A stretch of DNA of 64,000 nucleotides from Entomortierella parvispora E1425 (taxonomy: Eukaryota; Fungi; Mortierellomycota), in assembly GCA_020891255.1 (NCBI GenBank), contig BQFW01000001.1, positions 1,240,001 through 1,304,000 on the forward strand. Direction: 5' to 3'. Made by a program: the position numbers and the translations under genes. Positions 1 through 64,000 of the stretch are shown piece after piece (the first letter of the stretch is position 1; each line of letters opens with the position of its first letter). The notes beneath the pieces are model-generated. The model made no database searches, was not told where the DNA came from, and worked only from the letters and a program-made list of their open reading frames with translations.

Positions 1-665
1 GCCATGTCGTCCTAATGCTTTCAAAAGGGTGTCTGCCTGCCAGGCAACCATAGCAGAGGTTACCTGTCAGGATCAGTGTGCCCAGCCAGACAGGAAACTT
101 ATCTATGCTGTTTTTGTAAATGAAATCGGGCATTCATTATACCTTTTTTCATCCATTCTACACATAGGACCGAACGTTGATTATCATTACTCCGTGTCGA
201 CCAAGACTCCGCTGTGGCGCCAACGTGTCGTAGGACTCCGACACCTAGTTTCTCTCCGAAGAAAGTCCTCAACATATGCCACAAGCCAGTTATTACTACC
301 TACTGAGACTTCTCTATCTCGATCGATTTTTCACTCCATGGTTTTCCATCACATTTGAATGAAATATGGCATGGAGATAGCGCTCGCCAAGGGCTACCTG
401 CCGGTACCAATTTCGCCATGAGTATCTTGAGCAAAAAAAGAAATATCAATTCAGACTTTATTTCTGGTGCACCATGCTGCCCCTTCATCCTCTTCCAGAC
501 CAAGTGACAGTGCGGCTTGAGCCATCGTTCACGTATGAACACTGAGCAGAATAAAAAATAGAGGAGAAACTAACGCTCTGAGTTGCAGATGATGGAAGGA
601 GGCGGCACGTCCAATTAGAAAACTGGCTAAAGGAATTCGTTTGATCTTGCATGGGCATGACACCG

Positions 666-815
666 CTAGTGACACATGCGGCATACGAAGGGGATCTTGA
701 AGTGGCCAGGGCAACACTTAAGTCTATACATGCCGTCCCTTCTGGAGATGGGAATTGAACTGGCTGCGGCGAAGCTCAAAAGAAAAGCAAGCATAATCAA
801 GCGTGTGAACGTCAT
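666..815 (-). CDS. Candidate small secreted Cys-rich peptide (49 aa if unspliced)
   Basis: ATG at 815 gives MTFTRLIMLAFLLSFAAASSIPISRR|DGMYRLKCCPGHFKIPFVCRMCH*: hydrophobic signal-like N-terminus, dibasic RR, 4 Cys. ATAAATA-like box about 80 nt upstream on the minus strand. A possible GTATGC donor in the 3' part means the C-terminus could be spliced differently. Confidence 0.4.
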   Translation of the reverse strand: MTFTRLIMLAFLLSFAAASSIPISRRDGMYRLKCCPGHFKIPFVCRMCH

Positions 816-3800
816 TTTTAATATGATGGAAACAGGAAGTCGAGATGGGTTTTGACAGAAGAGATTCTGGCAAGATACAACATGCAAGTGTTATTTATGT
901 GAATCAGCATTTGAGTTCCACATTGGAATGTTGTACAGCATCTCCTACCACCACCTCTTATTGTCCCCTGTCCCTTACCTCTTACTGTCCTTCATGTCTT
1001 ACTGTTCTCCGTCCTTTACTCTTCTCTAACTCTTACTCCATAGCTGCGATGGAACTAGGGTGAAGAAATCGATGCTGGGAGGAGAGAAAGAGCCGACATC
1101 GAACCCTTTTCTTCTACACTCCCCTCTCTTTTTTTTTTGGTATCTCTTTTTTCGACATCCGTCCTCTTCTTTCAACATCCCATCTTTTCATTGGCATCTC
1201 TCCCCTTTCACCCTTTTCTCTCTACCCCTCTCTGACCTTCCTTCTTTGATCCGTCTCCTTGAGTTTTATCTCTACACTTCCATGACATTTTTTGTGTACT
1301 TCCTCCTCTTAGTTCTTTTTTGCTGTCCCTCTCCTGATATCCCATCTCTTGATGTCAATGATGTTATTCATTGGTGTGTCTGAATCCTTTGCTGTCTCCA
1401 ATCCCATCCCTTGCACACTACGATTTCTTTTGAAAAAATGCAATTACCACCAACACCAACATAAAATTCGCTTTCTTCATCCAAGTACCACTTCAAAGCC
1501 AGGATGCATCCGTCTTTAAAAGTTGCAGAGGAACAATGTACCATGGTTCAGAGCCCCCCCTTTTTTTTTGTCAAACAATGTCTGTGCCTGTGTGCCGCGC
1601 CAGGATGCGAAAAAAAAAAAAATGGACCAGAAGACGGGAAGGACGTGCTCGCCAGATCACAGACTTTGTTCAATGCCAGAAAACAACCAGTGGCTGAACG
1701 ACGGATGGTTTGAAGGCTTAAAAAGTCGCCACAATTTTACTGAACAAACGCGGTTTGACTAGGGTTGGGGTGATGGGGATAACTCATTCTCGTGTATGAG
1801 CTCAGACCCCTCTTGGACAAGTAGAGAAAACGACATGAACAACAAGAGTGAATGCAGTTTTTTTTTTATCCGCTGGAGGCAAGCCTCATCGGGTTGTCAT
1901 GACCTAGTTCCGATCGACACAGAGGTTGGCACAGACACTATCCATCCTCATTCTTCTAGTCAACTTTGTCCTTGATCAATTCCAAGCTGGAGGGTCGCAA
2001 GCAAAGCAAGCTAGAATCACAGTCGCGTTTTACTGCGATGCTCGGATCTTCAGCAGCTCTATGAACCACCTTTCTTACAAACTCATGAGAATGGTCGACC
2101 AGGGAGATAACTGATCTGGGTCCCGAGACTGCGTTTTGATGTTGGAAAGGAGGAAGAGGACGAGGAAATCAAGAGCCAATCGCCAATCTGGAGAACGCAA
2201 CTTTCGAATCCAGGAAGGAGCGTGGTTACACTGACCAAGAGCTCCATTGAATCTCCGTATCAATTGCATTCTTCATTCATTCAAGAGGAGAGAGGGACAG
2301 AATGTACATTGCAATCGCCAGGTCATATCTACTCTTAGTGGTGGGTTCGCTGTCCACCATGGCGTTGTTTGTGTCTCAATTGGTCAGGCGTCCCAAAGCA
2401 AAACTTGTGAAGAAAGCATGAACAAAAGACAATTGGAGGGGATCATCAAGACTTGACAGAAACATTGTCCATTGTCGTGTATTATCCCGTGTCTGTCAAT
2501 TACCACGCGTCGGATGCTGTTGACTACTATGAAGAGGGCGGTAAATGCGTGTTTGAACTGCATGGAAGGGAGAGAACGAGGGGTGACTGACCATTATTAT
2601 ATGAAAACAATCTCCCTCAAGGTCAGCAACGTCCAGACCCAGATCCCGGAGCGAGGAGGGAGAGAAGGCGTTGTGATACCCCTGCATTCTCACTAAGGTT
2701 AAGTGCGCTGGGGGGTTGTGGCTCTGTTGTGGCCAGTCAGGAAGTTGCAATTCTAATTGTCATACGCTGGGACTGGGTGAAAATTACCAGTGCTCACAAC
2801 CCAAAGACCACAAACAACTACAACTGTAATGAACAAAAGACTCTCAAAAGGGACTCAAATAAAAAAAAACCCCTCCTGGGGGATCATCTCGTGCTCGCTC
2901 TTTTGAACGTTAGTCAGGGAAACCAAAAAAAGAGGCCGTTGAGTAAGGAAATAGGAAAAAAAGGGAAGGTGGGGAAAAGAGGGATGGAGGAGGGATTGTA
3001 ATGATGAATGGATGGCCCTTGCGCTTTTTGGATTGCATTTTGAAACGAACGGTTGGAGTCAGGGACAGGGTGTAGGATAGGATAGATTGCGCAAGATGCG
3101 TTACGGGATCGCTTTTTTTTTTTTTTTTTTTTGGTCTTACACAGGTGCACAGGGCGCACATGCCCAGACATCCTATCTTTGTCCCAGATGCAGGCACAAA
3201 AACACAAAGCGGACACGACACTGGCAAGGGTTGTTGACTTTGACTTTTATGACATCAACATGAACAAGGATGACCCAAGGGAGGAAGGGGCGTTCAGAAC
3301 GGTTTGCTCGATCGGGGCAAGAGGGGGAGAGAAGAGTAGACGTAGACGGGCGGACGGATCAGAGGAAGATCTCGCGGAGAGCGGAGCCCATCTTACTAAT
3401 ATACCCTGCCAATTGACCCTTTTCGCTCCACCCCCTTGCTTGATGGACTCTCCGGAAGAATAGGACCTTTTGCACCAGATGCACCGGTCGATGAGTGATG
3501 ATGATGATCTTACATAGACAATGCAGTGGTGAGAAAGCAGCACGAGGGATTGCTCAACAGAAAGCAAGCGACGCCACGAGCAACGGTCTAGAAGAAAGTA
3601 ACGCAGCAAAGAGCAAGAGCAAAAAGCACAAGCAGGAATGCTCTCGTCGGGAAAAGACAAGAGGTGCTTTGCCTGCTTTCTCTCGGTGGAGCGAGAACGA
3701 GAAAGAATAATGACAACAGACAACAGACAACAACAACAACAACAACGAGGACGGAAGGGCGAGTCGACACTGTTGTCGCACAAACGAGCGAGCGCGAAGC

Positions 3801-4082
3801 CAGGATTAAGAATAGAAGAGAAGCAACCAAAAAAAACCCTTGGGTTTCCTCTATTCCCAGCGCTGGTGCCCCGAGCAAAGAGAGAGGGAGAGGACCCACC
3901 ACAGACAGCCAGGGACAGGGTACCCTGTTTGTCGCCATGGCCATGTCCTTGTCCTTGTCCTCACTGCTTCTTCTCCACGCGGTGCGTGCGTGTCCACGAA
4001 CGTCCCTTTTCTTTTCTTTTCTTTTCTTGCTTGCTTGCCTTCTTTGCCCTTTACTGCCCTGCCTCTCTTGCTCTACCTTCCA

Positions 4083-4090
<8 letters not shown>

Positions 4091-4120
<30 letters not shown>
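4091..4120. repeat. (TC)n microsatellite in the pyrimidine-rich region upstream of chitin synthase
   Basis: Direct reading; it explains the overlapping low-complexity ORFs at 3588-4422. Confidence 0.95.
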
Positions 4121-4126
<6 letters not shown>

Positions 4127-4626
4127 TGCCTGTGCCCTCTCCCTCCCTTGCTTGCACCCCCTCTTCCCTTTCTTTTTCTTCCCTCCTTCCCTCCTTTTCT
4201 GTCCATCCCCCCACTTCTATCCTTTTATTCTCTCATTCTTCCCTTCCCTTTCCCTTGCCTTTCCCTTGCCTTTCATTCTTTCTTTCATTCATTCACCCTC
4301 ATCTCCCTTCATCACTGCCTCGCCATCATGTCGCTCTAGTCTCACTTTCCCTCTTCACTTCAACCTGGCCATGCATACCCTTCCCTTCGCTCGCCCTCAT
4401 TCTCTTTTCTTTTACTAGCTAATCTCTCTGCTAGAAAGCATCCTTCGCTCCCTCCTCTTGACTCCCTCTTCTCCCCCCTTCCCCTTGGACCCTTTCGTTC
4501 ACCCTCGCTTTATTTTTCCGCCCTTCAAAAGATCTACTTTTTATCTACCTGTTGATATCATACCCTTCCTATTCACCCAGCTAATATAATCGGACCTCTT
4601 GACCCTATAACATCGACAGCAGCAAC

Positions 4627-7600
4627 ATGAGCTCTGCTGCACCCTCTTCGGATAACAAGGCTCCCAAGTCGGGACAGCCCTCCACTGCCACGACCACATC
4701 CAACAACTCTAAACGAGGTGGCAGGAACCGCTCCCTCAGCAGAAATCGCTCTTTGACTCGACCAGAGCGCCAGCGTCCCAAGCAGGGGATGCTGAATCGA
4801 ACCCCTTCTCAAAAGACCCAGGATGCAGGTATCCAGGCCGACATGAATGACTCCACCGGCAATTTGATCCAGGCTCAAGGAGGCCAACCACCACAGGGTG
4901 AGTCTGGATCTGGACCCCTGTCTCCAGCTGCTGCCGCTGCAGCACAGGAGCAACACCAACAGCGACTGCGTCTTCAACAGCAAAATCAACAAGGGCAAGG
5001 GGGCCTACAACAGCCAAATATGCGCCCTCGTCCTCGACGCGCGTCCACACTGCGCCGGAACGGGTCTCGAGCAGGCTCGAACGCTCCCCAACGTAGACCC
5101 TCGACCATGGCACGCGCCAAGAAAAAGTTGGCAGAAAGGGAGATTGAATTGACTGCTTGGGTGGTGGTGTCAAGGATATTTACGTGCTGCATCCCATCTG
5201 GTCTCCTTCGGTGTTGCAACGGAAGGAAGTTTTCGCGAATCGAGGTTGTGCAAGCATGGCGCGAGAAAGTAACTCTGTGCATGATCATCGCGCTGATCTG
5301 TGGGGTGCTCGCGTTCATCATCTTTGGACTCACCCCGACGCTGTGCCCAACAGATTCTCGCTCTGTTATCGCGTACTCGACCACTCCCACGGACGGCCAG
5401 CCAGCCACCAAAGGTAAGCAAAAAAAAAAAAAAAATCCAGGGCAGTAACAACAACGGTCAGGAACAGGGGCAAGGGCAAGACACATTTTTCTTTTTTAAA
5501 AAAGGAAAAAATTGGTGGCGAAACAAAACCCGCAAACTGAGACACATGACAGAGACCAGGACCCTTTATTGCATGCGGAGATACTAATGTTCCTATTTCC
5601 ATTTAGACAACCACATTGACTCGGTCATTATCCGTGGAAGTGCGTATCCCTTTGACAAGATGCAGCAGTATCTTAGTGCCCGGAACATCATCATGTCACC
5701 AGACTTCAGGGCCATGGACATCTCCAGTCTCTTCTATGACAGCTCAAATCCATGCTCCGACTACCCAGCTATCAATGTTACTTCTACCCAGTGCACAGTT
5801 CCCAATCCCTACAACAACACCCCCCTTGTCGCCAAACCTTGCCTGACCTTCCAGGACCTTTCTACTTCAGGACCCAAATTCACAGGAAAGGTGTCGTTCC
5901 TGTGGTCGGATGTCAATGATCTCACTCGACCTGATCTCAACAATATCATGATTTACGACGGGCAGAGTACGTTGATTTGAGGGTGTTGCTGAACGGGTCC
6001 ACAATACCGTGTAACCCGAAAGGAAATGATCCGGCTAATTAATGCTCACTGAAATTATTTCCATCATAGTTTTCAATGTCACCCAGTTTATCTATGGGAA
6101 CCAAGTCTTTGGACCAGACGTGGCCAGTGTTTTATATAATAATCTTCGAAAGGATGCATCCTTGCCTTTCCAAAGGACAGACGCTCGCAAGAAGGCCATA
6201 GGCTGCATTGAGGCGATGACACAGGTTGGAGTGTTGGAAAACACAACTATGGGCTGCTTCGCCTCCAAGATTATCATCCTGACAACTTTGATCTGCGTGT
6301 GCATGGTCGTCGGTATCAAGTTTTTGATGGCGCTGACATTCAGTTGGTTCCTGAGCTATCGTCTCACAGAAAAGCCTCGAACGGTCCGCAAGTCCTCCCA
6401 AATCGAAAAGGAAAAGGAGGAGATGAGCAGCAATGGTCAGGATCTCGCACGAGGCAAGAATGCGGCAACACGAAAGAACCTGTATACGGTGATGCTGGTT
6501 ACTTGCTATTCCGAAGGAGAAAACTCTATTAGGACAACCCTGGACAGTCTGGCCAACACTAGTTACTCATCCAAACACAAGCTGATGCTGGTGATCTGCG
6601 ATGGTATCGTGCGCGGACATGGAAACAAGTTGACCACTCCCGATATCGTTGTCAATATGCTTGATTTGGCTCCTGGAAACGAAAATCCAAAGGCGTCCAG
6701 TTACTTGGCCATCGCAGACGGTGAAAAGCAACATAATATGGCCAAAGTGGTAAGTTCTCACACTTTGACATGACCCAATACTACACTCACTATTGGACCT
6801 AATGACGAATCTCTTATTCTTTCATAGTATGCCGGCCATTATGTGTACAAGAAGAAGCGATGCCCAACAATTGTTATCGTGAAGTGCGGCAACCCTCTGG
6901 AGAAGGACGCAACCAAGCCTGGAAACAGAGGAAAGCGCGACTCACAGTTGATTCTGATGTCATTCTTCCAGCGAGTCCTCTTTGCGGATCGATTCACGGA
7001 GCTGGACTTTGAGCTGTTCCACAAGATCCACCAGCTTATGAACGTGTGGCCTGATCGGTTCGAGCTCTGCCTAATGGTGGATGCTGACACCATGGTCAAG
7101 GGTGATTCACTCAGTTACATGGTCACGGCCATGCAGAACGATCACACCATCATGGGACTCTGTGGAGAAACCAAGATTGCCAACAAGACCTCCTCTTGGG
7201 TTACAGCCATTCAAGTTTTCGAATACTACATCTCTCACCACCTCGGAAAGGCCTTTGAGAGTGTTTTCGGAGGAGTGACCTGTCTCCCTGGATGCTTTTG
7301 CATGTACCGTATCAAGGCGCCAAAGAACGAATCTTGGGTCCCCATCATTGCCAACCCAGAAGTCATCCAGGAGTACAACCAGAACATCGTGTCCACTCTC
7401 CACCAAAAGAACCTGCTCCTTCTTGGAGAAGATCGCTATCTGACGACACTCATGCTCCGAACCTTCCCCAAGCGTCAAATGGTGTTTGTGCCGCAAGCGC
7501 AGTGCAAAACTGTGGTGCCCGATACGTTCAGTGTGTTGCTAAGTCAGCGTCGTCGTTGGATCAATTCGACGATTCATAACCTTCTGGAGCTGGTTCTGGT

Positions 7601-9326
7601 CACAGATCTCTGCGGTATTGCTTTCCTCAGTATGCAGTTTGTTGTGTTGCTCGAGTTGATTGGCACTGTTGTCTTGCCTGCTTCTATCCGTAAGTTCTTG
7701 AACACGATGGTGATCATCTATTTGTAAAAAGTAATCATTGTAAAAACTAACTTTCCTTGTAACTTTAGTTTTTACTGTCGGTATGATTGTTTTCGCCATT
7801 ATCAGCAAGACTCTGGCGGTCCTGCCCATGGTCTTGATCATTGTTATCATTGGATTGCCCGCCGTACTGATCGTGTTGACAACCCGCAAGTGGATCTATG
7901 TCCTGTGGATGCTGAGTAAGCCTTTCGCTATCTCTCTCTTTGTCGATATCATAAGCCCCACAAACCTTCGACAGCTGAACTCACCCTTTCTGCCTTTTGA
8001 AACCATCATATCATAGTTTACCTGGTTTCCTTACCAATATGGAACTTTGTGCTTCCTTTGTATTCTTTCTGGCACTTTGATGACTTTTCGTGGGGAGAAA
8101 CCAGGAAAGTTGCCAATCAAAAGCGAAAATCAGGACAAGACCACGGCGACGCAGAGGGTGTTTTCGAAAGTGGATCAATCATCATGCGCAAGTGGGAGGA
8201 GTGGGAAAAAGAAAGACTCAAGGCCCTGGGCTACAGGATCCAAAGACGCCACTCAGCTGATCGAGGTATCAACGACTTGCCTCCACCAGCGGCTAGCACT
8301 ATGGATTTGAATAAGTCACCAAAGAAAACATCGTCCGCAATCAACCTCAACATGCTTGTGGGCGCCACCACGCCAGTTTCGCGGTCAACGGTGTCAGGAT
8401 CCATCGGGCGTCAAGGAACACTGCCTGCTGCCTCAACACCAAGTCTTGGATCAACTCTGAACAGCAGCTCAGGATCCCTTCGAGGACCTCCACCCAATGG
8501 GGGCCCAAGACATGTTTCTCATCAGCCTATGCCGCAGTCAACACCCAACCTTGCCTTGAGTCCAGAACAGCAACAGCAGCAACAGCAGATGCAGCGTCAC
8601 TCCACTGTAGGTGGTGGCATGAGACCTCCTCGTCCACGCCCGCCTCCAGGACAAATGTCTCCCCGCCCCCCACCTGGCTCGATGGGCCCAGGACAGTCCT
8701 TTGAAATGGGAGCTATGACGTCTCCAGGTACGCCTCAGCCTAGTAGAATGTCCTACATGCCCACGACAGGAGCTCAAGGTCCTGGACCGCGTCCATACCC
8801 AGCTGGCGGTGCAAACCTGGAGGCTCGTCACTCTGTTCATGGAGCAGCAGGACCAGGATTCAGACCCGTGCCATCTGCCAGACCTATGATGGGACGTCCA
8901 AGACCTGGACCTGGACCTGGGCCTGGGCCTGGACCGATGCAAAGACCACCACCACCGACATCACAGTCCTCTCACCCATTCCAACGACCACCTCATCCCC
9001 AACAACAGCAACAACAACAGGGTAACTGGCTGTCTGGACCTCCTGGTCAAGGCTCTCCAAGACCTCACCCCTCGATGCCATATGGCGGAGCACAGCAACC
9101 ACCGCCGCCTCAACACTTTGTGAATTATCAACAGCAGCAGGGCCCACCTCCTTCTTCAGCCCAGTCAAAGTCTGCATCAGCACCCATATACCCTCTTCCC
9201 CCACCAGTGACTGGAAACAACCAAGCTCATACATCTTTCATTGGACTTGCTGGAGATCGTCAGTCGAGGAGCAGCGACACCAGCCAGGAAGCCTCGAGTA
9301 CAAAGCAGGTTGAAGAGTCATCCTAA
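4627..9326 (+). CDS. CHS: Chitin synthase, division II (class IV-like, no myosin motor domain), 6 exons
   Basis: Exons about 4627-5413, 5607-5966, 6070-6749, 6828-7689, 7769-7915, 8017-9326 with GT-AG introns. Motifs: [65 protein letters not shown]. Pro/Gln-rich C-terminal tail. Confidence 0.97.
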
Positions 9327-11374
9327 ATTGCACAATTTATCATTCGTCTTTTTTTTTCTTTCATCGTGAGTGTTAATAAAAAGAACTTTGCACCGTCATA
9401 ACCTGCCGTGATGGAGCACTCTGGGCCCATCTTGATGTTCCCTTCCTTCGTCTGAGTTGTCGTATGTGTTATTCTGACTATTCTGCATCCCATCACTATT
9501 TGAACATGCCGCCCACCACTAAGAGGTCCAAGTATTTTTCAGGAAGACAAGATTACAAATATCCCTTAGACTGTCAAACGCGCCCCCAATAAAAAAAGTA
9601 CAGTCGACTCTCCTTTCGTGATGTTGCAATTTGCACGTTCATGTTCAACGTTATTTTCAGAGGCGGGCCATTGACAACACAGAAGTGATCGTTCAATTTT
9701 TTTTTATCGAGTTGCACCAACGAGAACAACGCGGGTGGAGTACGAGTCGATGCTTTTGTGAGCTACCCGGATCCTCGCGTACGAGCTACGGTGGACTGCC
9801 AACAAAGTGATCAGGGAGTTCATTACTCGTTTTAGTCACGTTCGGGCATACACACTCCTTGAACTCCAAGAATAGTTCACGGTGGTGCGAGGTAGAGGGT
9901 GAAATGGAACGCGATCAGCGGCAACGCATCAATGTTGCAAGAACACCATACTGTCGGGTCCGAGGTTCACAGGCTCAAAGAGACCAGCTACTTGCAACAG
10001 GTTCATGATGATATGATGCTTGGCAACCGCGTGTTCTTTTTGACTCGTTGGATCATGGGGATCAGAAGGCGTCTGCCTGCCTTCCCTCTTCTATGAAGGC
10101 TGCTGCCCATGCATTTTACAGATTCGTTCTTGACCGCCTGCGTGCTCTCTTTACCTTCCCTGCCTTTGCCTGTCCTTGACGTGAATCAGTTTGAAAACTC
10201 TGCCCACATTGCGCTACTGTACGTACACAGGTGAGAATCATCGTTGCTTGCTGCCGCGCTGACATACATTTCCTTAACACAAAATACTCCCTTTCCTTAT
10301 TAGCTACCCATGGGGATTCGAAGACTCTCAAAGGAGCTACAGAAGTGCGGTGGTGTCGCTGGAAGTTTCTGCAAAGGCACTGAAAAGATCATCCATGTGG
10401 ACTTTCCAAGTCGATACTTCAGGCTGCGGAATGCATGAGCCTTTCAAATTGTACAACACTTTGCCCGAACCACGCCTGCACCAGCGCTGCCACTGGAGAC
10501 GGAGGTCACAGAAGGATCGAACAAGAGGAAGGCGATCAGTGATCATGTTGCATGCAAGAACGCCCTCCCCGATGAGGTAAATATTTCGAATCAATCATCA
10601 CAAAAACGTAGCGGGCTGGTTGAGGAGAACCTCTTTGTTCATGGTCAGCTTTCTTACCTTTTGATGTTGCGATTCAATAGAAGTTCCGCGTCGTTGGTTA
10701 CATAATGGATGACGCCCTATCCAAAATGTTCGATAAGGCTACCACAGCCACAGTCCTACACGTTGACGAGTACCCATCAGAAGAAAAACGGGAAGAGCAT
10801 CGAAGGAGGAATGCGACACTGGAAAAGTCCCTCGATATGTAAGCTCCAGACGCAGAAGTGAAATTTTTATAGAAGTTGGAATAATTTCCGTGTAGCGTGA
10901 ATAGTTTCACAGGGGTTTCATACGGGGACGGGTCCCTGAGTCGCATTTTTTAATTTGTAGACCGACCACCGTCCACCTTGTGCATTCGGGAATGGGGCAG
11001 CGCAAGCGAATTAGGGGAAAGCTGTCGTTGTCGTTACTCCGATAAACTGCAACCTCTCTTTCAGCTCATGCCAAAAAACCCCCATGTCTGTCTCGAGATG
11101 TCTCGAGATGTCGACCTTCATTCACCCACTTTTGGATCAATGCCTTAATTCGCGCCTATAAAAGCGTGTCCCTCCATCCGTCTACAGATTCTCTCTTCAC
11201 AGCATTCTCCTCACTGTCTGCTTATCCACGCTCTTCAACCCACACTCACACGCCACGCATCAACCGCACTACAATCCCACCACTTCATTCAAGTGTAGGT
11301 AATTCACACGAATGGGCTGTTCCTGAAAAAAAGCTGTTTACTGATGTTGAATGGTAATGTCTATTAGCTTCTGA

Positions 11375-14300
11375 ATGGCGCAAGAATCCAAGCAACAAAG
11401 AAAGCGACCTGCTTACGGGATGTCAGACGCTCATGGTCAGCCTTCTGATCAAACACCATTGCCGTTTCCACCTCAAAACAAAAGGGCGAAGAACAGGAAC
11501 CAGCTCGCCGCGGCGACCGATACACTTCCGACGGCTGCTGAGACAAACGACGCGCCTCAGGCACCGAAACATCGCGCTTCAGTTAATAAAGCAGCTTCGG
11601 CTCAGTACCAAGCAGGAAAACTCCCCACAAAGAAGAAAAAGCATGGCGGTTCCTTGACTCACCTGCCTTTGTGCATCAACCACGACATTGAGAATGCTTT
11701 GAGCGAGGAGGAACTCGAACGACGTCGTATCGAATCCGCCAACTTTATCACGGACCAGATCCTGCTGCTTCAGAATCCAGGTGCCACTGTTTTCTGTCAC
11801 CAAGGTAGAATAAGAGACTGGAGGGTAAGTCAGCAGTCTATACATGTGCTTGCTTGCTTGACATGATATGTTTTTTTTTGTGGGGTACCTCCTAAACCGC
11901 AACCGCCTTTCAATCTAGGACTACTGTATCGAGAAGCATGGAGCAGATACAAGAGTAAACGCTGTCAAGGTTATCCAGTATCTCAAAGATGTTATCTTCA
12001 AGGTCACCACTAAGAAGCTCATTGACCCCAAGAGAGGATACGATGGTGTTATTGGAACCTCGACAACAAAAGAACCTGCAGATGGAATGGCACCCCAGCA
12101 GGAACAGCACGCGAATACTGGCACTGGCAACAGTGCCAATCACGATGCTCAAGTGGAGGACAACAATGAAGTCTGGAGTGAAGACGATGGCGCCGAGGAG
12201 GAGGAGGATGATGGGTCAATGATAGCTTATGAAATCGAAAGTCGCCAAGAGAGAGAAGAACTGGAAGAACGGGACACGGAACTCTCACAGGCGCCTCGTC
12301 ACACCTGGGTCTCTGTAGACTACGACTCTGTGGCTGCGCAGTCCAATCTCACCACCCGTGAAAAGCTGGTTGCCAGCGGACAAAAGCAACCGAAAGCTGT
12401 GGTGAAACCTACTTCCCCTCGCTTTCGACCAAATGAGAGGAACCAGAGCTGTACGCCAGCACACATTGACTCTACTGCAGACAAGGCAAAAGGTAAGAAT
12501 TAATTGGATTTTTTTTTGAATGGTATTATACATTGTACTAACCATGAGGCCCCATGTCTTCCACCACAGTCTTCGATGATGCGGAGACTGATAATCATGG
12601 ACGCAGGGTCATTTATGTTCCGAGGACACTGGGCACCATACTCAACATCAAAAAAGCCCTAGTTCACCTTTGGGAAGAACAACGAGGCCAACAGGCACCC
12701 TATCCAAACCGTGTGCCGCATCCAGGATTCGATAAGACAGTGAAGACCATCATCAGCAACTATGGCTTACGGCTTGTTAAGGACTCTTTAAACCCTGACA
12801 CGTCAAGAAGCTCGGCCTGTTCTCTCCGTGACCCATACTCAGAGAGAATGTTTATAGGAATGTTGTCCTATCTTTGGCGCAATTTGCCGATCAAAGCAAA
12901 ATCAACAACGAAACGTTCCTACAGCACTACAAGACGGTACGCTTATCATCGGGAACGTCTCTGTCTTCTGGCTCGACACCATATGCTACTCTGCGATGAG
13001 GATATCCGAGGAGTTACTCTGTCGGATCTGTTTCACATTCAGCGACTCCACAAGGCGCCTGGTTCCAAGATGGCCACCGGGTTGACATTTACGTTGAGCC
13101 GTGGAAAAACGAATCAAGAAGGTGTTCAACTCTGTGGAACGGCTTTTCGTCACAAGGACTATCGGCGGTGCACTGTTGGTGGATTTGCTTTCTACATGCT
13201 GGAGCGCTGGCAGGTGAGAACAACAATTGTACCATTGCAATGTGCGGTGTTTATTGCTAATATTGGGATATTGGGTATTTATTCGATTTTCTCGGACGGG
13301 TGGACTTGTTAGGTCGATCAGGAACCTTTGCCTGACTTCGCAGATCCGGATGAATGGAGCAAGTATACACTCCTTGTGGATGGCTCTTCTCCTGAGGAAA
13401 GAGCGAAAAAAGACAGAAAAACGCCAATCCATCTCCGGACTCAGATCAACTCGACTGCAGCCATCATGAGGACATGCGAGGTTTACTCCAGCAAGGTGAC
13501 ACATGGTGGTAGATATGCTGGTACTTCAGAGGCATACTATCTTGGACTTGAGCGAGAACACATCCGACATCTTGGGCGGTGGGTAATGGGGCAGATGGAG
13601 AACTTCTATGCTCCTGAAAATCCCGTCATCGGAGCATTTTATATGGCGCACTTCAACCATAAGGACAAGCCATACTTTATCGAGAGAGACCTAGTTACTC
13701 CTCCCCTCGATCTGCAACGGCAAATATTCCCATGGATCGAAAAGGTTTTTGATGATCCCAGGATAAAGCAATTGGCGCCGTCATGGATCAAAACCTGCGA
13801 CGAGGAGATGGAAGGCGGTGATGCAAACGCGGCTTCGGAGACAGATGTGTGGTGGAAAATGAACGAGAAGGACGTAGAGGGAAATCGATGTGACCATGTT
13901 AGCAGTGCTTACGAACATGGCTCTGTCGTTGACTTGATAGCGTTTCTCAAGCTGATGGTCCGGATGAGGAGGGTTATTCTTCAAGACTCGGTTATGTTCA
14001 TGGAAGAGCGAGGTCCTGACGGTGTCACTCTCATGAACAGACTTCTCGCATCCGACCAGATGCAGCAGATATTCATCCGGGATGACTTTCTCCAGTTCAA
14101 GAAGGACCTTCTTGATGATATCAAGAGGCAAAAGGAAGAACGCACTCGCATCAACATCGACGAGGAGCTGAACAACACTGCCATTGCAGATGCCGTCAAT
14201 CGCATGAGCAATGAAATATCAGAGTCGCACGCCAGACAAGAACGCTTGTTGAAAGAGATATTGGTATCAATTCAACAATCCCAACATCAACAAGCGGCAT

Positions 14301-15205
14301 TGGAACATCAACAGTGTGTTGCTCTCAGGGACCAGTTTGGAATGTGGCAAAACCTCCACATGCAACTGATGCAACAGGGACATCAAATTCAACTGCAGTT
14401 GAGACAGTTTGAGCAAAAGCAACGTTATCGCATGGACGGCACCCGGCTGGCAGAGAATGTCCCCCTTCCAATACGACACCAACCTGATACTCAAGGGCGT
14501 ATCCAACTGGCAATTCAGCAGCAGGACGACCGGGAGCAAGATCGGCAGCAGTGTCAACAACAGGGTCAGAAGCAGGGTCAGGAACAGGGTCAGCAACAGA
14601 GTCAGCAACTGGATCAACAACAGGGTCAGCTACTGGATCAACAACAGAGTCGGCAACTGGATCAACAACAGAGTCGGCAACTGGATCAACAACAGAGTCA
14701 GGGGCAAGATCAGCAGCAGGGCGAACAACAGAGCCAGGGGCAGGGCCAACAGCAGCAAGAATTCCAACAAGAAGAGGATGATGATGATGATGATGATGAG
14801 CCACTAACAGCATTTGGACGACGGCTGAAGGATGTCCCGCCGGTGCCGCCACAATTCAAGCAACCATGCTGGAAAGTTAGCTACACACTTGTGCCAGACC
14901 GAGGGGCATTGACAGTTAAAAAAGCTTGCTGGGAATTCAATGGCCCAATGGCAGCCTTGAAATTGCGACGACCGTATGATGGGTCAGAAAGCAAAACCGT
15001 TCAGCGCAGGCGTAGGCTCATTCGAGTGATTGAGGCGCATGCTGAAGCCAATGGCCTCTCCTTTGAAGAGGCAAGGGATTCCTTGTCCGTTGCTAATCAG
15101 GGCAAGACTGTGGCTAGTCTTGTCAAACGTTTACAATTGCTGTACCCAGAGATCTTGGGCAATCAAACACACGACAAAAATGACGAGCATGATGAAAATG
15201 GATGA
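11375..15205 (+). mobile_element. Crypton-type (CryptonF/Ndc10-like) tyrosine recombinase gene with C-terminal Gcr1-like domain; about 1193 aa spliced
   Basis: Join 11375-11824, 11919-12492, 12549(or 12570)-13213, 13313-15205 is in frame. Motifs: HHMLLCDEDIRGVTLSDLF, SRGKTNQEG, RHKDYRRCTVGGFAFY, PDF..W, KVTHGGR, HLGRW, MENFY. C-terminal TVKKACWEFNGP..ESKTVQRRRRLIRVI resembles Gcr1_C. Element termini not identified. Confidence 0.88.
14545..14760 (+). repeat. Gln-rich coding tandem repeat (24-nt units such as CAACAACAGAGTCGGCAACTGGAT) in the recombinase linker
   Basis: QQQS(R/Q)QLD-type units seen in both DNA and protein. Confidence 0.9.
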
Positions 15206-16044
15206 ATAAATGGCATCCAAGGGATACGCTAGATATCATTCCTTGTTTGCCTCCTCACCCCTCCCTCCCTTTTTTTGTTTCTCAGGCATCCATCCATCTC
15301 AAACCCCTTTTTTTCTCTCCTGTCTGCTCGCACGTTGTGTTGTTTTGGTAAAAAAAAAAAAAAAAATCGGCGCATACTTTTTGTGATTCTTTTCACGTCC
15401 TTTCCGCCCCTTTTTTATCAGAACGTTCGCAGGCGTTTACCCAACAAGATTCATTTCTTTTCTGGACGTCTAACCCCTTGTCTCTGACATGATGATTTTC
15501 TCGGTGTTTCTGAAGCGTCCAATGGTCTACAATACTGACTACCGCTTTTGGTTTTATCTCTGCACCACCGGTCTAGTCAGTACGATCTCCCCCCCCCCCC
15601 CAAAAAAAAAGGCTAGGATGTATATCATGAATATGACCAGATGCATTATCGTTTCTAGAGTTTGCGAATCCCTTTTCACACAGTTCTTTGGAATAAAGTC
15701 GAGACTTTTTTTACCCCGACTGTTGATATAAGAAATTCTGGTTGACAATGGACTTCGCAGATGTTTCATGCATCAAAGAAGACCCTTTTATGATTCCGAG
15801 AGACGGGATCGAAACCAGGGCTAGCACGCGTGTTGACTGCAATGAAGCCATTGGATGTTCATGTCTGCAAAGTGGTTCCTGGAGATACACCCCTGGCAGC
15901 ACACCCTAGATCAGCTCATTCTTTGTGACGTGGCTTTGGCTGACAGTAGAACTCCAGGATAAGGATACTTGTAAGTATAAGTACTCGCAGAGTCCATTCG
16001 GTATTGACCATCGCCCTCCACATCTCAGCCTTACTAGCCCCTCC

Positions 16045-16393
16045 ATGAAGGCTATCAGTATCTTGGCCAGCTTGGCTATTATCGCCGCGACCACAGCTGT
16101 CGAGCACTCTACCCATACCATCTGAAAGCTGTTTCAACGATTTTTTTCCCGGTTATTATACCACCCATACCATCTGAAAGCTGTTTCAACGATTTTTTTC
16201 CCGGTTATTATAGATATAAACCTCGACCTTGTTCCAGATGTGTACATCATCCGGTTTGAAGACCAACTCGCACACTCGACCTTTGAGGACGCGTTACGAG
16301 CGCGAGGTTTGAATATCTGTCCGCTATAAACACAGCCACTTCAATGGGGCCTCCATCAAAGTCGACTCGACACGACAGCAGAGATACCAATAA
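16045..16393 (+). pseudogene. Decayed secreted gene resembling a subtilisin pro-domain (inhibitor I9-like)
   Basis: MKAISILASLAIIAATTA signal-like start with an early stop. Downstream frames give VPDVYIIRFEDQ...ALRARGL and, after a frameshift, RYKHSHFNGASIKV, resembling I9 pro-domain motifs. Family assignment is by eye. Confidence 0.4.
16111..16212. repeat. Tandem duplication: 50-bp identical unit with period 52
   Basis: acccataccatctgaaagctgtttcaacgatttttttcccggttattata at 16111-16160 and 16163-16212. Confidence 0.95.
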
Positions 16394-16779
16394 AGCCTGA
16401 GAATGATCCTTTTTGTTTTCAATTGATCGTAGCCCATGGTTTGGTCGGAGATATTTCAACTGTGAAGACTGAGCGGCGAAGATGAACTCGGTCATTTCGA
16501 AACAAAAAAAAAAAAAAAAACTTCTCCGTCACTCTGTTCATGAACCAAAGATGGTGCGTCCAAGGCCAGGACCACTCTGAACATGGCACTCCAAGACCTC
16601 GCCCCTCAATCTCATCGCAGGAGTACTTGGCCAAGACACCACTATGAGCCAAACTGCCTTCTCAACGGTGGCAGCCAGGTCTACGGACAGTGCCATGGAG
16701 GAACAGCCAGGACGACCACGGAGAGAGGGAGCAAAAATAAGGTTTTTGCTGTGGCAACCTCGAGCGAGGCTACTCTAAA

Positions 16780-16826
16780 CTCAATTCAATCGTCGCGGAA
16801 TATAAAGGTTACGACTTTTTGTCGTG
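16780..16826 (+). promoter_or_regulatory. 47-bp dispersed motif, copy 1 (TATAAAGG plus ACGAC-TTTTT-GTCGT hairpin)
   Basis: ctcaattcaatcg-N8-tataaaggttacgactttttgtcgtg; identical apart from N8 to 39498-39544; about 200 nt upstream of the ATG at 17027. The repeat is certain, the regulatory role is inferred. Confidence 0.55.
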
Positions 16827-17026
16827 TCCTGTTTGCTGTTGTGTAACAATGATGAGAGAAGGGTGGATCCAGACGGTGCAACCTCTGCGTGAAAGGATGG
16901 CTTTGTGGCGCTTTCCTTTTTTTTTCTTCCCGTGCATATCCGCTTTTTGGTTCCTTTTCCTTCTTTCTCTTTCCCACTCTTTCTTTTTTTCATTCACACG
17001 CACATGCAAAACCAACCCTATCGACA

Positions 17027-19989
17027 ATGACCAAACCTCCAAAAGTGAACCAACAACCCTTCAGGATCGCATCCTTTTGCGTTCCTGATGGACAAGTGAA
17101 CCCGGTCCTCAGGATCTCTACCCGTGTTGATCCAGTAACCGGTACTCACTTTATCCTGTGGCGCGAGGTTCAGAGACTCTTTGACGGCACTGCCAAGTAC
17201 GCCCTCAACGACGGCTGCTTGGTTCCCTTCCTGGAAGATGATTCCTTCAATGAGTAAGAAGAGCAACAGCAAGAAAAAAGGGAAATAAGGAGGTTGAATG
17301 ACAATCTAACCTGTTGCTCTGTGATCATAGGCTGGTCCCTCAGCGCATCGCCTATTGCCCAGACGTTGTGTTGAACGTGGTCATAGGCGAGCCTCAGTTA
17401 GAGGCTGACGCTCCAGAAACGACATTGACCACAGTGGCACCCGCAGTGGATGATGACGAAAAGGACGCGGTCGTTTTATCATCCGACGTTGCCGACCTGT
17501 CTATCCAGGAGCCACAATCTCCAACCGCAGATATTGCCACGACTTGTCCTCCTCAAAACAACACCGAGTCACTGGAAGAGGAGCGCTCAGTGCCCCAGGC
17601 CGACAATGCAGTTTTGGATAAGAAAACAATTGTGCAGGAAAGTGTGACCGCTCTCCCTGCAGAGCCTGCGCATGTGGATCAGCAAACCAATGTCGCGCCT
17701 CTTGATCAGAACCAAGCGGTCCTGGGCACACCTTTCCAACTTGACGACTACCCTCTCCCGCGACTGTTTGTGCTACTCCCAACAAAACTGCACTTGGTCC
17801 ATGGCGTCCTCAAGCCCCACTGGCGACACTTTCGACTGTTCTTTTTGTGCGAATATGGCGCGCACACAAATCAGGAAGGATCTGGTCAGATCAACATGGT
17901 TCACTGGGCAAACCACAAGGGCTACGACATCAAGAATCCCGAGAACTTGTTCCCAAAGATCTTTAATCACATCTTGGAGGTCATGAAGGGAATTCAGTGC
18001 GGGAGTACGTTTACTATGGTTCCCCCTGCTACTTCAACGTCGAGTTTGGCAGCAGTGGAACTCCAACGGATCGAAGCAAAAACCACCATGAGCATCCGTG
18101 CCCTAATTGACATGACGGTCGAATACTTTGAGGGCTTCAAGAAATGTCAACCTGAACCTAATCCCGTGTTGCCCCATGACTTTCGCAAGAGGACGCCTCC
18201 GAATGCGGCCATGGGCATGGAGTGCAGGCCCATGGACACCTTTCTCCCTCAAGCCAAGGCTGGACCTCACGGGAATCTTTTCAGGACAGTGACAGAGGAT
18301 GGCGACGTCTATTGGCTTTGCCGAGAGCACTCACCAGAGGTCAAGCACACCAAAATCATCCAGCGACTTACCAAAGTGGTGAAGCTGCATGCCAATTCTT
18401 CTTTTAAAGAAGGAAGAGTGACCATCCAACTCGAAAACGAGACTCAGGCTCGACCGTTCTATGAAATTTTCGCCCAAGCTAAGGATGTGGTCCATGAGCT
18501 GGAAGTCTACTTCAACTACAACCCTACACGCGCCGGCTTTCAGGCTTTGGTGGATGCCGTTCTCAAAGCAAGATTGCTGTCGCTTGTCATCCGACAGAAT
18601 CCTGGAGAGGATGAAGTCATTCGGCGACGATGCGATCCGTTGATGGCACTCTTGGCGACAGGGCGACTCCGATCCGCTCATTTCTACCTATACAACACCA
18701 TCTTTGAGCAGATTGGAAAGTTTTCGGATCTGCCCTCATTCTCGACCGTTCGCCACCTCTCGCTTCGGGGCGGCACCATGGAACAGAACCACAACGCGCT
18801 CGTGCAGACCTTTAGGAAATGCACCTCTCTCCAGTCGTTTCATTGCTGCCTCGTCGATCCCGATCTCGCCCCGGTCATTGGCCGATGCATTGAGGCGTGC
18901 CCGACGTTGGAGAAGTTTGACCTTTTGTGGTACTGCTCGACCCCGGATTCGATCGTCAGTCTCATGGACAAAGCCTTGGCTCTTCTCTCTCGAAAGAGCA
19001 AAAACAGTGACGGAACAGATGTCAAGTACAGTTTCCGGTTGCTCAAAGTGTCAACTACGGACGGCATGTTTGACGTTGAACGATTAGAGGATGGAACAGT
19101 CCTTCTCGACGAGTCCCTGCGCAACCACCAATCCGCACGCTCCATGTTCAGCCGTCATGGATGGGCCTTAAAGTCGCTCACCCTCAAGAGCTACCGCCAG
19201 CATGTACCCCAGTTCAACCTGGGCTGGTGGGTAGAGTCGATCGACCGAAAGGGAGGCCTGTGCAATCTGCAGTCGATGACTCTGGATGGTTCTTTGATTC
19301 GACAGGCCGATCGACAACCGCTCTTACGGATCCTGGAGAGTTCACGAGGGCTCAAGGAGTTATCCCTGACCCTGCCCAATGTCTCTGACGCTGCACAGGT
19401 TGAGAGCATGAGGTGGTGCCTCGTCCACTTGGGCAGCTGGATCTCGACCTTGCATTTGACTAGAAAAGGCAATCGAAACGAGGTCGCTCATCTGTTGACA
19501 CGGGGCGTGCTTCCAAAGCTGAGCGAGCTCCACGTCTTTGCACCAAGGCTGAGAGACGACGACATCTTTTGGCTCACGCGATTGCTGGCGACTGAACCTC
19601 CTGTCGGGGTTCCAGAGGGCATAACACAGGGCTTTAGAGACCTGGGTCTGCGAAAGGCGTTCCTGAACAACATGCATGTTCAGGAAGAGAGCTGGAAAGA
19701 GTTGTTCAAGGCTCTGGACTTTTCGGCTTTGAGACTGTTGAGTATTGAATCTTCGAGGTTTGGGCGAAAGCAATGGGATGACCTCCTGGAGTGTCTCCCA
19801 CAATCGGGTCGATTCAAGGACGAGAAGGGAGGCGCACTACCTGTGCCATTGGAGACTCTTAGCCTTTGTGGGTCACCGCTTGCAACGTCAGATGAGGCCA
19901 AGGACGGGACTCTGCAGGTTGCTTTTGAGGGAAGGGCACCCTTTGCTGAACTGTTTATTCAACCCCAAGCGCGTTATAGGCCATCATAA
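17027..19989 (+). CDS. Mortierellaceae-type expanded-family protein: N-terminal D..G..ILW domain, LFVLLP..FRLFFLCE..H.GY region, C-terminal RNI-like LRRs
   Basis: Exons 17027-17253 and 17331-19989 join as NE-LVPQRIAY. Motifs PLPRLFVLLP, FRLFFLCEYG, NHKGY, NLFRTVTEDGDVYWLCREH, then Leu-rich LxxLxL periodicity. Confidence 0.8.
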
Positions 19990-20308
19990 ACGTGTGCCAC
20001 ATCTCTGAATCCGAGTCAAATGGCTGTAGGAATCTAAAAGTCCTTTTCATCAATGATCATGCAGGGGAGACTCGTGCCTAACCGCGATCCAAGTTAGAGC
20101 CATCCCAAAGACAGTATTTTTTATTTTACATTGGTCCTAAACTAATGGCAAATGCATGCTAGGACGTCTTATCTTCACCTCTTTCACTGGTGTTGTCCTT
20201 CTCTGCTCAATCGAGTGTGGGTCGTTTAAAGGGCTACATTTGGATTTGTTAACAACGACTCTTTGGAGGAACAGTAATGATAATCGGGTAATGCGAGGCG
20301 CAGCCAGA

Positions 20309-21257
20309 CTAATCGTCGGGGATGTAGTGTTCACGGCAGCTGTTGTCTTCACGGCGGCTGTAGTCTTGATAGCAGCTGAGTTCGAGGGTGCCATTGGTTT
20401 TTTTGTGAATTTGTTGAAACATGAGCCAGTCCTCATCATCAACCATCGTCACCGTATACGTGCTTGCGTCTTTGTCGTGGTACTTGAGCATGGGGGGTCG
20501 CTTCCATTGGAACTTTTCTTGGACGCGTTTGACCAGTTCCTGAAAAGACGTACCCACACGGACCAATACCACTCGCGTATCATAATCAGTTCCGTCATGA
20601 CATTTCAAGTGAATCTAGTTGAAGAGAAGCAGAAGATTGTCGATTGGTCCCAGTAATTTGCTTGTACTGTACTTGTACATGGCGTTTTACCTTATCACGA
20701 AGCACAGCAAAGGCAGCTTCATCCAAATAGCCACCAATCTGGGACTGTTCAGAGGTCCTTCTCTTGTTCGGCATGGGCAAGACACACGAGAAATCATCAT
20801 CGGCAAAGGATCTTTTGTTATCTCCACTTCGTGTGTCAACTACCAGAGAGCAAGATCATTAGAATCAAAGATTTCATTCAAAGCAATCTCGATTATTATT
20901 CAGGACTTCAAACTTACTTGATGAAGGTGGTTGCACGATAACATGAATTGTTTTCTTGGGCGGTGTCTCTTTGAAGACATCAGAAACATCATCAGTTGGG
21001 TCGAGTTCTGCCGCAGAATTAAAGTCTTTTAAGGAGACTGACCTGCGCTCATTAAGAGGTGCAACAGGAATCGAGACACGCCAAAGAGTAAGCCTGTCCG
21101 CGGCGATGTCGTCAAACTCAGGCGTCTTCTTAAGCTTGATTTCATCCTTGAGTTCACCAATAGAACTCGTTAGTTCGATTTTGATAGGGAAGGGTGTTGA
21201 ATCACCCTCAACAAGGCAAAAAAGAGTTAGATTGTTGGTCAAGGTATTGCGAATCAT
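20309..21257 (-). CDS. Crinkler (CRN) header domain fused to a PB1 domain; 264 aa, 3 exons
   Basis: Exons 21257-20918, 20839-20691, 20614-20309 splice in frame via GT-AG introns. Header: LTLFCLVEG..SIGELKDEIK..IAADRLTLWRVSIP..HVIVQPP. C-terminus IHLKCH..DTRVVLV..SFQELVKRVQEKF..LKYHDKD..DDEDWLMF fits the PB1 pattern. Confidence 0.85.
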
Positions 21258-21465
21258 GGATAATAACGCAGTAGGTTATGAGGAGGGATGTGTAATATAA
21301 GGACTGGAAGAAAATATGTACTGCAGCAGATGAATGAAAGGGGGAGTGAATGAGAGTGGAAGCGAAACGATGAAACATGAAAAGAGTCCATGAATGAAAT
21401 GGGAGGGGCTTGGGAGAACATGCATGTCAGGGGGTTGGGAAAGACCACGCGTCCAATATTTTCTG

Positions 21466-21547
21466 CTTTCCGTCTTCCTTCCTTACTTTCCGTCTTCCTT
21501 CCTTACTTTCCGCCTTCCTTCCTTACTTTCCGCCTTCCTTCCTTACT
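21466..21547. repeat. 20-bp VNTR x4 (ctttccg(t/c)cttccttcctta) in the divergent promoter
   Basis: Four consecutive units read directly. Confidence 0.95.
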
Positions 21548-21707
21548 CTTCCCCCTTCGGTGATCATGTCTGCCCGATTACTTTGTACGCAACGAGCCGT
21601 ACCCTCTCGGGGTCTTACCTCAACCGTCTCCCAGGCAAGCATTCATTCAATTATTATTCGTAATTCATTACTAATTCCTTGGCTGCGCCTAATAGCTCCA
21701 GTCGCGC

Positions 21708-22925
21708 ATGCTCAAAGTCTTGTGTGCAATCGATGGCAGCCCCTGCCCCTCTCTCTCACACACACACACTTCAGGTGACTGGAGATGTTCGACTTGGCAT
21801 TGTGCGCTCGTCAACATCCATGTGCATGACACAGGAAACTTTGTGATGTTCTATCACTGAGATACACTGCCAAAACCCCAGCAGCTGCTTGAGAGTTTCT
21901 TCCATTGGGCCATCTGATTAGAACTTATGGCATGAACCAGAGCTGGAAACTATCTTTTTGGCACTGGGAGCTCGTCTGCATCCATGTGCATGACACAGGA
22001 AACTTTGTGATGTTCTATCACCGAGGTACACTGCCAAAACCCCAGCAGCTGCCTGAGAGTTTCTTCCATTGGGCCATCTGATTAGAACTTTTGGCACGAA
22101 CCAGAGCTGGAAACTATCTTTTTGGCACTGGGAGCTTGTCTGCATCCTGGTAATCTGTCGCATTTGATATTTTCAGCAATGATCAAAGGGCACTAGATGC
22201 TGCAAAGATGTAGCTGGGACTGCAAATCCATGCGTCCCACCGCCGTTAGGAGTCCATTGTTAAGCTCGAAAAGTACTTGCCGAAAACCACGGGATACCCA
22301 CCACAGGTAGCCTCGGCATTGCGTTGCCCATCCCACCGGAGCTGATATGAGGCATGTCGATGTATTTCACTCTCATGGCCAATGTCCACCCGACCCTTCG
22401 ACAAGAAAACCTCGAGACGAAAATTATCAAGGTTTGAAGTACTGGTGGCTCCTTATGTTCGATGTAAATATTATTTGTCTCCCTAATATTTTAATATTTG
22501 AGAGTAATAGCCCTCCGGATATCAAGGTCGAATTGCCATGTTGGTAGCCATGCCATTGAAAAAGCAGCCAATTGTTTTCGAATGGAAGTGCGGCCAACTC
22601 AGCTTTCTTGATGTCGGGTTGGGATCATGGATGAAAAAGGCTAACGTTCTTGCCTGAAACTGCCGATATTGATGGTGTTTTGGACTTGAAATTCAAGAAG
22701 AGTGACCGATTTCGACCGGGTCGAAACATCATAGAGTGGACTATATACGAAACTCAGACTCAGCTTCTTGAATACGTGCAGAGCGCGTGGAAAGACGACG
22801 GCTATACCATCACGCCTGTTGCGGTCACCGTGGGATGTCATCACAGGAACCATGAAGCTCGACAAGCGTCCCCGACTTGCCGTTGTGCAGTGATCGACAA
22901 GTATCACAACATCACCCTGTAGCAA
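21708..22925 (+). pseudogene. Heavily decayed header-(AAA)-PD-(D/E)XK nuclease gene, paralogue of the 42149-43559 pseudogene
   Basis: Starts MLKVLCAIDG, identical to the start at 43559(-), then diverges. At 22526-22925 two frames give GRIAMLV..PIVFEWKCGQLSFLD..WMKKANVL / ADIDGVLDLKF..DRFRPGRNIIEW..QLLEYVQS..KDDGYTITPVAVTVG, read as a frameshifted nuclease C-terminus. Confidence 0.7.
21815..22147. repeat. Tandem duplication, 164-bp unit x2
   Basis: catccatgtgcatgacacaggaaac... at 21815 and 21979, with only a few substitutions. Confidence 0.95.
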
Positions 22926-23299
22926 TATATCTTTGTATCAACACTTCAGCTCTATCGACTCGGAAAGCAGTATAAGTCCCTTTCAATAGCGAGAGAAGAA
23001 TCGCTGAACTCGAAATAAATCGATCCACAGCTGAAGTTGAGAAAAACTATCATGAACATCCTCTATAGGCGCCAATGTGCATTGTTTTTTTTACCTGTGC
23101 CCATTTCCACCAACAAACATGGAGAAAGGGAATCTCAATGCCCAACATCAAAAGCGAGAATAAAATTTATGTATTGTCAAGTCATGATGGTACAGGTGAA
23201 AAGAAGCACAAGCTAGATAAACAGAGATGGCAAAGTTGAGCAAAGTTGAACAAGTTTTGGGCGTGTCAACCCAAAAGGTGGGCATGGGTGGCGACACGT

Positions 23300-25504
23300 C
23301 TAGGACCAAGCAGCCGCGGCTACCTGTGTCCACATCACATCCCGACTTCTCGCGTTCAAAGGATCAAAATCCAAGTGAACATCCGCCTTGTACACCTTTG
23401 CATCGTACTCCAGCGGCACCGTCTCACTGCCTGGCGCAAACACCTCCAAGATCGGCAACCGCACATCGCCCGCATACGGCAACGGCCCCACCAACCGCCC
23501 GTTCTCGACCGTCGTCGCATGGATCGCCTCAAACGTCTGCTCCAGACTCGACAGCGTCCCGACCGCACCCCCCGCAAACGAAAAGATGGACAACGCTTGA
23601 CCCTGCACCCCGCCAATCGAAAACGCTTCTACTTTGTAATCGTTGTGCAACTCGAACGCCGACAGCAGACACGCGGACCCACACCGACCATCCGACAGGA
23701 TCCGGAACTGGGCCGCGTTCCCTGTCCACGGGTAATGGCTCACATCGGGGAGCCCGTTCAGGACCACGGGTTCCAACGTTGTCTTTTGGGTATAGGAGGC
23801 TGTGCGACCGTTTTTGGTTGTGTCCACCACGTCCGTAAAGAGATCATCGTTCTGGTACAATGTGAACTCGGTCGCGGTTTCGGAGAGTTTCAGGTTCACG
23901 TATTGCGCCGCGTTGTAGAGCCCGCCGTTCGAGTTGTTGAACGCGACTTTGCTCAGCGTTTGAATGTCGGGGGTGACCTTCAGATCCGAGTACAGGGACT
24001 GGTCGAGCGGTCGTTGGCTGGGGAAGAACAGTTGCACGAGCGCCGACGCGAAATCGACCGAGCCGCCACCGTTGCCTTGGAAATCAAAGAGGATGTGGGT
24101 GATGTTGCGCTTGTGGAACTCATCCATGTAGTGCAGGATCACGTCCAGTTCGTCGTCGGGGGCCACATGTGTCCAGACCACGATCACGCCCACGTCTGGT
24201 TGTGATTTCAGTTGGTAAAACACGGTCGCATTGCCGCTGCCAAGTTTCTCTGCGCCTTCAAACTCTTGGGGTGGAGGAATAGGAGAGGAAGAAGAGGGGG
24301 CTGCGTTTGTAATGGCCGTGTTGGTTGAAAGATCCGAGTCGCCATAGTGTTCACTCATCACGCTCTTGGGAGGCATTGGGACGTAGTGAGGATGGTAAGG
24401 ATTGTAATCGTCCGCACGGTCGGACGACGAGGTGGAGCCCTTGGGGTCGGGTTTCTTGGCACAGTTCTGGGCTACGAACGAGGTAACGTCTGTAAAGTTC
24501 CCCGAGACGGATGAAAAGACCTTCCAGACATCCCTGATCGTCGTTGTGGTGGTTGAACTGGATCCTTGTGTGGAGCACTGGAGTTTGTACTCGATCGCTC
24601 CATTCTCGGGGAGGGTGGTCCGCTGAGAAAACTCGCCGGCGAGAATCACAAACGAGTTGGAAGTCAGGTCATATACCTGACTGGCCAAAGATTGGGTCAA
24701 GCGAACGCCGCCGTCCTTGGAGAAGGAGGTGTACTTGGTAGCCCAGTCGAACAGATAGGTGAGAGCCGGTTGACCATCGATGGTGATTACTTCACAATCA
24801 TCGTATCCTCGCTTGAGCCAGTCTTTGTATACGCGAATGGTCTAGAGCGATACACGAGCACAAAGAACTTTAGAAAGAATGGAAAAAAAAAAAAAAAAAA
24901 AAAAAAAACCGGTCCATCGTGTACCTGCTTGCCATCGATGACAGGAGCATACAGGCCCATGGGCTGAGCAAAGGTATACAGACTATAGCAGTCGACTAGA
25001 AAACAGCAGAGCGAAGCACATGATCAATATGCTACCCGTGCCAAAAACATGCTCCGCCATTGCAAAGGTCGAGTTGCTCCTACCACTATAAGACGCATGA
25101 GCATCGTTCAAACTGGAAATGGCTAGCGCAATATCCCGGTGGAATCCATAGTCACCATCATAATGTGTGCGCCCGATGGTCTGCAGATCCTTGATGATAT
25201 CCACTGGTGCACTCGTGAACGGCAAGGGTAGGTCTGGCGTCAGGGCCGAGTCGCGGAACACGTACATTTCGTCGAACAGTTTGTAGACAGTCTCAAAGGT
25301 GGACGAGGCGATGGAGTGATCGAAAGGGATGGCGTTGTAGCAATTGGCCACGTCGACGAGTCGGATCTGAGTAGAGTTTAGTCCACCGAGGATGCCACAG
25401 GCATCGACAGCTCTTCGTCCTAGTGGCAAGGATTCTGCAGAGAAGAAGACTGTTGCCAATGCTACTGCTGCAGCAAGGGCGAAGTTTCGCGGTGACCGAG
25501 ACAT
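23300..25504 (-). CDS. Secreted peptidase family S41 (tail-specific protease-like), about 677 aa, 3 exons
   Basis: Exons 25504-25084, 24995-24925, 24841-23300. Signal peptide; CYNAIPFD; LNDAHASY.VDCY; EVITIDG; ILFDFQGNGGGSV; ILSDGRCGSAC (catalytic Ser region); IGG..FAGG. Confidence 0.9.
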
Positions 25505-26453
25505 TATTCTAATTGAACCGCAGGTGTAGAGAAGGAGAGCGAGAGACTGAGATAAGGAAGAGGTATGTCGTTGAAGTGGAGCCTTTCTTTTATAAGCTGC
25601 AGAGAAAGTTGTGGTGAGGAGGGGAGGCAGGATCTCCGCTTCAGGTACGCGCCAGTTGTTTGTAGCGGGTGCGGACTATTCTTATCGCCCCTTGCCCACC
25701 CATCCTGTCAACTCCAGCCCAAGAGAGAATGCTCAGTCAGCCAGCCAGCCAGTCAGACAAACAAACAAACACAACTCCCACCATCCATCTGCTGTGGACA
25801 CTGCCACTGCGTTGAATGAGAAAGAGAGAGAGAGATAAAGAGAGACGGTCATATTGCGGCAGTGCTACGCCATAAAAAGTCGCAGCCCACCATCGGATGG
25901 CGATCCGTGACGACCACCAAACCTTACCACGGCTGAGTGAAAAATCCACCGCGTCTGTGCCTGTGTGCCTGGATGCAAAAAATTACCGAGCAACAGAACG
26001 ACAATGGCCCAAAACGATGGGAGAGACGAGCACGCTAGACTTGTTTCTTTTGTTTGCAATGGAGGCACGGCTTATTTATTCTGGTGGATGGCTATTACAC
26101 TCAAAAAGGCTGCACGACCATGGCTTCCACAATCAGTCCATTATCAAAGTGCTTCCGTCTCTCCGCCAGCAGTCGGATGGACTGCACCAATGACCCAAAA
26201 GGTCCTATCCCACTGTGATCGACGCCCTCCATTCCCCCAAGCGCCTCTGATTGCTGAAAGTATGAGGTACAAAGAGGGGCAGGTAAACCGGAGGCTACCT
26301 CTGTTAGCCTGCAATACAACTGACCCTCAACCAATCGTATAATCCATCCATACGGGGAGCATGTCGACCCAGTGCTATCCTTGTTCTGGATAGGGTTCCG
26401 TGACAGAGTCTAGAAAGTAATGACGATACAATGGCTGTAAGTTGGGGGGATCT

Positions 26454-29400
26454 TCAGGTATACATGGACTTGACACCCAACAAACTTGCCTTAAAAACAA
26501 TGACGAGTATGTCGGTAGCCACGCGATAGAGCATCTGTGGCGCCGTTGATGACCAGCAAGCCATCCTCTTCTTTTCTGATTTAATCTCTGGACATTCCCC
26601 CAGCCAGCGAGACAGTAGGCCTCTAATCATTTCCTCTTGCCCAGGATGCAATAGAAATTCTTGAATTCGGTTGATCATAGGTCCATGGTAGGCCGATTGA
26701 GGCGTGGGCTGAGGCGAAATCATTTGTAAAAGTCCTGAGAGCTCATGCAGAGCGTACCATACGCAGGCGATATTGACCTACCAGCGGAGGAAGGCCACCG
26801 TTAGCGTCAGCGGACAATCAAAAGTCTTTTGCGTGGCTTGGTAGCGTACCTCCGTGATCAAATATTCGCGTTGGGCGTCAAATAAGAGGTCCATACACAG
26901 CTCCAAGCTCCTATCTTCGGTTGACTGATAATCCTCGCCATTTAGGCGAGCAAGAATGGTCCTGGTCAAATCGATCATCAGCATGTAAGCGTTGCTGGGA
27001 CGCGTTCGACATATATCCATCTTAATCTCGTTCTTCTGCTGCAGCTTAATGCAGTAATGAACCATGAGCACAATGTCATCGACGGTCAAAAGGCCTTCTC
27101 TCAAGCATCGATCGCGCGCGTGGATCAAAATCAACATTCCTGTTGCGGTCATTTCAGCAATACCAAGCTGACCAGTTTGGGTTATCGGATTGAGTTCAAT
27201 TTCCAGAATAACCTGGATCGCATCCCAGAGTGCTGACAGGGCTTGAGGATCATCTTCAAAAAAATCGTCTACTATTCATGAAGGAACCTGTGAGTAGTCG
27301 CACGTCCACTGAAGAGTTCACTGGCGGTGGGGCACTGCTTACCTTCACTCAGGTTTAAAAGTACCAACAGGATCCTTTCCCAGCATAGTACCTTGACGTA
27401 AGCCAATGGATCATCGTCGCATCCAGTCTGAATCCCCTCTATTTTTTTCAAAAGCGCGCTCAAAACTAGATGCAGGTCGTCAGCTGAAGGTTTCTACCAG
27501 TTCACTTGGCATGCATCTACAATTGACGTCCTGCTTTGTAGTCACCTGGAGCTGTGTCTATCTCGGTCGTTTCCCAAAATGATTCGGTTTTTAGTTTGTC
27601 CTGATCCAAAATGTAAGGATTCATCGAGTCGAGCAGTTCCCAGAGCAACAGCAAAACTGTTCCGAGGTGAGTGTTAGTCATCAATCCAAATAATATTGCA
27701 AGCAGGTGCGTCGAACGACTGTGCCAGTGTTCACCTTGGACATCGATTGATACCATGACTAATACTTGAATGGCATCCTTGATTACGTACTCGAGAAATA
27801 GGGTCTGACAATCCTGCAAGTGTCGATCCTGACGATCTATACTTCGTGTAACTGAGGCCACAAAGCTGCAGATTTTCACCAAGGCGTCGAGACAGTGCGA
27901 ATCCCATTCCATTTTGTAACCCTCAAACGCGTGACAGAAATCTGTGAACAAAAACTGAGAAAGAAAACTATTGGAGGTCGCTTCCATGGACCTTCCACAT
28001 CAATAAATTCTATCTGGTCAAAGGCAACGAACCTTGATCGATCTTAACGCCGATCCAGAACTCCTTGCGCGGATTGCCATGTTATCCAAGCTAAGAGCCA
28101 TGGTGAGCTTGGGGTTCAAAACGTCAGCTGTGTCGATGTCTTGGTTCCATATCCATCGCGTCAACTAATATCACCAGAGCAACGGCAGTTAGTTTCTGGA
28201 GATACAAAATATCGCGTCCTCGTCATATCCAAGAACGTACAAGAGCTAGCTGAATTTCTGCAGGAGCCACATCCATGTCGTCATGCATGTCTTGTTCCCA
28301 CAACCAGACAAGTATGTCCTGCAGGTGTCTTTCTAACATTACCGTCGAGGAATGAACAGACATTTTGAGGCCTTTAACAATTCGGGAGTATGTGAAGGGT
28401 CGATTCACTGCCGATACGTAAGGTCGCCTTGTTAGAAAAGTCCAGTAGTTTCCAAGCAAGAGTGAGAACTAGTCATACCATTTTCCTCGCTACTTTCGTT
28501 AAGCTTCTATGGACAGAGGGATCACTTAGTAGGAGCCTTTCTTGTACGCGTTCTAGTTTACCGTGGTCCTCTCGTTACTTACAATGTAGAGCCAAGATAG
28601 CTGAATCCAGCTAGAGCCGTAGAAGCCGTCCAAAATCGAATCCCCGACGATCAATGTGGATATGCCACCAAGCATATCGATTCGATCCTTAGGACTGGAA
28701 AAGTTCCGAGGAAAGGAGATTAGATCGTGTATTTTATACAACATAGATTATCTCAACCTTACCGTATACCATATCCTGCTTTCACCTGAATATAGCAAAG
28801 CATCACAGCCCAGCGATGCATCTCCATCTGATGCCTCCAGTCAGTGACTCTCCTGTTTGACCTCAAACATCCTATAATGTCGTTCACTAATGAATTAGAG
28901 TAGATGGTTAGTTCACAAGGTCTCTTTCGCCGGGGTGGCCAGTCCAAATACGCATGGTAGAGATCGTACGGTCTAGGTCCATGAGGGTTTCAAACTCTGG
29001 AAGACTGTCACCTTGCAGACAAGACTGTGAATCAGCCAAACAAAAAAGCCCAAGAAAATCAACGATTGACACAAGAAAGGCCGCACAAGCGGCCTTTTGG
29101 GATTCGTCACTAGTATCCCGCTGTATCAGCTTAATCACACGGAATGGCAGGTCTGACGAGCCTAGGTGTCAGTATCCAAGAGACGATGACTAAAAATGAT
29201 GAGAGCTTGTCCATATTTCCGGAGATCAAGGACAATGAAAAAGGGGAACGGACTTACAAACCCTGTCCATCAGCTCAGAGTAAATATTGGCCGAGGGGTG
29301 AAGTCTGCTGGCTCTCTTGAGCAACTGCAGCAGACCCAAAACGCCCGAGATTAACGGCATATCGTCCTGCCCCGACGTGTGCAAGGGCAAAATGCATTCG

Positions 29401-30131
29401 TCGTATACGCTCACCAAGACTAAAACCACTTTCCAAAGATCGGCCGTCATGTCGGTTCCAAAATCCAACGATCTATGAAGTTCGTTCATGAGTCGATCAA
29501 GAGCTGCCTCGACTTTTGTATTGTTGGATAATGAGTAAGTTAATTGACGAAAACGGACTCCTGATCAACAGAGAAAACAGAGGCAGAGGATCGGCTTTAC
29601 CTTTGAGCAAAATAAAGGGAGGAGCTTTTTCCGTGCTGCAGTGGCCAGCAGCCTGTGCATCCTGGTGGAGGAGATTGTACACAGGGGCCAGAAAATGTAC
29701 AGTAAGGACATGGAAGAAGAGTGTCGATATCTGAGATCCTCGATCGGTGCATGCTACAAAAATAGCAGGGGCCAATACATCAAGGGCGCATCCTATATCA
29801 GTCGTTGGGTTTGTTGTCCGAGCTGGTTCATTCCAAGGACAAGGAAGGAGAAGCAACATTGAGGAGCTTTTAGTCAGCAAAGACTGAGTCAAGTGGTTAT
29901 ATTAATAGTACAAAAGACTTTAGTCAGGGTAGTTGGCGGATTACCAAGGACAGCCTGACAGAATCGAATCCAGAACTGCTCTTGCGTTACAGTCAACTCC
30001 TGGCCCCGGAGGAGGTTGGTGAATGATCCTTGGGCGAGGTTGATGAGGCTTTGATCCACGTTCTCCTTTGAGGATTCGACCAGACGAAGGATCTGCTCTA
30101 GAGCTGGGATTCGAGCAGTGTGTTTGTCCAT
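26454..30131 (-). CDS. Multi-exon Leu-rich alpha-helical (ARM/HEAT-like) protein of unknown function
   Basis: Collinear minus-strand ORF pieces (29889-30131, 29497-29892, 29226-29489, 28908-29138, 27517-27987, 26778-27152, 26454-26723) with helical Leu-rich composition and some GT-AG joins. The full exon chain and intactness were not resolved. Confidence 0.55.
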
Positions 30132-30398
30132 CGTTGCAATCCTGACTGCCTTTCAAAAATGACGACCAAGAAAAGGGGCGTGAGAGGGATGAAGGAATCA
30201 AAAAAGAAAAGAGAAAAGAGCAGAAAAGGAAACAAAAAGGCAAAAAAAAAAAAAAAAAAAAAAAATTAAAAAGCGGTCTGACCCCCGCATCAACAGACTG
30301 GCATCCTCAACATCCTCAACAGGCTGATATCCTTGGACATATTCACACCCGCCCTGTGTCATTTTTTAATGTGCTTATTGTTTGCTTCATCGGCCTCA

Positions 30399-31848
30399 TT
30401 AGTTTTTATTCCGCCTCTTCTTGAGGGTGTATACGCGCAGTGTTCGCGTGTCCTTGTTGAACTCGGCCGATATCGTGTCCAGATCGATGGGCTCATTCGG
30501 CATATCGACCTCTGCATGGTACTCTTTTCCATGATCCACGTCCTGTCCTTGACTCTTGGAGTGAAGTACGAGCTTGTCTGGGAGGACCACATCCAAGGTC
30601 ACATCCTCAATGGATTTCTACATGATTTTCATCCCTTTTGTTAGTTTGCTGCTTGAACATGCTTTTGTTCGCAATGCCATTTCATAGCTTTGAGATCCTT
30701 ACGTGATTTGGTAGCTTGATTTCGACAATGATTCCCAGGGTCCCTCTCTTACAAGGAATGAACCGACTCTGAAGAATAATGTTGTCCTTGCCCGCTGCTG
30801 GTACAAAGAATTGGCCAGGAAGAAGAATCGGTGATGCCTTGGGTGCAGATGTATCATCGCCTCCAAAGTCCAAGAATTTTTTCTTCATTTTTTTAGAACT
30901 ATCCTCGATTTCCTGAGGTCTCTCTGTTCCTGATGAGGCCTCAACCTCCTGAATGGGTCCTGCTTTAGGCAAGATGACCGATCGAGCTTTGAGCTCGTCC
31001 TTTGATTTCACATCTGGGAGTGAGAAGCCTATTCTCGACAGCAGTTAGAGATCGAGTCAGTCTATGGTTTGCTAAAGATGAAGATGAAAACACATGACAG
31101 GCTATGATGCTGTTCGAGAGGCTTACTTCGGCTGAGATCCATGCGACACTTTTCTTCTACCCATTCCATTGCCAGTTCCATGATATAAAGCTTGAAATCC
31201 AGATCTGTCTCTGTCCGTTTGTATGGTTGTGTGTGAATACAGGCGTCTACTACAAGATACGTCTTGTTTGCTAAAACACAACCATAATAAGAAAGTCGGT
31301 CAGATCTGCGCTTCTTTCTACAGAACAGGTTCAAGAATCTCCTCTGAATAAATACATTTGTTCTGATACTCGCGAGGCGGACTTAATTGAAAAGGGACCT
31401 GATAAGTGGCCCCTTCGACGGCATTGATGGCCTTTTGGATCTCTTCCTCAGAGACGACTGCAGGGGTTGGTTTAGGCATAGAATCTGCGTGGCAAATATT
31501 GATGAAAATAGGCGTATCCTTGGAAAACTCCTTGAGCTCTGTGCCGATAGGGACCTGGCCCGATGCCTTGGTGGTCCTTGTTTCGACCACAAATCCGGCG
31601 ACGGGCAGCAGCTCAGTCATGAGGGTGTTGATAGGCTGGCGGTACTGGGGTGCCTGTGAAGCCTCGAGGTAGCGCTCTGCAAGGGACAGGGCGGCCTGTG
31701 GGTTCTTTTGAAACTCTGCCATGAGTGCCTCCTCGTCCGCGGCATCCTGATCCTTGCTGGAAGGGGCGGTGGCGGATGGATTGAGCATGAATGCGCCATT
31801 GCCCTGGTTGCCTTGGCGGTCATTGGCTGAAAAGTCGAGAAAAGACAT
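30399..31848 (-). CDS. PIH1: PIH1 domain-containing protein (R2TP co-chaperone, Pih1/Nop17-like), multi-exon
   Basis: PVAGFVVET..PIFINICHAD..YQVPFQLSPPRE..YLVVDACIH..FKLYIMELAMEWVEEK, with a C-terminal CS-like segment (ISAEFNKDTRTLRV). Confidence 0.88.
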
Positions 31849-32200
31849 TTTTCCCAGTGAATGAATGGAAGGATGGATGGAATGAAAAGAGAGAAAAGAG
31901 ACGAGATTCAGCAAGGGTCTTTTCCGTCTATTTCTGTCCTTTTGGAGATGGACCGCGCACCGCCACGTTGGACAAAGGCGTCTTTTTTTCCTTATCTTTT
32001 TTGGTTCTTTGTTCTTTGTTCCTTTGTTCCTTCCTTCCTTCCTTCCTTCCTTCCTTCCTTCCTTACTTGTTCTCTGCATTCATTCTCTCCTTCTCCTTCT
32101 CCCCTTCTCTCCTCTCTTTCTAACTGCATCCCCTCCGTCAGAAACCCTCCCTCTCTCCCAACTGACAGCCGGAGCAACAGTAGAACCAACCCATTCACTA

Positions 32201-35200
32201 ATGTCGAGGCATCACCAGACCCTGACCCCCGCTCTTGCTCATGGAGCAAGCCAACGGCGGTCCTGGGTCAAGACGGCTGTTGCATTCGTCCCCTTCCTCG
32301 CCCTCGTCCTCGGCTCATGGATCTATGCCATTCACCTGGACCGGCTCGCTAATCAGTCCATGGTCCGGTCTAAGGATCCATCTGCAATGTCATCAACAAA
32401 GAGCAGAGTCACCCAGACAACCGCCGACAGGCTTGGCGCCGAATCGGTATCTACTGGTGACGATATTGTCATTGGCGACAGCAAGGACAACGTCTTTTAC
32501 TTCATCCAGGTAATGAGCAGAAGGGTCATTGGATCCTTGTCAGGATAGAAGTCCCCCAAGCGTAGTAGGCACTCCAACAAAGCACATGGGTGTCTACGCC
32601 AAAGAACAGAGAGGCACACGACAGACAGGCACTCACCTGTGATCAGCCATGCTGCTTTGTCGTTGCTTCTTGTCCTCTCCTTCCTTTCCCCTATCTTCGG
32701 TGTTTCTCCTTCTCTCTCTTCTGTTTGCCAGCTGCATGCATTAACGATCCAAGGAATCTTCTCTCGGTCTCGTACTCTAGGTCTCTGATCTGCACATTAG
32801 CGCCTTCAGGAAGGCAAGCACAGCCAACTTTTATACATTCCTGTCAACAGCTTTGCCCGTGGTCGATCCTGCGTTTGTGGTTGTCACAGGTGATCTGACA
32901 GATGCAAAGGACAAGCAGCTCGTGGGGTCAATGCAGTACATGAACGAGTGGATCACCTATAGGGACGCTCTGGAAGAGTCGGGAGTGCTCAAGAAGAGGA
33001 ACGGCACCTTTTGGCACGATCTCCGAGGCAACCACGACTGTTTCAACGTTCCGGACTGGAACAGCAAGGAGAATATGTATGCAGACATGAGCGCAACACA
33101 GACGCCAGGATTCATGTTTGATGTCAACACAAACTATGGCAAATATGGATTCATCGGTATCGACGCATGGTAAGAAGCGGGCGTCCACTGGAATCGACGA
33201 GGGTGCTGAGCGTCTGATCTCTGACCGTTTCGGCTTTTGTTACTTCTAGTCCCAAACCAGGGCCTGCTCGACCTTACAACTTTTTTGGATTGTTCGAGAC
33301 ACCCGACATGGACAACCTGGCAAAGCGATTGTCTCTCAGCAAAGGAAACAACCATACCTTTGTGGTAAGCTATGCGACTTCTTCTGTGCCCTATCGTGCC
33401 AGGCTCTTTTCTTTGTGCTAACATTTTGTTGCTGCTGAAAATAGTTTTCACATTACCCAGTAACAACGACCATGTTTGGAGAGTCGTCAGAGGGAGAGAG
33501 CTTTGCAGATCTTTCTCGATCTTTTAGTGTTTACATGTGCGGACATTTGCACAAACTCAAGTGGGGTACGTGCGCACTTCATACCTGATGTTATCTTGAA
33601 TATAGCACCGCAATACTGACTAGACAGTTTACTTTCAACACAGGTCTTGGAGATGCACTTCAATCTTATCAACCTACACACTTTTTGGAATTGGAGGTCG
33701 GCGACATGAAACAAAATGGACTCTACCGTATCATGGTCGTCGACAATGACATGATCTCATTCACGGATGTTTCCATGCCCATGACAACAATTCCCCCCGC
33801 AATCATGCCACGAAGGGCCGCCACTCCGGTTGTTCAGGAGAATTTTGAGGCGGAAGAAGACTCTCAGGATCAAACATCTCCACCTTCGGGAAAGGACAAG
33901 AAAAAGAGGCGACCAGCCCTTGGACCACGTCTGCCTACAAATCCCATTCTTGTGGTTTCGAATCCCAAGGACTCCCGCTATCTGATCCCTAAACACGAGC
34001 CCGTAAACAGGATCGGTACCAGTACTCATATTCGATTCTTGGCGTGGACAGATAGTCAGCCCTTCCCCGTCGAAGGCGATGAGCATGGAAATCACGTGCC
34101 CAAGGATATCAAAATTGAGATCAAGATTGACGGGAAATTGCACAAAAATCCTGCCCAGTTTGTGGGAACCAAGGAAGAAGACAAGAACGAGGAAAACAAT
34201 TTTCTTCCACTCTATGTGTCTGAATGGAACCCTCAATCCTATAACGACGGCAAGGACCATGTTCTGGAAATCAAATTTGTGGATGGTCATGGACGTATCG
34301 GAACTACGCGCTCAATTTTTAGAGTCGATGGACAGCGGTCAGAAATGAAGGGTGGATTTGCAGAGTGGATCATGTGGGCCAACATTGCCATGCTGGTGAG
34401 TAGTCGTCGCTTGATTTACAAGGAACGTTTTATTGTTCGTGATCATTGACGTCGGGACTAATATCTGTCACTGCGTTTTAATAGTTGAAAGCATTGTTCA
34501 TTACGGGATACCTGTTGGTCACTATGCTTTGTTTGATTCTGCCCAAGCTCTACTCACTTTACCTCCAGACCTCGCCTGCGCCAGCACAACCCGACATTAA
34601 GGCTCGCAGCAGCTCCGATCTCCCAGACGACGCTGATCGGTCCCTGCTCTCACAACATTCCTCATCCTCGACCGCCAGTCATGTTCAATTTAAAAACGGA
34701 TACGATGCATGGCTGGATCGCAAGCGCCGGCATTTGTATCGCCTCTCGTCCACCGTTTCGACTTCTTCGGCCCGTCATCGATTCTGGAATCGCTTTGTGA
34801 ACCATACGATTCACGCTCACGTCTTGCGATTCGTTCATTTTTCGACCCAGCCGATCTTGTTCTATCCAACCCTGATCTTTACATTGATGTTGGTCACGGT
34901 TCCTCATTATTGGGGTCATTTTGTGCCCTCTGCGGGGATTCAAGGTCAGGGATACTTTTACTTGCAAGGCATTTATTTACCCAATGCCGGCGGTCACTTG
35001 GGAGGTGGACTGGGCTCTGCCAGCTTGGACCCTGCAGGACCAGAAAGAGTCGGTCGACCTCTGACTGTTCTAGCTGGTGCGATTTCATCTCTGACAGGTG
35101 GCGCGATCAACATGGGCCGTCAACAAGGACTTGAAGGCGAACTGAACTTCAGTGGTGGAGGCAGCTGGATCCCTATGGCAGACACATGGATGAGCACGAT

Positions 35201-35786
35201 TTGGACGGTGGTTTATGATTTGGTCATCTTTTTGTACTATTTAACCTTGTGCGCGACGCCGTCTGGATACCTGTACTCGCCCTCGAACGCTCATCGACTG
35301 AGACCTTACCATCGAACATGGTATGTGCGCTGTCTGATTTTCGGTATCTGGGTGTTCCGCTGCTGCACAGTTTTGATGACGGCAGAACTCTACGGGCCCA
35401 GTGTGATCTGGACTGGAATTGGAACGTGGTGGCTGGTCGTTGTTGGCTGGTTGATGTTTATGGTCGGATGGAGCCGTTCCCGAGTCGAGAGAGATACGCT
35501 CTTGAAGGAAGGTGAAGAGGAGCGGGAGGAAGAATATGATGAAGGACGAGAAGAACGGGAGGCCATTGGAGGATCTTCTTCCACTTCGTTGTCGGCATCG
35601 CCCAGTCGGGAGAAGAAGGATCGGTCTTTGGACCAGGATCTGGATATTGAGGACGATACGCAGTCTCGAAAAGTCATCACAAAGGATGTTCACCATGAAA
35701 AAGTCAGCTTTGTGGCCATCAGTCATCCAGCTAGCACCAGGATTACGACAACAACAACAACAACAACAACCGCAGCGTCCTCATGA
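32201..35786 (+). CDS. TMEM62: TMEM62-like calcineurin-type metallophosphoesterase with C-terminal transmembrane region, multi-exon
   Basis: FIQ|VSDLHIS, VVVTGDLTDAK, DLRGNHDCF, GFIGIDA, PGPARPYNFFG, LELEVGDMKQNGLYRIMVVDND; several C-terminal TM helices. Confidence 0.88.
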
Positions 35787-37242
35787 ACTGAGATTGACCG
35801 CACATCCACTGTGGAGGAGACCCTGGATAGTTCAGAGTCAGTTCATCTCAGGGATGGGAATGAGGTCGAGTCCAAGCAGGAGCAAACTAGACGGCAGGGA
35901 CAACGCAACAGGCGAGCCTTGCCTCCAAAATAAGATCACCACCCTCATGCACATACATACATCATAAAAAATTTCATACCCATCACATACTTGACTTTTT
36001 CCCAAGCATCGATCGCATTGATGCGCGTTGAACGCCTCTACTGGATGGAACGGCTCTTTTGCAGCAACTGACGCACTGACGCTTGAAGAAGAAGGGAGTG
36101 TTCCATTCATACCATATTTCTTCAATGGTGAGTCGAAGGCAAAAACAACATCGCATCGAGAGGGAAGTCGTCTATCAGCTGTCAATACTGTCTCTTTATT
36201 TCCGAGCAGTGGTTTGCCATATCCCGCTCAGAGTCCCTCAAGCCTACCCCGTCCCGCAACAGCAACAAGCTCGCCGAAAGAAGCTGCACAGCAGCCTGTC
36301 ATAGGAGTCCTTTGCTTCACCTTTTTTTTCAACTCAATTCCAATCTGCAGTCCACTGGTGTTGACGTTGACATCCAGCATGAGAGCCATATTGGTGATTC
36401 CTTTGAGAAAATACTATGTTCTCGCCATGTTTGGTAGTGAGGAGGTTGTTGGTCTGTGAAGCGCGGCAAAAATAAAAAGCAATAACCTTCCTCCTTTCTT
36501 GTGAGAATCACTTTGGGTCATTCAACTCAAAGAATCAAGAAGTTCATTCTCTTGGCCCCAAAGAAAGGAAGCTAGGCCCATGTCCTTTAGACGATGGAGG
36601 TTTTCGTTCAGCCATTTTCCGTAATCGTCCACATACATAGCTTCTTTTTTCGTTGACTCCTGTCAAAAATGTTGTTTGATCCGTCCGATCCTTCTGGGGG
36701 GGCAGCCAATTCCATGCAAGAGTTTGGCCCAAAAGCTCTCCCAGCTTTGCTGGCGTGAATCCTTGAGAATGAAGGCTCGATCTTTGTGTCTTCTCTGGTT
36801 TCTGCAGTTCATGAAAAACATATAGATCGATCAATAGCCTGTATGATGATCATCGTCTCCTTTAGTAACTTCGTATATCGAAATCGCGCTTTTCTCCTGC
36901 GGCTCCATCCAAGTCAGAAAATATGACGAGAATAGGTGAATTATAATAGCCTTTCCCAGAATGCTTATTCGAATGAGAAACCGTTGAATGTACCTTGTGG
37001 GGAGGGTGGACGCGCGATAATGCAAACGCGACTAGGATTGGTGCCATTTCAGTTGGAAAGAGGGTTTGAAATTGAATGCTTCCATTGATCGTCCACAACA
37101 CATTTTAGGCGCAGCTTTGAATTGGCCATGACGGATGGAGAAACGTGGGCATGAATGTGAGAGTGTGAGAGTGTGAATGGAATGAGCTGTGCACGGTCCA
37201 TTAGCTGGAGAAAGAGGAAAGGAAGGAGGGGCGCAAACAAAC

Positions 37243-37852
37243 GAGTGAACAGATTTGTGTGAAGACCCCCGTGTGAAGGACCTTCATTTGTGTGAAGTCA
37301 AGATAAAAAATGGCTAAGCCACTCCATTTGTGTGAAGTTCTGCAAAAAAAAAATCGCGTCGCGTCTCGCCTATTCCTCCTTGTCGATCGCGTCGCCCAGC
37401 ACCACTCTAGCCGCATCCAAGTCCTTGGGAGACCTGTCGAGGCTTCTCTTAAGACAATCATCGTCTGGGTGGAAATGGTATGTTGTGGTGAACTTCATTG
37501 TCTCATTGTCCATTGTCTTCCACACTATCCGCTGTCCTCCGCGGTCAATTCTCTTTTTGCATCCTTGGCAAGAAGGGAGTGAACCACTGAGAGCGACTGG
37601 ATGCAATGAAAATCCGAAGGGATAACGAGTGCGTCGCGCCCGCTTCGTAGTAGGCGCGACAGGCTCAGGACTGGGTGAGCGATCGTTGTTGTGGCCTGTT
37701 GTTCCATGGGGGATATATTTGAACTTGTTTTTCGGCGCAAGGGCAACTAGGATCTCTTCACACAAATGAAGTGGCTTAGCCATTTTTATATTTTGATTTC
37801 ACACAAATGAAGGTCCTTCACACGGGGGGTCTTCACACAAATGTGTCTACCC
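37243..37852. mobile_element. Non-autonomous Mutator-like (MULE) element, 610 bp, about 95-bp TIRs, 9-bp TSD
   Basis: TSD caaacaaac at 37234-37242 and 37853-37861. TIRs 37243-37337 and 37756-37852 (G(A/G)GT..ACA(G/C)ATTTGTGTGAAGACCCCC..) contain repeated ATTTGTGTGAA subunits. Confidence 0.9.
37370..37783 (-). CDS. ORF inside the MULE with a PARP-type Zn-finger-like motif (CxxC..H..C)
   Basis: 137-aa open frame from an ATG in the right TIR to a stop 32 nt before the left TIR; SCQGCKKRIDRGGQRIV..TYHFHPDDDC. Expression is unknown. Confidence 0.45.
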   Translation of the reverse strand: MAKPLHLCEEILVALAPKNKFKYIPHGTTGHNNDRSPSPEPVAPTTKRARRTRYPFGFSLHPVALSGSLPSCQGCKKRIDRGGQRIVWKTMDNETMKFTTTYHFHPDDDCLKRSLDRSPKDLDAARVVLGDAIDKEE

Positions 37853-39497
37853 CAAACAAACACCCTCGCCCTGAAACTCTGCGATGTCATGCATGTCCTG
37901 AATCCCATCACCCCCCACGCCATCCACACGCATGTGCTTGTGCATTGCCATTTCCTTCCTGACTGGAGATTCCCTTCCTTCCTGGAACTCAGCAACATCG
38001 CATGCCTCTTGAACCCCATCCGTCAGTGCGATGTCAGCATGCGATGTCTGGCCTTCAACTGAGTTTCCCTGCTGGTGATCATAGTTTTCCTTCCCACGAG
38101 CTCGTTTCTTCGTCTCGCGCCGGATTGTCCTTCTGTCATCCGACTTTTCATGGAATATATGGTCAGCAGCACATTCACCCTGTATGTGACTAAATCGAGG
38201 TCCATACTCACCCTTGTCCAAGTTGTCGATGGCGCGCAGGATGTTTCGCTCGGCTGATCGTAGCGAACGCTTTCGAATACTCATGCGGGCGACGTCCTCA
38301 GCTTCACTTGTAGTCTCGGCTTCTTCTAGGTCTCGCCAGAAGCTTCCATTTTCGGGCAAATCCCCTCCCAGTTGCGTTTCAGTCGACTGCCTTGGTCACC
38401 GAACTGCTTTTCTTGTGAATTGAGGAGGATTTTCAAGGCGTTGCTCCAGTGACCATGCAGTCTTTGCATTGTGTGATATTTTCGGGTCAACCGTTTTGAA
38501 GTAATCTACAGCAGAGTAACGTCGAGGCGAGGTCTGGACGAAATAGAAAGAGAGTTTTTTTCTACAGTTGCGGACAGGAATGGATGTGCCAGCAGGCTTG
38601 GCGCCTTTGATCTTTTTTTTTTGTGGATCTCGCATTTTGATTTTGTGTGGATTTCATCGCTGGCGTGGATCTAGTTCAGTCATCTGCCTTGATCTCTTTC
38701 AATAAATGGCAAAGCCAGAGATATTACGACACCAGCTTCGTGATACAATGCTGGATATGTAACTCCACCAGCCTAATAACACACAGTCGCGGTCCTCTCA
38801 CCATTACGAGGGATTCGCGATCCTTCATGAGAAACAATGAATGCATCTCTGTAGTGATAGCTGCCTTTTGAGTCGACCCTCCCAAGATGGGACCACTTGC
38901 CCAAGCCGATGGAGCACTCCAGTGCTTTGCCATTCCTAATTCAGCCAGGCTAGCACATGCGAATGCCTAGCTGAACACATTGCAACACCAGCTTCGTGAG
39001 GATATGTTACTCCACCAGCATGCTGTAATTCTGTACAGCTCTGCACCAACCACTTTCATGCTCACGCGTGGCAATCTTCTTGCGCGACGTTGTCCTGCCC
39101 TGTGTTACCAAATGTTACGGTCAGACACGCAAGGGATGGACAGTAACAGGGAGAAGGAAGCTCAATGTATATTGCGAGTTGCAGACCGAGAAACTATATA
39201 GGGCACGAGTAGGAGTCGAGTCCCGTATCGGCTATTGATGAGGACAATGAGTCAGAAAAGCGAGATAGAAAGAAGCTGTTACCGCCGTCAAGGGTACCAA
39301 GAGATGAACTTATGAGCGAAGTTAGGGGGAGCGTGGCGACTACAGAGCATCGATGGTTAGGGGTTGTCCGTGTCAGAGCCCTGTGACAAATGTCCGAGCC
39401 AGCAGCAAGAAGTCGCAACCATATTTTCTGGCCGTGTTACAAAATCAATTCAGAGCGTTTGCGTTCGCTTGTGGCACATGGGAGAGAGCATTCAATG

Positions 39498-39544
39498 CTC
39501 AATTCAATCGGCCAAAATTATAAAGGTTACGACTTTTTGTCGTG
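39498..39544 (+). promoter_or_regulatory. 47-bp dispersed motif, copy 2
   Basis: ctcaattcaatcg-gccaaaat-tataaaggttacgactttttgtcgtg, matching 16780-16826. Confidence 0.55.
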
Positions 39545-40432
39545 GATTCTATCTGCCACGATCTACCACCATCATTTTCACTACAGCAGCCTTGAGTCCT
39601 TGACCTTCGACGTCAGCTGCATCTGTGCCCTTACCAACCCGCATGACCGCTCCACATTCCCCTCAGCACCAGGTAGAGTCCTGCAAGAGAAAAAACCCAC
39701 AGGAATCCTCAGGAATCTGAGGATCCCAGCGAAGATCTGCCCTAGACCGCAGCTCAACATTACACCCATCCAGATCACAGCCATCATCCTTATTTCGATC
39801 TGGAGTCTTCATTAGGCCTTTATTTTCGACGAAGTCTGGATCTCTACTATCACTGGCCTCTCAATTGCTAGACACGATCGCAAAGAACGCGCGCTACAGT
39901 ACCACCAAGTCTTCTGGGCAGATATCCATACAATCATATGCACCACTCTGTTGCTTTAAGTGCCTCGATTTTCATCAACGGCTCTTCCCAAGAAAAAGGC
40001 CCCTATTTCGTATAACATGAATTCAGAGTGTGCCCTGGGGTTCTACCTCGCGCTAATCCCAAAATGTCCTGAGTCTCTTTAGCCCCCATGCGCGTCTGCC
40101 CCAGATCTTTTTAGCTCCAATCCTCCTCACGCTTTGACCTTTATGGCATCTCACATTTTCCTAATGAGCCATTGTCATGCACAGTACATCATTGCTGCTT
40201 AGTCTGTCCACCATCAACCATACTTTCGACCTTGGTTATACCCCACCCCGGTTGGCAACCGCCAACGCTACTGCCATTGCCCGGTGCGATTCCCCAATTC
40301 CTGTATCCGACTTTTGAGAAACACATTCCTGGCGTAAATGGGAACTGTCATGTTTATCTCTCTGTGGCCAAATAACAAACACGCATAGATGACAACAGAT
40401 GGCAACAGCACGTTTTTACAATCCTCTTCACC

Positions 40433-40441
40433 TATATAAAG
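40433..40441 (+). promoter_or_regulatory. TATA box of the secreted repeat protein gene
   Basis: TATATAAAG about 160 nt upstream of the ATG at 40593. Confidence 0.6.
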
Positions 40442-40592
40442 ACGTCGATCCCAACTAGGGCTCATCACTAACACACACCTGATCCTACCTCAAGACCCAG
40501 ACCAGCAACAGCACTTTCACTATCCTGATCCGAATAGAGACCCTCGAACAACCCAATCCTTCTCAACTTTACCCCAACTTGATCTCACAGAT

Positions 40593-41093
40593 ATGAAGCT
40601 ATCATTGTTCGCCTCGGTCGCTCTTCTCTTCGTTGTTGTTGTTGCCTCGGCACCAGTTGAACAGCAGGAGCTTAAGGTCGACGAAGTTACGACCCAGATT
40701 CAGCCCGATTTCAGCAAGGAGCTTAAGGTCGACGAAGGTACGACCCAGATTCAGCCCGATTTCAGCACGGAGCTTAAGGTCGACGAAGGCACGACCCAGA
40801 CTCAGCCCGATTCCAGCAAGGAGCTTAAGGTCGACGAGGGTACGACCCAGACTCGGCCCGATTTCAGCAAAGAAGACGGTGTGATTCCAATCCTTGGACC
40901 CGCCACGCCTCTTGCTTGTAAGATTGTGACAACTGTCCTGAATGGTCTCTGTGCGCTTGCCAACTATAATGGTTGCGAGGCGACGATCAACTACGCCCAA
41001 TGTATCTGTGGCGCGCAAAACGATAGGGCCAAGATTCTGGCATGCGCTAATAACAACTTACTTGGCTTGATTGGCGGCCACTGTTTCCCTTAA
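40593..41093 (+). CDS. Small secreted protein: signal peptide, 4 x 17-aa acidic repeats, 7-Cys C-terminal domain
   Basis: MKLSLFASVALLFVVVVASA; ELKVDE(G/V)TTQ(I/T)(Q/R)PD(F/S)S(K/T) x4 (51-nt units, 40668-40871); single exon; upstream TATA and downstream AATAAA. Confidence 0.88.
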   Translation: MKLSLFASVALLFVVVVASAPVEQQELKVDEVTTQIQPDFSKELKVDEGTTQIQPDFSTELKVDEGTTQTQPDSSKELKVDEGTTQTRPDFSKEDGVIPILGPATPLACKIVTTVLNGLCALANYNGCEATINYAQCICGAQNDRAKILACANNNLLGLIGGHCFP

Positions 41094-42148
41094 AAACAGA
41101 AGAGCTCCTTTGCCATTCCTTAAAATTCCCTCAAAGATACCCTATTCACAGTCTGCCTCCTTTAGATAGTTCAGTTCTTCACCTAGCAGTTTGAATAAAT
41201 TCCCTGAACCATCTTGATCCATCTTCCCCTGCCCTGCTCCGCCCTCGGAAAGATCATTCTGTCCCGTCTTGCCTTGTCATGCAGTTACTTCACTTGACCG
41301 TGCGCCAAACATGATGTCTGACGTGCTTTGGTTCCAAAAAAAATAAATCAGCGGAGGCCCTGAATGTTTGCAACGAAGCTGGGATCTGCATGCTTTTTCA
41401 GGATTGGGATTCGTTACCTCGTAGTCTGCCAGCTCTGTTACCTCTTTTACCAGCGGCGAAGAAGCAACAACGGCTCGGGCACAGACTCAGGAACTGGAGA
41501 GGCGGCAGGCAGAGGCGAGAAAGAAGCCAGCGTACTGGCCTTGCATCGGGACACCTTTTTCTTGAGGCAGACAAAGGTGAAGAAGAACACCAAGAAGATG
41601 GCTAACCAAAGACTTGAACGGCATCTCGTTTTCAAAAGTGCCTGGAGGTCTTTTAAATGCATGAACGGCCTGTCGAGAACTTTTAATAACTACTCTAGCA
41701 AAGAAGTTGTAATACCATCCCCTCACTCTCATCTGTCTTTTCTCCTCCTTCAGTCTTTCTCAGCCTCCACCATCTTCCTTAACACGCCGCCGCTTCTTCT
41801 CATTCTTCACAGCACTCTGGTCAGCTACAGCTCTTCTCTGAGATTTCTCGAGGACGGCATGTTTTTTTCAAAATCGATCGCGATGCCTCCGCTTTCGAAG
41901 GTCAGTGCCTTCCATTTTTTTCCTTTTTTCACCGCGCGACAAGATCTCAAGTGAGTGATGCGTCGCGGTGCAAGATCGATATTACTGTGAGTGTCGCTGT
42001 TTTATTTTCCGATAAGAGTCAGATAAATAGCATTATCGTCCTCGAGCGATTGTTGTGCTCAGTGATCGATCTCAACTGTCGACATCAGTGTTTACTTGCT
42101 TCCCTTCTTTCTTCGACATCAAACCATAGCAGCTCCACCTTCACCACC

Positions 42149-43559
42149 CTAAAGCCTGTTAGGTAAGTCAATAATAGCTATCATTAGCGATGGAAGCAGC
42201 CTGGATGTACATACGTATTCAGCCACGTTGAATCCAGATGCGGCCAAAGATTGCGGCGAGACAACCGTAATATAGCATTTTGTAATAGAGTGGTTGCCGA
42301 GATTGGCCTTCACAGACGACCAGAATCCTTTGAGCACGCTGTCTACTTCCGCCCTTTGTGGTTTCCACTTGACACTGTCGACGGGCACAAGGTAGTCATT
42401 GCTATAGCTGTCATATTCGTCAGCCATGAGGTAGATCTACGAGTGATATGAAGTAAATCAGCGCTTTTCGTAAGCTTGTGACCACAAAAGAGCCGCGGAA
42501 TACCCATTTGTACGTACACCCTTGATCATTGAAAGTGGGCCTTTGGGATCTTTGACGGTAGAGAGTACACCACGAACCAAATCCGCGCATTGTATGATAC
42601 TTTCTGTAGCATTATTCTTGAAGATGAGGTTCTCAATAAGATAATCCGCTGACATTCGGAGATATGCTTCATAGGTCCTGTAGAACCGCTTGATAGATTC
42701 ATTCAACCTCTGATTCAGGTTCTTCCTTGCCTTCCGTGGGTCGGGAGATCGAATGACTTCAGAGAAATCAAGTCGCAAGACAAAGTAGCGCCCAGGTTTA
42801 TACCGCCCTTATTCACGTGGTCATCGATAGCGAGGCCCTACAACAACCAACACGAGGAGACTAGTCAGTATGTGAGATCCCAGTTCTAGCAATAAAAAAG
42901 GATCACACCGAATACCAATTACCTCAAAGAGGATTTATAATCCGGGAGGTGCTCACGACCATGAAAGTATGCGAATGTGCTCAATCCAAGAGTCTTTCCT
43001 GACCTTCGAGGACGAAGAAAGACAAGAGGAGGATGGCGGAAGGATTCAAGAGCCATGATGAAATCAGTATTGTCAAAAAAGCGAAAGTCCGCGCGTTGAC
43101 GTAGTGTTTTGAAGTCGTTGACATCATAGACAGGAAAGTTTTTGAACGCATCCTGTTTCCAGACAACGTTTCCGGAGCGACGATCGTATTGAACAACATT
43201 CAGTGGACTGCGCTCGTAGCCTAAAGAGCTGTGGTCAGATGAAAACGAATGGCAAAAGACACTATTGAATCACCCATGATACTTACTTCGAGGTCGGATA
43301 AACTGCACAGAGTTTGTATCCGCAAACATTCCACTCTTATAGTTCATTGAGGTAATCTCGTCTTTCAATCCAACAGTGACATTGGCTCCGTGTCGAGACC
43401 CTTTCCTCCCGGGGCCTTGTATACAGAAATAGCCTTCGGGAGGGTACGAAGTGATTTTTTTCTGATCTTGCTCTTGATACCAGCAAACGAGTCTTTGTCT
43501 TTAATGTCCACCTCAAAATCCTCCCTGTCGCCGTCGATAGCACACAAGACTTTGAGCAT
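42149..43559 (-). pseudogene. Frameshifted CRN-like header plus AAA-ATPase-like gene (PF09820-like by motif), 3' part missing
   Basis: MLKVLCAIDGD header; intron 43286-43221; then NDFKTLR..FFDNTDFIMALE..FLRPRRSGKTL (P-loop), KPGRYFVLRLDFS, ADEYDSYSN, FWSSVK..CYITVVSP..SGFNVA. At least three frameshifts are needed to join these motifs. Confidence 0.85.
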
Positions 43560-43809
43560 GCGCGACTGGCGCGGCCAAGGAATCAGTAATGAATTACGAA
43601 ATTGAATTGATTGAGGTGGATGAGAAATGCTTGCCTGAGGGAATGGGAGACGGTTGAGGTAAGACCCCGAGAGGGTGCGGCTCGTTGTGCACAAAGTAAT
43701 TGGGCAGACAAATCACCAACGGGAGGGCAGTTTGCGAAGGACGGGAAGACCGCGTCCGCAGTGCACTTGGCCCAGTCTCGCAAGCCACCATTTCCGCGTA
43801 TGTTTCGTG

Positions 43810-44035
43810 GAAGCTCTGAACCCATCCTCCTCCCCAGCTGGCAGTCACACACTGCTGCTGTTGAGGGGCTGGGACAAAATCTCCCCTCTCACTATGGAGG
43901 CTCCCTTCCCGAACTCTGTGCTAGAGGCGTGCAAAAAACTTTCCTTTTTGGGCGATTGAGATTTTTTGCATGGCTCTAGCACAGAGAGTTTTCGGGAAGG
44001 GAGCCTCCATAGTGAGAGGATGGGTTCAGAGCTTC
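43810..44035. mobile_element. 226-bp fold-back MITE (Mutator-like), 9-bp TSD
   Basis: TSD tgtttcgtg at 43801-43809 and 44036-44044. Arms gaagctctgaacccatcctc..tcactatggaggctcccttcccgaa..tgtgctagag..tgcaaaaaa are inverted around a spacer of about 23 bp; the left arm carries an extra 59 bp (43830-43888). Confidence 0.9.
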
Positions 44036-44100
44036 TGTTTCGTGACCGCCGAGTCATCTGTGCACTCCTTGCTCTTTCTCCCCTCTCACCACGCACCATC

Positions 44101-46979
44101 ATGACGGATTATATTTCCACCCTGGTATGCCTTGTGGAGGGAGATGACAGTGAGAAGATCTTTGGACTGAATTCACTCTCACACCCGACGCCGTTTCCCG
44201 AACCGCAAAATATCCTTCAGCTCAAAGGCACCATTTATGCTTTACGGCCGGAGAGGTTTGAGGGCATAAGGCCAGAGGACCTTATTATCTGGAAAGCCTT
44301 CATTCCCTACAAATCGGTCAACAGGAATGAGCCAATCAAGCTAAGCAAAGATGATGTAACAAAGCTTCACTCGATGGACGAACTGTCCAAAGTTCTCCCA
44401 CTGCGGCTACCCAAGAATACAATTCACATCATTGTCCAGCGACCACCGTCAGGTAATTTGCATTTTTGCTCTCTTGCATCAGAAGTCTGTTTCATTGTTC
44501 TAATTGCGGATCCACCGGCATTTATTCTCCTGTTACAGACAGTCATCTTAATCCTCAAGAACGATCCCGTCTGCTTCCCAGTGAGTCCTTCACAACTGAA
44601 TTTAGCCTTCTTAAGATCGTGCATGATCTCATTTCTAATTCCTCTTCTTTTTTTTTTTTGTTAGATTTGGTCGAGGAAGATCTACTTGGGGTCGAAGAAC
44701 GCGAATATCTAGACAAGTTTTGCAAAACTGATGCAGAACCCATCCAAGAATTCTTTCGAGGAAATGCAATCTCTGTTGGTCCCACTGGTGAGCGTCCAAG
44801 CTTTCTTCTCGACAACATCTCATCAACACTTGACCCGAAGGCTTCGTCTCAAGCGCTATGGAGGCGCTTCTTGGAAACAAGGAAGGAACGAGATCGAGCA
44901 CTGGCCATCATTGGAACCTCCGGATGTGGCAAAACACGTACGTGCTTGGAGGTGCTAGGCGCACACTATGGTATATTTTTCACCGCCGTCCAACCTAAGT
45001 CCATGATCGGATCGTCTGACCTTTCGGATGCGGATAAGGAGATCTCGAAACTGCTCAAAGCGGGGGACTATGTGAACAACTGGCGATATGCAGAGATGAT
45101 CGCAGGACGACTCTTGTTCATTCGGTTGGCTGTATTGCGCTATCTGCTTCGGACGGACTCTAACCTCACGCCGAAACGATGGCTGATGTTCCAACTCATG
45201 CAACACCGGTTCTGCAAGGATCTCGGATATCCAACTACCAGCGCACCCAAAGATCTATTTCAGTGCCTAATGCGTAGCTCTGTCAGTCGAGAAGTTACCC
45301 CCGAATCTTTTGACAAGGTTTTGAAGGACATCTATGACTTGATTGCAACGAGGCTTGATGAGGGTCAACCTATAGCCGATGCCATTGGGGTGTTTCCGAT
45401 ATTTCTGGACGAGGCGCAGACATTGCAAGTATCGAGTCCACGTAACTTCCGCTGTCAAGACGACAGGAGAATTCCCCGCTCAGTCTTGTCGCCAATTCTC
45501 GCTGGAATGACCTTGATGAACCAGAAGACGATTTACCGGTCGCTTCTTTGTGTGGGTGTCTCTGGAACTGGACTTGGACTTGTCAATCTTGAATCAGTTG
45601 CTGGATCAGGACTCGCTAAGATGGATGGAAGACCCTGGAGGCCCTTTACGAACTTTGGCTGTTGGAACGGCGAGGATCATATCCGAAAGTTCGTAAAAGA
45701 CAGAGTCGATATGGCGATGGACGATCCAAAGCGACTGCTCGAAAAGTTCAGGGGACGATATCGACCTCTTCTGACCTGTTTGGAGTATTTCTTGATGCAT
45801 CCGGAAAGCACAATGGAGGAGGCCATTGACCAAACCTTCAAACTGTTGACCACTGCTCAGAAAGCTGACGTCCTTCAGGACAGGTCATTTTATCATTTGT
45901 TTGAGAAAGTTGAGAAAATGCAGGAACACCGAAGGATGTATCTCGGAATTGTGATGAATTTCTTTCTCCGGGGCGAATGCTTTCACTTCTCCAACACAGC
46001 CGAGAAATTGTTGGTAGAGACAGGATTTGGCCGCCTAATTTCTGATCCAGACAAGGTGATGGCTTCGACTGTGGATGAGCCTTTTGTGATGGAGGCTGGA
46101 TGGAACTACTACTCCTCGACAAACGCTATTCCGAGTGGACTTCTCCAGCAGATGGTAGTCGCGGATCATGCATGTTCTCAAGGCCTTTTGTTCGAGTATT
46201 TGGTACCAGACATGATGCTCCGACTCTTTGAAGGAAGCGGTGACCTCAATCGGCATGAGGCATTCCGAAGCGTTACACAAACTCCTGGATCTATGGCGTT
46301 GAATGTGAAGGCAAAGGTTCGAATTGGCCCGTTCCGAGTCAGTATTTACAGGGGTTCAGGCAATACCTCAGTCAGTTCATCGGACAGGACATCCGACAGC
46401 ACTTCAGATGTGTCTTCGAATGTCATACTTCCTACTCATCAGACGCTGCTACAATATCTGAGCAACCCGAGCCGCGCAACATTTTACTTCCCATCAAAAA
46501 ATTGTGGGCCAGACTTGATCTTTTTCGTCGAGGTCAAGTTGCATGGTGGCAAGGTGTCAGTTCCGGTTGTCGTTCATGTCAATCTTCAGTCCAATCCCGA
46601 TTGGGAATCTGCGGTGGCGACCACCAACCTGGATAAACTATTCACCACGAAGGATGGAGAGTGGAATGGGTCCGTGGATGACAAAGACATTGAGGCTGTC
46701 AGCCTTTTGAAAAGTATGCGCCCTCATGGATTTTACTTCCGAGTCATTGTCGCATTTCCGGCGAAGCCCAGGGAAGAAACCATTCCGTGCCATGTGCGAA
46801 AAGAGACAAATGGCTTTGGCGGATCTATGGCGATCATTTCACCTGAGAATATCCACCAGTACACGGACGAAAGTGTCGTGCGGGCTCTGAAGGCAATGAA
46901 GGGAGTGATGGACGACAAATGTTCTCACACCGTGAAGAAGGCAAAGACTTCCCACTCGCGCAATACACGGCGTGCGTGA
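44101..46979 (+). CDS. Crinkler-family header-NTPase-PD(D/E)XK nuclease protein, copy 1 (nuclease QxK motif reads HxN); 902 aa
   Basis: Exons 44101-44452, 44539-44580, 44665-46979. Header MTDYISTLVCLVEG..LIIWK..HIIVQRPP; Walker A GTSGCGKT; Walker B IFLDEAQ; C-terminal GLLFEYL..CGPDLIFFV..PVVVHVNL. Confidence 0.88.
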
Positions 46980-47607
46980 GGCAGCCGACTTGTCCGTCTG
47001 TTTAGTTTTTCTGCTGGTTGCTCTGAACTATGTGGTGCCAGTCAACCCTTTCGCTATCTTTTGCTTCACAGAAATGACTCGGTCCGCTCTAATAAAAAAA
47101 ATAAAAATCCGCGCTGCTTTGGCATTCATTTTGTCCTTGAATGAAGCTTGTGAAATACGTATGAACCCACAACCGAAGTTCGGCAGCTTTCTGTCCGTGT
47201 GAAAGAGGGGCAAAAACGGGTGATCATATCCGTTCACCCTTTTCTTTAGTCATTTTTGAAGTCGAGGTCAAAAAAAGTAAAGAAAATCAACTGAAGCGTG
47301 CGCAAATGGCCAAGACGACAAGGGCGACCAAGCGTTGAACCCGCGAGCAGTCGCCTCTTATTTTCTTGAAATTGATTGATCACCTTTCACAGTGTTCATA
47401 TCTTGTAGCGTATGGGTTTCTTTTCCTTGTGAGGGATGATAGCGAGAGGAGCGATAAATGGCATCAGGACATGGAAGATATTCAGCAGGTGCATATACTC
47501 GCTATTTCCATAAAGCCATAAAGAAAGGCTCCCCACAGCTATTCACTCTCTTGATTTCGTCTCGCATTTCCCTCTCGCCACGCATTTCCCTCTTACCACG
47601 CACCATC

Positions 47608-50486
47608 ATGACGGATTATATTTCCACCATGGTATGCCTTGTGGAGGGAGATGACAGTGAGAAGATCTTTGGACTGAATTCACTCTCACACCCGACGCCG
47701 TTTCCCGAACCGCAAAATATCCTTCAGCTCAAAGGCACCATTTATGCTTTACGGCCGGAGAGGTTTGAGGGCATAAGGCCAGAGGACCTTATTATCTGGA
47801 AAGCCTTCATTCCCTACAAATCGGTCAACAGGAATGAGCCAATCAAGCTAAGCAAAGATGATGTAACAAAGCTTCACTCGATGGACGAACTGTCCAAAGT
47901 TCTCCCACTGCGGCTACCCAAGAATACAATTCACATCATTGTCCAGCGACCACCGTCAGGTAATTTGCATTTTTGCTCTCTTGCATCAGAAGTCTGTTTC
48001 ATTGTTCTAATTGCGGATCCACCGGCATTTATTCTCCTGTTACAGACAGTCATCTTAATCCTCAAGAACGATCCCGTCTGCTTCCCAGTGAGTCCTTCAC
48101 AACTGAATTTAGCCTTCTTAAGATCGTGCATGATCTCATTTCTAATTCCTCTTCTTTTTTTTTTTTGTTAGATTTGGTCGAGGAAGATCTACTTGGGGTC
48201 GAAGAACGCGAATATCTAGACAAGTTTTGCAAAACTGATGCAGAACCCATCCAAGAATTCTTTCGAGGAAATGCAATCTCTGTTGGTCCCACTGGTGAGC
48301 GTCCAAGCTTTCTTCTCGACAACATCTCATCAACACTTGACCCGAAGGCTTCGTCTCAAGCGCTATGGAGGCGCTTCTTGGAAACAAGGAAGGAACGAAA
48401 TCGAGTACTGGCCATCATTGGAACCTCCGGATGTGGCAAAACACGTACGTGCTTGGAGGTGCTAGGCGCACACTATGGTATATTTTTCACCGCCGTCCAA
48501 CCTAAGTCCATGATCGGATCGTCTGACCTTTCGGATGCGGATAAGGAGATCTCGAAACTGCTCAAAGCGGGGGACTATGTGAACAACTGGCGATATGCAG
48601 AGATGATCGCAGGACGACTCTTGTTCATTCGGTTGGCTGTATTGCGCTATCTGCTTCGGACGGACTCTAACCTCACGCCGAAACGATGGCTGATGTTCCA
48701 ACTCATGCAACACCGGTTCTGCAAGGATCTCGGATATCCAACTACCAGCTTCCCTGAGGACCTATTTCAGTGCCTAATGCGTAGCTCTGTCAGTCGAGAA
48801 GTTACCCCCGAATCTTTTGACAAGGTTTTGAAGGACATCTATGACCTGATTGCAACGAGGCTCGATGAGGGTCAACCTATAGCCGATGCCATTGGGGTGT
48901 TTCCGATATTTCTGGACGAGGCGCAGATATTGCAGGTGGCGAGTCCAGACAGCTTTCGCTCTCGAAGCAACAAGACAATTCCCCGCTCAGTCTTGTCGCC
49001 AATTCTCGCCGGAATGACCTTGATGAAACAGAAGACGATTTACCGGTCGCTTCTTTGTGTGGGTGTCTCTGGAACTGGACTTGGACTTGTCAATCTTGAA
49101 TCAGTTGCTGGATCAGGACTCGCTAAGATGGATGGAAGACCCTGGAGGCCCTTTACGAACTTTGGCTGTTGGAACGGCGAGGATCATATCCGAAAGTTCG
49201 TAAAAGACAGAGTCGATATGGCGATGGACGATCCAAAGCGACTGCTCGAAAAGTTCAGGGGACGATATCGACCTCTTCTGACCTGTTTGGAGTATTTCTT
49301 GATGCATCCGGAAAGCACAATGGAGGAGGCCATTGACCAAACCTTCAAACTGTTGACCACTGCTCAGAAAGCTGACGTCCTTCAGGACAGGTCATTTTAT
49401 CATTTGTTTGAGAAAGTTGAGAAAATGCAGGAACACCGAAGGATGTATCTCGGAATTGTGATGAATTTCTTTCTCCGGGGCGAATGCTTTCACTTCTCCA
49501 ACACAGCCGAGAAATTGTTGGTAGAGACAGGATTTGGCCGCCTAATTTCTGATCCAGACAAGGTGATGGCTTCGACTGTGGATGAGCCTTTTGTGATGGA
49601 GGCTGGATGGAACTACTACTCCTCGACAAACGCTATTCCGAGTGGACTTCTCCAGCAGATGGTAGTCGCGGATCATGCATGTTCTCAAGGCCTTTTGTTC
49701 GAGTATTTGGTACCAGACATGATGCTCCGACTCTTTGAAGGAAGCGGTGACCTCAATCGGCATGAGGCATTCCGAAGCGTTACACAAACTCCTGGATCTA
49801 TGGCGTTGAATGTGAAGGCAAAGGTTCGAATTGGCCCGTTCCGAGTCAGTATTTACAGGGGTTCAGGCAATACCTCAGTCAGTTCATCGGACAGGACATC
49901 CGACAGCACTTCAGATGTGTCTTCGAATGTCATACTTCCTACTCATCAGACGCTGCTACAATATCTGAGCAACCCGAGCCGCGCAACATTTTACTTCCCA
50001 TCAAAAAATTGTGGGCCAGACTTGATCTTTTTCGTCGAGGTCAAGTTGCATGGTGGCAAGGTGTCAGTTCCGGTCCTCGTTCAAGTGAAATATCAGCGCA
50101 ACCCCGATTGGGGACATACGGTGGCGACCACCAACCTGGATAAACTATTCACCACGAAGGATGGAGAGTGGAATGGGTCCGTGGATGACAAAGACATTGA
50201 GGCTGTCAGCCTTTTGAAAAGTATGCGCCCTCATGGATTTTACTTCCGAGTCATTGTCGCATTTCCGGCGAAGCCCAGGGAAGAAACCATTCCGTGCCAT
50301 GTGCGAAAAGAGACAAATGGCTTTGGCGGATCTATGGCGATCATTTCACATGGGAATATCCACCAGTACACGGACGAAAGTGTCGTGCGGGCTCTGAAGG
50401 CAATGAAGGGAGTGATGGACGACAAATGTTCTCACACCGTGAAGAAGGCAAAGACTTCCCACTCGCGCAATACACGGCGTGCGTGA
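47608..50486 (+). CDS. Crinkler-family header-NTPase-PD(D/E)XK nuclease protein, copy 2 (intact PD..QxK); 902 aa
   Basis: Exons 47608-47959, 48046-48087, 48172-50486; same motifs as copy 1 but CGPDLIFFV..PVLVQVKY. Confidence 0.88.
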
Positions 50487-51313
50487 GGCAGCCGACTTGT
50501 CCGTCTGTTTAGTTTTTCTGCTGGTTGCTCTGAACTATGTGGTGCCAGTCAACCCTTTCGCTATCTTCTGCTTCACAGAAATGACTCGGTCCGCTCTAAT
50601 AAAAAAAATAAAAATCCACGCTGCTTTGGCATTCATTTGTCCAAGAATGCGACTTGTGAGGCGGGTTACGAGGGCTTTTTTGGAACCAATCTCTCATTGT
50701 TGCACTTGAGGATAAAGGTATCAGAGACAGACGATCTGATTTGAATGCTTTTACATCAGTACTGTTCACTGTGCATGCCACTCCCACTCCCCCTCCTAAT
50801 TTGTCTCTGTAAAAACCGTCTGTTCCATTATCGCTGCAGCCATGTCATGGCTTTACAAGTACAAGATGGGAGGTTAGGTCTTCATACAGAATGAGGCGAA
50901 CTGAACGTGAGCTCACTGGCAACTGCAGCGAGGAAACCATATCATCAGCCTTCAGGGATGTCCAGTGAGAAGCCGGATTGAACTCATGATCTTCGCACAT
51001 TCCTACCATGGCTGTGCTTCTTTCAAATAAATGACCGCTGTGATCGACTGCATCCACTTTATCGTGTGCCGAACATAATACCTGACGTACTTTGGTTCCT
51101 AAAAAAAAAGAAGGCAAGGCACCATCAGTGTTATCGATCATTGCTGGGGTCCGGCTGGCCCGTGTATCTCCTAGATAATCCTTCCACAACAAACCCAACA
51201 ATACATGTATGCTTGGCACCATTGTCGTGTGTTTTCGAAGGACTAGTTCAAATGGTCTTTTCCCTTTTTTTTTAATCATTACAATGCTATTATAGAATAT
51301 TCTGTGGTAACTT

Positions 51314-53753
51314 TCAATTCGACGACATAGCAGCCTCATTCTTGGGTACGATCAAGTCCCGGTAGACAATGGTGCGTGTCAAAGCAGTGATTTGTTCAGC
51401 CCTGTCTGACTTGTTTGGAATGTTCAGCCGTTCCATGACCTGCTGCACCGTCTGGATCACCGCTCCCAGCTCCGGTCCCGAGAGTGGCTGTTGTTGTTGA
51501 GCCATAAAGTCCTTGATGATCTGTGAGATCTGGACCTCGGGCCTAGCAATGGTGGCCAGATGACCGTAGTTCTGAAGAGGTTTCGTACCCCAGAGGTGCT
51601 TCTCCGCGATGGTGCCCACGACAATGATCCGTGGCTGAGGGCTCAAGGGTTGTGGAGAAGATGACGAAGCAGATCCTTGAGAGGAGTACAGTTCGAAGGG
51701 CTCCCAGTGATTGATCTTGGAGGCCATGGAGGGTTTGTTGCCTCGAACCATATGAGCCAAAGTGAGATTGGGCGATCCTCGATGATCCTTGCGCAACACA
51801 ACACGTCCTTGGATCGGTGGCGCTCCAGCCATGAAGGACTGAATGGATGAAAAGACCGCTCCTGTAGGCCCTACAAGAATGACGGGCTCTTCCTCTCCAC
51901 TATCTGCATCAATCCTTAGGGTCGCTTGCTGTTGAGCGGCGCTTGCTTCTCCTGCAGCAAAATACCGCCCAGCATGTCTGACTGAACCGCTCGGTTGAGG
52001 AGACAAGGGTGAATCAACCGAATGTGAGATTGGAGACGCGTCCTTGACCTGTAGAGCCCATACACGCGACCCGTACTCTCCAGAGGCCACAATCTCGACC
52101 AAGACCATGGATCCAAGTCCGCCCAAGGTCGTTGCGAAATCCGTGGGCGCTACACCCAAAGAAAGGGGCACATGCAGGTCCTCAGGGATAGCCCAGAACG
52201 ACATGTCCTTGCCCCTCAGATTGGAAGGACGGTTCGCTTTCAGATCAACCTTCGGCCCATCCCTCTCCACCCTTGATCCTCCTACTTCTGGGAGGCGAGG
52301 CGTCGACACGTCCATGGGAACCAAGGACTTTAAAAACCTTTGAACTCCCGAAGCAAACGAGATGCCAGTGGTCTGGACCAGCTCCACCATTTCGATCTTG
52401 ACGCGTGCTGGCGGAGAATAGGTTTCCATCGGTCCCCAGAAATCATAGCCCTCTGGGTTACGACGACTGCCGCGCTCACTAAAGATCTTTTCCAACTCGG
52501 GTCGTGTCTTTGGAAGAGGACCCAGCCCGGCGACCCAACTGGGAGCGCCTCGTTGTTCCATCCTCACCAGTGTATTATGTTCTTTCACCATATTTTCGAC
52601 CAAGTCCTGCTCCAAGTCCATGTCGAGATATTTGGGACTCAGGAACACATGAGTGATTTGGAAGGTCTGAAGACGTTGGGACGCGAGCCAGGATTGACCG
52701 ATCCGATGGAAGCGCGCCATCTGCTCGGGTCGATCATCCCAGAGATGCATGTGTTGTAGTTGTGGGTATTCAAAGAGGATATGGTAGAGGAAATCCAGCT
52801 TTGTGTTGTAGGTATGGATCTTGCGGTAGATCCGCGCACCTGCTGTGGCGGAAGCGCTTGCGTTTGTGGTATTGGTCTCTTCACGGTGGTTCCGAATTCC
52901 CTCACGACGACTGTTCTGTGCCTCCTCTCGTCGTTGCCGGCTGCCGCTCAAAGAAGGGGAAGATCCATCGTCGCCGCGATGATGCAGTCGCGGATGGTAT
53001 TGTTGTTGGTGTCGGTTTTGTTTGAGGTGATGATGATTATGGTGCTGGTGATAGTTTTCGAGAAGGGCCACGGTTGAAGGTTTGGAGGCGACGAGATCAA
53101 ACACCAACCCCTTGGCCCTTATCATCTTCAAGATTTGTGTGTTGTGGATCGGTCCAAAGCGACCCGTCAAAAGAACGGTCAAGCATACAGGATCGGCGGC
53201 TGACTGTCGGATGTTGTCCACCTAAGTCGTATTATGAAGCACAAAGTTCAGAAGGCGCGTTTATAGCAGTTTTTTTTTTGTAAACGTTTTTCTTCTTCCC
53301 TTCCCACGTTTTCCCAGGCGTTTGCTTGGAGAATAGACATCAACTTACCAGCTCTTCATTCCACCATCCGTCCCAAGCAGTGGCCTCGGCCTCTGGCCCA
53401 AGTCCGTCCAACGTGGCCGGATTGTGCCACCATCCACCTCCGACGCCATTCCACGCCTGGAGCAGTCCCACGAACGCGTGGTCCCACAGGGCCGGGTTAG
53501 GCAAAGGTGATCGAAACAGTGTTTGGTCGAAATCATAAACGTGGACCGTGTGCAACAAGGCCGTCTGGGCAGGATCTTGCAATCGAGCAAGGTTGGCGTA
53601 CGCCAGGGCAGGATGGGTCAATAGTTCGGATATTGGTTCAGTAGGGAGAGCGCTGGTGGTTGTGTTTGAAGCGGTGGCAGGTATAGTAGGTGCGGTTGTT
53701 GTAAATGACAAGGAAGCCGAAGCTTCGGTCATGTCAGTGTCCATGAACTCCAT
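51314..53753 (-). CDS. Swiss-Army-Knife RNA-repair-like HAD domain protein (HAD_SAK_1-like), about 770 aa, 2 exons
   Basis: Exons 53753-53349 and 53221-51314; VYDFDQTLFRSPLPNPALW, WW..P, LTVLLTGR, LVFDLVASKP, TKLDFL..LWDDRPEQ. Confidence 0.85.
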
Positions 53754-54322
53754 TGCAGAGGGATGTGGGGATAAAGAGAAAAAAAAAAGATCATGGATTT
53801 CCTGTTTTTAAAGAACATCGCCATGTGCGACGCAGCAATGGGGGCCAAAGCACCGCCACCACAACAAAAAAATGTTGAAAAAAATCCGCAGTTTCTGAGT
53901 CAAGGAGCGGTTTCCCGTCTGTTGTTTTTTTCTTTTTCAGAAACTGTTCTGGATGATGATGTGCATGGCAATGAAGATGGAGGTACAGATGAAGAATCAA
54001 GAGGATGATAGTGATGGCCGCAGCCGTTTATTTTTTTTTTCTTTTTTCTTTTTCAACTTTTGCCGTTGTGGGGATCCAGCTCTTTACAATGTCCAACCAC
54101 CGCGGGACTTTGGAGGGGTATTTTTGATGGCAAACCCTGATTCCACAGGCCACCATACATAAGAGAGCCCAGCACCTTTTTTCTTTCTTTCCTTTGCCTG
54201 CTCCTATCGCCCATTGAGACCATCCATCAGAAGAGAAAAAAGGGGGGAGTGCAGCAAGAGCGGCACGATGGTCGTGGTTTATCCTGCTACTCCTTTTCCC
54301 CTTCTGTTGCCCCTGATCCCTT

Positions 54323-57155
54323 TTACAGATCTTTATGCAATGTAGGCTCAAACGGTCCCATCGAGTCGCTACCTTGACCATAGCCATCACTTGACCGCCT
54401 TGATGACCCAGGCATGACCTCCAGACTACCCTCCTCAGGAATGCTGTCAATAAACTCCTCCAGCGCCGCTCTATGTTCACCGGTGGCTCCTTCCGATCCT
54501 CCCAGTGTCCACATCAACATCCAGTCCTCCGTCTTCATCACCGCGCCTAAATTCCTGAACATAAATTCCTGGGACAACTTCTTGAGTCCATACTCTTGCG
54601 AAACATGTGATGCTTGGAAGATCCGAACACAGGTGTCGACCTGAAGGTGGTGTTCATGAAGGATCGATGCACACAGCTTCTTGAGTCGCTCCAACAGATA
54701 CATGTTGGCCATGATCAGAACGTCGCTCACCACCATATAGTCCAGGTCAATATCGACCGTGTCCGTGTACAAGAACTGGAGGAACGCGTACACGACCGCA
54801 TAGGGCTCAGGTAACGTCATGGTCGCTCGAGTTGACTCAATCATCCCAGACGCATGCATGTTCCTAAAGTGAGGCCACCTGGAGGACAAGACCATCCGGT
54901 GGACGTGAATCGGCCGCGTTGATCCCTGAGCGTTGATTGTGAAATCTGAAAACTCGTCATTGTCGAGCATCATCCCCATTTGTGATTGCAGGGTCGAAGG
55001 AGGGATCTGAAAGACACCCAGATATTCCACATTAATCGACAAGACATCTCGGAAGTGGTCATAAGGTTGCGGCCGTTCCTTTTCTGTGTTTCCCAAGAAA
55101 ATCAGACTTGGGGCAGAGCCGCAATCCTCCAAATCCATCATCTCGCTCTCCACCACTGGGCAATTGTCGTCTCCTTCGCCTCCGCTGCTGTGAACACTGC
55201 CGCTACTTTGATTACTACTACTCCGGAGACGACGTGTTGGGTCGACAATCATGGCATCGTGTGCTTGTGGAGAAGAAAGTTGCCGCCGGTGACCGCCCTG
55301 CTGAGGAGGCTTCTTTGTAACGATAGTAAAGTAGTTCCAGACCATTCCCTCTCCTAAGCATTGGTCAAGGTCGAGCTTGCGCCACCCCAATTGCTCCAAA
55401 TCCAGAATCCAGAGGCCATAGAGACTTTGTTGTGTCACCTCGTGCGGATACTTTCCAAACACAACCAGTTGGTTTCCAATCGCCTCCGAGAAATGTTGAG
55501 ATTTCAGCATTACGACTTTACCAGTGATGCCAGTGTGAGGTAATACCCGGAGAGTAGTAAGGTCAATCGAGTGCAGATCCGACACGGTGCGGCCTTGTTC
55601 GTCCTTTCCTGCATATACCCAAAGCTTTGTTCCGATCAGGCAGGCCGAATGATTATACCTGGCAGGGACAGCATGTGCATCCGACCATGTCCAAGTTTCC
55701 AAGTTCAATATCCTCATTTCTTCCAGAACATATGTGCCTGCGCGCATAAAAATAGGGAATGGAAGGTCAGTTATTGGAGAGACATGATTGAGCAGACAAG
55801 CCATGTTCCCTGGCGGGACAATAGTCAAAAGAAAGGACAGTCTATGATACGTACATTTTGAGTTCTTGGCGAATCCTCCATAGACATACATCTTGTTCTT
55901 GTAAACCGTTGCCGAATGCAAATAACGTGCTGGCACCTCGCCTCTGATTTCCGGCCTTGACCATGTCCGGTTTTGAAGCGAAAAGACAATCACATCGTCT
56001 CGGTATTCATCGTATTCATTCGATCCTCCTATTTATAGGTTGGATCCAAGTGCACAATGGGGTCAATTTAAACACAATAACGATCTGTATCGTAATCATC
56101 CCACAACGTCAAAGGCTAGAAATATGCTGAGATAAAACACAGATCCTTACCAAAGACAATGATATGCTGGTTCCAGAGCACGGCCGTGTGCCCATAGCGT
56201 TTTGTCGGGGGCACGCCCTCCTTTGTCTATTCCAGGCACAGGTTTGATTGTCAGGGGCAAACAAAAAAAAATGAGAAACACAAATTGGTCAGTCGTCTGT
56301 GCACGCGTTCACTTTTTCTTGTTAAATAACACTGTGGACACAAAGGTCTTAACAAAAACTCCTGTTGGGTGGTCCGCTGGTCCTCTTCTTGTGTCCTGTC
56401 CTCGACCTTGTGTCTTCAAGTCTTTGCCCCCCACTCTCTCTTTCCCCCTTGTGAGAGCGTCTCCTCTCCTTGTCGTTGGGTTTTGCGTTGGGAGCTTTTC
56501 CACTTTCCCCTCCTCCCCCCCTTTCGACCTCGCCGCCCTGTTCGTTAAGTTTACGCTCATCTCTCTCCGTCCTTTTCTTTAGACAAGGTTGGTCGAATGT
56601 GGCGAGAATGACAAGATCCTGCGCGATTCCCCTGCGGGGTCCCTGATACATTCGCGAAGAAAGCATTGCATTTTTTCTGCTTGCACAATGCCCAATTGGT
56701 CAGGTTCGCTTTCGTCCTGCCTTCTTCCTCCCCCTTGTTCCTCACCCTCACCCCCCCCCCCCCCCAATGCTGGTCAATGAATGTCATCTTTCTTTTCTTT
56801 TGTTGGCACCAAAAAAGAAGAAAGAAAAAATTACGCATCATGATCGCGTATCTGTGTTGTGTGGGTTTGGGGCAGCTTTGGGGAATATGCAATCCTTCCA
56901 GATGATCGTCAACCGATATAATACTCCGCACCTCATAAAAAATGCACCGCATAACTCGCACTGCTCTGTCCAAGAATGAAAACTTACCAAGACGCATTCC
57001 CAATGCATGGTTGACAGGTCCAGCACATGGAGATCATTCGTGACATGACCGCCTCCGCCAAACAAATAGAGTTTCTGATCCACTCGCGTGAACGAGGGCC
57101 GCCAGAGTCCGACGAGGTTCTGGCCGGTCGTGGTGCACGGCTTTGCAAACTTCAT
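54323..57155 (-). CDS. Kelch-repeat plus BTB/POZ protein (LZTR1/Mds3-like), multi-exon
   Basis: Kelch motifs (KLYLFGG, ARYLHSA..MYVYGG, RYNHSA..LWVYAG); BTB FSDFTI..IHVHRMVLSSRWPHFRNM..FLQFLYTD. Confidence 0.88.
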
Positions 57156-57232
57156 GGAAGTTGTTGTTGGGTAGGCTTTTTCCTTTTGCTGCAAGGGGGT
57201 AAGACGGACAGAGTCGAAAAAGCGAGACAGAG

Positions 57233-57240
<8 letters not shown>

Positions 57241-57274
<34 letters not shown>
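57241..57274. repeat. (AG)n microsatellite
   Basis: Direct reading. Confidence 0.95.
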
Positions 57275-57277
<3 letters not shown>

Positions 57278-57992
57278 GAGGGAAAGAAAGAGATAGAAAA
57301 GACAAAGGGAAAGAGACACAGAGACACAGACAGAGAGCGCTCCGCTTCTTGTTGAATGAATGTGGTTTTTGGGGTCGTTCAGGTAGCCGATGTTATCGTG
57401 GGATTGCCCCGTAAAAAGGTACTGTCTCCAGAAGGGTAGCTGAATAGGATGATTGTGACGGTGACGAGTGCTTGAGGACAGCGGGCTGGGGTATGGCTGT
57501 TGGGTATGAATGGGTGCTACGAATGGGTGGCTTGACCGCTAGGAATGGATGTTGGGGGGAAGAGGGGGGAACTGAATCGAGTAGGAGTGGTAGGCGGGAA
57601 GGTGATGCGTAATGTGGAATGAGAGGTGAAGGTGAATGGAGGAAGAAAAAAAAGAGGCGGAAGAGAGGAGGGAGGGAAAAAGACAGGGAGGGACGCAATA
57701 AACCATATCAGAAAATAAAGGAGTCAATGGCCCATCGTCAAGGACACACGCACACACACACACGACTTGATCCAAGCTGCGAACGCAATGTCCAGGCGCA
57801 ACAGTCAGCATATTGATCCAGCCAGGTCTCTGTCCCCTTCTTGCGGCTTGCAAGGGAGCAGCGCAACGTTCCTTTTATTCAACCGTAAAAAAACATAGTA
57901 TATACAGCAATTGAAAGCAGAAACAGTAGCAATGGAGCATGGGCCACACATCTGTCTTCGGATCTGAAAAGAATGCCTCCTGGAGTTCCATT

Positions 57993-59142
57993 TCATCGCT
58001 CATATTGTGTTTGCACGTCCGTCAACGGCACATACTATCGATGGGGAGTCATGCACACACCAACTGGGGCAGTTAGCTCTCAGTTCTCGGACACGGACAC
58101 GGACACCGTGATGGACCAATCGTCACTTACCCACACATCCATGGTTCGGGATTTGGTGACACGACCGTTCTTGTCTTTGTCAACCACATAGATGCCTTGG
58201 CCTGCTCTATCGGATACAGGGATAAACATCCTTCCTGGAGCCTTCAGTTGTTCAACAAGCTCTTTGTGCATAGATTCTGCCGCAGCTCCAACATGACTAG
58301 AGTAGGACAAAAAAAGAACAAAACAAAAACAGCATTGCAGATGTTGTTAGTAGGGGGCTGCTGCAGGGGCTAGAAACAAAAATGAACCTTGATTGTCTTT
58401 TTTAGTCAGGAATTGACCGAAATTATTACATGCAATCATAAGGTGCCTCTTGCGGAAAGCCAACGCGGCCATCTGCAGCAAAGAACGCGACTCGACCTTC
58501 CTCCAGAAATGAAGGCTGATCCTTAGCTGTGTTCTTCTTGGACTGTTCCACCAATTCTGGGATATGCTCTACTCCGACGACGCGTCCTGTAGGACCAACC
58601 ATATGCGCCATACACACTGTCAAATATCCACTGCCACTGCCAATATCTAGAACTGTTGAAAATTGAACATTCCAATAAAGCATCAATCAGAAGGCATTCA
58701 AGGAGTCTTCATGATCCGTAAACTTTTCCATACGAATATGCCTAGGGGGAACACGCCGTAGGCGTTGCGCCCTTACGGACGTCCGCTGTTACCTTTAGCA
58801 CCTTCACCCAGATAGGGGGAAAGACTCTCCAGAGCAGCCGCATGCATGTGTGGCGCCGAGATTGTGGATTGGTGTCCGATCGTTTGAGGAGCATCCTATG
58901 GGAAATCAAAGAGCCCACGGAACAAGGAGGCCGTTAGGTTAGCGTTTGTCGTTCAATTTCAAAAGAGTCGAAATACGGAACGAGGGCAAAGAGGACGTTA
59001 CCTCGTACGGTTTGTATCTGGAAAAATGGCCACGGTCCACAGCCAGCATTGCAGCCTTGACAGCTGGGTCTTTGATGATGTGGGCTCGGGCCAGGTTTTG
59101 AATGAGCTCCTCATTGGAATTGCCTGAACATCTCCAAGCCAT
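57993..59142 (-). CDS. PCMT1: Protein-L-isoaspartate O-methyltransferase (PIMT), multi-exon
   Basis: MAWRCSG.SNEELI; [10 protein letters not shown]; TISAPHMHA; [11 protein letters not shown]; GDG-like ADGRVG..APYD.IHVGAAA; [12 protein letters not shown]; YVPLTD. Confidence 0.95.
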
Positions 59143-59389
59143 GATTGTAGTTACCCGTGTATGTACCAGTAAAGCAGGTGCTGCTTGCAAGGGTTTGATG
59201 GAGCAGTGTCGAAAGACAGGTTTTATAAGGGATGAAGGGACGAGGAATGAGGAGTAAAAGAAAGGCATGAGGTGGTCAATGTGTGTGTGTGGGCCCGTAA
59301 ATGGATGGGGTCACCTGACAGATGCCAGCTGACAAGTTTTTTTTTTTTTTTTTTTGGTATTATTATATATTTCCTTCCTTCCCTATCCG

Positions 59390-60368
59390 CTATCCGCGGT
59401 ACTTTTTGAAGGTGGCGGCCAGGTTCTCGCCTGCCTTCAACGCAGCCATGCATTGGTCATCGGCCGCAGTAGACTTTTTACATTGGGTTTCAACTTGAGC
59501 CAACATGTCCTTGGGGATAACTACAATGCCATCCGCATCCGCAACGATATAATCGCCAGCATGGATCGTCACAGCCGGGTGGTTGGGGTTTGGTTGCATC
59601 GTGATTGGAGCGTTCAGAGTCGATGCGCGTGTGAAAGGACCTGCGCCCATGATGGAAGTTGCCTTGGCAAAGACCTACCATATAACAAGAACCGCAAAAC
59701 AATTGTCAACACATGGGTGCATACATTTGGTTGATATTACGCGAAAACATCCTTTCATTACAGGGAAGCCAGCTTCACGCTGCTCGTTAAGATCGCGAAT
59801 ACGACCGTCCACGATAACACCAAGAGCGCCCTTGACCTGGGCACGAGCAGTCATGAGTCCTCCCCAAACAGCGTTGACCATATTGGCAGGCTGCGAGATG
59901 CAGACGACGGACCCCTCGGGAATAGCATCAACAAAGTGTTGATCTGGCTTTGGAGACTCCTTGTCCGAAGCGGGGACCATCTACAGTAAAAAGAGATCGA
60001 GGTGAAAGGCAAGTAATTTCAGCGATAGCGACAAAGTGGAGAGGATTGACAGTCTGCTTCAGGTCGCGCTTGGTCAGCATCCAGATAGATCATTACCTGA
60101 ACAGTGTAAGCAGGTCCAAAGACTATAGGATTGATCAAAAATAAGAGGCATTAAGGGATGAGAAGGGATGTACCGAGGATGGTGCCATTGAGGGTCAGAG
60201 AGCAGGAAGGAAGGGTTTACCCCGCGTGTTGCCGCCCTTGAATTGCGGACTCCAGAGATGGATATCGGGGATATAACCTGCGCTGGTGTGGCCCAGGGTG
60301 AGGAGCGCGTCAGCCACGTCGCAGCTGGCGTAGAAAGGGAGGGCTTCGGTGTGAGATGCGGATGCCAT
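59390..60368 (-). CDS. RraA-like / HMG-aldolase family protein, multi-exon
   Basis: SCDVADAL; AVWGGLMTARAQVKGALGVIVDGRIRDLNE; IHAGDYIVADADGIVVIP. Confidence 0.92.
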
Positions 60369-60699
60369 TGGAATGAATGTGGTGGATTAGAGGATTGAAG
60401 ATTGAGAATAAAGAAGATGAGAGTCAAGTGGGGATTGATGGGGATATGCTCGAGGTTCCTCTTAAGCTGAAGGTGGGTGTGCGAATCACAGCCACCACGT
60501 CACTTTGCAGAGGGAGAGCATGCTCGCCCTTCATTCCCTTCCCTTCCTTCCTTTCTTTGCCCCCAACTCTTGCTTTCTCTTCCTCTTCGCCTCCCTCAAC
60601 TTGGTTGACTCTCTCTCGCCATTGCCCCTGCCAAACTCAACCTCAACGAAATTCACTGTTCTTCAGGGCGTCGATTCACTTTTACCTACTTCACACACA

Positions 60700-62865
60700 A
60701 TGGAGGCCCTTGACCAGCTTACCGAGGACCAGAAGGGCATCCTCCAAAACTACCTCGTAAGCAACCTGACCGTACCATCGATACCCTTTGACATGGGTAT
60801 CTTAAAGATGGATGGAGAGAAAGAACGACAGCGCATCAGCCGCCACTGAATGCAGTGCTTACCGCGCCTCTGGCTCTTTTCATTGTCGACATGTAGGCTG
60901 TCACAGGACAAAACGACCTCGAGGTGGCTATCCTCGCGTTGGAACATCACTCTTGGCAACTTGAGGTAGGTGTTGAGTCGCTGATGCGACCTTGACTCTC
61001 TTAGCTGTCATGAACACCGGACCCGACAAACTGACCATGGAAACGCAACATCCACCCCTTTTTGGAATGCATCGTTAGACTGCGGTTCAGGCACAGTTTG
61101 GAGACACACGTATGCCTTCGCGGCCAGACGAGGCCTTGGGCGGTCTTGGTGTAGATCATATTGCAAACGACGAGGGAGGCGTCGATGACCATGCTCCACC
61201 ACTCCCGCCTCCTCCGCCGCCAGCGCCTCGCCAGGCACCAAGGTTTGACTTGTTGGCTTTTTTTTTCGACTCCAGTAAACGACTCTTCCACGTAGCATCA
61301 TTCTAACTTCTTTCATGTTCCAATCGTTCTAATATCAGGCCAACAAGCACCTTTGTGAGTGAATGCGGCAAAGCAAATCAAATTGTCGATGACTGGATAC
61401 AGTGGGATATTTAAGCTTACATGCTGACAATCGACGTTTTATACTGTGGCTGTCTTTAGTCTCGAAGCTTTCTATCTTGGTTCTCTTGGCCCATCAACAC
61501 GATCTGGGGCGTAACTTGGTCTTTCCTAGCGTACTTCTGTAAGAACAATCGGTCTTCAATGCGCAAATCAAAGCGGAAGCACAGCGGATCGCCCGTTTTT
61601 ATTCATTGTCCGTGGCCAACCTAACAAATCTCTCCGATCCAAAAAAAATAATATATAGACACGTTGTTCCCTCAAACATTTAGACAGGCGATCACAGGTC
61701 AATCTACGCGATCTGGACCCTCTCGACCTCCACAGGACCCAGCTTCAGTTGCAGCCCGTTTCCTGCGTGAATATGAGGAAAGCTACGGAGCGACACATCC
61801 CAACTTTTATGCTGGCGGCTACTCTGCAGCTCTGAACAGGGCCAAGAACGACCTCAAGTTCTTGGTTGTGTACTTACATTCGGATGAGCATGACGCGACA
61901 GAAAAATTCTGTAAGGAGACTCTGTCGGATAGCGACTTGCTTTCATACTTGAGGACAAACGATTTTCTGGTCTGGGGAGGCAATGTCAAGGAGACCGAGG
62001 GATTCCAGGGTAAGCATATGTCTGAAGTCTTTCAACAATGAAGGGTGACGACCAGACTTGTTTTCATTGCAAATTCTGACCCAAGTTGTACGTTTTCATT
62101 CCAGTCGCGACCACATTGCAGACCGTCCGCTACCCATTCATTGGCGTCATTGCACTTTCTCAGCCTACGTCTGGATCATCAGCTACAAAGATGGTGCTTA
62201 TTGATCGGATTGAAGGACCCTCGACTGCAGAGCAAATTATTCAGAGACTGACGCAGCAGGTGACTCGCCAATCCGCCGCCCTGGAGAGACTCCGAGCCGA
62301 ACGTCGGGAGAGAGACATGGCGCGCGAGATTCGTCAACAACAGGATGATGCTTACCAACAGTCCCTCCGAGCTGATCGTGAGAAGGCCCGCCAGCAAAAG
62401 GAGGCTCGTGAAGCAGCCGAGCTCAAAAAGAAGGAGCAGGAGAGAATTGAGGCTGAAAAGGAGGCTGCTCTGACTCGTCGTGAACGTCATTTGAAGTTTC
62501 TCTTTGAAAACTTGCCAGAGGAGCCTGCTGTGGGCGAATCAGGCTGTGCCCGCTTAAGCTTCAAGCTGTGGAATGGAGAGCGAGTGATCCGTCGGTTCCG
62601 AGGCGATGAACCTGTAGAGCATGTGTACATCTTCATTGAGACCATCGAATTCCGTGAGAACGGTTCCAAGGCAGAGCTGCAGCTAGAGGCTGAGGAGCAT
62701 GTTGGCTACAAGCACGAATATGATTTCGTTTTGATCTCACCTTTCCCACGAACCAAGGTCACAGACAGGGAGAAGCAGATCAAGGATGAGCATGCCTTGT
62801 GGCCAAGTGCCAGTTTGGTCGTCGAGTTGGTGGATGAAAATGCCGATGAGGACATCCAGGAATAG
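60700..62865 (+). CDS. UBX domain protein (FAF2/Ubx2-like: UBA-like, UAS, coiled coil, UBX), multi-exon
   Basis: AKNDLKFLVVYLHSDEHD..FC..L..WGG (UAS domain); REIRQQQDDAYQQSLRADREK; RLSFKLWNGERVIRRF..SPFPR (UBX). Confidence 0.9.
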
Positions 62866-63007
62866 ATTGCAATACATCGCGACTGCTTGACTCGCACAAT
62901 TGATCCAAATGATCCAAATCGTCCACTACATGTAGACCCTTCCTCTCTCCTTAATATGACTTTGCAAAAGAAATGCATGATGGGGTTTTATTAGAAATAC
63001 AATGTTG

Positions 63008-63929
63008 TTAAAAGTCCATGTCGACTTGGTGGTGGGAAGACAGATCTTCGTGCTCTCCGCTGTCTACTTTTGAGTTGTCGGATCTTGCGCGGATCAAATC
63101 CATCTACATATGAAGAAACAAACTTGTGTTAATGATCCTTGCCGTGGAAAATCAAGTCATGGACCAATGCAGGACGCAAGGATCCTGATTCCTTGATACT
63201 CAAACATTGATCCTCGAGTCTGTTGATCCTGCCTTCTCTGCAAAATCGTTACCTCAAACTTGTTCTTCATGCTGCCGACATTTTGGATCAGTTCCGTCAC
63301 AGCGTTACCGAGAACATGTGCTGGAGTGGTATCGGGTGTTGTCTGGACCTTGAGGATAAAGTAGTGGTCCAATGGATGTGGCATCTTGTATCCTGCAAAC
63401 AACACTTTTGGGTCTTCCAGTAGTTGCCTAGAGAAAGCAAGTGCAGAAAAAAAAGTAACGAAGCGTCAGGACAAGTTGTCCGCAGAAAGAATGGTAGTAT
63501 CCATGTCCATGACAGATGTCGTATAGCTCCACGAGCAGGACGGGGTGCTTTTGTTTCGACAAGAGAGTCCCCTTTCTCGAATTTCCACGGTTGCCCTGCA
63601 CACGCACAGACTGCGACAATGCACAATATATGTCTCCTTGTCCTCGGAGCCTCTGTTTTGTTCCTGATAGAGCATGACAAGGACTTACATGCGGAGCATG
63701 TTGGCTAATGTGTGGTCTTCCTTCTCAACTTTAAATGTGGCTGCGTTGGGGATCTTTGTGTCGGGTGTCACTGTCAACCTATACACCAAGGCAAATCACC
63801 ATGAAGGTTAGTTTTCTAGGTGAAGCAAGAGCAACTGTCGTCCATGGTAGTTTGGTTGAAGGCGGTAGTGCCATACTTCTTGACACCGTCAGGGAGCACA
63901 AAGAGTTCGAAGCGATCGGGGGCGTTCAT
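63008..63929 (-). CDS. RPB11: RNA polymerase II subunit RPB11, multi-exon
   Basis: MNAPDRFELFVL; NAATFKVEKEDHTLANMLR; VLFAGYKMPHPL..LKVQTT. Confidence 0.95.
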
Positions 63930-64000
63930 GGCGAGAGACTATAAAGAGATGTAGTCTGTGTGATGTGGTCCAATGCCCTGATGTGAGTGATCGATGGCAC

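Follow-up and report, generated by a model that had tools for sequence, protein, structure and literature searches.

Tandem Crinkler NTPase-nuclease genes of Entomortierella parvispora are nearly identical outside five short islands, one of which replaces the conserved Q and K of the nuclease motif

The window, i.e. the whole stretch of 64,000 nucleotides analysed here, comes from Entomortierella parvispora E1425 and carries two tandem genes, EMPS_00344 (copy 1) and EMPS_00345 (copy 2), offset by 3507 nt. The locus is organized as follows, in positions of the window.

44081-47131, + strand: homology block of copy 1 (20 nt of 5' UTR, the CDS, both introns and 152 nt of 3' UTR), from the ungapped identity profile
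44101-46979, + strand: copy 1 gene EMPS_00344 (P0003, 902 aa; exons 44101-44452, 44539-44580 and 44665-46979), from translation
47132-47587, no strand assigned: unique 456-nt spacer, containing the sequence 3' of copy 1 as well as copy 2's promoter and 5' UTR
47588-50638, + strand: homology block of copy 2, from the ungapped identity profile
47608-50486, + strand: copy 2 gene EMPS_00345 (P0001, 902 aa; exons 47608-47959, 48046-48087 and 48172-50486), from translation and an RNA-derived contig

In an ungapped comparison at the 3507-nt offset, identity was 98-100% for 44081-47131 versus 47588-50638 and about 25% (the random level) beyond. A blastn of the spacer and flanks found no similarity above chance between the surroundings of the two copies. 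Since homology is limited to the transcription unit while flanks and spacer are unrelated, the pair is an old one, and the duplication itself is not recent. The alignment of the two blocks spans 3051 nt without gaps or indels and contains 49 nt differences (33 transitions and 16 transversions). Of these, 46 fall within the CDS, 3 within the UTRs and none in the two introns; an earlier note had described the two 902-aa genes as matching almost base for base over long stretches, introns included. The three-exon models translate exactly to the database proteins P0003 and P0001, which share 876 of 902 residues (97%) and differ at the other 26, all changes keeping the reading frame. The differences are packed into five islands: they reach 16 per 50 nt, against a mean of 4.1 and a maximum of 9 in 5000 random placements, and the longest difference-free run is 1047 nt, against a maximum of 675 in the same simulations.

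The published assembly was built from Nanopore and Illumina data with Pilon polishing (PMC8759367). The assignment of the island variants to one copy or the other is that of the published Nanopore assembly, the short-read contigs picking branches arbitrarily at each island. A mis-assembly of two haplotypes or nuclei as a tandem, or a set of polishing errors, would draw on exactly these two features, the Pilon-polished Nanopore origin and the islands left unphased by short-read contigs, but we regard it as scarcely credible. An Illumina contig covering 47081-47624 with zero mismatches runs from the 3' end of copy 1 across the spacer into the 5' end of copy 2. Read depth was 137-156 in the collapsed gene body versus 72-84 in the single-copy flanks, a twofold excess and not the equal depth with half-depth variants of an artefact, and the lack of indels over the 3051 nt leaves the frame open through every change. 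Transcription is documented by an RNA-derived contig that begins at 47560, in the copy-2-specific 5' UTR, bears copy-1 variants and has both introns spliced out with GT..AG ends. The RNA contigs end exactly at the island borders, which indicates that both island variants are present in RNA. Both genes are real, spliced and transcribed, each with its own promoter.

The conserved features of the two proteins are listed below; in each line the first interval belongs to copy 1 and the second to copy 2.

44119-44439 and 47626-47946, + strand: Crinkler N-terminal (ubiquitin-like header) domain, PF20147, residues 7-113, in exon 1
44913-44936 and 48420-48443, + strand: Walker A GTSGCGKT (aa 215-222), intact in both (translation; alignment A2)
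45396-45413 and 48903-48920, + strand: Walker B strand ending in D380-E381, intact in both (alignment A2; strand 251-256 of the NTPase model)
46509-46514 and 50016-50021, + strand: P747-D748 of the nuclease motif, the same in both (GPD invariant; adjoins strand 160-168 of the model)

The combination of a Crinkler header with an NTPase and a nuclease, which had been proposed from the sequence, was recovered as a PF20147 match, Walker A and B motifs and a domain with a predicted restriction-endonuclease fold. Both proteins begin directly with the header (E 3.2e-10, 41.1 bits versus a gathering cut-off of 24.6), which occupies its own exon and is also found shuffled onto other C-termini in the neighbourhood. 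In alignment A2, the G, K, T and R of the Walker A region (GxxGxGKT) and the D, E and Q of the Walker B region (hhhhDE) are invariant. No curated Pfam NTPase model rose above threshold (AAA_22 at 16.9 bits for a cut-off of 27, Rad17 at 16 for a cut-off of 23.8). With the NTPase model as query, Foldseek gave the archaeal Walker-type ATPase 2qen as best match (E 1.2e-4), followed by SSO1545, HslU, McrB and ORC. As modelled, the module is an AAA+-like P-loop NTPase with an ASCE-type fold.

In the C-terminal domain, the motif order is GPD, 20 residues, QxK, so that Q769 lies 21 residues past D748. GPD is invariant among the 24 sequences aligned; Q is present in 22 of 22 relatives and K in 21 of 22. 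A family profile search added 73 more distant relatives, with 53 D/Q/K, 9 D/Q/R and no HxN. Nearly all paralogues within the genome also have Q and K, and nine retain QxK or QxR. The AF2 model of the domain (pLDDT 66, pTM 0.68) places PD just before one strand and QxK at the end of the next. No Pfam model matched the domain, and the profile found no match among PDB sequences, i.e. sequence similarity to MspJI-type enzymes is undetectable. In an exhaustive structural search the MspJI nuclease domain came first (Z 6.3, the tool's safe mark being 8), and nearly all of the top 50 were PD-(D/E)xK nucleases; AspBHI had a Z of 5.3. Foldseek gave E-values of 4e-3 at best, with Mus81 among the weak fold matches, and the Atlas structural rows included PDDEXK_4 and Mrr_cat. 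The D334A and Q355A mutants of MspJI are inactive (PMC2938202), and the D748-to-Q769 spacing equals that of these two residues validated by mutagenesis. Modest as the structural matches are, the domain more probably than otherwise carries a restriction-endonuclease fold, a judgement that we make as part of the overall explanation given below. The earlier reading of QxK as the catalytic strand, for which a structure model had been called for, agrees with the position of Q769-x-K771 in the model and with its MspJI-like spacing.

The five islands are given below, again with copy 1 before copy 2; substitutions are written from copy 1 to copy 2.

44892-44899 and 48399-48406, + strand: island 1 (D208N, A210V), at the start of the strand before Walker A
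45243-45254 and 48750-48761, + strand: island 2 (7 of 12 nt differ; A325F, K327E), a loop of variable length in relatives
45421-45469 and 48928-48976, + strand: island 3 (17 differences in 49 nt; 10 amino-acid changes), the loop directly after Walker B
46568-46611 and 50075-50118, + strand: island 4 (14 differences in 44 nt), the catalytic strand and the next loop
46843-46846 and 50350-50353, + strand: island 5 (P858H, E859G), a position variable in relatives

Each island was found where the earlier note had placed it, including the count for island 4 of 14 nt differences, 8 amino-acid changes and 3 synonymous-only codons; its list of differences lacked L8M and N417K, along with a small number of scattered silent changes. 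Island 3 has a halo of 4 isolated differences within 85 nt. Island 4 turns Q769-V-K771 of copy 2 (50082-50090) into H769-V-N771 in copy 1 (46575-46583), so that, as had been claimed, QxK is kept in copy 2 (D748/Q769/K771) and HxN stands in copy 1 (D748/H769/N771), at the Q and K columns of the family, in which no other member has HxN. Copy 1 departs at three otherwise conserved residues, namely C395, H769 and N771; at position 395, in island 3, copy 2 has the Ser found in 12 of 13 relatives. At island 1, the residue of copy 2 is the commoner one among relatives.

Within the islands dS is about 0.53 and dN 0.40 (dN/dS about 0.75), as against 0.005 and 0.001 in the remainder, a roughly 100-fold contrast in dS. 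The islands carry an old divergence of about 30% per nucleotide, silent sites included. A relative of the copy-1 form of island 4 was found 234 kb away in a decayed paralogue, L028 (C1:1521494-1521882): it matches at 29 of 33 nt and at 12 of the 14 variable sites, while the fragment outside island 4 is 67-71% identical to both copies. The match lies on a conserved strand and involves few sites (binomial p about 0.01). Sharing of 12 of 14 sites with L028 indicates that the copy-1 haplotype is old and was not mutated in place.

The explanation that we favour, with moderate confidence, is that interlocus gene conversion homogenized the transcribed regions and that five old islands escaped it, leaving a live copy 2 and a copy 1 most likely unable to cleave DNA. 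Starting from an old tandem pair of independently promoted and transcribed genes, conversion would recently have equalized the transcribed regions, except for five short segments that would retain the old divergence. Island 4 of copy 1 would then be the haplotype of an older 'xVN' lineage that survives also in the decayed L028, and copy 1 would owe to this history the H769 and N771 that stand for the family-invariant Q and K, together with C395 for the conserved Ser. Copy 2 would be a catalytically competent NTPase-driven nuclease, and copy 1 a full-length expressed protein that most likely performs no DNA cleavage. The homogenization by conversion that the earlier note had suggested fits the identity profile, the loss of homology beyond the transcription unit and the contrast in dN and dS. 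If typical tracts are hundreds of nt long, however, the islands are narrower than expected, with their 12-50 nt, their sharp edges and 1 kb without differences beside island 4. No close orthologue of the pair was found that would give a direct view of concerted evolution.

Those sharp edges would suit the reverse scenario, a recent duplication followed by the import into one copy of several 12-50 nt tracts, with diverged paralogues or pseudogenes as donors, in the manner of chicken immunoglobulin genes and CYP21. Island 4 of copy 1 would derive from a donor like L028, a pseudogene fragment that does carry a relative of that haplotype, and the silent-site divergence of the islands points to templates and not to mutation in place. 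We nevertheless hold this scenario to be unlikely, if the most serious competitor. The unrelated flanks and spacer argue against a recent duplication, the only relative found is 88% identical and not identical, and exchange with donors of about 70% identity is expected to be very inefficient. In addition, when the whole genome was scanned with 26-nt cores, allowing up to 3 mismatches, no further locus turned up for either version of island 3 or for the copy-2 version of island 4. The many amino-acid changes within short stretches could also reflect mutation in place following a recent duplication, by local hypermutation or by point mutations under strong positive selection, but silent sites in the islands are as diverged as replacement sites, the island-4 haplotype already exists at another locus, the mixed substitution spectrum is not RIP-like and no local direct or inverted template was found; we judge it very improbable.

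Under the preferred reading of incomplete conversion, copy 1 is probably nuclease-dead, as judged from its sequence and the model. Some PD-(D/E)xK enzymes, such as BamHI (ExE) and BglII (ExQ), are active without the Lys, so that HxN is no proof of inactivity. A further possibility is that the two copies form a functional pair, in which an active toxin, copy 2, would be matched by an inactive copy 1 that serves as antidote, decoy, dominant-negative subunit or self/non-self determinant, with selection keeping the islands apart against conversion. It would explain why copy 1 deviates at C395, H769 and N771 and yet has an open, spliced and transcribed 902-aa frame with its own promoter. The age of the 'xVN' state and the presence in the genome of a second near-identical NTPase-nuclease pair, one copy of which is broken between PD and QxK, go in the same direction, and heterodimers of an active and a dead nuclease are an established design (Mus81-Eme1). 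However, conversion from copy 2 would hold the frame of a dead copy open without selection, the island dN/dS is compatible with relaxed constraint, and toxicity, binding and rescue are proposals only; such a pair seems to us rather improbable. The same holds for its most elaborate form, a two-component conflict module where copy 2 would be an NTPase-gated DNA-cutting toxin that a co-assembling copy 1 tames, redirects (e.g. to nicking) or neutralizes, with five islands of specificity or catalysis held apart by selection. Nothing shows that the islands persist where function must differ, as the earlier note had it. Three of the five lie in loops whose sequence and length differ throughout the family, and the islands may therefore be no more than the stretches of greatest divergence, on which conversion fails. 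Between selection holding the islands apart and resistance of the most diverged loops to heteroduplex formation, we see about equal chances.

Crinkler NTPase-nuclease proteins abound in oomycetes and also in many fungi that are not pathogens. The pair offers a natural, near-perfect controlled comparison, with two expressed proteins 26 of 902 residues apart; the differences are grouped in five islands, and through one of these the conserved catalytic Q and K are lost. The pair would allow direct tests of whether activity and toxicity reside in the restriction-fold domain, of whether a dead twin can modulate a live one and of which short loops beside the nucleotide pocket determine specificity. 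It would also be an exceptionally sharp case of mosaic paralogues arising from gene conversion and old divergence. Were copy 1 a mere decaying duplicate held open by conversion, the case would be an ordinary one; were the conflict module true, live/dead nuclease pairing would be a recurrent design of the Crinkler genes of this fungus, which belongs to an early-diverging lineage, and could be likened to Spok and other killer/resistance systems.

More than a quarter of CR C-termini combine an NTPase with an REase, the REase being regarded as the toxic part and the NTPase as the regulator (Zhang et al. 2016, summarized in PMC5289972). The E. parvispora pair shares the PF20147 header, the Walker A/B NTPase and the C-terminal domain of putative restriction-endonuclease fold with these effectors, but it belongs to a soil saprotroph, a Mortierellomycete with no sign of secretion and no known host, and it is a probably converted tandem with one copy lacking the catalytic Q and K. 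Modification-dependent enzymes of the MspJI/AspBHI/Mrr type have the same D, 20 residues, Q-x-K arrangement, and MspJI is the top structural match; they are bacterial, with an N-terminal SRA-like reader domain and without the NTPase of the E. parvispora proteins. McrBC also couples an NTPase motor or switch to a restriction-fold nuclease, and McrB and McrC are among the fold matches. There, two polypeptides hydrolyse GTP, whereas the E. parvispora proteins are single chains behind a Crinkler header, and the analogy is functional only. For the GOT1 paralogues of Tigriopus, concerted evolution by gene conversion has been described, in which lasting islands of divergence may mark selected differences (PMC3728101). 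Persisting islands in conversion-homogenized paralogues would be common to both cases, those of E. parvispora being very short and sharp, one of them replacing the catalytic residues of an enzyme. In Mus81-Eme1 and XPF-ERCC1, a catalytic restriction-fold subunit is joined to a paralogue without catalytic residues. The E. parvispora pair likewise combines a putatively active and a putatively inactive nuclease paralogue, but those partners diverged anciently, whereas these are 97% identical and their association is putative.

The soil Mortierellomycete Entomortierella parvispora E1425 has a 38.9-Mb assembly in 20 contigs (PMC8759367), of which the window covers C1:1,240,001-1,304,000. An ungapped comparison at an offset of 3507 nt showed that positions 44081-47131 and 47588-50638 of the window are 98-100% identical, identity being random outside the block. 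The exons of the two genes and the islands, i.e. the short clusters that hold most of their differences, are as follows.

Exons of the tandem genes and islands of difference between them (window coordinates; islands in copy 1)
44101-44452, 44539-44580 and 44665-46979, plus strand: copy 1 exons; translation EMPS_00344 (P0003)
Copy 1 coordinates +3507, plus strand: copy 2 exons; translation EMPS_00345 (P0001)
44892 and 44899, plus strand: island 1, differing sites between copy 1 and copy 2
45243-45254, plus strand: island 2, 7 of 12 nt differ
45421-45469, plus strand: island 3, 17 differences
46568-46611, plus strand: island 4, 14 differences
46843 and 46846, plus strand: island 5, differing sites between copy 1 and copy 2

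The P0001 and P0003 records are exact three-exon translations; they were used for full-length searches, and the exons were used separately. The two proteins share 876 of 902 residues without a gap. The 3051-nt homology block holds 49 differences and no indel (3 in UTRs, none in either intron and 46 in coding sequence); the coding differences hit 37 codons, of which 26 change an amino acid and 11 are altered only synonymously. Outside the islands there are only a few isolated differing sites, four of them at most 85 nt from island 3. The clustering is not what 5000 random placements of 49 differences produce: the densest 50-nt window held 16 differences (maximum of 9 in the placements) and the longest difference-free run was 1047 nt (maximum of 675). 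All the details listed in the earlier note on the two copies and their patches of divergence proved correct.

The published assembly is Nanopore-based (409x) and Illumina-polished, and RNA-seq was also deposited (PMC8759367). Short-read contigs from two source-sample runs, aligned to 44850-50400, speak for two copies. A mismatch-free 544-nt contig from the DNA run (47081-47624) links the copy-1-specific 3' end, the unique spacer and the copy-2-specific 5' end. In the same run, contig depth was 137-156 over the shared gene body versus 72-84 over the single-copy flanks, which indicates two copies per genome rather than one gene with two haplotypes. The assignment of island variants to copies is taken from the Nanopore assembly, as short-read contigs take arbitrary branches at each island.

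The second source-sample run, labelled 'DNA?', gave a contig that is devoid of both introns, themselves with GT..AG ends, and has an adapter remnant at its 5' end. The precise absence of both introns identifies this run as the RNA-seq library of the genome paper. The spliced contig (window 47560-48919) begins in the copy-2-specific 5' UTR and carries copy-1 variants further on; it puts a start of copy 2 transcription at or upstream of 47560. RNA contigs stop exactly at island edges (48977, 50074 and 46612), the behaviour expected of an assembly graph that contains the two variants. Both copies are transcribed and spliced as annotated: they are two full-length transcribed genes with separate promoters. 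In two runs from other samples labelled with this species (X3 and X5), no contig at least 85% like the gene pair was found, only header-like pieces of 33-69 nt, and such contig absence does not amount to proof of absence; the pair may be strain-specific or fast-evolving.

Exon 1 encodes a Crinkler N-terminal header (PF20147, E 3e-10). Residues ~125-590 form a P-loop NTPase, the Walker A (GTSGCGKT) and Walker B (..FLDE) motifs of which show no variation when it is aligned with nine relatives and in-genome paralogues. Its AF2 model (pLDDT 63) best matched the archaeal Walker-type ATPase 2qen (E 1e-4) and, after it, AAA+ proteins such as SSO1545, HslU, McrB and ORC; profiles of the NTPase and of the C-terminal domain gave no significant match to PDB sequences. 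A header 62% identical to the one studied (PF20147, E 2e-9) is present elsewhere in the genome (L027, G000:C1:1468000-1477999, minus strand), upstream of an unrelated 805-aa open frame without Pfam match; in its vicinity there is another header, as well as a short leftover of the studied family's C-terminal end. The header exon appears to have been shuffled onto different C-termini at the intron after '...IHIIVQRPPS'.

No Pfam family matched the C-terminal domain (residues 590-902) or 24 relatives. When 1.84 billion representative proteins were scanned exhaustively with HMMER, just 22 further relatives reached E <=1e-3, and for none of them did identity over most of the domain exceed 41%; those looked up are from Rhizophagus, Gigaspora, Calcarisporiella, Rhizophlyctis, Syncephalis and metagenomes. 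In the domain alignment G-P-D is invariant; the protein's Q769 (domain Q180) is shared by 22 of 22 relatives and its K771 (domain K182) by 21 of 22. Searching with a profile brought in another 73 proteins, more distantly related: 53 with D/Q/K, 9 with D/Q/R, a handful with other single changes and none with HxN. Nine other in-genome paralogues retain QxK or QxR. Two neighbouring paralogues, ~8 kb apart and 92.5% identical (L006, G000:C1:269977-273927, and L011, G000:C1:262023-265994), differ on the catalytic strand, with Q-L-K in one paralogue and Q-L-R in the other; QxR is found in about one in eight of the distant family members.

In the AF2 model of the domain (pLDDT 66, pTM 0.68), P-D stands just before one strand and QxK ends the next, which is the restriction-endonuclease arrangement. 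The nuclease domain of MspJI ranked first in a structural search against all representatives (Z 6.3 over 137 residues), followed by BspD6I, PaqCI, AspBHI, HamA, FokI, Can2, NgoMIV, McrC and others; PD-(D/E)xK nucleases account for nearly all of the top 50 matches, and Foldseek and ESM Atlas agree with this assignment. MspJI uses D334 and Q355, the latter of its (Q/E)AK motif, and changing either one to alanine abolishes activity (PMC2938202); the D-to-Q spacing of 21 residues is also that of D748 and Q769 here. Each structural score is modest by itself; strand placement, the MspJI match with its spacing, and conservation together make the proposed location of QxK at the active site well supported.

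In translation and family alignment, QxK belongs to copy 2 and HxN to copy 1. Copy 2 follows the consensus at the conserved positions (N208, S395, Q769 and K771), where copy 1 has D208, C395, H769 and N771; position 395, within an F-x-S motif just past Walker B, is a serine in 12 of 13 relatives. One gene thus has the conserved catalytic set of the family, and the other is without the Q, the K and the conserved serine by the nucleotide site. At non-catalytic positions of island 4, it is copy 1 that has the consensus residues, L772 (13/22) and A781 (15/22), and copy 2 has Y and T. Neither island version is a mere decay product of the other; each resembles an authentic family sequence with a long separate history. 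Loops of variable sequence and length across the family hold islands 2 and 3 and the latter half of island 4.

As to how the mosaic arose, the homology runs from 20 nt before the ATG to 152 nt past the stop, just beyond an AATAAA-like run. The 456-nt spacer and the two outer flanks, upstream of copy 1 and downstream of copy 2, are unrelated to one another. Since a recent tandem duplication would carry flanking DNA along, this indicates an old pair, the transcribed region of which was homogenised. By the Nei-Gojobori method, the 42 island codons (delimited after the data were seen) have a dS of 0.53 and a dN of 0.40, versus 0.005 and 0.001 for the other 860 codons. Because silent sites in the islands have diverged as well, selection on new point mutations is ruled out as their origin, and the 33:16 mix of transitions and transversions rules out RIP-like mutation. 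A relative of island 4 came from a 9.5-kb single-copy contig that matches 46577-46609 with 4 mismatches and maps to C1:1521757. At this locus (L028, G000:C1:1519000-1524000), about 1521494-1521882 on the minus strand, a member of the same subfamily has decayed to a relic with an internal deletion: the last part of its header exon and the first part of intron 1 now run, through an overlap of 4 nt, into the second half of the nuclease domain (catalytic-strand region), and the relic has many stops and further deletions. The relic is 67-71% identical to both copies outside island 4; within it, the match to copy 1 is 29 of 33 nt and 12 of the 14 copy-distinguishing sites, and the encoded P-V-N-L-Q-S-N-P-D is the copy-1-type 'VNLQSNPD' haplotype. 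Both the K-to-N state and the copy 1 haplotype thus predate the near-identity that the two genes now show. In the simplest reading, island 4 of copy 1 would be a remnant of an older 'xVN' lineage, mostly overwritten by copy-2-lineage sequence.

The main rival account of the mosaic's origin has diverged donors supplying micro-conversions time and again. Neither whole-gene DNA queries against the genome nor 80-nt searches around islands 3 and 4 revealed a third near-identical locus; the 80-nt searches missed the 29/33 match of L028, so these negatives exclude only long near-identical donors. Exhaustive 26-nt genome scans (<=3 mismatches) found only their own locus for island 3 of both copies and island 4 of copy 2. 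When all islands were compared by blastn-short with the window and 13 paralogue loci, matches were at chance level save for L028 with island 4 of copy 1, and no local direct or inverted template was found. The bounds of the homology, the unrelated flanks, the dS contrast, the L028 haplotype and the failure of these searches to find other island relatives lead us to favour interlocus gene conversion limited to the transcription unit, with unconverted relic islands left behind, much as the earlier note had proposed. Homogenised paralogues with unconverted islands are a known pattern (e.g. PMC3728101). Island 4, bordered by difference-free stretches of 1046 nt and 231 nt, is narrower than would be expected from simple tract models. 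Such sharpness could reflect either selection against conversion of these sites or a mechanical barrier, stretches with ~30% mismatches failing to form or keep heteroduplex.

The same genome has a second NTPase-nuclease pair of Crinkler type.

Second NTPase-nuclease pair
C1:501,770-503,170, minus strand: first member, in L003 (G000:C1:500270-504670)
C1:521,009-522,409, minus strand: second member, in L004 (G000:C1:519509-523909)

These two loci, separated by 19 kb, have 99% identity over 3.3 kb; as in the first pair, amino acid differences cluster (8 of 9) in the segment past Walker B. Between the GPD and QxK codons of L004, an A/T run is longer by one base, and the frame is thereby shortened to 635 aa versus 773; this frameshift may be a real disabling change or a homopolymer assembly error.

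The tandem pair belongs to a known class, the CR NTPase-REase proteins; a review reports the belief that the REase domain of such proteins determines toxicity, under regulation by the NTPase (PMC5289972). We infer that copy 2 acts as a CR-type nuclease coupled to its NTPase, and copy 1 probably cannot cleave. A complex prediction for the two C-terminal domains (score 0.01) gave no verdict and is evidence neither way. The data also fit a neutral course in which copy 1 is a dead duplicate whose frame is kept open by conversion from its live neighbour, and the dN/dS of the islands (~0.75) agrees with it. Pointing beyond neutrality are the age of the copy 1 state and the live/dead pairing, which seems to recur in the genome. 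A toxin-antidote or self/non-self role, as had been suggested for the pair, is improbable at present. What is new is the arrangement itself, converted live/dead twins with sharp relic islands, and it is worth a bench test.

Elsewhere in the window, two further open frames lie on the plus strand, one of 625 aa (13328-15205) with an NDC10_II domain (E 8e-12) and one of 891 aa (17314-19989) without Pfam match; NDC10_II is frequent in mobile-element-related proteins. The rest of the window holds ordinary genes, namely chitin synthase, TMEM62-like, HAD/SAK, Kelch-BTB and UBX.
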